In this document: piece after piece, positions 1-64,000 of the stretch | Numbering within the stretch: position 1 is the first letter of the stretch | Layout: every line of letters begins with the position of its first letter | Assembly (NCBI GenBank): GCA_965644295.1 | Contig: CBFFRP010000271.1 | Span: 1-64,000, forward strand | DNA: 64,000 nt | Direction of reading: 5' to 3' | Source: Paraphysomonas bandaiensis | Taxonomy: Eukaryota; Protista; Chrysophyceae | The notes under the pieces: model-generated | Databases searched by the model: none | Told to the model about the DNA's origin: nothing | Seen by the model: only the letters and a program-made list of their open reading frames with translations | Made by a program: the position numbers and the translations under genes

Positions 1-143
1 ATTAATGACACGCATCATCACCCACCGACTTCTTCAAATCTGGGAAGACGACGATGTTCTACACCCGGCAAAACACACGGCTACAGGTGGAGACATGGCA
101 CAGACACTGCCATCCTTCGCTTACTAGCGGCCACCGAACTGGC
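1..143 (+). mobile_element. Fragment of a non-LTR (LINE) reverse transcriptase, RT domain 2 region, frameshifted
   Basis: Translates as LMTRIITHRLLQIWEDDDVLHPA.. then, after a +2 'ca' slip, HGYRWRHGTDTAILRLL. This resembles the LINE RT 'QhGFr.grgt..ai' motif. Truncated by the window start. Confidence 0.6.
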
Positions 144-164
144 AATTATTTAATACCAAACTAC

Positions 165-700
165 ATATATTGAAAGTCTTCCTTTTTGGCAGTAGTAGGA
201 GTTAAAAATCTGCACCAGGGTAGTGGCTAGTTGAATGCTAGATAGACAAACTAGTTAGACCTCTATCTATAACTAATCAGTGCAAACTCTATTATCCTAC
301 AGAAGCTGCTTGTGCGTCACCGCAGGACAAAGGTGCGACCATTTCAGTTCTTAATAATGTTGATTGCGAGTTTCGATATTGTTTTGTGTCCTAGGACTCT
401 TTGGCGCGTGTTATCAGGCGTATCTCCTTGGAATGAGACTCCACAGGGCTTTGTGGTGGTACCGGGGTTTATGTAGTAAGGTCGTGAGTGTACCGAGTGC
501 TAGGTGGAGAAATGGAATATGAATGTGAATGTGGCGCTGTCTCAGTGCACTGTTTGGGCCTCGAGCATAGGTAGAGTTGCCGGAGACGGAGTCGTTGTCG
601 TGGGCGGGAATTTTTTTTACGGTCCTGACGGGTGCCTTAAGTTCTTCAAACAATATGTGACTAGCACAACCACATCCAACCAGTTGCAACTCATCGAATA
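165..700 (-). mobile_element. Degraded 3' end (ORF tail plus 3' UTR) of a LINE related to the 26879-30087 element
   Basis: 165-420 aligns by eye to the LINE 3' UTR at 26880-27120 (e.g. agctgcttgtgcgtcaccgca..ggtgcgaccat; gtgtcc..ggactc). The right boundary is approximate. Confidence 0.65.
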
Positions 701-1254
701 AGTAATCTCCTAGTGACTCAGCAGTGTAGTTCATCTTGCACATCACAGCAAAGTAGGCTGTACCTCATTGGCATCGGTCCATTCAGTATATTCTCATTGT
801 TGTTGGTGAAGCCTTGCATACGTACTTCAAAGTACCAAATGAAGTACAACTCACATCAACAAGAAGAAGAATTGATATTTAGTTGCGTGCTGGGGCATTT
901 CTTTCGTTCCACTTACTACGATTTTAATTTTTACATTTTACTACGGTTTCAATTTTTTTTTACATTACTACGATTTCAATTTTTACATTACTACGATTAT
1001 TTCAATTTTCAAGCCAAATTTCGGATATTTCTCCTTTTTTACATTTAAGTTTACTAGTATTTGTTATTTAATCGTGTTTATAATATGTTAATCGCAATAC
1101 TTAGCGCTTAATCTATATATAAACACAGAATGAACACCTGTATGGACTTCATTTATACGGCTTTTTCTGATGAACTACCTTATAAACTACCGTATAATAG
1201 CGGCGACTTCGATCTTGGATCATGCATGAGCTTTGCTGCAGCAAAAGCGGGAGA

Positions 1255-1560
1255 AGCAGACGTCAATTATGACTCAACCAACTCGGATTCGACACAAGCG
1301 AAAAGCCTGTATGCTGAAATTCGATGTGAAGTAAACTTATCCAGATGGCAGCAGAAGTCCCGTGCATGGTTCTATTGCAAGCCTGATCGTTTATACTCAA
1401 CAAAACATCTAATCGCGCTTATAAAGCAGGATAAAACTCAGATGACAAGATTACCAATATATCGACTCGAACAGTATTAGAACGCGAAAAACTACCTATG
1501 CTAAGCGAAAATGAAGGTAATAACTACCTATGTGGTAAGTCATTTCGAGCTCTATGAAAG
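1255..1560 (+). mobile_element. Degraded copy of the Ty1/copia gag N-terminus (same family as 53899-59636)
   Basis: YDSTNSDST, SRWQQKSRAWFYCKP and YRLEQY match YDSTDSDST, SRWQKKCRAWFYRKP and YRLEQY of the 59361 gag, with frameshifts. Confidence 0.8.
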
Positions 1561-2734
1561 CGACATTAAGTATTTTTGATTCGGAGGAAAGGGGTCGTAT
1601 TTCATATGTATGTATGGTGTGTTAAGTATGCATATGTATTATGGTCATGTTGTGCGTGTTGTAAGCACTGCTCGTGCTGTGTTTTTGCGGTGAAGTGTGA
1701 TAGGTTAAAGGTTCAGGAGGGATCAAAGCAGGGGGAATGGAAAGTGTTCTAGCGTGCACAATCAAACGATGTCCACACGAGTCCACTCACCTCAATCTAC
1801 TGCCTTGTGATCAAACACTGTCATGAAGACATTTGCGTCCTTCCTGAAAGGCAGTTATAAGCCTGAAACTCTGAACCACATAGTAAGAGTGTCTTCTGAG
1901 TGCGGTATGACCTCTGTAGCATTCGGATGTATGTGTGTGTGTGTCTGTATGATATATATATGTATATATATATGTATGTATGTCTGTGTTCTCAGGATGT
2001 GTGAATCTATGTCGTAGTTATTCATTTTATCATTTCAGTATAGTTTGTAGGTTACTGTAGTCATCATGAAAAACCTGTTCGCTATGCTCAACACCTATGT
2101 CAGTTTGTTGCTGCATAACCTGCATGATGACGTGTGCATGTGGGGCTGTTTTTGTATAGAAATAGTGATGTTTGTACGACTGTTACAACCAGCAGAGTTC
2201 GAAATGCTTGTCTTGTGAATTTTTAACTAATCATGCTATATGTGTGGTATGCTATGTGTGATACGCTATATAGCTATATGTAGCATTTAACATTCTATGC
2301 ACTCACACTTATTACTACATAACTTACGTTATATACCTCATCATTATAGCATACAAATCACACACTATACACATATATAACACCACACGCAGCGTTTGTA
2401 CTGATTCCTCTCTAGCTGCAGATAGAAGGAATTAGATATCAATGTAGTACATTCACATTCATCCACACCTTCTGATATCTCTATATGTATGTGTATTACC
2501 TGCATATTGTATGGCATATACGTCATAAGCACGGTCTATATGACACGAATATGACGTATGTAAGGTATATGCACACATAAGGTCCATTCATCTTGTTATG
2601 AGGCTTCTGGTACTCTCTGTGTGGTCTTCATATTCCTGTGGAGCGCAATGGACTCTAACTTCTCTCATTCATTATCGTTGGAGTCGGGTGCCTGAGCAAT
2701 GGAAATGTAGACAGCAATGGAAACGCCCAAGAGT

Positions 2735-3410
2735 GCTCGCACTTTTTCGTGTTGTTCTGGGGGATAAGTACCGGAGAGATTCTCTCTGGGAAACTAACGT
2801 GAGCCGCAAACATATAGTCAGCAGATATTCTTTTCTGCCCACTCATAGCCGAATGCTTATGTGGTACAAGGGACACCAATAAGTGTCAATTGTGTAGACG
2901 TCTTTCAACCCTGAAGAATAAACAGGTATCCGGGAATGGGCCCACCTCAAGGGCATCCGGAACAGGGCTCACCTCAGGGGTAGTATCCGGGGTATTGGGC
3001 TGCCTGCTGAAGTCAAGCATCCGGGATGTTCGCCTTAAGAACTGGTCGCACCTTGGTGCTTGCGGCGACGCACAAGCAGCTTCCGTTGCGTTAAATAGTA
3101 GGATTAAAAAGTGTATACTGATTAGTTACAGGTAGAGGTCTATAACTAGTTTGTCTAGCATTCATCTAGCTACTAAAAGTTGGTGCAGGTTTTTAACGCC
3201 TATTGCTAATATAATAAGACCTTCAATATATACCTTGGTGCAGATTTTTAACGCCTCTACTGCTAAATAAGAAGACTTTCAATATATGTAGTTTAGTAGG
3301 ATAATAGAGTGAGTTATGGGTAGAGGTCTAAATAGTCTCTCTAGCATTCAGCTAGCCACTACATTGGTGCAGATTTTTAACGACTATTGCTAAATAATAA
3401 GACTTCAATA
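2735..3410 (+). mobile_element. SINE-like non-autonomous retroelement copy with several tandem partial LINE-type 3' ends
   Basis: Shares ataagtaccggaga..aactaacgtgagccg..gacac.aataagtgtc..ccgggtattgggctg..gcaccttggtgcttgcggcgacgcacaagc with copies at 8574, 30984 and 36562. The 3' tail 'cctattgctaaataa..gac.ttcaatat' occurs three times. Confidence 0.7.
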
Positions 3411-3487
3411 TGCTTGTTAAATTGTTACATTAGTTCTGACTCTAACAATGCAGATTTAAGCTTAGTAATAGTAAGAAGTAAGAAGGG

Positions 3488-3697
3488 TGTTGTGATTATG
3501 AAAGCGTAAGTAAGTGATGAACACAGTAACGTACTAGAAAAGTGAATAATAATGCAGAACATAACTATCGCACACTCAACGGAATAGAGTTAGAAGTATA
3601 ACAACTGACAATGACGATAGTTGTGATGACGATCCAGTATCTTCAAAAGATACAATCATTAATTCAGTTCATGATATATTTCATTGAACATCATATT
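3488..3697 (-). mobile_element. Diverged solo-LTR relic related to the copia LTR
   Basis: tgttgtgatta..atgaacac..caacggaatag..gttagaagt..tgatgacgatc..gtatcttc..aattcagttcatg.tatatttcattgaa is colinear with LTR 53899-54163. Confidence 0.7.
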
Positions 3698-4640
3698 ATA
3701 ATATATTAAAGATCTGATTATTACATGAGAGAACTTATTGCATTTATCTATCTATTACTCCAGCATTGAACGTAATAACTCACATACGTAACGACTACGG
3801 GTGATTGAGCCTCGCCATCATGACTAACATTGCTGGTCTTAATTGTCATCCCTCATGTGCACAGGTGATGTAGGGTAGGAATTATCTTCTTACAACACTC
3901 TTCACTTAACTTACTTATCTTACTCTTTACTTCGCTACTTCTTAAATTTCAACTCAACTACGATATCAACTCTCTACGATATCTAAAAATCCATATCCTT
4001 CTATATATATAAAGATCTGATTATTACAGGAGAGAACTACTTTGTTAAGCTATCTACGACTTTAGACTAGTGGTAGCAGAGTTGATAAATACTGAGTTGT
4101 CTCGGGACTGCTTGTGCATTGCTGCAAGCACCTTGGTGCAACCATCCCTAATTCTTCTACCTATATCCCCATAGTTAATTCTAGAAGCGGTTTCCCAGCC
4201 TTAAATAGCTAGTTTTCTACTTCCAGAAATAATCATATAGAAATCCCTTAACATCCTGCTATCTACTCCTATATCATCCTACAGAATACCTACGTATACC
4301 ATCATAATACTGTACGGGTTACCAAAAACGTCCGTGAGACCCGTATACACAGATAGTCACGGTACACTCCAACCCTATATCTGGCCTTAATACTCGTATC
4401 TTCTAATCTAATCATAACTACTATCTACATCTCATCTCATTCTACAACCCACATCACTTACTTCATCTTATTCTTAAGCCATAACAGCCTCCTAAATCAC
4501 CCATACTTGTCATAATACCCAATTTTGCTACACATATGCTATCTTATATTAGGATGAATCCTAATATTAATCCAACCAATTAATAATAATAATTTTAAAT
4601 ATCATTTAAAAAACAATTAACTTAATTGACAATGCAACTA

Positions 4641-5987
4641 TTAGCTTATATCGTTCATATCTGAGGTAACAGATGATCCATAGTTGGATATTCCATTCTC
4701 AGCTTTAAGTTTACAATTATTAAGGTTATACCGCTGCAGAGCAATTTGATACATGCACCCACCAAGCAAACCAAAAATAATTAGAGTAAAAACCATTCCT
4801 ACTCGAGTCATGGAACCGAAGAAGAAAAAGCCAAAACCATTGCCCACGAAGAAGAAAAAATATAGCATAGCGAATGCATCTTCAGATTTGTTTGGAATAG
4901 TTCCGTACATATCCGCAACAATTGCTTTGTTCAAACTCTCCCACACACCTAGAGTAACTCCTTCCAGCATGAGATACGGACATATGCATCGCCATGTTCC
5001 AAGCTCATCATCGGGAACCAAGAGAAGGACAATCCCCAGTGCAACAATGCACGCTCCTGCGATGAATATAACCAACTGCTTGCCTACATAGGCTATAAGA
5101 GTAGACGAAATCATGGAAAGAAAAGCTGCACATATGACAACTGATGCAGCAAGGACACCGACGTATGAATGACCAAGTACTTCAGAGTGTGCGATGATCG
5201 TGCCATATACATACGATGATACGAAACTCAGTGATAGCCCGCTGGCAAGCTGGAACCATCCAATAAAAAAAAAATACTGATCTTCCACTATGATGAATGA
5301 ACTTTTGACAGCATCCGATAAAGTAAATCGTAGCATTATGCTTTCGCTAGCTACAAGGCCTAAATCACTCACGCGACATATCAAGACACAAGATATTACC
5401 GACATTGTGGAATACAGGGAAAATACTGGAATAGGACCTATAGCTGGAAAAGAAAAAAATATACCAGTAGCGCTTATCTTCAGTAAGACCTCTAGACATA
5501 GGAAGATGCTCGCAAAAATTGATACAAATTTGGCGTTGCATGTTTCAAGTTCGATCCCACTACCTGAGGAGTACAGAGCAGCGGCCGTACTGAAGTACTT
5601 TCCTTGTGCTGTCCATTGTAACCCACTCGCTGCACCTCCCACTGCACTTGACACAATGAAAATAAACCATGCAGAGTCAGGAAAGATAAGTGAAATCAAA
5701 AAACCAAATACAAACACGCAATTTCCAACAAGCCCAACGATCATTGTAAACTTAGGGCCGTACAGCTGGACAAAGTTTCCTGCAACGAGAAAAGCGCAAA
5801 TCGCATTGCAAATGTATAGTGTCCCATTAGAATAGCGACTGAGGGCGCCCGGAAACTCCGTTGACGAATATGCAACACAAGACATCACAGTTGCATGACA
5901 TAACGAAAACGACAAAGAAAATAATATATAATCTCTTAATTGTTGTTCTGGTAGTGTCTGCAGAAGCGGTGTCACATACTGCGGCAT
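4641..5987 (-). CDS. UNC-93-like major facilitator superfamily membrane protein (448 aa, intronless)
   Basis: Continuous ORF with about 11-12 hydrophobic segments. The motif GAASGLQWTAQGKY matches the UNC-93 family 'lwtaqg.y' signature. Confidence 0.8.
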   Translation of the reverse strand: MPQYVTPLLQTLPEQQLRDYILFSLSFSLCHATVMSCVAYSSTEFPGALSRYSNGTLYICNAICAFLVAGNFVQLYGPKFTMIVGLVGNCVFVFGFLISLIFPDSAWFIFIVSSAVGGAASGLQWTAQGKYFSTAAALYSSGSGIELETCNAKFVSIFASIFLCLEVLLKISATGIFFSFPAIGPIPVFSLYSTMSVISCVLICRVSDLGLVASESIMLRFTLSDAVKSSFIIVEDQYFFFIGWFQLASGLSLSFVSSYVYGTIIAHSEVLGHSYVGVLAASVVICAAFLSMISSTLIAYVGKQLVIFIAGACIVALGIVLLLVPDDELGTWRCICPYLMLEGVTLGVWESLNKAIVADMYGTIPNKSEDAFAMLYFFFFVGNGFGFFFFGSMTRVGMVFTLIIFGLLGGCMYQIALQRYNLNNCKLKAENGISNYGSSVTSDMNDIS

Positions 5988-6712
5988 GAATCACTAAATT
6001 TCTCTTTTAATTCGGTGTTGTCGAGACTACTTCCATCAATGTCTCTGGAAGAATAGACATAAGCGCAGCGCTCTCCATATGCGTGGACCTTACATTTCCT
6101 TATGATTTTTTACCCCTACTGGAAATACTTCGTACCATAAATAAGGAAGTGCGCTGGTTTTGTTTTTTAGAAGCGCTTTTTGATCAATAAGCGCGCTTTT
6201 TTGGGGTGCCCTTATTATTGATCGAAAAATTGCCGACCACAGCCTAATAAAAAACTCCCTCATCTAGGTCGTGCTGGTGTATGCCTAGTATTTCGAACAC
6301 TTTTTTTTATTTAGCTACGTAGCAACCGCCAACCATAACTATCATATTGAAAATCCTGTAGAATATGGTAAAAACCCTCCAACCCGAGGCAGAAATTTCC
6401 AGGCACACATTCCTCCTGTATTACAATATAATACAATATATAATACTGTACATTTAGGATCCGGGAATGTAGGATTGCTACTTGTACTCGCTCAGAGTAC
6501 AAATAGAGTACAACACTGTGTATGGGCTAATAGATATGAGTGCACTGCGTCCACTGGATCCTCCTATTAGATATAAAGAAGAATAGAAGGTGACACTAAC
6601 AGAATCGAAGGTGTTCTGGAATAATCAAATGGTTGGCGCATAATATTTCACATACAATACAGTAGCTTACCTCACAATTCGGAGTTCGTAATAAGTTTAT
6701 ATATTCTCAGTT

Positions 6713-7801
6713 ATGACCCGTTTTCACAACACCATCCTTACCGCCCTTTTGTCTTTCGTGTTTGGGTTGGAGAATACGCATGTGCTTGACCACTGCCAGT
6801 GCAATGTCCACTTCGATGATATCTACTACTCCCGTGTCTCGATCGAGAACGAAGTATCGTTGTGCCCTCGTCGAAATCCAGTGGTATGGAGTTCGGATAG
6901 GAATAGTGTGAACGATGGACTGACAGCCGATCAATTGGATTTCTACGACGAATACGGCTACATCGTGCTTCCTTCGTTGTTCTCAAAAGTTGAAATCAAT
7001 GAACTGTTGCATAACATTACAGATATCTATCTACCTGACATCTCACACCGCAAAGATTTGCTAGTGATGGAACAGAATGGACAGGACGTTCGTTCCGCGT
7101 TCGAATACCATAAACACCCTGTCTTCCAGGAAATTATATCAGATTCTCGAATTCTGAGTAAAGTAGAGCAAATTTTGAACAGCCATGCTTACATTCATCA
7201 GTCACGTATCAACTTTCAAAAGGCTTTCACTGGTCAGGGGTTTTCGTGGCACAGTGACTTTGAAACATGGCATTGTGAAGACGGTATGCCTCTCCCCAGA
7301 GCATTGTCGGCAGTAATTATGCTCGATGACACGTTTGCCTTTAACGGAGCGCTTATGGTAGTTCCTGGGTCACATAAATCTTATGCTGTGTCAGTGGGAG
7401 AAACTCCGGAGAGAAACTGGGAAACATCTCTCGTTGACCAGAGAGTTGGTGGACCGAGTGGACAGCAGCTAAAATGCCTATTTGAGGGTGCTTCGCGTTT
7501 GACATCTCGCCAAACTGGTGTGAATACTTGCGAAGACTCCTCTAGCACCCCAGCATCGAGCAAGCCTACCCATGGAGTTCAGTACGTTGAAGGTCTTGCG
7601 GGTACAGTATTTTTCTTTGATTCGAACTTGATGCACGGCTCGCACAGTAACATCAGTCCGCTTGACCGAAGAAGCCTGTATATGGTTTATAACAGTATGG
7701 AGAACCAGCTGAAAGACGAGCCTTATTGTGCTCCTAACACACGACCAGAACGACTGGCCACAAGGGATCCTGTGTGGATTCATGATATCAAGCGCGATTA
7801 G
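6713..7801 (+). CDS. ectD: Ectoine hydroxylase (Fe(II)/2-oxoglutarate dioxygenase, PhyH fold), intronless, with an N-terminal hydrophobic leader
   Basis: Carries the EctD signature FSWHSDFETWHCEDGMP (F-x-W-H-S-D-F-E-T-W-H-x-E-D-G-M-P), plus D-x-Y-x-SR, HQSRINF, the distal iron ligand in DSNLMHGS and the 2-OG-binding Arg region. Confidence 0.93.
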   Translation: MTRFHNTILTALLSFVFGLENTHVLDHCQCNVHFDDIYYSRVSIENEVSLCPRRNPVVWSSDRNSVNDGLTADQLDFYDEYGYIVLPSLFSKVEINELLHNITDIYLPDISHRKDLLVMEQNGQDVRSAFEYHKHPVFQEIISDSRILSKVEQILNSHAYIHQSRINFQKAFTGQGFSWHSDFETWHCEDGMPLPRALSAVIMLDDTFAFNGALMVVPGSHKSYAVSVGETPERNWETSLVDQRVGGPSGQQLKCLFEGASRLTSRQTGVNTCEDSSSTPASSKPTHGVQYVEGLAGTVFFFDSNLMHGSHSNISPLDRRSLYMVYNSMENQLKDEPYCAPNTRPERLATRDPVWIHDIKRD

Positions 7802-8573
7802 GCGCCTGGTGCTGAAATAGAACAGCGAGTTGTGTTTCTCAATCGAGAAATTAGTTTTTAAGCTATAGGACTGACGTACATCTTTGCGCGGTCTGCATGA
7901 GTGTTTGTCCTTCACCTTGCTTCCATTGACTTAAGTCCTTGATTATTTTGTACGCTACGAAAATTTCTCGCGTTTTGCTTCGCTAAAGTTTAATAATTTT
8001 AATAATTTTGATAAAATGATGGTGTAAAAAAGTGAAGCAACTGATACTGATCATGTAGTGAAATGATGGTATCTATAATTTTAATTGGTTTTATCGCACT
8101 AGTTGTTATGTTTACCTTATGAATGTATTGTTAAATGCTGCAGTTTAAGGTTTTCGAATTGTATCTGTTGGTAATGAATTCATTAGCTGAATACAGAATT
8201 ACATGGACTCGATTGATTGCTACGAGTTACGTTGGACTAACTGACTAGCTAATGTATAGTGACTGTATAAGATCGTGCTTGTCCGTTTTGTCCAATGTTG
8301 TAAATCATTTAAATGAATGATATATGAAGCTATTATTGTATAACGATAAGGATGAAGAAGTGTAGGTATCTGTATGATATGAGAAGTAAATAGTGGTCAT
8401 GATCAGATCAAAGGATATAAGTATGAAGGGTTGGAATGTACAGGGACCTACATGCAGACAAAACGAATGTTTATGTAACATGGTTACCCGTACCCCATAC
8501 ACTATTATGCTAGGTTACATAGGTATTCTGTACGGTGTTAGGTACAGAATAGCAGTGTAGGTAGTACCCTCAA

Positions 8574-8950
8574 CAAAGTCGAATTTTCACCTTTTCGTGG
8601 AGTTCTGGGGGAAAAGTACCGGATATGAACTTCTCCGGGAAACTATCGTGAGCTATCGTGAGTTAGATAGTTAGCAGATAATTTTCTTCCCACTCAAGCA
8701 CAAATGCTTGTGTGGTTGAAGGGACACCAATAAGTGTCACTTGTGTAGACAAGCATGCGGTGTATGGGTCGACCTCATGGACATCCGGGTTATTGGGCTG
8801 CCTGCTGAAATCAAGCATCCGCGCTGTTCACCGTAAGGACTCAAATATCCTGAAGTCAGCAGATGTCAGGTATATCAATATTCTGTTTGCTCACTGCGTT
8901 TTCTTTGATTATAGAGCGAAAGTGGTTTCACCTTTTGGTGCATTGCTATT
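8574..8950 (+). mobile_element. SINE-like element copy
   Basis: Same core as 2735 and 30984 (aagtaccgga..gtgag..gacaccaataagtgtcacttgtgtagac..gggctgcctgctgaa..agcagatgtcaggtatatcaa..aaagtggtt.cacctt.ggtgc). Confidence 0.7.
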
Positions 8951-11900
8951 ATGAGAAATCCCGCGTAATCTTAGCGAAGGTGAACACGGTCGGAGCGTAA
9001 TCTATGCTGTCAGCTTCGTTGGTCCACGGGTAGGCGGGTGGTAAAATAAGCGCAAAATCTCGGTGTACCAGCGAGCCTATATTATGGCCACGCACTCGGA
9101 ATGGGGAAATACTATTGACGAAGCGCTATGTTGTAAAAATAGTATTGCGATAGAGTATATTTTGTTCCCTGTATCCCTGGTTGAGAGAATATAATTATGG
9201 GGAATACGTATCAATTAATGATAATATGAGATAGATGATGTTGGTAATAAGTTTTACTAATCTTTTTTATATATATATTATATAATATAATATATGTGAG
9301 TTGTTGAAATACAGTTACTTAAGCTATTTCACCTTCCAAATATTGTATTCGGTAATGGTAAGTTTTAGTTGTTACTGCTTAAAGTTCTAGTATAGTACAA
9401 CTATAATATTATAATATTATGATGATAACTATAATAAGACAAACAACACACTTAAAGCTATCTATTGCCACTCTGAACCATAAACAATCACTACTTCATA
9501 AGCTCTAGTTACACACTGTTACAAACACTAAATACGTGGTCAAATCAGTTGACCAGGTTTGGTCATGCCACAGACTTTTATGTCAAACTTTGATTGTCAT
9601 TGTAAAAATAACAATTACAAAAAATAGTAATTATATATCTAATTTTTTAGTGATTATAAAAAGTTTTCTTATTTTCCAGTGCTATTGTGGTAGGAATGTA
9701 TAAGAAAGTCTGATTATTACATGAGAACGGTTGGGTACAGAAACTAGTATTTATATCTATAGGCTGACTAAACTGGACTTGCTATGTACTACTAGTGGCG
9801 GGCAACAGTCTCAGGACTGCTTGTGCATTGCTGCGAGCACCATGGGTATACGTTCTAGTAGGAGAGAGATGGAGTATTTGGAGGAGTTATGTGGTAGGAA
9901 TGTATACTCATACAGAATCGTTATAAATAATACAGTATGTATATTCACCATACTATAGACTACTTTGAACTAGATTTGAAAGTCAACGAATAGCCAAATA
10001 TATTTAAACACTATATGGTATATATGGTATATATATACTAGTTGTACGTATTATACACATATACATCTATATATACGCGGCATATGTATTGAAAATATAA
10101 ATATTACTGTAGAATAGTCACAGCAATTATTATGTCATATATATATATTGTGTTTCGTTTGCGCTGTATACGACGTTCTAATTCGATTATTTCGTATACA
10201 GTAGATATGTATTATAATATATGCTATTTTCAAAATTATGTCTATTTCACTATTCGATACATATATATATTATTATGGTAAAAATCATGATATTATTGGT
10301 AATAATAATATATATTATAATAAGCAACGCCCATGTATGTATTTCAAGATAACATTTTATATAAAAAAGCATTTATATGAATCATTCTCTAGAGCATCTA
10401 GCTATATTATATAGCTAACTAGCTTAACTTTTAGCATATATATATATATAGCATTCATCGCTTATTTTGAATCCTCCCTGTAATGATATGGACCGTATGA
10501 CAACAACCCAGCGGTAAGTTACTTGAGGCACATAAAAGGTTATTAGTATATATAATATATATATATTATGATTATTATGTAAGCGTTATAATATTATTAC
10601 TATATATTATTATATATAAAATATATATTATAATATACACAGTAACTTCGTCAAAGAAAAGGACTAAAAGACAGCAATGGGAAATAGTGACAGAACCTAC
10701 AACAGAATGGTGGGTAGATCAAAGCACTCTCTCATTTGAGAATGTTGTGACCGGAAGACGTCGACATAGTAGTGGGATATAGTACAAAGAATAGCTCTAT
10801 ATATAATATTATGCTTGATGGAATAGCTTGAAGAACTGTATAATATATATGTATGTTGTGTAGTCGGTGACTTTTGTTGCTCTGTAAAACTGAAGTAATA
10901 TGCATGAAAGTAGTAAAACAATATTCTTCACACTATTAATAATATATTCATATATATAGTTACTTATTGTGCTTATATATATTTAAACCTTTTCCCGACC
11001 ATCATCAAAATTTTCACCTGTAGTTTATACATTTCACCAGGTTGTGGTATTACCTCGACTTATAATATCTATATTGTGATGATGTGTGCAGTAGTTTATA
11101 AATTATATATATATATTATATTATGACTGTTACAAAAACGATGGTACATGCACACAATAATGCTGGTAAATACAACATCACATCCGTGTAGAAAACAGTA
11201 TAGAGGAAGCATGACAACAAAGCCAGTAACAGCAGCAGTGAATGCAAGAATGGAAGTCGTTCTTTCAAATAGCAAGCCTAAAGTCGTATGATATAATTGT
11301 TATTCATTCAATGAGAGCATATATATTATTTAATAAACTGCCATACCTTCGGGTCAGCTCAGGTGTGCTTGACATACGACGTCACTTCTCTCCTTTCTCG
11401 GTTCTCAACTTGGGTCAATAGGATTATAATGTATCCAGCCACGCAGTATAATAATAAGGGCCTGTCCATTAGCATCAATACAAGGACAATTATAAATTCA
11501 TCCACGTGTGTGAAACCTTCGACTTTTTCGTACTGTTTGATCCACTATTTGACCGATTTAATGTCAAGATTATATATCGTTTGGAAAAGGACTTGAGGAA
11601 TACAGTACCACTTTGTTTGGATCCGTTCCTATTCAAGTTTCTATCCATTTATATCGGTTTTCCTTAAGGGAAAGCCTTTAAGAGATCTGTTTACCTCGGC
11701 AGTAGTTTGCCGCAGTGCAGAAGTATATTGTATATTAAGAAGGATATGCAACAGATTTAGATTACATCATACATGACAGGAAGTATACTCTTGTGATATA
11801 TATGCTCAGATTTTCCACATCACAATACTATAATGGTCATGGCATAAATATAGAATATATGACAGTTATTGACTATAATTTCCATTCGAATTGGTTTAAC

Positions 11901-13433
11901 CTGTACCTTATAGAACGTGTTTTTAGCTCAACGTTATATTCGTAATCTTGTAGGTAGTGGTTCAGTAAAAAAGGTTTGTTTATGTTGGGAAAGTTTAAAT
12001 TGAACACGTAAACCTTAATTACTTTGTTGTACGAAACGTACTTTCAAGAAAGAAATAGAATAATTGGTTGCACACTATTTGCTCACTTCAATTGCACAAC
12101 ATAATATATGTCGTACATACAGCAGAACTCAACATAATGTGTTTTATAGTGTGTGTAAATACCAGCTATCGGGTTATTCTATATTACTCTGAGCTCTTTA
12201 TTGTATATGCTTATGTTTTTACATATTCTAGGTTTAAAACGATATAATTATCATGAATGTCGACTCTATGAATGAAGATCTACTGAATAAGATGATAGGC
12301 TTTCTATTGAAATATGCAATGATATAACAGAAACAGACAAAGAGATAACAGATAAGACTAGCAATGACGTAGAAGCAATGATGAGAACTATGATTGATGT
12401 TATCATTTACAGTAATTTCGTTGTACTTTACATTTAGCAGAGACCTAGAGTTAGAGATTCTGGTATCTCAAGAGTGGACAATAGACATACAGTATGTGCT
12501 TGTGGAGTATAGGCATGCAATGGTAGTGGAGTAGAGACATATCGTATGAGCTTGATTCAGTTATTGCAATAATACAGCAAATTTAAGGTCAATAAGTTAT
12601 GTTCTAAGTTTTAAGATACAAAATTCTAACTCAAGCTAAATTAAACGCATGCGTGATAGTTATAATTTCACAGTGTGGGAGATGGATGCACTGCCATTTC
12701 ATTATATCCAGTTACCAGACATTTCTATTGCTTGATTGCTATTATCATATATATATGTAGATGTCTTGCATGCATATCAATGTCATGATGAAGTCATTAC
12801 CTGGGCTATATTGATTGCAATATACGGCAATGTATAGTGAGCTACCTTAACAGTAACAATATTGATGAAAATTCAGTATATTGTTCCCTAGCTTCAGTTT
12901 CGAACATAATTAGCTTGTGGAATATCAGAGGAATAAAACCTACTGAACTGTATTTCTCCTTGAGCTATCTGGCAACAGATGTGAGTATCATATATCATAT
13001 ACAGGTATAGTACACACTTGACGTCAACAAAAACCGAGTCTACAAATGTCACTTTCACATGTGGAGATGATGTTTTCCTGTTAACTCACTTATTCCTCTA
13101 AAGCAGCAGAAGTTTTACATGAAAGTGCAACCTTCGGTGGTCAAGGGTAACCAATTCAGTTCATGGCCGGACAGTCACACTCATGCCACCATCGCAAAGC
13201 CTTGCATTATGAGGTGTAATGCAGCTGGGTCCATTTGTCTAGGTAATACTATCGTTTCTACTGAAGGTTATTCTACTTCTTACGACATAGTACGTAGTAT
13301 CTGCGTCTTATTAAGATTTGCTAAATTGTTACTGCCGTCTAACATAAATAAAACCCGACTTTTGTGAATGCATACCTTCAAAAATAGGTTAAAAATCAGT
13401 TTACTCACAGAGGTCTACGTACGGTACGACGAA

Positions 13434-15410
13434 CGAGATGTGGGAATTCGCTTTAGAGAACAAAAATATCACCATGTTGCCGACATAATTTCTACAGCAT
13501 GTATATATGCTTTTTGAAGCTTATGATAAGAACTTTCCAACCATATATGTAACTTTTAACAATATTCTATAGTTTTTAAGATAATCAATTTTTTAGGTTT
13601 TTATACATGCCCATAAAATTACGAAAATACAAAAAATAATTTTAAAAAGTAGCTGAAGTGCTAGTCAATGCTCTATACTATATGTATGCAACGTAATTTT
13701 AGCTAAAATTTAGTTTAAGGTACTTTGTTTTAAAAAGCGACCTCATGAAGCGGCTAAAAATCGAATAAATTTTAGCAACTAACTAGTTATATTTTTCACT
13801 ATACAACTAGTTCGAGAGCTTTATAGTGCGTATAAAGTAGTACTATTAGTATGTAGTTAGTTTAGGCACTATACTTATCATTAAAACTATGTAAAACTAA
13901 CTAAATGAAGTGAAAAACTAAAGCTAATTGAACTGTCTATTGTTACTTTTTATTCCAAGTAGTCGTCATTATCACCTTCTTGCCACACAGCACCTCATCG
14001 TCTCCCTTTACAACCAGATCGTCAACTTCTACATCAGCATCATCATCTTCGTACTTAGCTAAGTCTATAATATCAGAATACACACCCTACTCACGATATC
14101 TAACTTGTGATATTGCACGATCAATCTCATTCTTTGATTTCACTTAGTACTATATAAACACGAAGAAAACCCTCCAGTACATGTTTTCTTAAATCTGTCA
14201 TTGAACGCAAACCAACATACTTTCTAGCGACATACTGCTTTACATCCCTCCACAGTTGTAACTCAGGATGATACGGTGGAGTCCAATCATCGTCCACACA
14301 ATACTCAGACGCAGCATACCATATTCCTTCGTAATTGCGGTAAGTAACACCAGTCGTTCGCCTTTCCCTGACACTATTTCAGCAGCTGAGCCATATTCGT
14401 CGTCCTCGTGATACCATGTATACCCAAGGCTTCGGTTTCTATTAACGTCGATGTATACATACAAAAGCTGTTTGGGCTGTCCAATCCGAGTTGACGTAGT
14501 TCATGCGCTCGGTATATCTCGAATCAAAACTGCAATGAGGATGTTTAGTACCTTTGCTATCAACCCAATCTTTCCATAGGCTGTATAGCGTACTAACACC
14601 AATACCTAGGTATCCGCTTGCGCGATTCATCACCTCAGTTATACTCCTCACTTGGTCGCCAAAATAGTAGTCATGACGCATGTCACCAAATTAACCTCAA
14701 CGACATACTTATATCATCCATAGACAAAGTAGTATCACTGCAGCGACTAATGGGGCATGTAAATTCCAATGGGTCAGCCTTTGGCTCAGATGGAGTGAAG
14801 ATAGGGGCAGCATAGCGATGGGGTCTGTAGGGTTCTTACAGGCGGTCTCGGGTGTAATTTTAGGGTTCAAATCACCTAAACGATTGCGTCGATGAATCTC
14901 CTGCAATATTTTGGCCTTATTCTTTGATTATGTGGGTCTACTTTGCTTAATTCGAGGTGTAGTGGTCTCATTTACCACTATGTCTCCATCAGCCTCAGAG
15001 TCATCTTCAAGGGACTTCTTTCACAAAATAATTTTTTCCTCGACATCTAGGAGTGCCTGAGAGTAACGGAGGGTATGGTCAGGTAGCCGAGAGCATGCTC
15101 TACGATGTTATGCTATTTGGGGTCGTATGGCTTCAAGCTGAATATATTCTGCAGGTGGGAAGATCGTCCTCGAGTTTATTTGTTGCTCCAAAAACAACAT
15201 TTTTCATTTTTGAGTGCCCATATCTCACGACTCAGACATCATCACCATAGTCCAATACATATAATGAAATGTTCAGCATTTAATGAACTATTTCGTGTTG
15301 AAACCGCAGTATTTCGATTGCTAAAATGAAAAAGTTATGGAATTAAACATAAAAGACACTTTTTCGCGATTTTTTTCATGATTTTCTCTACAGCGAGTTC
15401 CCACATCTCG
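13434..15410 (-). mobile_element. Degraded IS630-Tc1-mariner DNA transposon with terminal inverted repeats
   Basis: TIRs of about 27 bp: cgagatgtgggaattcgctttagagaa (13434) vs the reverse complement of ttctctacagcgagttcccacatctcg (to 15410), 2 mismatches. TA follows the right end. Internal broken ORF pieces VYID.. and SGKGERLVLLTAITKEYG resemble DDE transposases of this superfamily. Confidence 0.75.
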
Positions 15411-15632
15411 TAGCAGTACTTAGTAAACTGAAAATAAAGTGGCTGCTGTAGATATGTTTCAGTATTCCCGGGCCGGTGGTGGATATAGGTGGAGTGAATA
15501 AGGGCCGAGTGAGTTTAGTTTTCTGCTAGCACAAACTGCATAGGCTAGAATTACAAATAACTCCTGACTGCTGCCTTTGTTTTGCGATAAAGTGCTCGTG
15601 AAACAAAGTTTACTAATACTTAATTTGTAATC

Positions 15633-16205
15633 ATGGTATGCTTGATTGGTGTTTGTGGGTAGTTATTTTCTAAATGGAATTAATGTGCAGTTCATCTCAA
15701 AGAAAAACCGCATTGCGGTTTACTCCTACCTTTTCAAAGGTAAAGTGAAAGTATTGTTGCGTGTAGATGTGTATTAATATATATTTAGAGGGAACTCTTG
15801 TTGCTAAGAAGGACTACTGGTTGGGTGACCACTCTGAGGACATCCCTGTCAACAACCTTGAGGTGCTAAGTCTCATGAAGTCTTTCACCTCAAAGGGATA
15901 CACTAAGGAGACTTTCAACTGGCAGTACTACTATTATTATTTGACCAACGAAGGCATTGCGTACTTGAGAGAGTACCTTGCTCTCCCGTCTGATATTGTT
16001 CCTGCTACACTCAAGTCTGCTGCTCCCAAGCCCGGTCGTGGTGAGTGAGAGGTGTGACGAAGTTGTTTTGTTACTAATTACGTATTTCACAGACGGAATT
16101 GAAGGAGGTAAGGACAAGGGGTTCGCTGGGGGGGATTTCAACCCAGAGTTTTCTGGAGAGGGGGGGTTCGGTAGAGGACGCCGAAATGACGGGTACAGAG
16201 CATAA
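15633..16205 (+). CDS. RPS10: 40S ribosomal protein S10 (eS10), 4 exons: 15633-15635, 15691-15739, 15789-16040, 16093-16205
   Basis: Spliced product M-FISKKNRIAVYSYLFKEGTLVAKKD..NLEVLSLMKSFTSKGYTKETFNWQYYYYYLTNEGIAYLREYLALPSDIVPATLK..GGFGRG. All introns are GT-AG, 49-55 nt. Confidence 0.97.
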
Positions 16206-17249
16206 GAACTAGCATATTTTTCTGCCTTGTCCTGTGTATTTATGAAGTAAGGGTATTAATCAGTCAGGAGAAATAATTAGGATCACGATATTTTGGTGTT
16301 GATACTACGCCTTTTTCAAATAAAGGTTTCTATAGTTATTGCCAAACTTTTGATGAGAACAACATCGGTTACGTTTTATTAGTAATATTTACAACGAGTA
16401 ATATTGTAAAGTATGTAGCGAGTAGTTTTACTTTAGCATATAATATTAAGAGTACTATAATAAAGGATTTTGCCTACTGTTGCGATTGCCTATGCTATAT
16501 GCGTTCACTACTTACAGGAGCATTACGTTATTACTAGCACATTTTCTTCATTTCTTTACTATCTGAACTCATATTACTTCTTCTAAGACACCTGTTCTGG
16601 TGTCACGACAAGGTATGTCTGGCAATTAGGACTATTGACTTTAGGTCATTTTATACAATAGATCGTTAAGAACTGTTATTTAGGTCGTAATGTCGTCACA
16701 CTAGCTAGATAAATTATTTTTATTGCATAGAAATTGTGCGTTGTCATGTAAAACATAATATCAACAGCATAATTTATATTTTTTTATGTCAACCACAGAT
16801 CAAAACTTCCATATCTTGAATCGTCATTATACTTTAGTTTGTTGAGTTCTGCTATATGAGAGCAATTGAAGGTATTTAAGTTATAACCGTTTCGAGTAGT
16901 ATACAGTTGTGTTAATTGTACTATGAGAATAAATGACAATAAGAATATAGAGTAGTGAAACGTAATATAGTTAGTAAAATCGTACGAGCAATAAGAGGTA
17001 GTAGAGATAACATGAAATTGGTGAATTATAAGAGATATTGATGATTATAATTTATAATTCTCAGTATTGAGTATAAGAAGTGTACCTTCAGTTGTTAAGT
17101 TAACACTTTTAATAAAATATCTAACTTTGATAAAGCTTCACAGTTATAGCTATATAATATTTTTGACTACGTATTACTGTTTTAACATTAACATTATTGC
17201 ATTATTGACTACGTATTCTACTGTTCTATCTTAGAGAAACATACTTATT

Positions 17250-18390
17250 CCAACAATCCCGCTCAATTTAAAAACGAGTAATCGTAATTGTACTGCAGCT
17301 ATATATTTCATCTAAATCTAGTCATATTATAGGATAAATAGTTGTGAAATAATCTTCATAAAGATACTGTGAACCTCACGCTTGCTGTGTATCACAGTTT
17401 TGTGGAATCCATACCGATTAAAGCACGCCCAAACCTCTCCTTGAGCGTTTCTTCTGATTCTCCTCTACTTCATTTGAAATTCTCCTCTTTCCCCCTGGAA
17501 TCATTTTTGTGTAATTTAAACAGCTTATATGATAGCGCTTTCGTAAGTATGTCGGCAGCCATGTCTTTTGTTCATACGACATGTAACACCCTGGCTGTTA
17601 GAAACTTGCTCACGACGTACCCAATGACACTTTATCTGAATGTGCTTAGATCGTTTGTTGTGGTAGACTGGGTTTTCGGACATATCTATAATGCAATCTT
17701 TCTGTTCACAAGGAATGTGTGTTGACTGCGTCGATGCTTCCTAGCTCTCGTAACAGCCCCCGTAGCCACGAGTGCTACTAGTCTTTTTTGCATTTCTGTA
17801 TTTTGCCTGATATGTGTCACGTTTCAAATTATGAACATAATATATATTATGTACGGCTCACAACCATCAATACTCCGCTGTGTATAGTAGCGCCAGTATC
17901 TCTGTTCTTCTGAATGTCCTCCAGTCCTCCACTTGAAGCGACCTCTCTGTTTTTTATAGATGTTTGGTTCACGAACAGAATCACTCGTAGTACGTTTTCT
18001 TCTGAACACATGAGATTTACATCGGCATCGACTAATACTTATTATAATATCTCCGCTAGCACAGCGGCATTAGCTATCTTTCTCCGGAGGCGCTTTCGTA
18101 TCTCCGTGTCTCCCGTAGATACTCTCTGCGAATTGATACTGTTAATACGTTCTAATACATTATTATATTATCCTCTACGATGACTCCCTCCTGTCTCTCA
18201 ACCACTCTAGTAGTTTTGTATCGTCAACGTAATAAGTCTTTATCTCAGCTGCCTATAATTACTGACGGTTTAAGGCTTCTGTGCTGTGTGAGTACTCGTA
18301 GCTCATCAATTTCTAAAATATATTCCTGAGAACAAGAAGAAATTTTCTCGTCCGTTAGAACAACATGTTGTACAGAAGTGACTACATACG
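17250..18390 (-). mobile_element. Degraded Ty1/copia pol relic (RNase H end); a partial second copy lies at 30088-30983
   Basis: Minus strand reads ..IDMSENPVYH..KRSKHIQIK.. and ..KDMAADILTKALSYKLF.., the typical copia RNase H C-terminus. A PPT-like GAGCGGGA followed by TGTTGG lies near 17255. Confidence 0.7.
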
Positions 18391-18434
18391 CCTTTTCCTG
18401 GTGTTTTGGGGGATAAGTACCGGAGATAAACTAA
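17495..18434. repeat. Left copy (first part) of a 1,330-bp direct duplication; it continues at 26489-26878 after the gypsy insertion
   Basis: Identical by eye to 30088-31027; the ORF track also gives identical translations. Confidence 0.92.
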
Positions 18435-19780
18435 TGTAAACCTGTGCAGGTTTAAAGCAGGTTTATAATCATCAGCACTATCTTCTATTTTATATGCTGG
18501 GCTGTGATATATAATTCTTTTGAAGAGTTATTATTATTACAGTTTGGATGTATACATATATATGCGTACATACTAACCTAGTTTCTCTCTTTCACCCACA
18601 CATATATGTATAGGTTGTGACCCTTCTACAGAATATATATATATGTTGTATCCTTACCCTAATATATGGTATATATGTGTACATGGCTCTATATTCAACC
18701 AGTGGCCTGTAAATGCACATATGTAGCTTCTACAATCACCTATAGTACGTAAACAGTGTACACGTGCTTTTCCTGCAATCAGTGGATGTGTCTGCGGCTT
18801 CTTTACCGTTATTATATGCCTCTGTGTGGTTCATATATCCATTTCCAATTACTGGTGGCTGAGGGTTGCCATAGACCGCCTCTGTCTGGAAGAAGGACCT
18901 GTATATCACCTGTCATGACTGTACGTACTGATTACATGATTTTACGGTACCTTCCATTCGATCATCACACTGTGTGGACCCTCGTACTGATGCTGCACAG
19001 TCAATATACTATATCGCCTCGTACTCTATATCGGCAATTGAAGAAGCAGTGGTCGTTAGCGAGTACAATGGTAATGCATCTCTGGACATATTGTTCAATT
19101 TTCACGATAATCTGCTCGCTTATAAGTATGTTCGGTATGTGTGCTGCAATCACATTAAGATGGCAGTTAGGAGCGAGCTGCATCTCCTCTCAGCAACCGC
19201 ACTGTATACCGTATACACTGTATATGATGTATTTGCAGTATTCCTCTATCGTATGTATGCGTCTATATCACTCGTAGGTATACAGTATCAGTATACTGTA
19301 CCCTACACTGTATAAATACAGGAAGCGAATACTGAACCAATGCTTTCCCTATTCTCAATGCTGATTGGTCGAGTGCCCATTATCGTTTAGATGAGCAGCA
19401 GTTGAGAGTGTATACGGCAGAGTCCATACATTAATGTGTAGAGTATGAAGAAGAAGAATTCTCCAAGAATATTCATAAATATCGTCACTCCTTCGCAGAA
19501 AATTTGGATTTAGTCACTGTGTGGCTGTCAACGCCCAAGCGCATCGTCATTCTTTTTAGTTAAGCTTGTTCTCTCTTTGTTGGTTGTTGTAGCTCGTCAC
19601 TTTTCTGTTTAGTACTGAACTGCATAGCTGGTGAGTTGTGCTTTAGTTTCTTGGGGTGCCGAGAAGCATTTAGTACTGCAGAAGTAGTATAGGTTAATAA
19701 TAAGCAACATTCTCTCTCTTAAAGCGAGTTTTAGCTTATTTAGAGTTTGGCTCTCAGGTCCCAACCTGAGTTCCATTGCA
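18435..19780 (+). repeat. 5' LTR of the gypsy element
   Basis: TG...CA termini. Only two differences seen from the 3' LTR (19424 C vs 26128 T; 19470 T vs 26174 C). Confidence 0.95.
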
Positions 19781-19821
19781 GTAAATTTACTTGGGTTAAA
19801 AGCCGGAAAATATTGTTAACA

Positions 19822-21192
19822 ATGGAAATTGACGAAGAAGACACTATAAAGACTCTTTTACAGTCTTTGGTTGTGAAAATGGACTTACAAGCGGATAGAT
19901 CTGCCGCACTCGAATCTAGACTCAGTATTTTGGAGGGCGAGCGCACTCTTGATAAAGATGATGAAAGGGATGATGGATCGCATGTTTCAGCAAGAGAAAG
20001 ACAATCAAGAAAGACACGATTCCAGAAAGACCTTGAAGATGTTTCTGCTGCAGAAGAGAAGCGAATGGTAGTGATCAACATGCCACCGCCAGACTTCAAG
20101 CACATATTCCTAGACTCTACTGACCTAGCGGATTTCTCCAATTTCTTGATTCAGTGGATGGAATGGGAGAGCACTTACAGCCTCAAACTAGAACCTCCAC
20201 GGATATTGTCAAAGCGACTACGAAGTTTGCTGATGCATAACCATGAAGTGTCTGAAGCAGATTTCTACAAGATGACTCCCACTGATTTCATGAAGCTAAT
20301 GGCCAAGGAGACCAAAGTCATGTCAAAGCGTGAGTTTGGGGATACCATGAGGCATGCACTTCGCTATATGAAGCCTCTAAATTGGGAAAAAGTTAATCCA
20401 GCGAATCACCAGCGATTCTATCAAGGTATCCTTAGGAGGAAGGATCTCTTTACGAAGGTTTTCCAAATATTGATGGAGAACAATAAAGAGTATTGTCCGG
20501 AGCTTAAGGGTAAGAAATATGGGCTGGCTCAAATATTTCTGGACCTCATTGCTCAAACTTACAATGAAAGCATTCTTGCGGAGATACCTGAGATAAATAG
20601 ATCTAATTACGTCAAGATCGATGATTTCATAGAAAAGTATGTAGAACAAGCGAAACACCACTATGAAGTAGCGTGCGGTATGAAACGGGTGCCTTATGTG
20701 GGTTCACAGTTCAGGAGTATCGACTCAACATCCAACGAAAGGGATCATTCAACCAAGAATGTGCAAAGGAAGGAAAGTGACAACAAACAAGGACTCAACA
20801 ACATGCATTACCACAATCAGGACGCAATGGATGGGGATGACGAAGAACTTGAGATTTCACCAGTGGTTGAAGTACCGGAGGAGTCTGATCTGGAGGCAAC
20901 TGATGAAGATGACGGTGATCTTCAAAGGAAAATGGATGATTTGCAACCTTGTTCGTCACATGATGAGACTGAGATGCGTCTATTGGCTATACCAGGAGAC
21001 AAGATGATCACCAGGGGATGTATCAATTTTGCAGTCTACGGTAATTGCTTCAAGGGCAGTGAATGCAGAAATGCGAAAGGTCATAATGAGGCATCAGCTA
21101 AAGAGACCAGGCAATGGTTAATGAAGAAGTTGGCCACGATTGAGAGAGAAGGATACCCCAAGGTCCTGAAGCGGGACCAGACCAGAGCCTGA
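19822..21192 (+). CDS. gag: Gag of the gypsy element with a C-terminal CCCH-type zinc finger
   Basis: First ATG after the 5' LTR is at 19822. Coiled-coil-like N-terminus, acidic linker, then C-x8-C-x5-C-x5-H at 21019-21084. Confidence 0.85.
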   Translation: MEIDEEDTIKTLLQSLVVKMDLQADRSAALESRLSILEGERTLDKDDERDDGSHVSARERQSRKTRFQKDLEDVSAAEEKRMVVINMPPPDFKHIFLDSTDLADFSNFLIQWMEWESTYSLKLEPPRILSKRLRSLLMHNHEVSEADFYKMTPTDFMKLMAKETKVMSKREFGDTMRHALRYMKPLNWEKVNPANHQRFYQGILRRKDLFTKVFQILMENNKEYCPELKGKKYGLAQIFLDLIAQTYNESILAEIPEINRSNYVKIDDFIEKYVEQAKHHYEVACGMKRVPYVGSQFRSIDSTSNERDHSTKNVQRKESDNKQGLNNMHYHNQDAMDGDDEELEISPVVEVPEESDLEATDEDDGDLQRKMDDLQPCSSHDETEMRLLAIPGDKMITRGCINFAVYGNCFKGSECRNAKGHNEASAKETRQWLMKKLATIEREGYPKVLKRDQTRA

Positions 21193-24100
21193 CTGGTAGG
21201 AGGCGTCTCCGGCACTCACCAGGATAATGAAAACATACTTGCGAACCCTGATGAGTCGAAGATGCCTCCACATGAGTTATGTGCCATTGTGGGGGATTTG
21301 GTGAGAAATTTTCAAGCTACCCCGGACATGGTGCATTTTAATGGACAGCTGTTAAGCAGCAATTTTGATAATAATGGTGTAATGTCAGGTAATATTAGAG
21401 TTCTGTTCGACACTGGAGCCCTGTGTGCGAATTACATCAGTAAGAGAATTTTTGAAAAAATAAGAGAACAACTAGAGAACAAGAGAATTATTAAAAAGAA
21501 TTTGAAGATCGGGCTGGCTGACAACAAGACAAGACTTGAAAGTGATACAACAATCCAATTAGACATGAAGATATCGAGTGAACAGCAAGATATTATATAC
21601 TCCGGAGATTTCGTTGTCCTTGAGATGCTACAAAACGAAGTCATCATAGGTATGCCGGCGATTCTTGGAGAACTATGGCAGTTCTTTAAATCAGAAGTTG
21701 AGGCAGTTAGGACCGAGAATATGCATTTACCAGAGTTGCAGACTTTGCATGTGTCAGACGTCGAACAATACCTACAGCCGTGGAGTTTTTCATCAGCAGA
21801 AGAAGCTTCTGAAGAAAAGGATAACCCTCTGCCTACGAGTTTTGGGGATGTGTCACTATTTCTGGGTAAATCGCGAGAAGATGCAATCAGTGAGTTTATA
21901 AGTATGTTCGAGGACCATATTGACCCTGAATTTCGAAAATCCACTAAAGTTGAAGAACTTCTACGTGGGAAAGGCGTGAATGCTTTTGTACCGGAGAAGT
22001 GGACAGGTATGAAGGGGATCGAGCCATTGGATATAAAATTTAGAGAGGATCTACCCCACCGACTGAAACCAAAGGCACGACCTATCAATCCTAGGCTCTA
22101 TGAGGCTACTGAACAAGAGTTTATGCGTCTGAGAGGGTATATTTACGTAAAAAGTTCATCACCCTGGGCTTCATGTCTCACAGTGGCCCCTAAGGCGACT
22201 AAGCCGTTTATCAGACTATGTGGTGACTATCGAATCATCAATAAATATATGGAGATCCCACATTACTATATTCCGAATGTGCGTCATCAGCTGGATCGTA
22301 TTATTGAGTATGAAATCTTCCTAGACATTGATCTAACGAACGCATTCCACCAGATACCCGTGACTGAGCAAACCTCGGCCAAACTATCGATTCAGACCCC
22401 ATGGGGTCAATTCCAGCCGTTATATGTTCCTGAGGGTATAGGACCGGGCAGTGGAAAGCTTCAACAAACTATTATGGAATTATTTGGTGATTTTGACTGG
22501 GCTATATGTCTGTTCGACAACGTTTTAATATTGGCAAAGGATTATGATGATGCGTATAGGAAGCTCGACTTGTTCCTTGATCGTTGCATTGAACACAGCG
22601 TTGTATTGAAATTTGCTAAGACATGGTTAGGGAAAAGAGAAGTTCATTTTTTGGTTACAATTGCAGACATCATTCTTATGAGTTGACCAATGATAGGAAG
22701 GAAGCTATTTTGAAAATTCCTTTTCCGGAGAGTGGGAATCGTCAGAAAAAGGTGAGGTCAATGCTGGGTATGGGTGTGTTCTTTGCGCCATTTGTTGAGA
22801 ACTACAAGGACAAGGTGAAGCATTTGACGGACCTTACAAAGCAAGATTTTAATTGGGACGAAACCACGTGGAAAATAGATTATAGGCAGGAATGGGAGGA
22901 CTATAAAACTGGACTTCAAGAGGCTTGTTCAGTCTTTTACCCAGACTACGAATTGGAGTGGTTCTTGCGTACGGATGCTAGTGAGTTCGGTATTGGAGCA
23001 GTCCTATTCCAAGTAAAACGCCTCGAAAATGGTGAAGTTTTATACCAAGTTATAGCCATGTGTTCAAAGAAATTTTCACCTGAAGCTATGAGATGGTCAA
23101 CAATTGAGCAAGAAGGATATGCCATCTTTTATGCGGTGAGACATTTTGCGTATTACCTGATTGGGAAACACTTCATCGTCCAGACAGACCATAACAATCT
23201 AAGATGGATGGAGGCGTCAGAAGTGCCGAAAATAGTCAGATGGAGAGTTTATCTACAATCGTTTGATTTTGTTGTACAACATATCAGTGGAAGAGAAAAT
23301 ACTGTGGCCGACGCCCTATCGCGTTTATTTATGATCTCCATGGATGATTCGGATCATGATAGAACAATGGGTGAAGAGGATAGTGATGATGATTGGACAT
23401 TCCACGCCCTCATGAACGTATTCGACCTAACTGATATATCAGAGACAGCCCCTGAGCCTGTATCTAGATTAAGGGCCCAGGAACTTATGGAGGAAGTACA
23501 TAATGCCCAATCAGGCCACTGGGGAGCTAAAGAGATGTGGAATCGGCTGAATAAACTGTGTCCTGGGCATCAGATTCCATATAAAGAAATAGCAGACTTT
23601 GTGAGTTCGTGTGCGTGCTGTGAGAAAACACGGAGAGAGCGTAAAAACCGTTTAATTAAGATCCCTAGAACACTGAAACCCCCACATGCGAGAAGTGTCA
23701 TTGGAATAGATGCTGTGAAGATAACACCAGCAGGGAAGAACGGTGAATCACATATCCTGGTCATTGTTAATTTGTTCAGCAAACATGCATTTCTCAGAGC
23801 GATAATAGGCGTTACAGCGAAAAATTTAGCTGCTTCTGTGTGGATATATTGGAGCAATTTTGGACATACTGACATGATTATCTCAGATTTGGGTACTGAC
23901 CTTACCTCGAAGTTATTCGCAGAGTTAGTTCAGCTCATGGGAATGCGCCATGTGTTTAGCATTGCAGATAAACATGCTAACGGTACAGAGAGGCCAATAA
24001 AGGAAGTGGTGCGGCATTTGCGAGCACTAGTATTTGACACAAGGATCCAAGATATCTTCGATGATGTTACAAAGATTCCTTCCGTACAATACATTCTCAA

Positions 24101-25106
24101 TGATCATGTGTCCTCAGAGACTGGATTTACGCCGTTTGAGCTTGTATTTGGATCCGTGGACGCGGTATATAAGGATCTTTTGAAAGATTGTGAGGGTGAA
24201 CCGTCCCACATGCTGCTAAAACAGCTAAATGAGAATCTAACAGTGCTCCGAGAGGCTTCGAAGAAATTTCAAGATCAGTTGGTTGAAGAAAGAGCGAGTC
24301 AAGCGAGACTTATGCCCCAAAATATGTATGCGCCAGGAGATTTTGTCTTGTTTGATGCTGGTCCAAAACCACATCCTAAACTGGCGTGTCGTCATAAGGG
24401 TCCAATGCAAGTTGTCCATCAATACAAAAACGATGTGGATTGTAGGAATCTGATAAGTGGAGCAATAAAAAAGTTTTCGGTTGAGGATCTTGAGCTATTC
24501 TATGGTTCGGCAGAGGAGGCTTTCAATGCTGCAATGCGAGATCAGGAGCAGTTCATGGTCGATAAGATTCTTGGCTACAAGGGAGACTGCAGAAAGAGGA
24601 CTTCGATGACTTTCAAGGTTAAGTATGCTGATGGAGAAGTTCTTGATATTCCGTATACCCCTGATATCCTATGTGAGGCGTACTATGACTTCTGCCAGAG
24701 TAAGCCTTTCCTTTTTCACCTATCCTTGGACACGGATATGGCCACAAGATTCATACGCGACAAGCGCAAGGAAAACATTACCTCAGTATCACCGGGAGAT
24801 ACAGTATATGTGGATTTGAGATTCTTTGGGGACCTTTTCTATGAATCCCTACAGCTTCCAGACTGGGAAACTTCCAGCTATGTTGTTCCTTTTACCTACC
24901 TCCGTTGGTACCACAAGGGCGGGAGTCGCAAGAAAATTACCGTTCGATTTGACCTCAACAAGCAATTATATGGCTTTGATAATTACATGGTTTATGCGTG
25001 GGGCCGTCAATGGGAATTCGATGAATCCAGCATGATTCTCGTAGATGATACGATCACCAAGCACCACCCCGAAATCCTCGCTGTGGATGGCCCAACCCAG
25101 GAGTAG
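21193..25106 (+). CDS. pol: Pol of the gypsy element (protease, RT, RNase H, integrase, chromodomain), split by a 1-nt frameshift at the T-run 22647-22652
   Basis: PR: FDTGA. RT: RLCGDYR, DLTNAFHQI, LFDN. RH: TDASEFGIGAVL, EQE, TDHNNL, ADALSR. IN: HHCC and D-D-E, GPY/F-like KGPMQVV. Chromo-like FMVDKILGYK..FKVKY. Adding one T joins KREVHF to FGYNC. Confidence 0.93.
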
Positions 25107-25138
25107 ACGGGAAAGGAGGAGAAGGAGAGAGAGGGTAG

Positions 25139-26484
25139 TGTAAACCTGTGCAGGTTTAAAGCAGGTTTATAATCATCAGCACTATCTTCTATTTTATATG
25201 CTGGGCTGTGATATATAATTCTTTTGAAGAGTTATTATTATTACAGTTTGGATGTATACATATATATGCGTACATACTAACCTAGTTTCTCTCTTTCACC
25301 CACACATATATGTATAGGTTGTGACCCTTCTACAGAATATATATATATGTTGTATCCTTACCCTAATATATGGTATATATGTGTACATGGCTCTATATTC
25401 AACCAGTGGCCTGTAAATGCACATATGTAGCTTCTACAATCACCTATAGTACGTAAACAGTGTACACGTGCTTTTCCTGCAATCAGTGGATGTGTCTGCG
25501 GCTTCTTTACCGTTATTATATGCCTCTGTGTGGTTCATATATCCATTTCCAATTACTGGTGGCTGAGGGTTGCCATAGACCGCCTCTGTCTGGAAGAAGG
25601 ACCTGTATATCACCTGTCATGACTGTACGTACTGATTACATGATTTTACGGTACCTTCCATTCGATCATCACACTGTGTGGACCCTCGTACTGATGCTGC
25701 ACAGTCAATATACTATATCGCCTCGTACTCTATATCGGCAATTGAAGAAGCAGTGGTCGTTAGCGAGTACAATGGTAATGCATCTCTGGACATATTGTTC
25801 AATTTTCACGATAATCTGCTCGCTTATAAGTATGTTCGGTATGTGTGCTGCAATCACATTAAGATGGCAGTTAGGAGCGAGCTGCATCTCCTCTCAGCAA
25901 CCGCACTGTATACCGTATACACTGTATATGATGTATTTGCAGTATTCCTCTATCGTATGTATGCGTCTATATCACTCGTAGGTATACAGTATCAGTATAC
26001 TGTACCCTACACTGTATAAATACAGGAAGCGAATACTGAACCAATGCTTTCCCTATTCTCAATGCTGATTGGTCGAGTGCCCATTATCGTTTAGATGAGC
26101 AGCAGTTGAGAGTGTATACGGCAGAGTTCATACATTAATGTGTAGAGTATGAAGAAGAAGAATTCTCCAAGAACATTCATAAATATCGTCACTCCTTCGC
26201 AGAAAATTTGGATTTAGTCACTGTGTGGCTGTCAACGCCCAAGCGCATCGTCATTCTTTTTAGTTAAGCTTGTTCTCTCTTTGTTGGTTGTTGTAGCTCG
26301 TCACTTTTCTGTTTAGTACTGAACTGCATAGCTGGTGAGTTGTGCTTTAGTTTCTTGGGGTGCCGAGAAGCATTTAGTACTGCAGAAGTAGTATAGGTTA
26401 ATAATAAGCAACATTCTCTCTCTTAAAGCGAGTTTTAGCTTATTTAGAGTTTGGCTCTCAGGTCCCAACCTGAGTTCCATTGCA
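25139..26484 (+). repeat. 3' LTR of the gypsy element
   Basis: Direct repeat of 18435-19780, preceded by the purine tract gggaaaggaggagaaggagagagaggg. Confidence 0.95.
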
Positions 26485-26878
26485 CTAACGTGAGCCGAAA
26501 ACTTTCTCCCACTCATAGCCAAATGCTTGTGTGGTACAAGAGACACTAATAAGTGTCACTTGTGTAGACGTCTTTGGACCCTGACTAATAAACAGGTCAT
26601 CCGGGAAGGAGCCCACCTCATGGGCACCCGGGTATCGGCAAGAATTCGGGCTATTTACCTGAAGGACTCAAAATCCTAGCAGATGTCAGGTATATCAACA
26701 TTCTGCATGCTGCATGATGGCTGCGTCTGCGTTGAGTGATAGAGCAAAAGTGGTCGCACCTTGGTGCTTGCGGTGACACACAAGCAGCTTTCGTAGCATT
26801 AAATTGTAGGATATCAGAGTTTAGCACTAGTTAGTTGAATAGCAATGCTACATTAGTTCTGACTCTTACTTGCCTCTA

Positions 26879-29800
26879 GTAGTGAATGTCTGATTATTTA
26901 GCAATAGGCGTTGAGACCTTGCAGCAATTAGTGGCTAGAAGAATGCTAGTCATACTAGTTAGACCACTACCCGTAACTAATCAATACAAACTCTTTTATC
27001 CTACTATTTAACGCTACGAAAGCTGCTTGTGCGTCGCCGCAAGCACCAAGGTGCAACCACTTCCGTTCTTTTGTGTGATATGAAATTCGCCTTTATCGTG
27101 TGTCCGTGGACTCACCGGCGCTATTGATCTGGGGGTCTCCCTTTGGGATGGGTCTCCATTGGTGTTGGAGGGGGCTCAGCGTTCTGGATTAGGGGCCTGA
27201 GTGCACCTAGTTCCAGATGTGTGGGTTGAGAGTGGTGGGGATTGTTGGGAGGAGGAGTTGGGTTTGTAGTCTGTGTTACTTTGCTCCTGTGGGGCCGCGG
27301 GTGTAGATAGAGTTGTCGAAGCCGTCGGCGTTGTGGAGGGCTGGGCAGTCCAGTGCTCTGTCGGGTAGGACCTGTGAGGTGTGCACGTGTGTCTGGAGTC
27401 GGGGACGCTGTGGGGGGTCTTCGTTGGACCCCTAGTAGTCGAAGGACTCTCGGACGTTGTCTTGACTGACTGCGTTTCGGACGGGGTCTCGGGAGTAGCC
27501 TGGGCGGCCTTTTGGACATGGTGATATAGCGACAACCGCGATCCTGTAGCATAAGCTTCGCTGCAGTGTAAAGCGGTTGCAGGAGATTAATAACCGCTGT
27601 TTCTAGGTTCCGTAGACTGTGTGCCGTCAGGTGGTTGTGTATGGCATCTTCGAAGACCGTTTCCAGTTGGGCTGCTGTGATGGTTCCAGTCCAGTATCTC
27701 TCGACCTGTGGGATGGAGGGATTCCAGGCTCTGCTGGAGAGTCTCCGTAGTGCAGATGTGATCCAGTTGGGTAAGGTCTGAGTTCTCTGTATTTCGTGGA
27801 GCACATTTTTATGCGATTGAAATGCAGTTTCCCTTATTTGGGTGATGGATTCATGTGTGCAGTCGAGGCACATATGTTTTAGGGAATCTAGTCGAAACCC
27901 GCAGTCAGAGCATGCGGCTTTGGTCAGGTCAAGCCCCTGTTTGGTTTTGGCCCGGTTCCTCCCTATGCAGAAAGATTTGTCCCATGTCAGTGCCGTGTTG
28001 AGTATTCTTTGGCGTAGATTTGAGCTGAGTTTGTCTTTGGATGCACTGCCATCCGCTTGAGCTAGTTTGCGCGGGAGGTGTACTCCGCTATTGGTCCAGT
28101 AGCCAGGCGCTCGATCAGGATTGTGTCCGTAGCGTTGATCTCTGGTTGAAGTGTAGTTCTCAAGTGTCCTTAGGTCGCAGAGATCCTGGAAATTAGTAAG
28201 GAGTGGGCTAGAGTAGTATGGCCGTCTTGTACTGTGCATACGCCAGTGCCATAATCCAGCAGTTAGTAAGCGTTCGATGGCACTGTCAATCGCAATTGTG
28301 CAGACAGTGTAGTTATTTTTTCCAAGGATGCGATCGACTTCATGCCAGTCTTCACCCGCAACTGCGTCCGCAATATAGATGCCCTTGTCCTCAAACGTCC
28401 ACTCCGTTTCATCTGTGGTACGTCGTTCGGGATGAGACCTCACCCAGGTCACCTGTCGTTTGCAATCTCTGCTGGCTGCGATGCTTTCGAGTAGTACCCC
28501 TTTTGCACGGTGACCGAGAGCTCTGCGTCTTGTGGAGAGTGCTTCCTCAGTGCGGGTGCACACTGCCTGACAGTCTGTGTGGCTTCTTATGTGTTCGGGA
28601 ATACGTGTTGAGAGTATAAGCCCCATGGCTGTGCCTATGAGTTCATATGCGTATGAGTCCAAACCGGGCACGTCACGAAAGGGTGTATCTAGTCGTAGTA
28701 TTGTGGTTGTACCATCTTCCCAGGCATTTTCTGGGGGTAAGTAGACGACCGCTGCACCTCCTCGGTGTGTCCATCGGGTTCGCGGATTGACATGAGTGAG
28801 GCGACGAGTGGAGAGCGCACTGGCTGTGTATGATCCATCTGTGAAGATTGCCTTGAAAGTATCTGGTTGGACGCTATTAAGGCCGAGTTCTTGTTTTAGA
28901 TTGGTCAGCATGTGTTCATCCTGTGGTTCGGGGGGCTCAGGTTGCTGAAGGGTAAGGCCCAATTCCGTTCCCCATTCCCTGAGGCTGAGAACATAGTGGT
29001 GGTATTGGGGCTGTGGCTCTGTTGTCTGAGTGAGTAGAAAATGTGCTGCTTGACCTGCTTCTCCCCCGAGGGTTATTGCGCGCTGTAGAGATCCCCATTT
29101 TTGCTCCTGCGCTGAGTCTGAGAAACGTTTCATACCTAATCCGTTGTGCTTGAGTGAGAGGTAGATCAGTTCCGTGGGGTATCCAGGGCCTAGACTGAGG
29201 GCCTTTCTGTAGAGGGTTGCGCAAGCAGCGTCAATTTCTCTGTACCAGTGTAGCGGCCATGAAGCTTTGGTGGCTCTATAGAGCAAAGTCGGTATGATTT
29301 GGGTCTCGATAACCATGACTTTACAGCCGGCTGAGGCCTGTTTGATCCCTAGGTGTGTGGTCACGACTTTCAGGTATTTTAGACACCAGTCATGGGAGGC
29401 CTTGTCTGTGATTGTGAGAGGAAGGTCTGCTCCGAGGTAATGTATCGACTCTAGTGATGTTTGGATAGGGACTGGGTGTGGGCGCCATGACCAGTCGTAG
29501 AGAATGATGTAGCCAATGGGGTCGGAGGACTTGTTGGAATCCTGTAGGATCGGAAACACTGTGCAAACTACTTTGGGGATAGAGAGTTCCATTCCCGAAA
29601 GTACGCAGAACGCAGATATTTGTTGGGCAATGAGTTGGGCAGCGTGTATGGATTTAGCTATTGTGTTAAGATCATCCGCGAAGGAGATCTTTATTTCGCC
29701 TGTAGTCGGAGTCGTGAGTTGAATAGTTGGTAACGTTGGACTCGTTGTTGACAGTTCAATGTCCAGCCACGTGAGAAGGATGTCGTAGAGTGCCACCCAG

Positions 29801-30087
29801 GCGCATGTGGATTCTGTGCCCCCTTGGGTGATACCCCTTTCGGCTTCGAAACCCAGACTGAATAGTGCAATGAAGTGGCCGTCTGCGGACAGGAGGTCAA
29901 GGAGAGAACGTGGCTCTATGTTGTTTGCCATGAATGGTGTCCAGGGAAATGTTAGACCGCCGGCATCTAAGTTGCCAAACCAGTCAACTACATCGTCCGG
30001 AACGCCCAGTCGTGCCCACGCGAGACGCATGAGGTTAGGCGCAATTGAGTCGAAGGCCTTCTTGAAGTCCCAGAGTGTACATATATG
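26879..30087 (-). mobile_element. 5'-truncated non-LTR retrotransposon (LINE) encoding RT, RNase H and a Cys/His motif, with a ~240-nt 3' UTR ending ..cagacattcactac
   Basis: The open frame begins at the junction with WDFKKAFDSI, then GITQGG, SFADD and YLG (RT); FTDGS, YAYELIG, TDC and WVRSH..ADAVA (RNase H); CSDC..H..C. ORF 27121-30030 is uninterrupted. Confidence 0.92.
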
Positions 30088-31417
30088 CTGGAATCATTTT
30101 TGTGTAATTTAAACAGCTTATATGATAGCGCTTTCGTAAGTATGTCGGCAGCCATGTCTTTTGTTCATACGACATGTAACACCCTGGCTGTTAGAAACTT
30201 GCTCACGACGTACCCAATGACACTTTATCTGAATGTGCTTAGATCGTTTGTTGTGGTAGACTGGGTTTTCGGACATATCTATAATGCAATCTTTCTGTTC
30301 ACAAGGAATGTGTGTTGACTGCGTCGATGCTTCCTAGCTCTCGTAACAGCCCCCGTAGCCACGAGTGCTACTAGTCTTTTTTGCATTTCTGTATTTTGCC
30401 TGATATGTGTCACGTTTCAAATTATGAACATAATATATATTATGTACGGCTCACAACCATCAATACTCCGCTGTGTATAGTAGCGCCAGTATCTCTGTTC
30501 TTCTGAATGTCCTCCAGTCCTCCACTTGAAGCGACCTCTCTGTTTTTTATAGATGTTTGGTTCACGAACAGAATCACTCGTAGTACGTTTTCTTCTGAAC
30601 ACATGAGATTTACATCGGCATCGACTAATACTTATTATAATATCTCCGCTAGCACAGCGGCATTAGCTATCTTTCTCCGGAGGCGCTTTCGTATCTCCGT
30701 GTCTCCCGTAGATACTCTCTGCGAATTGATACTGTTAATACGTTCTAATACATTATTATATTATCCTCTACGATGACTCCCTCCTGTCTCTCAACCACTC
30801 TAGTAGTTTTGTATCGTCAACGTAATAAGTCTTTATCTCAGCTGCCTATAATTACTGACGGTTTAAGGCTTCTGTGCTGTGTGAGTACTCGTAGCTCATC
30901 AATTTCTAAAATATATTCCTGAGAACAAGAAGAAATTTTCTCGTCCGTTAGAACAACATGTTGTACAGAAGTGACTACATACGCCTTTTCCTGGTGTTTT
31001 GGGGGATAAGTACCGGAGATAAACTAACGTGAGCCGAAAACTTTCTCCCACTCATAGCCAAATGCTTGTGTGGTACAAGAGACACTAATAAGTGTCACTT
31101 GTGTAGACGTCTTTGGACCCTGACTAATAAACAGGTCATCCGGGAAGGAGCCCACCTCATGGGCACCCGGGTATCGGCAAGAATTCGGGCTATTTACCTG
31201 AAGGACTCAAAATCCTAGCAGATGTCAGGTATATCAACATTCTGCATGCTGCATGATGGCTGCGTCTGCGTTGAGTGATAGAGCAAAAGTGGTCGCACCT
31301 TGGTGCTTGCGGTGACACACAAGCAGCTTTCGTAGCATTAAATTGTAGGATATCAGAGTTTAGCACTAGTTAGTTGAATAGCAATGCTACATTAGTTCTG
31401 ACTCTTACTTGCCTCTA
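30088..31417. repeat. Right, uninterrupted copy of the 1,330-bp direct duplication flanking the LINE
   Basis: Equals 17495-18434 plus 26489-26878. It contains the empty gypsy target gataaaCTAAcgtgag. Confidence 0.92.
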
Positions 31418-31451
31418 TTGCTAAGAACTAAGAATAAGACATTCACTACTA
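30984..31451 (+). mobile_element. SINE-like element copy; its twin at 18391-18434 / 26485-26878 is split by the gypsy and cut by the LINE
   Basis: Family core plus a LINE-type 3' end ..cctctattgctaag..aagacattcactacta. Confidence 0.75.
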
Positions 31452-31546
31452 ATTTTTACTTATTGATTTTTTGTGAGTTCAAATTCAGCTACTAAGCTCT
31501 TTCACTATCTAAATACGTCAAATGTTGATAATCTGAGATAGTCATA

Positions 31547-31732
31547 AGTGGTTGCACCTTGGTTCTTGCGGCGACGCACAAGCAGCTTCTGTAGCGCTAA
31601 ATAGTAGGATAATAGAATTTGTGCTGATTAGTTATGGGTAGAGGTCTAACTAGTATGTCTAGCATTCAACTTGCCACTATATTGGAACGAGTTTTTAACG
31701 CCTATTGCTAAATAAAAAGACTTTCAATATAT
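31547..31732 (+). mobile_element. Short LINE 3'-UTR-only insertion
   Basis: aagtggttgcaccttgg..gcggcgacgcacaagc..cctattgctaaataaaaagactttcaatatat. Flanked by a possible TSD, tgagatagtcat, at about 31534 and 31732. Confidence 0.7.
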
Positions 31733-32779
31733 GAGATAGTCATGAACTTATACAGGCAATATATTATAGTCTCACAAACATAATTCATATCATATCACTA
31801 GGGCATGTAATAGTGCTTATAACTGGTGTATTTAGAACGTGACGGTCATAATTGAACGAATTTAATTTTAATATATAGCTTTTAAATGACTACAGACATA
31901 AAAAACTCAACAAAGACAATAACAAGCCATTGATAAAGGATAGTTTTATTCTTAACTTGTTTCATCAGAGTGGGTTCCAACAGCTCAAACTCCTACTCAA
32001 ATATATATATAACATCTATTTTTACATTGACACTAAGATATTGAATCATTTTCCATCTAGGAACTACAAGGGTGGTACTTCAGTGGTATTGTGGAATCAT
32101 CGCTTCCAGCAACATAGTTGAAGCGTTCTGAGTTCTACGTTTAATCGGGGGGGCGTTCTATGGAAAGTAACTCCACGGGTGCGGTGTTATGTCGCTCTTT
32201 GGAAAGTTTGTCCACTGCAAGTGCCAGGCGGATTTTGGCCGACTTGTTTGGTCCCCTCTTCGTCCGTGGACGTGAGGGTCTGGGATTAATGGCGACCTGT
32301 GTAGTACTCGTATGGTGGAACTAGGTCATTGTCTGATGTAATGGTTTTCCGAAAACCTAGGGTGGGTGCTGTTGGAGGAGGACTTTGCAAATTGTCAGTG
32401 GGTGGTGGTTTCCGTATGTCGAAGTCCTCGGGTGTTTAACATTTGCAAACCCCCTTACAATAGGGGTCGAAGAATGTCAATAACGGAGTCCTCAGGGTCG
32501 TGAAAGGCCTGGACGGGCATGGGTCTGTATATGATGCAAGTTGGCTGGCCGAGATGCATTCAGTCCAACATCTCTCATTCTGAGGGAGGGGTTGTCGGTG
32601 ATTATGCCGCCGTGGGTAACTTAGAGTAGGTGGATACATCCCGGGGTGAATGAGATACTTTGTCAAGGAGGTCTAGGAATTTTTAACTGAGCGTGATAAA
32701 AGATATCATCCACTCTGGAACTCACGTAGTTTTGGTCGCGGGTTCGATTTCCTGTGGTCGCATCATTGTGTATAAGGTC

Positions 32780-33260
32780 ATTTACTCAACCTTACATGCG
32801 GTAGAACATGACTAGAAGACATAGGAGGGGGAGTAATATTCTATAGTTGTCTGGTCTTGGTTATGCAGTCCTGCACTTGAATACTGTCGAGGGTGTATTG
32901 TATGGGTATGTTCCTCTTTACTGACGAGGTTGAAGATGATACTATACCACCACTGTCTTTCTTGCTATTCTGTATTCCTCTCAATACGGCCTAAGGCCAC
33001 TAATTATAGTGAGGTTGAGCGTGTTTATATAAATGTGATGATGATGCTAATCAAGACAATAAAAAACATCGTGCTTGAAACATTTGATACGGAATTCGAA
33101 AACGCGTTCTGAATTGCATGCCTGATGCAGTGTAACACGGTATATAATACAATACCAAAAGTCATACCTTCACAAGTTGTGGGGTCTCTTATCCTTGCAT
33201 TCCTCAGCAGGAGTCCCCATGACGTGTTATCGTTGTCAATCCGTTCGTAGACATTTCTTC
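32780..33260 (-). mobile_element. Relic of an intron-containing PIF/Harbinger-type transposase
   Basis: Splicing the GT-AG intron at about 33123-33168 gives SWGLLLRNARIRDPTTCEGMQFRTRFRIPYQMF, similar to the 'DP....G..FRRRFRvP..lF' motif of PIF/Harbinger-like nucleases. Confidence 0.45.
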
Positions 33261-33806
33261 TTGCAAAGATACGATCCTAACTGGACGCTGGAGATTACTT
33301 CATGAGCTGTTTGATCAAGGATGTCCTGCACAGAAAACTTTAGGGACAATGCAGCCACACATGAAATATCATGCTATCAACTTTACACAGTTACTTGTGA
33401 CTTGTGTCAATGCTTAATGCTTTGCTGCGCAGTATATTCAGTGAGATCAAGCGAGCAGAGAATGAGCAGAATTCAAAATTCTAAAAAAAAATCGCTGTTT
33501 TGTCTTCTGTCTTTCTCTCCTGTGTCTCCATTGGTACCTGACAAAACAATTTTTGCTGAAAAAAAATATAGTCATATCCAGATATATACATAATATTGTA
33601 GCGGGAACAATCCTTCACGATTTATTTTCAGTTTGTCTATTGAAGATTATGAACAGCTGTGAACTTCCTGTTCACACATTTCTGAAAAAGTGTATGTGAT
33701 AAATAGGCATGGTATTGAGTTAATCTTGATACATGTCCGTCCTCATTACGTAGCTTCAGCGCTGACATTGGGCGTATTTGACCTTAGAACACAGTCCAAT
33801 TCTGAA

Positions 33807-34880
33807 ATGAAGAGCGCAGTGTATGCCCCTGTTCCCGATAGTCTTGAAGAGGTGCAAGCTCAGGGCCCAGTGCGTGAAGTTCATATTGATGGATTGGTAA
33901 TGCACTCTATTTATAATGGTACCTTATAACACAACTTCTTTCTATAGGTTGCTCTTAAAATTGTGAAGCATTGCAATGAGAATTTACCCTCAATGGTTGC
34001 GGGTTCGCTGTTGGGTCTGGACGTGGACGGTGTCCTTGAAGTAACTTACTCTTATCCTTTTCCAACTACAAGGGCAGATACTGACGGAGAAGATGCCGCG
34101 GAGGATTCCGACGGACAAAATTATCAAATAGAAATGATGAAGATGCTGCGTGAAGTAAATATGGATAATAACTGTGTTGGTTGGTACCGGAGCACTCATA
34201 TGGGTACATTTAGTATGAATGATGTCGTCGAGTACCAATATGGCTACCAGTCTTCTGAGGATCTATCTGATAACAGTGTAGTTATCCTGTACAACCCCAG
34301 TCATTCCAAGAAGGGCCATTTAGATATCAAAGCGTTCCGTTTAAGTGATGAGTACATGCATCTACGACAGACGAGAAAGAACAACTTCGTGAAACCCGCG
34401 AATATTTTTGTTGAACTCCCAGTGAAAATTAAGAACGCCGGACATATTGCTGGCTTCATAAGATGCCTGCAAGATACCCATAAGGAGGAACTTAGCACAG
34501 AATTTGAGCCATTAGCACTCTCTGGTAGCGACACGTACGTAGAAAGGCACCTTGAGCTCATGAGCAGCTGGACGGACGATTTGATGAAAAAACAGCATAA
34601 TTTCCTCCTATATTCTCGCAGTGTGGCGAAGTCCCGACAGGAACAAATCAGATGGCTAAACCACCGCATACAAGACAACGCTCAACGTGTTGAGGACGGT
34701 GAATCGCCTTTACCAGAAACTCTCACCGAGTTAAAATCTCTCGACGACGAGCCGCCAAAGATTGGATCTTCCTTGATGCTCGGACAGTTGGGCCTGTATA
34801 CTGCACAGTTAAACCATCACGTAGATTCTAATTTCGAGAAGTTGTTTGCAGTTTCCCAGATGTATTCTTCTAGTAAATAG
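33807..34880 (+). CDS. EIF3H: Translation initiation factor eIF3 subunit H (MPN domain), exons 33807-33896 and 33948-34880
   Basis: VREVHIDGL|VALKIVKHC..VAGSLLGLDVDGVLEVTYSYPFP..YQIEMMKMLREVNMDNNCVGWY. 51-nt GT-AG intron. Confidence 0.95.
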
Positions 34881-35056
34881 ATCAATTTGTTGTTCGCATG
34901 TGCATCATTAATAATAATTATAGTTTATTCGGACCACGCATACACTTTGGTTATAGAGTCACATGAATCAGAAATACGAAATTGAGATGCTCTACATAAC
35001 TCTTTAACTCTCTTTACTACACATAGTATATTTCCAAGAAATAATTATAATATTTA

Positions 35057-35394
35057 ATCTCAACACTTACTTCACTTCTGGTGAGAAATAACACCCCAAG
35101 CTTACTATAGATCTATATATTATATATCATATGTTGAGGAGTCGATCCCATACCCATATATATATATATCATATATCAGTAACTAAATATTCTACCTTAC
35201 TTCACCCTTTATTACTACGTGTTGATCTCAACACTTACTTCACTTCTGGTGAGAAATAACACCCCAAGCTTACTATAGATCTATATATTATATATCATAT
35301 GTTGAGGAGTCGATCCCATACCCATATATATATATATCATATATCAGTAACTAAATATTCTACCTTACTTCACCCTTTATTACTACGTGTTGAT
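35057..35394. repeat. Perfect tandem duplication, 2 x 168 bp
   Basis: atctcaacacttacttcac...ctacgtgttg repeated with period 168. Confidence 0.9.
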
Positions 35395-36561
35395 TTCACA
35401 TGTTGCACACTGCGCACTATTGACTCACTTCTATTGCACAATATGCACCTCATATATAAAATAGCACACAACAGAACGCAACATTGCGTTTGATAAAGTT
35501 GAACAATCTAATGCTGCGATATAATAGTAACTGGTATATATCTGTTAATTATAAAGACGGTGGTTTGATATGTATAACACTACAATTATTTTGTTTATCT
35601 AGTTTTAGAAAGAGATGAAGTTCTTGATCATTTTTAGGGGACTGGAAGGTAAACATGACCTTACTACTGTAGAAACTTTGCGAATTACATACTTAAGTCA
35701 TGAATAGTTATGACAAATCCCGTGTAATCTTTGTGAAGGCGAACATGGATGTGGAAGCAGGGTGACTGTCTCATATCTGCGCGCGATCTCTAAGGCCAGC
35801 CAAGATGATGAACGGGTGGGCTGGTGTGTGGCTACATAGAATCAGCGCAAACTCTTGGTGTTATATGTGGTGTACCAGCAAGCCTACACTACAGCAGTGA
35901 CGATTGTTGAGTTTTGCTGTATAGTATAGCCATTAGTGTTGGAATTTCATTGTAGTTGTACTAAAGTAGCATATTGACTCCTATTGCTAAATAATCAGAC
36001 ATTCACTACTACTAGCATATTGACTGAGTCCCACAGTTATATAATATATATTTTATATATTGTTTAAGATCTTATACATATTGGGCTGCGGGGCCATGAA
36101 AAATGTATTGAATTGCAATATATTACAATTATTTAGTTTACTTGCTACAATATATTTATTATTATTTTAGAAATATTTGGCCTCGCAATATATTGCATTA
36201 TATATATATTATATCATTGTTCGTCCTTCTTGTGCGTCTTTGAAAGTATATTTGATTAATCATAAAATTTTATACAACATAATAATCACATAACTCATCT
36301 ATTACTACAATATCGTACGATTCTGATTACCTGCAACGAAGAACGCTATTCATGTTATTAGGTTTTCATCTTCATGTTGTTGAATTTGTAACCTCTACGG
36401 AGTTACTAACGATCGAGGAAATGTTTTCTTCTTAGCACCCAAAAAGTATTAACGCAATATTGCAATATAATTATTGTTTATCATTGGCCATTATACTATT
36501 ATATATTTTTTCCAGTAATATAATGCAATATACTTATTTGTTATCGGTCCTGTAAGGCGGT

Positions 36562-37047
36562 AGAGTAGTAAATGTCTGATTATTAGAAATAGGCGTTTAA
36601 GATTAAGTGCTTAAATCTGATATCCTACTATTTAACGCTACGAAATCTGCTTGTGTGTTACCGCAAGCACCAAGGTGCAACCACTTTCGCTCTATCGCAG
36701 TGAGCAAGCAGAATGTTGATATATCTGACATCTGCTGACTTCAGGATTTTGAGTCCTTCAGGTAAATAGCCCGGATTCTTGACTTCAATAGACAGCCCAA
36801 TACCCGGATGCCCATGAGGTGGGCTCACTCCCGGATGGCCTGTTTATTAGTCAGGGTCCAAAGACCAAAGACGTCTACACAAGTGACACATATTAGTATC
36901 TCTTGTACCACACAAGCATTTGGGTATAAGTGGCAAAATAATTATCTGCTGCTTATATATGCGGCTCACGTTAGTTTCCCGGCGAAATTTATCTCCGGTA
37001 CTTATTCCCGAGAACACCACGAAATGTGCGCGTCCGACTTTATAGAG
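36562..37047 (-). mobile_element. SINE-like element, apparently near full length (~480 bp)
   Basis: Reverse complement of the family core, from ataaagtcggacgcgcac to ..aataatcagacatttactact. Confidence 0.75.
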
Positions 37048-37497
37048 AGTTAGACTGTATATATCCTGTATTGTAAAGCACTGGCCAAAAGGTATACTAT
37101 AGTGCTTCTATTCTCTAGCAAGGGGCTAGCAATATACTTTTATATTCTATTATTTATATTTTGATTTCCTGTCTGTTGTATATATAACTGTAATCTGTTT
37201 TATATTGAGCTAGCCACCAATTCTAATGTCTGGCTATATCAATGACAGCCCAGAGTAGCTGAGTAGCTGACATCAAGATATATATCATCCAATCCCAGGT
37301 AAATATATATCTCGTTATTTCGCATGTCAGATTCATCTAACTAGAACGTAATACAATGCTCATAAATGATCATGACAATGGTATACCAAACATCTCTGCT
37401 CAGAATGAAATGTATCGATTACATACACAAACTTCAATATGGTTCGCACGACTAAACTACACATCAAAGTAAGTTCGGCCTTGACGCTTGCTCCGTA

Positions 37498-38901
37498 TCA
37501 GAAATGAACAGCTGTTCGCATCATATTAGCCATCGCTGTAACATCCTCATCGATTTCACAGGAATCTTCAAGGGCCAAGAAAAGTTTCTCAAATTTAAGA
37601 AAATGATTCTTGGCGCGCTCTACTTCATCATTGTTCATCAATGTGATCGAGTAGTTTAAATGAATTAAGTAATCTTCACCGAGGTCGATAGCTTTATCGT
37701 AAGCGGCACATGAGTTTTCAAAATCGTCGAGCCTAATAGCAAAATAAGTACAATTTACACAGCAAAGACAATATTACTTGCTCAATGACACAGCCAGGTA
37801 CATGTACGCTCGCGCGTATGTTGGTTGCAGATTAATAGCGGTGCTAAAATAATGAAACGCGGAAGCATATTGTCCAACTGTCAGATGTACGATTCCTAAA
37901 TTATAACTGATAATCCACTCAAAGGGGGCTAGGTATACAGCCCGTTTCAAGCACGAAACAGCGGCGACATATTTCCCTTTGCCAAAAAAGCACATCCCCA
38001 CATTATTCCACAGTTGGGGTGAGTTCGGAGTTTGCGTCGCTGCAACACGATATTTCACAAGTGCAACATCCATGTCTTGATTGTCTTGTATGATACTCCC
38101 AGCAGCTAAAATAGTTTTGGGATTCTTTGGATCGTAGGTAAGTGAATTTCCTAGGTATTCGAAAGCTTTCGTGTTATTGCCCATCTTTAAATACAGTAAA
38201 CCGACGGTTGTTAATATATCAGAACTCTCAGGAACTACTTCCAAAGTTTCCAAATATGTTCGTAAAGCTTCATCTTCATTTCCCATCAGTCTATATGCCC
38301 GGCCCAGCTGGGAATATGTTGTCTCATGTCGCCGAATGGAATTAGCATTGTCAAAGCAATCAATTGCATTTTCGTACTGTTTCAGATAAAGAAAACACAT
38401 ACCCTTATTGTGCCAAATCTCTCTATCTTCAGGTGAAAGCTTTTCAGCCTCTTCAAATACATCTAGTGCTGTTTTGTGTTTCCCAAGTAGAAATAGAGAG
38501 CGCCCGACCTGTTTCAAATTATTCACATTTAGTGGGTTCATGCACAAGGCCGCTTGAAATGTAGTTAATGATTCTTCAATACGGCCCTGCTGTCTCAAAA
38601 TAAGAGCTACGAAAAATATTTATTTCCCGTATAATATTGCTTAAATATGACCTTTTATATATAACGGATACTCGGATTGCCCGTTACATGCACGCAATTG
38701 ATCCTCGATAACCTTTAAGCATTCAGAATAGTCCTGTTAAAGTATCAAAAACAGATCACTATAAATGTATAAATGGTAACCATTCCACACCTTCCTTGTA
38801 TAGCACATATGAATATACCAGTTTTGCCGCATTCGGACAGTTGACTTCGTCCCAAGATTATTTGAATTCTTTGGTACAGACGATGGCATAGTGCCCAACA
38901 T
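37498..38901 (-). CDS. BBS4: Bardet-Biedl syndrome 4 protein (BBSome TPR subunit), exons 38901-38791, 38733-38652, 38606-37778, 37732-37498
   Basis: NWYIHMCYTRKDYSECLKVIEDQL..EYPLYIKALILRQQGRIEESL..KQVGRSLFLLGKHK..SPQLWNNVGMCFFGKGKYVAAVSCLKRA. Three GT-AG introns of 45-57 nt restore the frame. Confidence 0.95.
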
Positions 38902-39019
38902 CTTAAAAATCAGTACACTTGAATTTCAGACTGCTATTCAAATAAGCCGAAGACAAAAACAACTTGATATTACTTTCTAATTCCTTGACTTCATACAGAG
39001 AAAGACAAGGTTTACAGCA

Positions 39020-39152
39020 TCATGTATGTCTACGTATGTATGTAGGTAGGTATGTATGTATGTATGTATGTATGTATGTATGTATGTATGTATGTATGTA
39101 TGTATGTATGTACGTATGTATGTATGTAGGTAGGTAGGTAGGTAGGTACGTA
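39020..39152. repeat. (TATG)n/(TAGG)n microsatellite
   Basis: Directly visible in the sequence. Confidence 0.95.
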
Positions 39153-39379
39153 TTTCATTGTGTATGCATAGCGAGATGAAAGATTCACTTTAGTTTTTGT
39201 GTAACTTCCTCCTCCTCCTCCAACATCAAGACCTTTCATTCAATCTCGCGTTATGTCAAGTGTTAAACTTTACTGGAAAATAACAACTAAGGCGGGACAC
39301 TCACCTTAATATCCTGCCGTATAATTCTGAAGAAGTGCTGTTGAAGTAAATAAGTTCTATACAGATAGGATCTCTCGTC

Positions 39380-39695
39380 ATGCCGGACTCTAAAGCTGGG
39401 AGCAAAGACAGCCCTAGGAGTGATGATAGTTCAGGCGACAAAACTCAGAGCAACAAGCTCGAAGGATTTAGTTCACCCCGTAAAAAGTTAATGCAAGCCA
39501 AGATACAAGCCGAAGCAATTGATAATGAGGTTGGTTTAGACCTACTCGTTTGACTGTTTTAATAAACCTTGTACTAAACAGAATAATTTGATCGACAAGC
39601 ACAAAATTAGACAAAATGTAAGCCGTAATTTTGTCTCAGGCTTAATATCGGAAAGTTTGGAGACAATTTCTGATACCAAGATCACTTCGAAGTAG
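39380..39695 (+). CDS. Putative small spliced orphan protein (87 aa), exons 39380-39529 and 39582-39695
   Basis: MPDSKAGSKDSPRSDDSSGDK..AEAIDNE|NNLIDKHKIRQNVSRNFVSGLISESLETISDTKITSK*. The 52-nt GT..ctaa..CAG intron is phase 0 and of the size typical for this window. Confidence 0.55.
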
Positions 39696-40770
39696 AATGT
39701 AGATGTCGTATAGTGTCTTTTCGAAATGGAAAGAATTATTGAAATGAAAATACGTGCATTTGTATAGTTCTATGGAGTATTGACATATGATTTGCCAATT
39801 CATTTCTACTTCGTATGTGGTGACAACATGTCGGCACGGAAATGTTATGTCATCATTATGATATGTAGAGTGTTCTCAACAAACATGAATTAATTAATAT
39901 AAAGTCCATCTCTTTTTCTTCTCTAGACGAATGGCTCTCTAATAATTTTATATTATATCTTACGCATCGTAGCTGGTTAACTGACTGTAATTAGTTCAGT
40001 ATCACCACAAACGAAAATTCGTAAACCAGAGCAAGGGAAATAATGTATATTGCAATAGTATTGTAGATAGATTGTAGCTTCTCAATAAGAATACGAGTTA
40101 TAATCGGTTGCGGAAATGTATTTGTCCCTACTATATTTTTTCCGACATTTCTACTAAACTAAAAAGTGCCATTTGTTTCTACTATTTTTTTCTTACATTC
40201 CTACTAAGTTAAAAATTTTATGGATTCTAATAAATTTCAATACGGTTCAACTGCCATTTTTTAGTTTAGTTAGAACATCTGAAAAATTTGTAGGAACATA
40301 TGGAAGTTTTAGTAGCTTTAAAAATGACATCGTAGTTGGTTGTAGGTTACGTAACTTGCATTAGATAAGGGAGATATATTTAGAAGTTTATGTGAATGAA
40401 TAAGACCAAATGGCATATCAACATTCTATTTTACTTTGACCTTGGTGCTTGGGCAACGCACAAATGGACAAATAGTTTTGTAGACTTTTCAATTTTGTAA
40501 TTTCATGTTTACCCGTCTACTACTAATATATTATACGTTCAGGTAAAGTAATAATAGCTCACAATACAACCATTAATACGGTGAGAGCGACTGCCGTATT
40601 ATTCGTCCTCTACCAACCCAGATTCTGACTGAGTGATGTATATTTTGAACTGAGTGAATACTCTAGTAATAGATATGTGTGACTTGTATTGCTACGTGAT
40701 GGCTATATGCTGTATTAGGGTATAGATAGATAGCACTACTATGTATAATGTAACCATTGCATAATGCAGG

Positions 40771-43700
40771 GTAAGTAATACTGTTCATAAAGATGATGAC
40801 GGGGTCGTATGTCGTATATATGCGGTATTGTTCTGATTATTGTTGTGCGTTGTTACTATACACTGTACTAACTGTGTATGTATGATGGTGTAGGAGAAGT
40901 GCAACAGGAAGAAGAATGTCGTCAACATTCGTGGCGACATATCCAACGATGACCCGGAGGCGGAGGAAGAGATACCACGAAAGTGCACGAGCAGTGTAAG
41001 TAATAATACTGTTCATAAAGATGATGACGGGGTCGTATGTCGTATATATGCGGTATTGTTCTGATTATTGTTGTGCGTTGTTACTATACACTGTACTAAC
41101 TGTGTATGTATGATGATGGTGTGTAGAGGAGAAGTGCAACAGGAAGAAGAATGTCGTCAACATTCGTGGCGACATATCCAACGATGACCCGGAGGCGGAG
41201 GAAGAGATACCACGAAAGTGCACGAGCAGTGTAAGTAACAATACTGTTCATAAAGATGATGACGGGGTCGTATGTCGTATATATGCGGTATTGTTCTGAT
41301 TATTGTTGTGCGTTGTTACTATACACTGTACTAACTGTGTATGTATGATGGTGTGTAGAGGAGAAGTGCAACAGGAAGAAGAATGTCGTCAACATTCGTG
41401 GCGACATATCCAACGATGACCCGGAGGCGGAGGAAGAGATACCACGAAAGTGCACGAGCAGTGTAAGTAACAATACTGTTCATAAAGATGATGACGGGGT
41501 CGTATGTCGTATATATGCGGTATTGTTCTGATTATTGTTGTGCGTTGTTACTATACACTGTACTAACTGTGTATGTATGATGATGGTGTGTAGAGGAGAA
41601 GTGCAACAGGAAGAAGAATGTCGTCAACATTCGTGGCGACATATCCAACGATGACCCGGAGGCGGAGGAAGAGATACCACGAAAGTGCACGAGCAGTGTA
41701 AGTAACAATACTGTTCATAAAGATGATGACGGGGTCGTATGTCGTATATATGCGGTATTGTTCTGATTATTGTTGTGCGTTGTTACTATACACTGTACTA
41801 ACTGTGTATGTATGATGATGGTGTGTAGAGGAGAAGTGCAACAGGAAGAAGAATGTCGTCAACATTCGTGGCGACATATCCAACGATGACCCGGAGGCGG
41901 AGGAAGAGATACCACGAAAGTGCACGAGCAGTGTAAGTAACAATACTGTTCATAAAGATGATGACGGGGTCGTATGTCGTATATATGCGGTATTGTTCTG
42001 ATTATTGTTGTGCGTTGTTACTATACACTGTACTAACTGTGTATGTATGATGATGGTGTGTAGAGGAGAAGTGCAACAGGAAGAAGAATGTCGTCAACAT
42101 TCGTGGCGACATATCCAACGATGACCCGGAGGCGGAGGAAGAGATACCACGAAAGTGCACGAGCAGTGTAAGTAACAATACTGTTCATAAAGATGATGAC
42201 GGGGTCGTATGTCGTATATATGCGGTATTGTTCTGATTATTGTTGTGCGTTGTTACTATACACTGTACTAACTGTGTATGTATGATGGTGTAGGAGAAGT
42301 GCAACAGGAAGAAGAATGTCGTCAACATTCGTGGCGACATATCCAACGATGACCCGGAGGCGGAGGAAGAGATACCACGAAAGTGCACGAGCAGTGTAAG
42401 TAACAATACTGTTCATAAAGATGATGACGGGGTCGTATGTCGTATATATGCGGTATTGTTCTGATTATTGTTGTGCGTTGTTACTATACACTGTACTAAC
42501 TGTGTATGTATGATGGTGTGTAGAGGAGAAGTGCAACAGGAAGAAGAATGTCGTCAACATTCGTGGCGACATATCCAACGATGACCCGGAGGCGGAGGAA
42601 GAGATACCACGAAAGTGCACGAGCAGTGTAAGTAACAATACTGTTCATAAAGATGATGACGGGGTCGTATGTCGTATATATGCGGTATTGTTCTGATTAT
42701 TGTTGTGCGTTGTTACTATACACTGTACTAACTGTGTATGTATGATGGTGTGTAGAGGAGAAGTGCAACAGGAAGAAGAATGTCGTCAACATTCGTGGCG
42801 ACATATCCAACGATGACCCGGAGGCGGAGGAAGAGATACCACGAAAGTGCACGAGCAGTGTAAGTAACAATACTGTTCATAAAGATGATGACGGGGTCGT
42901 ATGTCGTATATATGCGGTATTGTTCTGATTATTGTTGTGCGTTGTTACTATACACTGTACTAACTGTGTATGTATGATGGTGTAGGAGAAGTGCAACAGG
43001 AAGAAGAATGTCGTCAACATTCGTGGCGACATATCCAACGATGACCCGGAGGCGGAGGAAGAGATACCACGAAAGTGCACGAGCAGAGTAAGTAACAATA
43101 CTGTTCATAAAGATGATGACGGGGTCGTATGTCGTATATATGCGGTATTGTTCTGATTATTGTTGTGCGTTGTTACTATACACTGTACTAACTGTGTATG
43201 TATGATGGTGTAGGAGAAGTGCAACAGGAAGAAGAATGTCGTCAACATTCGTGGCGACATATCCAACGATGACCCGGAGGCGGAGGAAGAGATACCACGA
43301 AAGTGCACGAGCAGTGTAAGTAATAATACTGTTCATAAAGATGATGACGGGGTCGTATGTCGTATATATGCGGTATTGTTCTGATTATTGTTGTGCGTTG
43401 TTACTATACACTGTACTAACTGTGTATGTATGATGATGGTGTGTAGAGGAGAAGTGCAACAGGAAGAAGAATGTCGTCAACATTCGTGGCGACATATCCA
43501 ACGATGACCCGGAGGCGGAGGAAGAGATACCACGAAAGTGCACGAGCAGTGTAAGTAACAATACTGTTCATAAAGATGATGACGGGGTCGTATGTCGTAT
43601 ATATGCGGTATTGTTCTGATTATTGTTGTGCGTTGTTACTATACACTGTACTAACTGTGTATGTATGATGGTGTGTAGAGGAGAAGTGCAACAGGAAGAA

Positions 43701-46700
43701 GAATGTCGTCAACATTCGTGGCGACATATCCAACGATGACCCGGAGGCGGAGGAAGAGATACCACGAAAGTGCACGAGCAGTGTAAGTAACAATACTGTT
43801 CATAAAGATGATGACGGGGTCGTATGTCGTATATATGCGGTATTGTTCTGATTATTGTTGTGCGTTGTTACTATACACTGTACTAACTGTGTATGTATGA
43901 TGATGGTGTGTAGAGGAGAAGTGCAACAGGAAGAAGAATGTCGTCAACATTCGTGGCGACATATCCAAGGATGACCCGGAGGCGGAGGAAGAGATACCAC
44001 GAAAGTGCACGAGCAGTGTAAGTAACAATACTGTTCATAAAGATGATGACGGGGTCGTATGTCGTATATATGCGGTATTGTTCTGATTATTGTTGTGCGT
44101 TGTTACTATACACTGTACTAACTGTGTATGTATGATGATGGTGTGTAGAGGAGAAGTGCAACAGGAAGAAGAATGTCGTCAACATTCGTGGCGACATATC
44201 CAACGATGACCCGGAGGCGGAGGAAGAGATACCACGAAAGTGCACGAGCAGTGTAAGTAACAATACTGTTCATAAAGATGATGACGGGGTCGTATGTCGT
44301 ATATATGCGGTATTGTTCTGATTATTGTTGTGCGTTGTTACTATACACTGTACTAACTGTGTATGTATGATGGTGTAGGAGAAGTGCAACAGGAAGAAGA
44401 ATGTCGTCAACATTCGTGGCGACATATCCAACGATGACCCGGAGGCGGAGGAAGAGATACCACGAAAGTGCACGAGCAGTGTAAGTAACAATACTGTTCA
44501 TAAAGATGATGACGGGGTCGTATGTCGTATATATGCGGTATTGTTCTGATTATTGTTGTGCGTTGTTACTATACACTGTACTAACTGTGTATGTATGATG
44601 GTGTGTAGAGGAGAAGTGCAACAGGAAGAAGAATGTCGTCAACATTCGTGGCGACATATCCAACGATGACCCGGAGGCGGAGGAAGAGATACCACGAAAG
44701 TGCACGAGCAGTGTAAGTAACAATACTGTTCATAAAGATGATGACGGGGTCGTATGTCGTATATATGCGGTATTGTTCTGATTATTGTTGTGCGTTGTTA
44801 CTATACACTGTACTAACTGTGTATGTATGATGGTGTAGGAGAAGTGCAACAGGAAGAAGAATGTCGTCAACATTCGTGGCGACATATCCAACGATGACCC
44901 GGAGGCGGAGGAAGAGATACCACGAAAGTGCACGAGCAGAGTAAGTAACAATACTGTTCATAAAGATGATGACGGGGTCGTATGTCGTATATATGCGGTA
45001 TTGTTCTGATTATTGTTGTGCGTTGTTACTATACACTGTACTAACTGTGTATGTATGATGGTGTAGGAGAAGTGCAACAGGAAGAAGAATGTCGTCAACA
45101 TTCGTGGCGACATATCCAACGATGACCCGGAGGCGGAGGAAGAGATACCACGAAAGTGCACGAGCAGTGTAAGTAATAATACTGTTCATAAAGATGATGA
45201 CGGGGTCGTATGTCGTATATATGCGGTATTGTTCTGATTATTGTTGTGCGTTGTTACTATACACTGTACTAACTGTGTATGTATGATGATGGTGTGTAGA
45301 GGAGAAGTGCAACAGGAAGAAGAATGTCGTCAACATTCGTGGCGACATATCCAACGATGACCCGGAGGCGGAGGAAGAGATACCACGAAAGTGCACGAGC
45401 AGTGTAAGTAACAATACTGTTCATAAAGATGATGACGGGGTCGTATGTCGTATATATGCGGTATTGTTCTGATTATTGTTGTGCGTTGTTACTATACACT
45501 GTACTAACTGTGTATGTATGATGGTGTAGGAGAAGTGCAACAGGAAGAAGAATGTCGTCAACATTCGTGGCGACATATCCAACGATGACCCGGAGGCGGA
45601 GGAAGAGATACCACGAAAGTGCACGAGCAGTGTAAGTAACAATACTGTTCATAAAGATGATGACGGGGTCGTATGTCGTATATATGCGGTATTGTTCTGA
45701 TTATTGTTGTGCGTTGTTACTATACACTGTACTAACTGTGTATGTATGATGATGGTGTGTAGAGGAGAAGTGCAACAGGAAGAAGAATGTCGTCAACATT
45801 CGTGGCGACATATCCAAGGATGACCCGGAGGCGGAGGAAGAGATACCACGAAAGTGCACGAGCAGTGTAAGTAACAATACTGTTCATAAAGATGATGACG
45901 GGGTCGTATGTCGTATATATGCGGTATTGTTCTGATTATTGTTGTGCGTTGTTACTATACACTGTACTAACTGTGTATGTATGATGATGGTGTGTAGAGG
46001 AGAAGTGCAACAGGAAGAAGAATGTCGTCAACATTCGTGGCGACATATCCAACGATGACCCGGAGGCGGAGGAAGAGATACCACGAAAGTGCACGAGCAG
46101 TGTAAGTAACAATACTGTTCATAAAGATGATGACGGGGTCGTATGTCGTATATATGCGGTATTGTTCTGATTATTGTTGTGCGTTGTTACTATACACTGT
46201 ACTAACTGTGTATGTATGATGGTGTAGGAGAAGTGCAACAGGAAGAAGAATGTCGTCAACATTCGTGGCGACATATCCAACGATGACCCGGAGGCGGAGG
46301 AAGAGATACCACACGAAAGTGCACGAGCAGTGTAAGTAACAATACTGTTCATAAAGATGATGACGGGGTCGTATGTCGTATATATGCGGTATTGTTCTGA
46401 TTATTGTTGTGCGTTGTTACTATACACTGTACTAACTGTGTATGTATGATGGTGTAGGAGAAGTGCAACAGGAAGAAGAATGTCGTCAACATTCGTGGCG
46501 ACATATCCAACGATGACCCGGAGGCGGAGGAAGAGATACCACGAAAGTGCACGAGCAGTGTAAGTAACAATACTGTTCATAAAGATGATGACGGGGTCGT
46601 ATGTCGTATATATGCGGTATTGTTCTGATTATTGTTGTGCGTTGTTACTATACACTGTACTAACTGTGTATGTATGATGGTGTGTAGAGGAGAAGTGCAA

Positions 46701-49700
46701 CAGGAAGAAGAATGTCGTCAACATTCGTGGCGACATATCCAACGATGACCCGGAGGCGGAGGAAGAGATACCACGAAAGTGCACGAGCAGTGTAAGTAAC
46801 AATACTGTTCATAAAGATGATGACGGGGTCGTATGTCGTATATATGCGGTATTGTTCTGATTATTGTTGTGCGTTGTTACTATACACTGTACTAACTGTG
46901 TATGTATGATGGTGTAGGAGAAGTGCAACAGGAAGAAGAATGTCGTCAACATTCGTGGCGACATATCCAACGATGACCCGGAGGCGGAGGAAGAGATACC
47001 ACGAAAGTGCACGAGCAGAGTAAGTAACAATACTGTTCATAAAGATGATGACGGGGTCGTATGTCGTATATATGCGGTATTGTTCTGATTATTGTTGTGC
47101 GTTGTTACTATACACTGTACTAACTGTGTATGTATGATGGTGTAGGAGAAGTGCAACAGGAAGAAGAATGTCGTCAACATTCGTGGCGACATATCCAACG
47201 ATGACCCGGAGGCGGAGGAAGAGATACCACGAAAGTGCACGAGCAGTGTAAGTAACAATACTGTTCATAAAGATGATGACGGGGTCGTATGTCGTATATA
47301 TGCGGTATTGTTCTGATTATTGTTGTGCGTTGTTACTATACACTGTACTAACTGTGTATGTATGATGATGGTGTGTAGAGGAGAAGTGCAACAGGAAGAA
47401 GAATGTCGTCAACATTCGTGGCGACATATCCAACGATGACCCGGAGGCGGAGGAAGAGATACCACGAAAGTGCACGAGCAGTGTAAGTAACAATACTGTT
47501 CATAAAGATGATGACGGGGTCGTATGTCGTATATATGCGGTATTGTTCTGATTATTGTTGTGCGTTGTTACTATACACTGTACTAACTGTGTATGTATGA
47601 TGGTGTAGGAGAAGTGCAACAGGAAGAAGAATGTCGTCAACATTCGTGGCGACATATCCAACGATGACCCGGAGGCGGAGGAAGAGATACCACGAAAGTG
47701 CACGAGCAGTGTAAGTAACAATACTGTTCATAAAGATGATGACGGGGTCGTATGTCGTATATATGCGGTATTGTTCTGATTTTATTGTTGTGCGTTGTTA
47801 CTATACACTGTACTAACTGTGTATGTATGATGATGGTGTGTAGAGGAGAAGTGCAACAGGAAGAAGAATGTCGTCAACATTCGTGGCGACATATCCAAGG
47901 ATGACCCGGAGGCGGAGGAAGAGATACCACGAAAGTGCACGAGCAGTGTAAGTAACAATACTGTTCATAAAGATGATGACGGGGTCGTATGTCGTATATA
48001 TGCGGTATTGTTCTGATTATTGTTGTGCGTTGTTACTATACACTGTACTAACTGTGTATGTATGATGATGGTGTGTAGAGGAGAAGTGCAACAGGAAGAA
48101 GAATGTCGTCAACATTCGTGGCGACATATCCAACGATGACCCGGAGGCGGAGGAAGAGATACCACGAAAGTGCACGAGCAGTGTAAGTAACAATACTGTT
48201 CATAAAGATGATGACGGGGTCGTATGTCGTATATATGCGGTATTGTTCTGATTATTGTTGTGCGTTGTTACTATACACTGTACTAACTGTGTATGTATGA
48301 TGGTGTAGGAGAAGTGCAACAGGAAGAAGAATGTCGTCAACATTCGTGGCGACATATCCAACGATGACCCGGAGGCGGAGGAAGAGATACCACGAAAGTG
48401 CACGAGCAGTGTAAGTAACAATACTGTTCATAAAGATGATGACGGGGTCGTATGTCGTATATATGCGGTATTGTTCTGATTATTGTTGTGCGTTGTTACT
48501 ATACACTGTACTAACTGTGTATGTATGATGGTGTAGGAGAAGTGCAACAGGAAGAAGAATGTCGTCAACATTCGTGGCGACATATCCAACGATGACCCGG
48601 AGGCGGAGGAAGAGATACCACGAAAGTGCACGAGCAGAGTAAGTAACAATACTGTTCATAAAGATGATGACGGGGTCGTATGTCGTATATATGCGGTATT
48701 GTTCTGATTATTGTTGTGCGTTGTTACTATACACTGTACTAACTGTGTATGTATGATGGTGTAGGAGAAGTGCAACAGGAAGAAGAATGTCGTCAACATT
48801 CGTGTGGCGACATATCCAACGATGACCCGGAGGCGGAGGAAGAGATACCACGAAAGTGCACGAGCAGTGTAAGTAATAATAATGTTCATAAAGATGATGA
48901 CGGGGTCGTATGTCGTATATATGCGGTATTGTTCTGATTATTGTTGTGCGTTGTTACTATACACTGTACTAACTGTGTATGTATGATGGTGTAGGAGAAG
49001 TGCAACAGGAAGAAGAATGTCGTCAACATTCGTGGCGACATATCCAACGATGACCCGGAGGCGGAGGAAGAGATACCACGAAAGTGCACGAGCAGAGTAA
49101 GTAATACTGTTCATAAAGATGATGACGGGGTCGTATGTCGTATATATGCGGTATTGTTCTGATTATTGTTGTGCGTTGTTACTATACACTGTACTAACTG
49201 TGTATGTATGATGGTGTAGGAGAAGTGCAACAGGAAGAAGAATGTCGTCAACATTCGTGGCGACATATCCAACGATGACCCGGAGGCGGAGGAAGAGATA
49301 CCACGAAAGTGCACGAGCAGAGTAAGTAATACTGTTCATAAAGATGATGACGGGGTCGTATGTCGTATATATGCGGTATTGTTCTGATTATTGTTGTGCG
49401 TTGTTACTATACACTGTACTAACTGTGTATGTATGATGGTGTAGGAGAAGTGCAACAGGAAGAAGAATGTCGTCAACATTCGTGGCGACATATCCAACGA
49501 TGACCCGGAGGCGGAGGAAGAGATACCACGAAAGTGCACGAGCAGAGTAAGTAATAATACTGTTCATAAAGATGATGACGGGGTCGTATGTCGTATATAT
49601 GCGGTATTGTTCTGATTATTGTTGTGCGTTGTTACTATACACTGTACTAACTGTGTATGTATGATGGTGTGTAGAGGAGAAGTGCAACAGGAAGAAGAAT

Positions 49701-50500
49701 GTCGTCAACATTCGTGGCGACATATCCAACGATGACCCGGAGGCGGAGGAAGAGATACCACGAAAGTGCACGAGCAGTGTAAGTAATAATACTGTTCATA
49801 AAGATGATGACGGGGTCGTATGTCGTATATATGCGGTATTGTTCTGATTATTGTTGTGCGTTGTTACTATACACTGTACTAACTGTGTATGTATGATGGT
49901 GTAGGAGAAGTGCAACAGGAAGAAGAATGTCGTCAACATTCGTGGCGACATATCCAACGACGACCCGGAGGCGGAGGAAGAGATACCACGAAAGTGCACG
50001 AGCAGAGTAAGTAATAATACTGTTCATAAAGATGATGACGGGGTCGTATGTCGTATATATGCGGTATTGTTCTGATTATTGTTGTGCGTTGTTACTATAC
50101 ACTGTACTAACTGTGTATGTATGACGGTGTGTAGAGGAGAAGTGCAACAGGAAGAAGAATGTCGTCAACATTCGTGGCGACATATCCAACGACGACCCGG
50201 AGGCGGAGGAAGAGATACCACGAAAGTGCACGAGCAGTGTAAGTAATACTGTTCATAAAGATGATGACGGGGTCGTATGTCGTATATATGCGGTATTGTT
50301 CTGATTATTGTTGTGCGTTGTTACTATACACTGTACTAACTGTGTATGTATGATGGTGTGTAGAGGAGAAGTGCAACAGGAAGAAGAATGTCGTCAACAT
50401 TCGTGGCGACATATCCAACGATGACCCGGAGGCGGAGGAAGAGATACCACGAAAGTGCACGAGCAGAGTAAGTAATACTGTTCATAAAGATGATGACGGG
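40771..50500 (+). repeat. Tandem array of 42 near-identical 225-237 bp units plus a partial unit; each unit is intron-like plus exon-like
   Basis: Units counted from the recurring 'tcataaagatgatgacgggg' anchor at 40785...50482. Length classes are mainly 228, 232 and 235 bp. Confidence 0.97.
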
Positions 50501-51539
50501 GCCGTCGAATTCCAGCAGAATGCAGATCTAATACCTCCCACTGTTTCTGAACTTCGTCAGGAAATGATGCCCGGGCTAGCAGAACTTCGTGATCTATCTT
50601 TTTATGAGAAGAAATGATGACCCACTACCTGCGGATGATCTTCCACCTACTAGTAATAATGTGCCCCCAGCGGTTGTTGCCAAGTCGCTTCCGATCATAG
50701 GTACTAGTACTACTGTAAGTAGTAGCTTGGTAAAGATAGCTATATGCGTATGCAATGTATCCAAAATCAGGCTATTCGGTTCGAGAGTATGCAGTCTCAA
50801 GCGAGGCAGATGTAGCTATTTATATGAAAATATGATATATTACAAAACACAAGTAGCAGGGCCAACTTGTAACGCAATAAATAATGCTAATAACAACTAT
50901 ACTTGCGACTTTTTCTTTATCTTTAACCTCTCAGATACAAATTACAGTAAAATAATAACTCAATACTTAGATATATATATGAAACCTGGTGAAATTGCTT
51001 TACCAGGTTTTGGTATTTTACCTCGACTTATTCTCACTTTTTTGACCTGTAACTAATATAAAATTTATGAAATGTCTCTAAAAACATGTTCTCTTTACGC
51101 CTACTACATTATTAATTATTGCAAAGCGCAACAAAACTTCAACATAAATCAACATTTTCAAAAATTCACCAGGTTTCGACCGTTTTACCAGGTTTGGACA
51201 TCACATCCACTTTATACTGCGAGGAATATTTTAGGGACCCATCAATAGGCCTGCTCTATGCTGAGACCAATTGGTCAGGCAGATATTGCGTTAATTTATT
51301 TATACTTTTTCTCTGAGGTGTTGTATACTCTCTGAAAAACCAGTATATCGGTTGATTGAGAATGAATAATATGGTAGTCGTATTTGCCGTTATATTTGTT
51401 GAATGGCGAGCTATTATTACCCCGAACACATAATATATATGTCGTACATAAAACATTGAAATTGTTAATTTGAAATCTTACATGAAGTAGGCAATTAAAT
51501 TTTCGAGTATATATTTTTGTTAGTCTCCCACACATATTC

Positions 51540-52050
51540 AAGAGCAAAAGTGGTTGCACCTTGTTGCTTGCGGTGACACACAAGCAGTATTCGTAGCGTT
51601 TATTAAAATACAGTAGGATATCAGAGTTAAGCGCTAGCTTGTTAAATAGCAATGCTAAATTAGTTCTGAATCTTAAACGCCAATATATAGCTAATACTAT
51701 ATTGTTGTTCACGAAACTATTTTCTAACTCTTCTAGCTTTTGTGTTTGTCGCTGATAAAAATATGCGCAATGATACCACAACGTCGATGAAGAGCTGTAT
51801 GAATATATATATTGTCAATAGTTGCTTCGGAGAACACTTTTTATCTAAAAAAGGCATAATAGCATATATATAATAATATTATAATAATATATATATCAAA
51901 TACTATAAAATGCCATCACTTGGTGTCCACTTCTCATATTTCTCATATGGGGTATTAGAAGTGGCAAAATTATTATCTGTTGACTATATATGCGGCTCAC
52001 ATTAGTTTCCCCCAGAGAAGACCACAAAAATGTGCGAGCCCGACTTTATT
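51540..52050. mobile_element. Two partial SINE-like/LINE 3' fragments (51540-51690 on +, about 51915-52050 on -)
   Basis: agagcaaaagtggttgcacctt..gcggtgacacacaagc on +. gtggcaaaattattatctg..gcggctcac.ttagtttccc..ccgacttta matches the 36562 copy. Confidence 0.6.
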
Positions 52051-52318
52051 GAGGAAGTAATTAACAGTATTACATGAGTACATGAACTATTGAAGTGTTA
52101 GGAATATTATTAAAATAATAAAACCGATAATATATATATTATATATTATGATATATATATATTGACTCTATAAGACGATTCGTGTCTATATATAAGATCG
52201 TATGAAAATGATTGGTAGTTGAGATAACATAAATGTGGCAGATGAGAATGAAAAAGTGAATTTGAGTGTATAATATATATATTAAGTTCATTACTTTACG
52301 TGTAATTACACCATCGAA

Positions 52319-53444
52319 CAGGGCTGCGTATCAATTAACTATAAATCACGTAACGCCGGTTATATAGTTAATTATATTAATTTTGCAATTATTACTTGCT
52401 GTGTCTCAATTTCAATTATTTAATACTAGACTACATGAAATATTCAAGTATATTATGATAGTAGTGTAAATGGCATGTGCAAAGAGATTTAACATTGTAT
52501 GTAAACTTTTGCCATCAGATGGAGAAAACAGCTTGACCTAGATGATGTCCGGGTATAATTTGATAATTTAATTTGTCATTATTTCACCTGCGTTCAAAAT
52601 GCAGACTTCGAGAAAGCAGTAGTCAAAATTACGCGCTGAAAAATCACAGGGGCGACGCTTTTACCTTGCACACGAAGGTGAAATGGATGAAGAGAAATAT
52701 GAGGATGAGGAAGACGAGGCTATTTGTTTACATTTAAAGATATAACCGAAAGCAGAAAAAAACATTCATTTTGTACTGGCAACACGATATAATATATCGT
52801 TGCATGAAGCATATGTATAGCACAATATTTGTGAGAGGTTGTGTAGTAGAGCTAAGATTGTTATGTCTGAATTTCGCAAGCGAATGATACCTAGACACCT
52901 TGAAATAAATGCTAAAGTATCTGCATGAAAAGCGGCATCTATGGGATGAGATTATAGTTCAGAAAGTTCAGAATTGAAGGCAATTAATTCGCAATAATTG
53001 GATATTTGACTAATAACTGCTATTATTATTGTTGAACATCTGTCACCAATTAATTGGCAATTAATTGTTACGAATGCCTGCAGATAGCTCCACACATAAC
53101 CCTTCTTTCGCTTAAGAACATATATATTTCTCAACAGGCCCTCCCGGCATTGCCAAGTCTCTGTTGTAACCTGTTCCATATTATCATTCATTATCTCAAA
53201 GAACACTCGTACAATGATTCCTGGTACCAGGTTATCGCCCATATCGCCAATTATTTGTGAGATAATTCTTTGTCCTATGGATATTTTTGCAATAGAAGTG
53301 CCGTGATTTAGGAACATTTATTTCAGTGTGAAAAGATTGTATTTTTTGATCACTTAATCGAAGCAAGCTGGAGTCAGTTATAATTGCAATTATAATTTAA
53401 TTTCCCAATTTCAATAATTGGCAATTAATTGATACACAGTCCTG
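52319..53444 (+). mobile_element. Internally deleted hAT DNA transposon
   Basis: TIRs cagggctgcgtatcaattaa / caggactgtgtatcaattaa (18/20). 8-bp TSD ccatcgaa / ccatccaa (7/8). Remnant ERLCSRAKIVMSEFRKRMIPRHLE resembles the hAT dimerization domain. Confidence 0.85.
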
Positions 53445-53898
53445 CCATCCAAACATGACTAACATTGAAATACATTAATTATTAGTACCAGGGATATAGG
53501 GAACAATATATATATTGATTGGTGGGCTGTGGTCAAATATTCCATCAAAATTGTTTCTGTTAAAGTAGCTCTTAATATATTGCAATATATTGCAATCAAT
53601 ATTATTATGATATTCATATATATACAGAAAGCTTCTTAACTGTAGGTATAAAATATAAGTCCATGTAATGTACATTGCAACAACATAAGTCCATGTAATG
53701 TATATAAGTCCATGTCTCCGTCCAGACAGTGTTTATTGCAACAATACAGAGAACGATGAAGCTGAAGTTGGCTATATGCGGAAACAATTCTTCAATCAGC
53801 TCCAAAATTGAAGAAACGGAAAGTTGAAATATCTAAGTACAGGTGCACGAGTCATGAAGAATGCACTTTCAATTCATGTGAACCCCTGTTCAGCTCAG

Positions 53899-56800
53899 AA
53901 TAAAGAATTGATCTTTATAATAGTAAAACAATGTTGTGATTATTAGAGTGTAAGTAATGAACACGATAGAGTGAAAATTATGAATAACAATATAGAACGT
54001 ACTATCATGCACAACGGAATAGTTAGAAGTGTAACTGATAATGACGACGTTATGATGACGATCACGTATCTTCGACAGATACTCTCTCTAATTCAGTTCA
54101 TGGTATATTTCATTGAATATTATAACTCACAGATACAATCATGTATTAAGCTGAATCCTAATACGCCCCCTCAATGAAATAATCAGTGAACCGTAAATAA
54201 TAGAGAGAATATGAACTTGTGCACACTGAGAGTAAAAACCAGAGTAGCAGTCACTATCCAATAACAAGCGAACTGCGGAGATGCTGTATTGTGAGACTAT
54301 CCTTCTAGTCCAGCATGATGTATTGAATAAAAGTAAAAAAAAAATGGTAAAAACTCCGTGTAACTCAAACTAGCCACCTAGGTCGCTTGTGGCTTGTTAA
54401 TTGTGATTTAGGTGTCTCTGATATTGTTGATCGCTTTCTGTTGTTGCTGGATGGGATGTCGAACCCAGCTCCCCCCATCAATGTAGTTCGCAATTGAAGA
54501 AAATTAGTGGCTCCTAGTGGTTTCGTGAGAAGATCGGCTAACATTGACGTGGTGGGAATATGGTCAACAGTCAATTGGTTTTCGGCAATATTTTCTCGAA
54601 TGAAATGATACCGTATCGCAATATGTTTCGTACGACGATGATGAGTAGGATTGTAGCATAATTGGACTGCCCCTTTATTATCGCACCAAATAGTTGTTGA
54701 GAATGGAAGTTTGAAACCAATTTCTGATAATAAAGAGCGTAGCCATAATGCTTCCTGAGCTGCTGACGATAAGGCCATATACTCAGCTTCAGTAGATGAC
54801 AATGCCACAGTTGTCTGTAATCGAGATTGCCATGATATAAGACAATTACCTATGAAGAATGTAAAAGCTGTAGTGGACCGTCGAGTGAGGTGACACCGTG
54901 CCCAATCGCTATCGCAGTATCCTGATAATGTTATGTGGGATCCAGAATATATCAATCCTTGCTTAGCAGTGCCTTTGAGATACCTAAGAACATGTAACGC
55001 AGCATTACAGGTAGTTAGATTAGGCATATCAGAAAATCTGGCAAGAGTATTGACTGCATAGGCGATATCCGGTCGAGTGCATACAGCTAGATACATCAGG
55101 GAACCTATGAGCTCCTTGTAGGGGAAATTCTGAACATAACTTTGATTTGACTCTGAAAGATGATTGTATTCATGTAAATCATAGTTGAAAGACAGTAACA
55201 TAGGTGTTGACATGGGTTTACTGTCGGACATGTTGAATTTGTCCAGTAGTTTTCTGACATATTGCTCCTGACTGAGAGTTGTGATATTTTTGTCAAAATC
55301 TTGATGAATGGAGATGCCCAAGTAATAATCTAGGAGTCCGAGATCCGTAATTTCGAACTTTTTGGATAAATGGTCTTTGAATTGTTGGATATCAGTGTCG
55401 GATGTGGATGCTATAATAATATCGTCCACATACATATGGCTATTAGCATAATCCTGCCATTAATCTGCTTTTTGAATATACACGGGTCAGATATTAGTCT
55501 GGTGAAACCCATATCTAGCATAAAATTTGTACAGCACTTATACCAGTTAAGACCTGCTTGCTTTAGACCATAGATGCTTTTCATCAGTTTGAGGACTTTT
55601 CCGTCAGGGACGTCCATGCCAGGAGGGGGATGCATGTATATGTCCTCTTCGAGGTCAGCATTGATGTACGCAGTTGTGAAATCGATTTGGTGCAATTTGA
55701 GTTTCATAATAGTCGAAAGGGCAATAATTGTACGTAGTGATGTAGCCTTCGCGACGGGGCTGTATGTATCATTGTAATCGATGCCTTGGATTTGAGTAAA
55801 ACCCTGTGCGACTAGTCGAGCCTTGAATTTGATATCATTCTGTTTTCTTTTTATTTTGAATATGAGTTTCCCCTTTATGGCTCTTGCTCCAGGTGGTAAC
55901 GCAGTGTATCTCCAGCACCCTTTCCTCTGAAGAGTGGATATTTCTCTGTTGATAGCATCGATCCACTGCTGTTTATATTTACCTGAAATAGCATCTTGAA
56001 CACTCTTTGGTGTATCAGTTAGCTCGTCAATGTCATCGCAATTACTGATAGCATGCATAACAATATCAATATTGTTAGTATGTAATTTTGATATACATTG
56101 TGTGTCATGTGCCATATGATTTACTACATGTTTAGCATTTACATCACATGTATATACACCATCACCAAGTTTATGTATATTTACGATTACCCGTTTCCTG
56201 GCCATTCTCCTGCTTCGGAGAACACTCTTTCTACCAGCTAAAAATTGTTGTTTTGCTGTAGCACGGACCTTACTTGGCCCTTCAGGTGTACCCTGATTTT
56301 CCCAATCTCCCGATGAATCAGCAGGCTTGTTGCAGCGTTTGGCCACACGCTGACGCACACGATCCACTTGACCGTGTGGTGCCGGATTCGGCACTAGATT
56401 CCCATTGAATTGTTTCGAAGGGCGAGTCTTCGCTATCTTTGCATCGGAGTGGGTAGGTTCACACCGATGGCTGCTGATTCTCTCCTGCGCGGCATCATGA
56501 TGTCTTCGATTCACGCCACTCCCCCTGGAAGTAGCGGCTGGCGCTGGAGATCCATTAACTGTATCGGGGTCTCGATCTGATTTGCTGGATTTATGTATTG
56601 GGGTTTTCGATCGAGAAGTATTACATTTGAGACCAACTGCTTTGAGTTCTATGTATTCTTCAGTGTACTTTTCGACGTCTGCAGCATGAATGGGGTCGTC
56701 GAGCTGGATGAGTCGTGTCTTGTCACCGCTGTCGTCCACTAGACCACGATACGCTGCGATTAATCCTTTTCTGAGCTTTATTTGAGTTGTTACATATGTT

Positions 56801-59636
56801 AATCCATCGTCTGGATCTACATGAGCTAGACCTATGAGATATTTGAAACTTTCTACTGTCCTGGAGGTCTCATTCTCTCTGAAGATCTCATTTATCTCTT
56901 TAAAATATCTCTTATCCGCTGGTGGAACACATTCGTTGAAAAATACATGTCCTGATATAACAAAATCTCTTAATGCGGGAACAAAGACTATATATCCAGG
57001 ACCATCCTCTCGATAGCCCATAAAATACCCAGGCCAGCTATGTCTGTCCCAATTGTTCTTTCGGAGACTGGAATCGATATTCACAAAGCATTTACATCCC
57101 CATATTCTGGCATAACTCAAGTCTGGTATTTCGTTTTCGATAAACTGAAGTGGAGACATAAATCCTTTAGCTGTTTGACACGGTAACCTGTTCTTGATGT
57201 GTATTGTCGCCTTTGAGGCTTGTTCCCAGAAATTCGGTGGGAGTCCAGAGTCGATAAGGCTGCTGAGTGCTCGTTCTTTAGTTGTCCGCCATGATCGCTC
57301 TTGGAATGGGTTATCCTCGGGGGTATACGGGGAGTTGAAAGTCCATGTAGCCCCTATTGATTGAAGATACTCTAGAACTTTTCTTGATACCAGCTCCTTC
57401 CCCCCATCCGCATGATAATGTTGTAGTCGTTTGCCTTTACTATGTAGATACATGACAACTTTCTGGATGGATTGGATGACGAAATCTTCATCTCTCGTTG
57501 GTCCGTAGGAGTCCCATTGGTGTCTGGAAGCTACATCTGTCATCCCGAGTATGTAACGGTTGCCAGTAATGATTGCCTCTGGTGCATGGGGTCCAGAAAA
57601 ATCGGCTACTACTAGCTCCCCCAGCTCATTTGCTCTTCTTACACGCTTGAGCAGCATTTGTCTGATAGCGTGTCTATGTTTTCGGCGATGAGATTTACCA
57701 CTAGCACAACCATCACATAGGCCACCCGGTAAAGAAGTAGCATTCATCTCCGACTTCGTTAACTTAATACCCGTTACTAATTTTGACTGTACAGCTTTCT
57801 GTATGAGTCCAATTGAAGAATGTGCCAATCTCTTATGTGCTAGAGTTGCGAGTGGGCCTGAAGCAGTTGAAGCAAGGTGGGATACGTCAATAGGAGTACC
57901 GAGGTCTGTTAACGGAATTTCATATAGGCCTCCAACTCTCTTACCCTTTGATAGCAGTATTTCATCTTTATATATCTCAACTGATTGGTTTCCGAACAAG
58001 ATTTTATACCCTAGGTCATCTAATTGGCTGATGGACACGAGTGTCCTTGAAGCATGGTCCACGTGCTTGCACTTGGGGATAATACCAAGTCTTCCATGTC
58101 CTGAAGAGGTCATAGTCGATCCTGACTTAGCTGTTTGAATGTCGGTGAGGCATTCCTCATAATTGGTGATGTATCCGGCTTCAGGTGTAATGGAGACTGT
58201 GCAGCCAGAATCAAGGGTTCCCATTCCGGCTTCTTGATCAAAAACGAAGTTTGTTTCGTCGTTTGTTGGATATCCGACTCCTCCGAAGTCTCGTCCTTTC
58301 TGTTGTAGTGGACCACTGTCTTCATAATCTGCAAACTGGTCGGATTCGTCGTTTTCAGTGCTCTGGTGGGTCTGGAATCTAACTTTTTTGAATTTCCTAC
58401 TGGTTGATTTGTTTCCAGAGGAACTCTTCATTTGTTGGATCCTTTCCCATGAGTGTTTGCATTCTGAAGCGATGTGTCCTTTTCCATCGCATCGGAAACA
58501 CTTAATGTCCTTGTCAGCTCTCTTGTCATGTTTCGGTTTATTGGAACGGTTTCTGAAAGATGTCCCCTTTTTGCGTTTAGAATTCACTTTATTTCGGGAA
58601 AATGGGGGTTTTGAGGCTGCAAGCTGAATACTGTCGGTTTTTGATTCTTCGTTGCTTGACAAGAGCATTCCAACAGAGGAGCTTCCTAATCCGCGTAGTC
58701 TGCGTATGAGTGTTTTGTAGTCATCGATAGGGTGCATCTGCAGGTTGATCGCCAGTTCACGATACGTCATATTTTCTTTGGATACCAGGCCTTGTCGAAT
58801 GCGTGAGATGAGATCTTGGTCACTTATCCGATGACCATAATTAATCAGCTTGTTTCGGAGCTTTTCGACAGCGTCAAGAAAGTTGATTATCGACTGACCT
58901 TTTTTGATTTTTATGCTCTGAAACTGGCCAATCAGATCGGTGATTACATCGTTAGTCGTTTTTTCTTTGAAGTGGTTGAGCAAGTCCGTCCAGGCGGTTT
59001 TACCGTCTCCATCGGGGACGTTCTCCAAAATCCCTTCAGCCTCTTCATTCTGACCAATGATAGAGCTTGCAATGACTGACCATAGGTAGTTATTACCTTC
59101 ATCATAATATCGTTTCGCATCCTGATACTGTTCGAGTCGATACTGGTAGTCCTCGTCATCTGAGTTTTCTCCTGCTTCAGGCTCAATTGGGTGATCGTTC
59201 TGTAGAGTATAAACGATCTTAGGCTTGCGATAGAACCATGCACGGCACTTCTTCTGCCACCTGGAGAAGTTCTTCGCATCGAATTTTGGCATTGAGTCCT
59301 TTCGCTTGTCGGTTGTCGAATCCGAGTCGGTTGAGTCGTAACTTGTAACTTGAACTGACATCTCGCTACCAAATAAAGAATTGATCTTTATAATAGTAAA
59401 ACAATGTTGTGATTATTAGAGTGTAAGTAATGAACACGATAGAGTGAAAATTATGAATAACAATATAGAACGTACTATCATGCACAACGGAATAGTTAGA
59501 AGTGTAACTGATAATGACGACGTTATGATGACGATCACGTATCTTCGACAGATACTCTCTCTAATTCAGTTCATGGTATATTTCATTGAATATTATAACT
59601 CACAGATACAATCATGTATTAAGCTGAATCCTAATA
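53899..59636 (-). mobile_element. Full-length Ty1/copia LTR retrotransposon, 5,738 bp
   Basis: Identical 265-bp LTRs (53899-54163, 59372-59636). 5-bp TSD CTCAG at 53894-53898 and 59637-59641. PBS TGGTAGCGAG (59371-59362). PPT GAGGGGGCG. Domain order gag-PR-IN-RT-RH. Confidence 0.97.
54365..59361 (-). CDS. Copia gag-pol polyprotein, split by a 2-nt (AT) insertion near 55435
   Basis: CCHC: CFRCDGKGHIASEC. PR: LDSGCT. IN: HKRLAH..CDGC, ADFSGP / HADGGKE / QERSWR. RT: FKARLVAQGF, KSIYGLKQAG, YVDD. RH: YCDSDWA, SSTEAEY, ADLLTK. Confidence 0.93.
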
Positions 59637-59850
59637 CTCAGCAAAACTGATTATAATATCACATTATAATTACAAGTATCAACTACGGATGTGTTTCCTT
59701 ACTGATTAGTCGTACTAATACTTTGTAACACTTACTTCTATTCACACTTACTTTTACTTATGAACATAAGTAACATTTACTTATGAACATAATTACGAGA
59801 AACCCATTCCACGGCAACAAAATATGGAAATATTTTGTACAATATAATAT

Positions 59851-60044
59851 CACGGCCTGGTAACCATTAATGGTAATGGCATTAATGGCGGGAACCGGAC
59901 TACCATTAATGGTTATCAGGCCCTGCAATCTGCGATATATTATATATTGCAATAGTATTGTAGGGCCGGTTTAAAACTCCCATCAATACTATTGATGGAA
60001 CGCTATCTAACAATAGTATTGCAATATATTTTTCCCTATCCCTG
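59851..60044. mobile_element. Cluster of small foldback/MITE-like elements
   Basis: ggcctggtaaccattaatggta...taccattaatggttatcaggcc forms an inverted repeat. The end tattgcaatatatttttccctatccctg recurs in related form near 9140-9180 and 53488. Confidence 0.45.
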
Positions 60045-60466
60045 ATTGGTACAATGCAAAGTTTAAGGTTTACGTAGAACAAGCTTAACATAGGTGATTT
60101 TACTCTATTTACTTAATAATGTGCTGCAAGTCATGAGGTTTACCAGATGAGACTTGAAACATGCAATTCTAGATTTCGAAATGCATTGATAGAGCAGCTT
60201 TCTAAGGCATGGATTAGTTGTACCAATGTGACCGTGTTACCCTGTATTGCAACATTCTTAGTATTTGAAGTCGAACATATACAGAAAAAATGGTCCAAGA
60301 GTTATCACTGTCGATCAACACATGCCATTTATCACAAATTATTCATTAGATTTATTGGCTTCAGTACTTTCCCTTAAAATTTCAGCACAAAAAACAATCA
60401 GGCAACGTAATCTCAGAACCAAGTAACAATACCGACCGACAGCAGATAGTAACACAGCAGAGGGTA

Positions 60467-63392
60467 TTATAGATTAAAGTGGTCGCTGCGCATTGTCCTC
60501 GAGAGATTCTCATCCTCCTGAATATACAAATACAATATCAATACAATTAAGAGTGTAGAAATACGAACTACTCACATCCTTCGCCATCTTTACAAGATCC
60601 GCCATCATGAGCCTGTTCATAGCAATAGATTTCTTCGTGGAGTCCACTGCATCTCGCTTGATTTGCTTCGGTCTAGATGCCGTGGAAATAGGGGATTGAG
60701 ATTCAACCTCCACTTTGTCATCAGTAGAAAGCAAATGTGGTGTACTAGAAGAGAATGCGGATTTCGCAGCCCCAGATATGGCAACAAAGGCCATAGCCAA
60801 AACAGCTATTCCAGCTACAATATAACCAGCCATACCCAGATAGTCCACAAAACCTTGGGATCCGCCTGTAGGAACATCACTGCCCTTCTGAGAGGCGGTG
60901 CTCGTCACCATGTCATTGACCTCCACAGGAATATGGTTTACCACCTTGGACAATACAACCTCACCGACGTGAGCACCAGTAAGCTGATTAAAGAAAGTGG
61001 AGCCCTCCACACTGGCACTGGAAATAACGTTTCTAAGGTTTCCTGAGCTGGAATGGCTAGAAAGAGTGTTCATCACATACTCTCTGACCTTATCAAAGCT
61101 GGAAAACTGATGAGCATCTAGACTGAAGTCATCGATGTCAACAGTCACACGGGTATCGAAAACAGCATGCCCACCAGACTCGTAGATACGTGATACCTCG
61201 ACACCCTCGGAAGATACACCCTTCAAAATGCTAGAAATGCCCTCAGCGAAGGTCTGAAGGTCGGCCTTTGAGAGAGAGGAAAGAGGTGTAGTCTCGGGAA
61301 TGCCCAACATCACAATCTGTACATTGTTCACAACTTGCGCGCCAAGCTCGTCTGCGCAATACTCGGCTGTGGTGTATGACGTGATTGCAACACACTCACC
61401 ATCACGAACAACAAAGTCCAACTGCTCACCACCAGACCCAGTTCGTCCACAGAAAGCCCATACATGGTCACCGGCATAGGCATTAAGGGCACCAGAAACA
61501 CGAAGGATATATTCGCCATCCGGAAGGTCTGTCCAACATGTATTTACATCCGTGCCGCACCCGGTTCCAGTCGTGATAAGCTTCCGACCAGAAGAGTCGG
61601 TGACGTAGTAGTTGGTTCCTCTATGCTGCTCCTCGAACCAAGGCTCAGAATCTGTAGAAAGTACTACATAATTCCACTCCTCCACATCAGACTGGGCAAG
61701 TGTGGGTGCGGGGGAAATTGTGGGAGAGGCAGTTGTGTCTTTACCCTTGAGCTCACGACGGGGTGAAGATTTGGGCTTAACCTTTGGCTTTTGGGGACAC
61801 GTGTGACAAGTGATGTTAGTAGGCAAATCATGAACAATGGCACGACGGGAAAACCCGAGATCCCTGGACGACCAGTGGAAGTCCATGTTTGTGTCATGTT
61901 TACCTTGGTACCACGTGCCAGTGCCTTCTTCATACACACGATATTGAATCTCCCAAAAAAATGCTGCCTTGGGAGCATCGATAACACGAAGCTTGTAGAG
62001 ACCATCGTCTGACGAGTACCTGGGGCACCAACGGAAAGTGTAAGGGTTAGCAAAGTGACAAAAAGGAGCGAATGTCTCGGTATAACCATCAGGAGAAGTA
62101 ATTTGCAGACGCGCTACATCCCACCCATCACCAAACTGGTCCTCAACAGCAATAACAAGACAATCCCATTCCGTACTCTCCGAGTAGATATCAGTGAGAG
62201 GAGAACCTCCCGCACCTTCTTCCTTACCAATGGTGATAATAGTGTGACCTGAGATTGTATTCTCTGTGTAGTATTCTGTTGAAAATGAAGGCTCGATGAA
62301 TTGCTGAAGAGACCACATGCCGCCCAAGGTCTCACGCTCATAAATATAAATCTTATTGGCATTGGTGGCCCCGACCACAGCAGTGTTACCTTGAAGGCTT
62401 ATCTCTGTGCCGAAAAGGTCGTTCGCAGCAGCTTCTGGAGGATATAGTATCTGATGGAGTGACCACTGGGTAGGCCCGGCCTTTGGCTTGGGCTTAACAC
62501 CATATTCAGGAGTGTTAGGGTACTGCACGTACACTGCACCCACAGCACTAAGACCATTATATTCAGCATTCTCAGCAGATAGAAAAATAGTATCTTCTTG
62601 CACCTCCATCTCGAAAATGGTGAGGGTGGAATCCCAGAAAGTCTGTGCCTGAGACCAAGTCTTGCCCTCTTTACGAAAGAGGACGGCACCACCCACCCCA
62701 CAATTGCTGTAATCAGCTGATGCAATGAGACTGTCTCCGCTAATGCGAACTTTGTTTCCCAGATTATATGTAAAGTCCACTGCACCGTCAGCACAGTCCG
62801 ATATTTCCCCACCCTGGTAAGCAGTCAGGACCTGAGTCTGCGTCCACGATTTGGCTGAAGGTGAAGTTGCCTCATATACATACGCCTGACCACTGGGAAG
62901 AATCGCAACAGTACAATTCGAGCAGTAGTGACAATTCGGGCATCCCAACACTCCCTGATGGAAGTTTGTACGATCAACATCCACGCTATAACCAAATCTA
63001 TCCGCTTCGTCATCCCATTCACTTGGGGCAGTTAGAGTTTGTTGAACACTCCACTTATTCCATTCTCCCGTATAAATGAAAGCATTGCTCTCAGAAGATA
63101 CCCAGAGCATTTGTCCCGTGACATCGTCTCCAGCCAAGTCGATTACGCGACCAAATCCAGAAGGCTCATTCGTAAGAACCTGTAGTTCTATATGACTATG
63201 GGTACTATCTTCGTATGACGGAGCCAAAAGAGTAACAGTCTCGGAAGCTGTGTCAGAGACAGCCAAGTACTTGGACCATCCTCTATTAAATGTCGAATAA
63301 TCAGTTGGATAGCTATCATCAATATGTTCAATATGAACAAATTCACATGTCGCGGCTGAAACAGCGGCACTGAATACCGCGGCTTTAAGCAT
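60467..63392 (-). CDS. Large type I membrane protein: signal peptide, FG-GAP-like beta-propeller repeats, Cys-containing modules, one TM helix; exons 63392-60576 and 60517-60467
   Basis: MLKAAVFSAAVSAATC leader. Repeats FGRVIDL, FGYSVDV and FGTEISL with W..QQ.L ends. DQFGDGWD module. TM YLGMAGYIVAGIAVLAMAFVAI. A 58-nt GTGAGT..CAG intron gives the C-terminus EDENLSRTMRSDHFNL*. Confidence 0.8.
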
Positions 63393-63646
63393 TGGCTATA
63401 ATTTGTACTTTACTCAATGCTAATAATAATGTGCCACGCAATAAGTATCATATATGAATGTAGTCATCGAGGGCAGCGAGGAGTAGGTTTGGAAGGGGTA
63501 CCCATCACAATATATAAAATTTTTGTTAGGTCCGGGGTGCATAGTGGGTAAAGTTCAATACCATCCATTCAAGATACAAATTTCATGAAATAATTAAAAT
63601 AAATCAGTTATATATATACTATATTATTCGAAGGTATTGTACATAT

Positions 63647-63719
63647 GGTCTGCTGGCGTAATGGATAGCGCGCCACACTTCGGATGTGGAGGTTCTCGGT
63701 TCGAGTCCGAGGTAGATCG
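63647..63719 (+). tRNA. tRNA-Arg (anticodon UCG)
   Basis: Cloverleaf: acceptor GGTCTGC/GTAGATC, D arm GCGT/GCGC, anticodon arm CCACA-CT TCG GA-TGTGG, T arm CTCGG-TTCGAGT-CCGAG. A T-run terminator follows. Confidence 0.95.
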
Positions 63720-64000
63720 AACTCGTTTTTGTGCTTTTTTTACTGGATGATGTATGTGGTATACAGCAGCTATACGTACGCTTTGTGTTCATACGATCAT
63801 ACTTGTACTCCTCTGCCTCCTTTTTTTAGGTTATCTCACACATCCCAAACCACAGCAAACCTACATCTGGTGTGCAACAGTTACAATTGCACAGATAACA
63901 TTTACCTTCATTGTTGGAGGACCCTGCAAGCTGAAGGAAGTCTGTGAAACTTATCTGATAACTAAGTTATACTCCGATAATGTCTGGTTGTAATTCGAAT

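Follow-up and report, generated by a model that had tools for sequence, protein, structure and literature searches.

Retrotransposons and other mobile elements harbour tandem repeats that can grow into satellite DNA (Vondrak et al. 2020, PMC7004042; review PMC12628747), Tetris being one example in which the tandem repeats of a mobile element gave rise to a satellite (Dias et al. 2014, PMC4079207). The window studied here, a 64,000-nucleotide stretch from the chrysophyte Paraphysomonas bandaiensis (contig CBFFRP010000271.1, positions 1 to 64,000), holds an array that resembles these element-derived satellites, in that an internal repeat dispersed in 2.7–4 copies has been amplified at one insertion, where it is homogeneous and shows higher-order structure, and in that its monomers are also dispersed as part of an element. 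It departs from them in its monomer, which appears to be a complete coding exon plus a spliceosomal intron rather than UTR or LTR filler, and from abundant satellites in being nascent and local, with one 7.8-unit array found besides it.

Three other systems offer useful comparisons. As in repeat proteins built by cassette duplication, the gene to which we trace the array uses this mode twice, with symmetric-phase exons whose lengths are multiples of three; the array itself, however, lies outside an intact gene and has neither a start nor upstream exons. Like the products of LINE-mediated, 3′-tail-dependent (stringent-type) retroposition of non-autonomous RNAs, the copies share a stem-loop 3′ terminus and are truncated at the 5′ end, and the insertion in the window has a 2-nt duplication or microhomology at its target. 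Retrocopies ordinarily lack introns, and here, unlike in classical processed pseudogenes, introns are kept in every copy and a poly(A) tail is absent. Lastly, tandem snoRNA host arrays, such as the mammalian SNORD116-type loci, carry one intron and one short exon per unit; the repeat unit in the window has the same intron-plus-exon form, but no snoRNA is detectable in its intron and its exon is derived from coding sequence.

We consider it likely that the locus is a dead retrocopy that, through 5′ truncation, has only the 3′ part of a multi-copy, transposon-linked gene, and in which the cassette expanded in situ into a young local satellite, and not a translated repeat protein. The birth of a satellite would then be recorded within one genome, from a progenitor with three cassettes through intermediates with 1–8 to the 42-unit array, and perfect splice signals and open frames in an array need not mean a gene.

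Structure of the array

The features of the array are as follows.

40763–50505, + strand: 42-unit tandem array of the putative exon–intron cassette (TRF, unit table, recurring variant haplotypes)
40894–40995, + strand: example of a predicted phase-0 cassette exon of 102 nt (34 aa) with the conserved GTAAGT donor; its homologues in the parent gene are the 84-nt exons
40996–41128, + strand: example of a predicted cassette intron that opens with the GTAAGT donor, contains TACTAAC and closes with a TAG or TAGAG acceptor; GTATGT lies inside it at 41035
46141–46370, + strand: unit 24, with a 2-nt exon insertion giving a frameshift and an in-frame stop
48678–48907, + strand: unit 35, likewise with a 2-nt exon insertion giving a frameshift and an in-frame stop

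TRF reports a single array in the window at 40777–50505 (period 228, 42.1 copies, 98% matches), and the assembly contains 42 units when each is bounded by a GTATGT–CGTATAT anchor, with lengths of 225–237 bp: 228 (16 units), 235 (12), 232 (seven), 230 (two), 225 (two), 237 and 229. Motif counts give 42 occurrences of TACTAAC and 43 of GTAAGTAA, and every unit has GTATGT, GTAAGT, TACTAAC and an AG preceding a purine-rich segment. The repeat unit is very probably an exon plus its intron, the intron being 126–135 nt long across the units. The original prediction had located the signals correctly (GTATGT at 40807, TACTAAC at 40866–40872, and a segment at 40894–41034 that encodes the 47 aa it gave), though GTATGT, which it took as the main donor, is not conserved across subfamilies. 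The second donor it mentioned, GTAAGT at 40996, would indeed yield an in-frame exon of 102 nt, and is conserved in most copies across the subfamilies.

The unit table bears out that recurrent length variation is either intronic or of 3 nt, and that some units need the second AG to hold frame, namely the 22 that carry the acceptor TGTGTAGAG. The count of 42 modules stands as well, but they are not all free of stops: 40 are, and units 24 and 35 are shifted onto one. None of the 42 modules contains an in-frame Met codon. The units are about 99% alike (mean difference 0.9%, maximum 2.6%), leaving too few substitutions for a test of coding constraint within the array. Variant haplotypes return every 7–9 units, the array being composed of blocks of roughly 8–9 units that are themselves repeated. 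GC skew is strong, with a purine bias on one strand throughout.

Insertion into an older retroposon

The array lies within a larger unit, the features of which are given below.

40763–51029, + strand: discrete insertion, a putative 5′-truncated retrocopy confined to the 3′ part of the parent gene or element, array included (empty sites, sharp 3′ terminus)
40626–40762, no strand assigned: upstream half of an older split retroposon, “family B” (contiguity in paralogues)
51030–51212, no strand assigned: downstream half of the same family-B retroposon (contiguity in paralogues)
50366–50872, + strand: decayed terminal exon (alignment of 27 copies, the intact 163-aa version in the parent gene, indel list)
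50873–51029, + strand: 3′ UTR with AATAAA at 50876–50881 and a LINE-type terminal stem-loop and tail ending in ...ACCTCGACTT

The two flanks are contiguous in four paralogous retroposon copies (L026, L028, L029 and L030), and these empty sites set the boundaries of a single insertion into another retroposon to the base; its junction shows a 2-nt AT duplication. The first element of the array, an intron, sits at the 5′ edge of the insertion (40763) with foreign retroposon sequence directly upstream, and neither upstream exons of the parent gene nor an in-frame ATG is present in the window copy.

Downstream, the last unit is indeed open as far as the TGA at 50615–50617, but this is not the C-terminal end it had been taken for. 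The stop is created by a 4-nt insertion, relative to the other copies, within 50592–50599, which precedes the conserved C-terminal motif of the family and is followed by more frame-shifting indels; the equivalent of the ancestral stop is at 50870–50872. Nor is the tail unique, except inside the window: the segment 50506–50617 has at least 40 copies in the genome at 76–91% identity, the nearest relative of the window tail being 91% identical. The segment 50627–51029 is common to the dispersed element copies, whose 5′ ends are variable and truncated and whose common 3′ end, near 51029, is sharp. The same terminus, of roughly 26 nt, closes several retroposon families. The window-type tail also terminates elements bearing the C-terminus of a LINE ORF2, and a related full-length ORF2 at another place in the genome (L058) has APE and RT domains and is about 80% identical over the ORF2 C-terminus.

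Dispersed copies and coding potential

At least 35 contigs carry the cassette unit, at no fewer than 40 places in all. In the typical case 2.7 copies of 225 bp are present; the copies, 2.7–7.8 per place, are followed by the same tail as the window array. The largest other array (7.8 copies) is on contig C551, and no further long arrays beyond these two were found in the 62.6-Mb assembly, in which the counts are lower bounds. The array monomer is 94% identical to the 225-bp repeats (2.7 copies, on at least 20 contigs) and 78–87% identical to older 197-bp repeats present in 3–4 copies. The spacers, which we read as introns, are kept in every retrocopy. A genome-wide search with three junction patterns, allowing 2–3 mismatches, gave no intron-less exon–exon junction, and the spliced junction had no match among JGI metagenome contigs, from which the unspliced control sequence was likewise absent. 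Substitutions among 29 family copies fall on codon positions 1, 2 and 3 in the numbers 246, 321 and 312, with no third-position excess, as expected for dead copies.

These data bear directly on the original prediction of a live repeat protein of about 2,000 aa built from the 42 modules, which would need an upstream promoter and unit-by-unit splicing, with the broken units perhaps skipped. The proportion of open modules, the restriction of recurrent length changes to introns or to 3 nt, the good splice signals, inherited from a gene that is very probably spliced, and an ATG 7 nt upstream of the first GTAAGT all speak for it. However, this ATG is in phase 1 and the modules are in phase 0; the modules are without Met, the DNA upstream belongs to the retroposon that the insertion split, and there are three frame breaks, in units 24 and 35 and again in the terminal exon. 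Open frames in young copies that are 99% identical are no evidence of selection, and the family copies lack the third-position excess. Among 5.8 billion database proteins, the last exon of the window and the intact terminal exon matched only metagenomic ORFs on short DNA contigs (ENA/TARA), and these read into the intron and do not count as transcript evidence. We therefore regard a live gene as extremely unlikely. The other possibility that had been raised, in which a gene gave rise to the satellite, is supported by the dispersed unit, the insertion and the presence of a progenitor gene.

The unit was also considered as a source of RNA. A snoRNA or other known RNA was rejected, since Rfam gave only sub-threshold matches to snR8 (19.7 bits against a threshold of 45 bits) and HOTAIR. 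An intron-hosted snoRNA was rejected as well: older copies do not keep the UGAUGA box. More generally, the array might be functional without coding, as a transcribed and perhaps spliced long non-coding or small-RNA repeat or through some chromosomal role, for which the marked GC skew and the excess of purines on one strand could be cited. Such a function appears unlikely, in that no Rfam family exceeds its threshold (best snR8, E = 0.69), the intron box reads UGGUGA in the intact subfamily, the intron folds no better than shuffled sequences (z = −0.41), and only one long array is present among those found in the genome.

The parent gene

The original prediction had suggested looking for an unamplified progenitor, and a near-intact parent gene with three cassettes is present on contig C538 (locus L059), adjoining a DUF7869 gene. 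Between its Zn-ribbon exon and its 163-aa terminal exon it has a 253-aa central exon followed by three 197-bp cassettes. Each 197-bp cassette comprises an 84-nt phase-0 exon and a 113-nt intron (AGG|GTAAGT, TACTAAC, TAG), and a second set contains four 169-bp cassettes, each with a 105-nt phase-1 exon and a 64-nt GTACGT intron. One gene is here built from two different exon–intron cassette arrays (169-bp, four copies; 197-bp, three copies).

Each exon was searched separately and not as part of a joined protein. The ATG/Zn-ribbon exon has its match at the N-terminus of P0004 (E = 6e-8), the central exon matches 52 cluster representatives, and the alignment of the terminal exon falls at the very end of the C-terminus in P0008 and P0002 (E = 2e-5), so that the three are collinear with the N-terminal, middle and C-terminal parts of relatives that have no interruptions. 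Pfam and PHROGs gave a weak Zn-ribbon match alone for the parent protein. A PDB profile search gave no match, nor did a Foldseek search with its structure model, which is a confident one (pLDDT 81), and the ESM Atlas search gave no usable result. VIA-align of the model reached Z values of up to 6.0 to BAH/Tudor/KOW-like barrels, which is under the level that the tool considers meaningful. The central domain was also compared with LINE ORF2, and the idea that it is part of one was rejected.

From its layout we infer that the introns of the parent gene are spliced. It could instead be that the “introns” were never removed, the gene on C538 being itself decayed and the GT..AG/TACTAAC pattern a relic or a coincidence in AT-rich spacer; the spacers are, after all, kept in all retrocopies, and the native introns of a neighbouring BBS4-like gene are shorter (45–57 nt) and without TACTAAC. 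What makes this improbable is that the collinear exons on C538 can be joined only by removing seven spacers (three following exon 1 and the exons of the 169-bp cassettes, one belonging to a further cassette, and three to four among the 197-bp cassettes), with GT..AG ends and the phase intact, that exon lengths are multiples of three (84, 105 and 108 nt), and that the donor changes only where read-through is needed, GACAGT taking the place of GTAAGT in precisely those units that are terminal in the intact subfamily. The exon–intron look of the array unit would then be inherited from a real split gene, and not reflect a chance co-occurrence of motifs.

Proposed origin

In our preferred reading, a parent gene with three tandem cassettes between its central domain and its C-terminal motif would have been transcribed into RNA with a LINE-type 3′ tail, and this RNA, its introns unremoved, may have been the template for target-primed reverse transcription at new genomic sites. 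Retroposition of this kind could have produced some 40 truncated copies with 1–4 cassettes and, as a second output, a LINE subfamily carrying a relic of the gene with 2.7 cassettes. Hallmarks of LINE retrocopies (a shared 3′ end, 5′ truncation to differing points and, at the window insertion, a short target duplication) suggest that the copies arose through RNA, though the intron loss expected of a processed copy is not seen. The retrocopies in this genome keep their introns. Intron retention in all copies fits poorly with efficient splicing, and requires one to assume further that the template was unspliced nuclear RNA.

The 42 units (9.7 kb) of the window copy might then have grown from cassettes that were already in tandem, through either replication slippage or unequal crossing-over. 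As in satellites derived from mobile elements, the monomer is homologous to the short tandem repeat of the element and the array lies inside a copy that has the element’s end; the copy number is 42, compared to 2.7–7.8 elsewhere, and there are signs of unequal exchange. The many long arrays of a classical satellite were not found. Comparison of divergences suggests that the expansion was later than the insertion: identity among the units is 99%, whereas at least 9% separates the flanking tail from any relative. Alternatively, the source might already have held a long array, a 10-kb RNA being copied whole. Cassette number does vary, from 2.7 to 7.8, among copies of the element; but all other copies have no more than eight units, and the higher-order blocks, together with the difference in divergence, point to local unequal exchange, so that we give an earlier expansion little chance of being right.

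One could go further and propose that the LINE routinely retroposes unspliced RNA of the transposon-linked gene, scattering cassettes, and that the expanded copy is still transcribed and spliced to a modular RNA or, through exon skipping and an unrecognised upstream start, to a repeat protein. We consider this highly improbable; if it were true, retroposition would be a way of making new repeat genes that are spliced. The parent gene is constantly paired with a DUF7869 gene, which is possibly a DDE transposase.

Structure of the array and boundaries of the insertion

The array is made of 42 units which, when anchored on GTATGT, are 228 (16 units), 235 (12), 232 (7), 230 (2), 225 (2), 237 and 229 bp long and differ from one another by 0.9% on average. 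TACTAAC occurs 42 times in it and GTAAGTAA 43 times. The original prediction placed an open segment of 141 nt, encoding 47 residues, at 40894-41034, an alternative GTAAGT donor giving a 102-nt exon at 40996, and readthrough of the last unit to a TGA at 50615-50617; all of these coordinates proved correct. Of the supposedly stop-free modules, 40 are indeed open, but units 24 (46141-46370) and 35 (48678-48907) carry a 2-nt insertion in the exon-like part and run onto stops.

Features of the window (forward-strand coordinates)
40626-40762, upstream flank, matching a different retroposon family
40763-51029, insert containing the array
40777-50505, tandem array, period 228 bp, 42.1 copies, 98% matches (Tandem Repeats Finder)
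51030-51212, downstream flank, matching the same family as the upstream flank
11036-11060, 51002-51029 and ~51140-51212, shared terminus of ~26 nt, ending ...ACCAGGTTTTGGTATTACCTCGACTT or ...GGGCATCACATCGACTT, the same or near-identical here and at many other loci, preceded by a short hairpin

The two flanking pieces are contiguous in four other copies of the flanking retroposon family (loci L026, L028, L029 and L030). Comparison of these empty sites (...ttgcat/tctcac...) with the window (...ttgcat, insert, attctcac...) delimits the insert, with a duplication of AT. Nothing upstream of 40763 belongs to it, and its first bases, GCAGG, are the very end of an exon and run directly into GTAAGT, so that the array opens with an intron. 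Elsewhere in the window, Tandem Repeats Finder reports two copies of a 168-bp unit at 99% identity (35057-35398).

Dispersed copies

When two array units were used to search the 62.6-Mb genome to which the window belongs, about 90 pieces matched, spread over at least 35 contigs. Typically a match has 2.7 copies of a 225-bp version (93-95% identity); there are 7.8 unit copies on contig C551, and older versions are found at 77-85% identity. Dispersed units are followed by about 400 bp matching window 50627-51029 at ~89% identity. The segment 50490-50640, which holds the proposed C-terminal peptide and its stop and had been taken for unique, is present at least 40 times in the genome (76-91% identity). 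Compared with 26 other copies, the window shows 4 nt inserted within 50592-50599; if these are left out the frame stays open, and the window's stop codon is, judging from older copies, secondary.

Among 27 fetched copies, the 5′ ends lie anywhere in the window equivalent of 50052-50481, while most copies reaching the 3′ end stop at 51029-51033, and all that reach the terminus end ...ACCAGGTTTTGGTATTACCTCGACTT before passing into unrelated DNA. Such a pattern, in which 5′ truncation varies and retroposon families have one sharp 3′ end in common, is the hallmark of target-primed reverse transcription. The same terminus closes other, unrelated retroposon families among the fetched loci, suggesting that one LINE machinery recognising a specific 3′ tail lies behind it.

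The parent gene

A near-intact gene on contig C538 (locus L059) is identified as the progenitor, which supports the earlier proposal that the satellite was born from a gene. The end of contig C165 carries a second copy.

Parts of the parent gene, in order (coordinates within L059)
ATG exon, encoding a CxxC...CxxC zinc ribbon
2743-3690, four 169-bp cassettes near the N-terminus, each a 105/108-nt phase-1 exon (GDEERLEKDDVEDQGGRYP...) and a 64-nt intron (donor CACG/GTACGT, acceptor ...CATAG/)
central exon, 253 codons, upstream of the 197-bp cassettes
three 197-bp cassettes, each an 84-nt phase-0 exon encoding CNGKKNVVEIRGDISNDDSEVPRKRTSR and a 113-nt intron (AGG/GTAAGT, TACTAAC, TGTGTAG/)
intact terminal exon, 163 codons, TAA stop, then AATAAA

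A search of 1.84 billion proteins with the central exon gave 52 cluster representatives, 14 with E below 1e-30. One fetched relative is an N-terminal fragment; those retrieved at full length are each one uninterrupted ORF (376-619 aa) with the part order of L059, namely zinc ribbon, acidic linker, central domain, a basic/acidic/coiled-coil stretch and a C-terminal motif. When the L059 exons were searched singly against these relatives, the first aligned with the N-terminus of protein P0004 (E = 6e-8) and the terminal one with the C-terminal 40-60 residues of P0008 and P0002 (E = 2e-5), and by eye the cassette exon resembles their acidic "VVEI.DD..E" box. The pieces between the exons are each GT..AG-ended and preserve phase. 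As three exons are collinear with one uninterrupted protein, they can be joined only if the intervening pieces are removed, which is strong indirect evidence that these are true introns. The central domain (3688-4446) is predicted with confidence as a beta-rich fold (pLDDT 81); the model has no convincing PDB match, the best (Z = 6.0) being BAH/Tudor/KOW-type barrels that the tool rates unreliable.

Splice signals of the cassette

Of the two donors originally noted, GTAAGT is kept in most units outside the window (AGG/GTAAGTA in ~60 of 87 anchor matches), whereas GTATGT is confined to the young subfamily, with GTCGTA in the intact subfamily and GTAGTT in others; the window cassette thus pairs an exon of 102 nt (34 aa) with an intron of 126-135 nt. 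The additional 39 nt of the longer segment owe their open frame to homology with the beginning of the terminal exon's continuation. Eight units have GACAGT at the donor site, including the terminal unit of the intact-type copy L059, in which the exon has to continue across this site. Three introns (45-57 nt) of a neighbouring BBS4-like gene have donors GTGTGG, GTCATA and GTAATA and lack TACTAAC, which is thus no requirement in this organism. This TPR gene, with its very short introns and weak donors, occupies 37500-39400 on the reverse strand, and a (GTAT)30 microsatellite (39034-39153) lies immediately 5′ of the first exons recognised in it.

No exon-exon junction was found in the genome, and introns are kept in every retrocopy; either the usual template is unspliced nuclear RNA or cassette splicing is inefficient. 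Protein-database matches of the window's last exon and of the intact terminal exon are ORFs on short metagenomic DNA contigs (ENA, TARA) reading into the intron, and in a metagenome junction scan both the spliced junction and the unspliced control were absent. A snoRNA within the unit was also tested for and rejected.

Coding status and expansion of the window copy

The spliced repeat protein of 2,000 residues proposed for the array, and with it a gene at this locus, is not supported. The window copy lacks the upstream exons, zinc ribbon and central domain, no array module contains a Met, and an ATG lying 7 nt ahead of the first donor has phase 1, against phase 0 for the modules. Beyond the frameshifted units, its terminal exon has several frame-shifting indels that destroy the conserved C-terminal motif. 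Across 29 copies, substitutions at codon positions 1, 2 and 3 number 246, 321 and 312, so coding constraint is absent; the 40 modules are open because the array is young.

The window has 42 cassettes, compared with 1-8 in copies elsewhere. Variant haplotypes recur every 7-9 units (G in units 14, 22 and 31; A in units 10, 18, 27 and 34), which indicates that blocks of roughly 2 kb were duplicated repeatedly, as by unequal exchange. Array units are ~99% alike, whereas the tail and its nearest relative share only 91% identity, so that expansion or homogenisation probably took place in situ, after insertion. Tandem repeats inside mobile elements are a known route to satellite DNA (PMC7004042, PMC4079207, PMC12628747). 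The mechanism here is the same, but the monomer is a complete exon and intron of a gene.

Association with DUF7869 and LINE elements

Relatives of the parent gene in other samples adjoin a gene of ~900 aa with DUF7869 (PF25273), the pair occurring at two different places in one assembly, and in the window's genome at least nine contigs have a DUF7869 match paired with a central-domain paralogue. The pair is convergent in the relatives and divergent in the window's genome, and looks like a two-gene mobile unit. In some Atlas clusters of DUF7869 proteins a DDE transposase family is present as well (11% of members, in one cluster), a co-occurrence which offers a lead that DUF7869 may be a DDE-type transposase.

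Loci linked to the parent gene family
DUF7869 pairing: L063-L065; window's genome, contigs C93, C132, C139, C298, C345, C346, C538, C546 and C656
LINE subfamily copies: L013-L015 and L052-L057 (contigs C433, C432, C263, C69, C288, C338 and C354), ORF2 C-terminus 100% identical in at least nine

In the young subfamily (L013-L015, L062), cassettes and tail lie ~4.2 kb downstream of a LINE ORF2 C-terminus that has more than 140 genome copies, 13 of them 98-100% identical; the LINE subfamily looks very recently active or duplicated. Its 3′ region of ~5 kb is crowded with 23/46-bp, 233-bp and ~550-bp tandem repeats, after which comes the gene relic. Of the parent gene, the subfamily carries the upstream repeats and promoter region; the coding sequence is missing from exon 1 through the central domain, as is some of the terminal exon. 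A full-length ORF2 elsewhere in the genome (1669 aa, with Exo_endo_phos and RVT_1 domains) is ~80% identical to the young subfamily over the ORF2 C-terminus. Weaker matches to this C-terminus, at 51-52% identity (C644:12527-13306 and C661:39540-40319), fall within open frames that, at 3731 and 2400 aa, are longer than is usual for LINE ORFs.

Two marine metagenome sequences match closely, contig L031 (ENA ERZ17293822) to the 3′ end of the element at 97% identity and L068 (a TARA_SAMEA6038428 scaffold) to the intact terminal exon at 98%, so the organism or a close relative occurs in ocean surveys.
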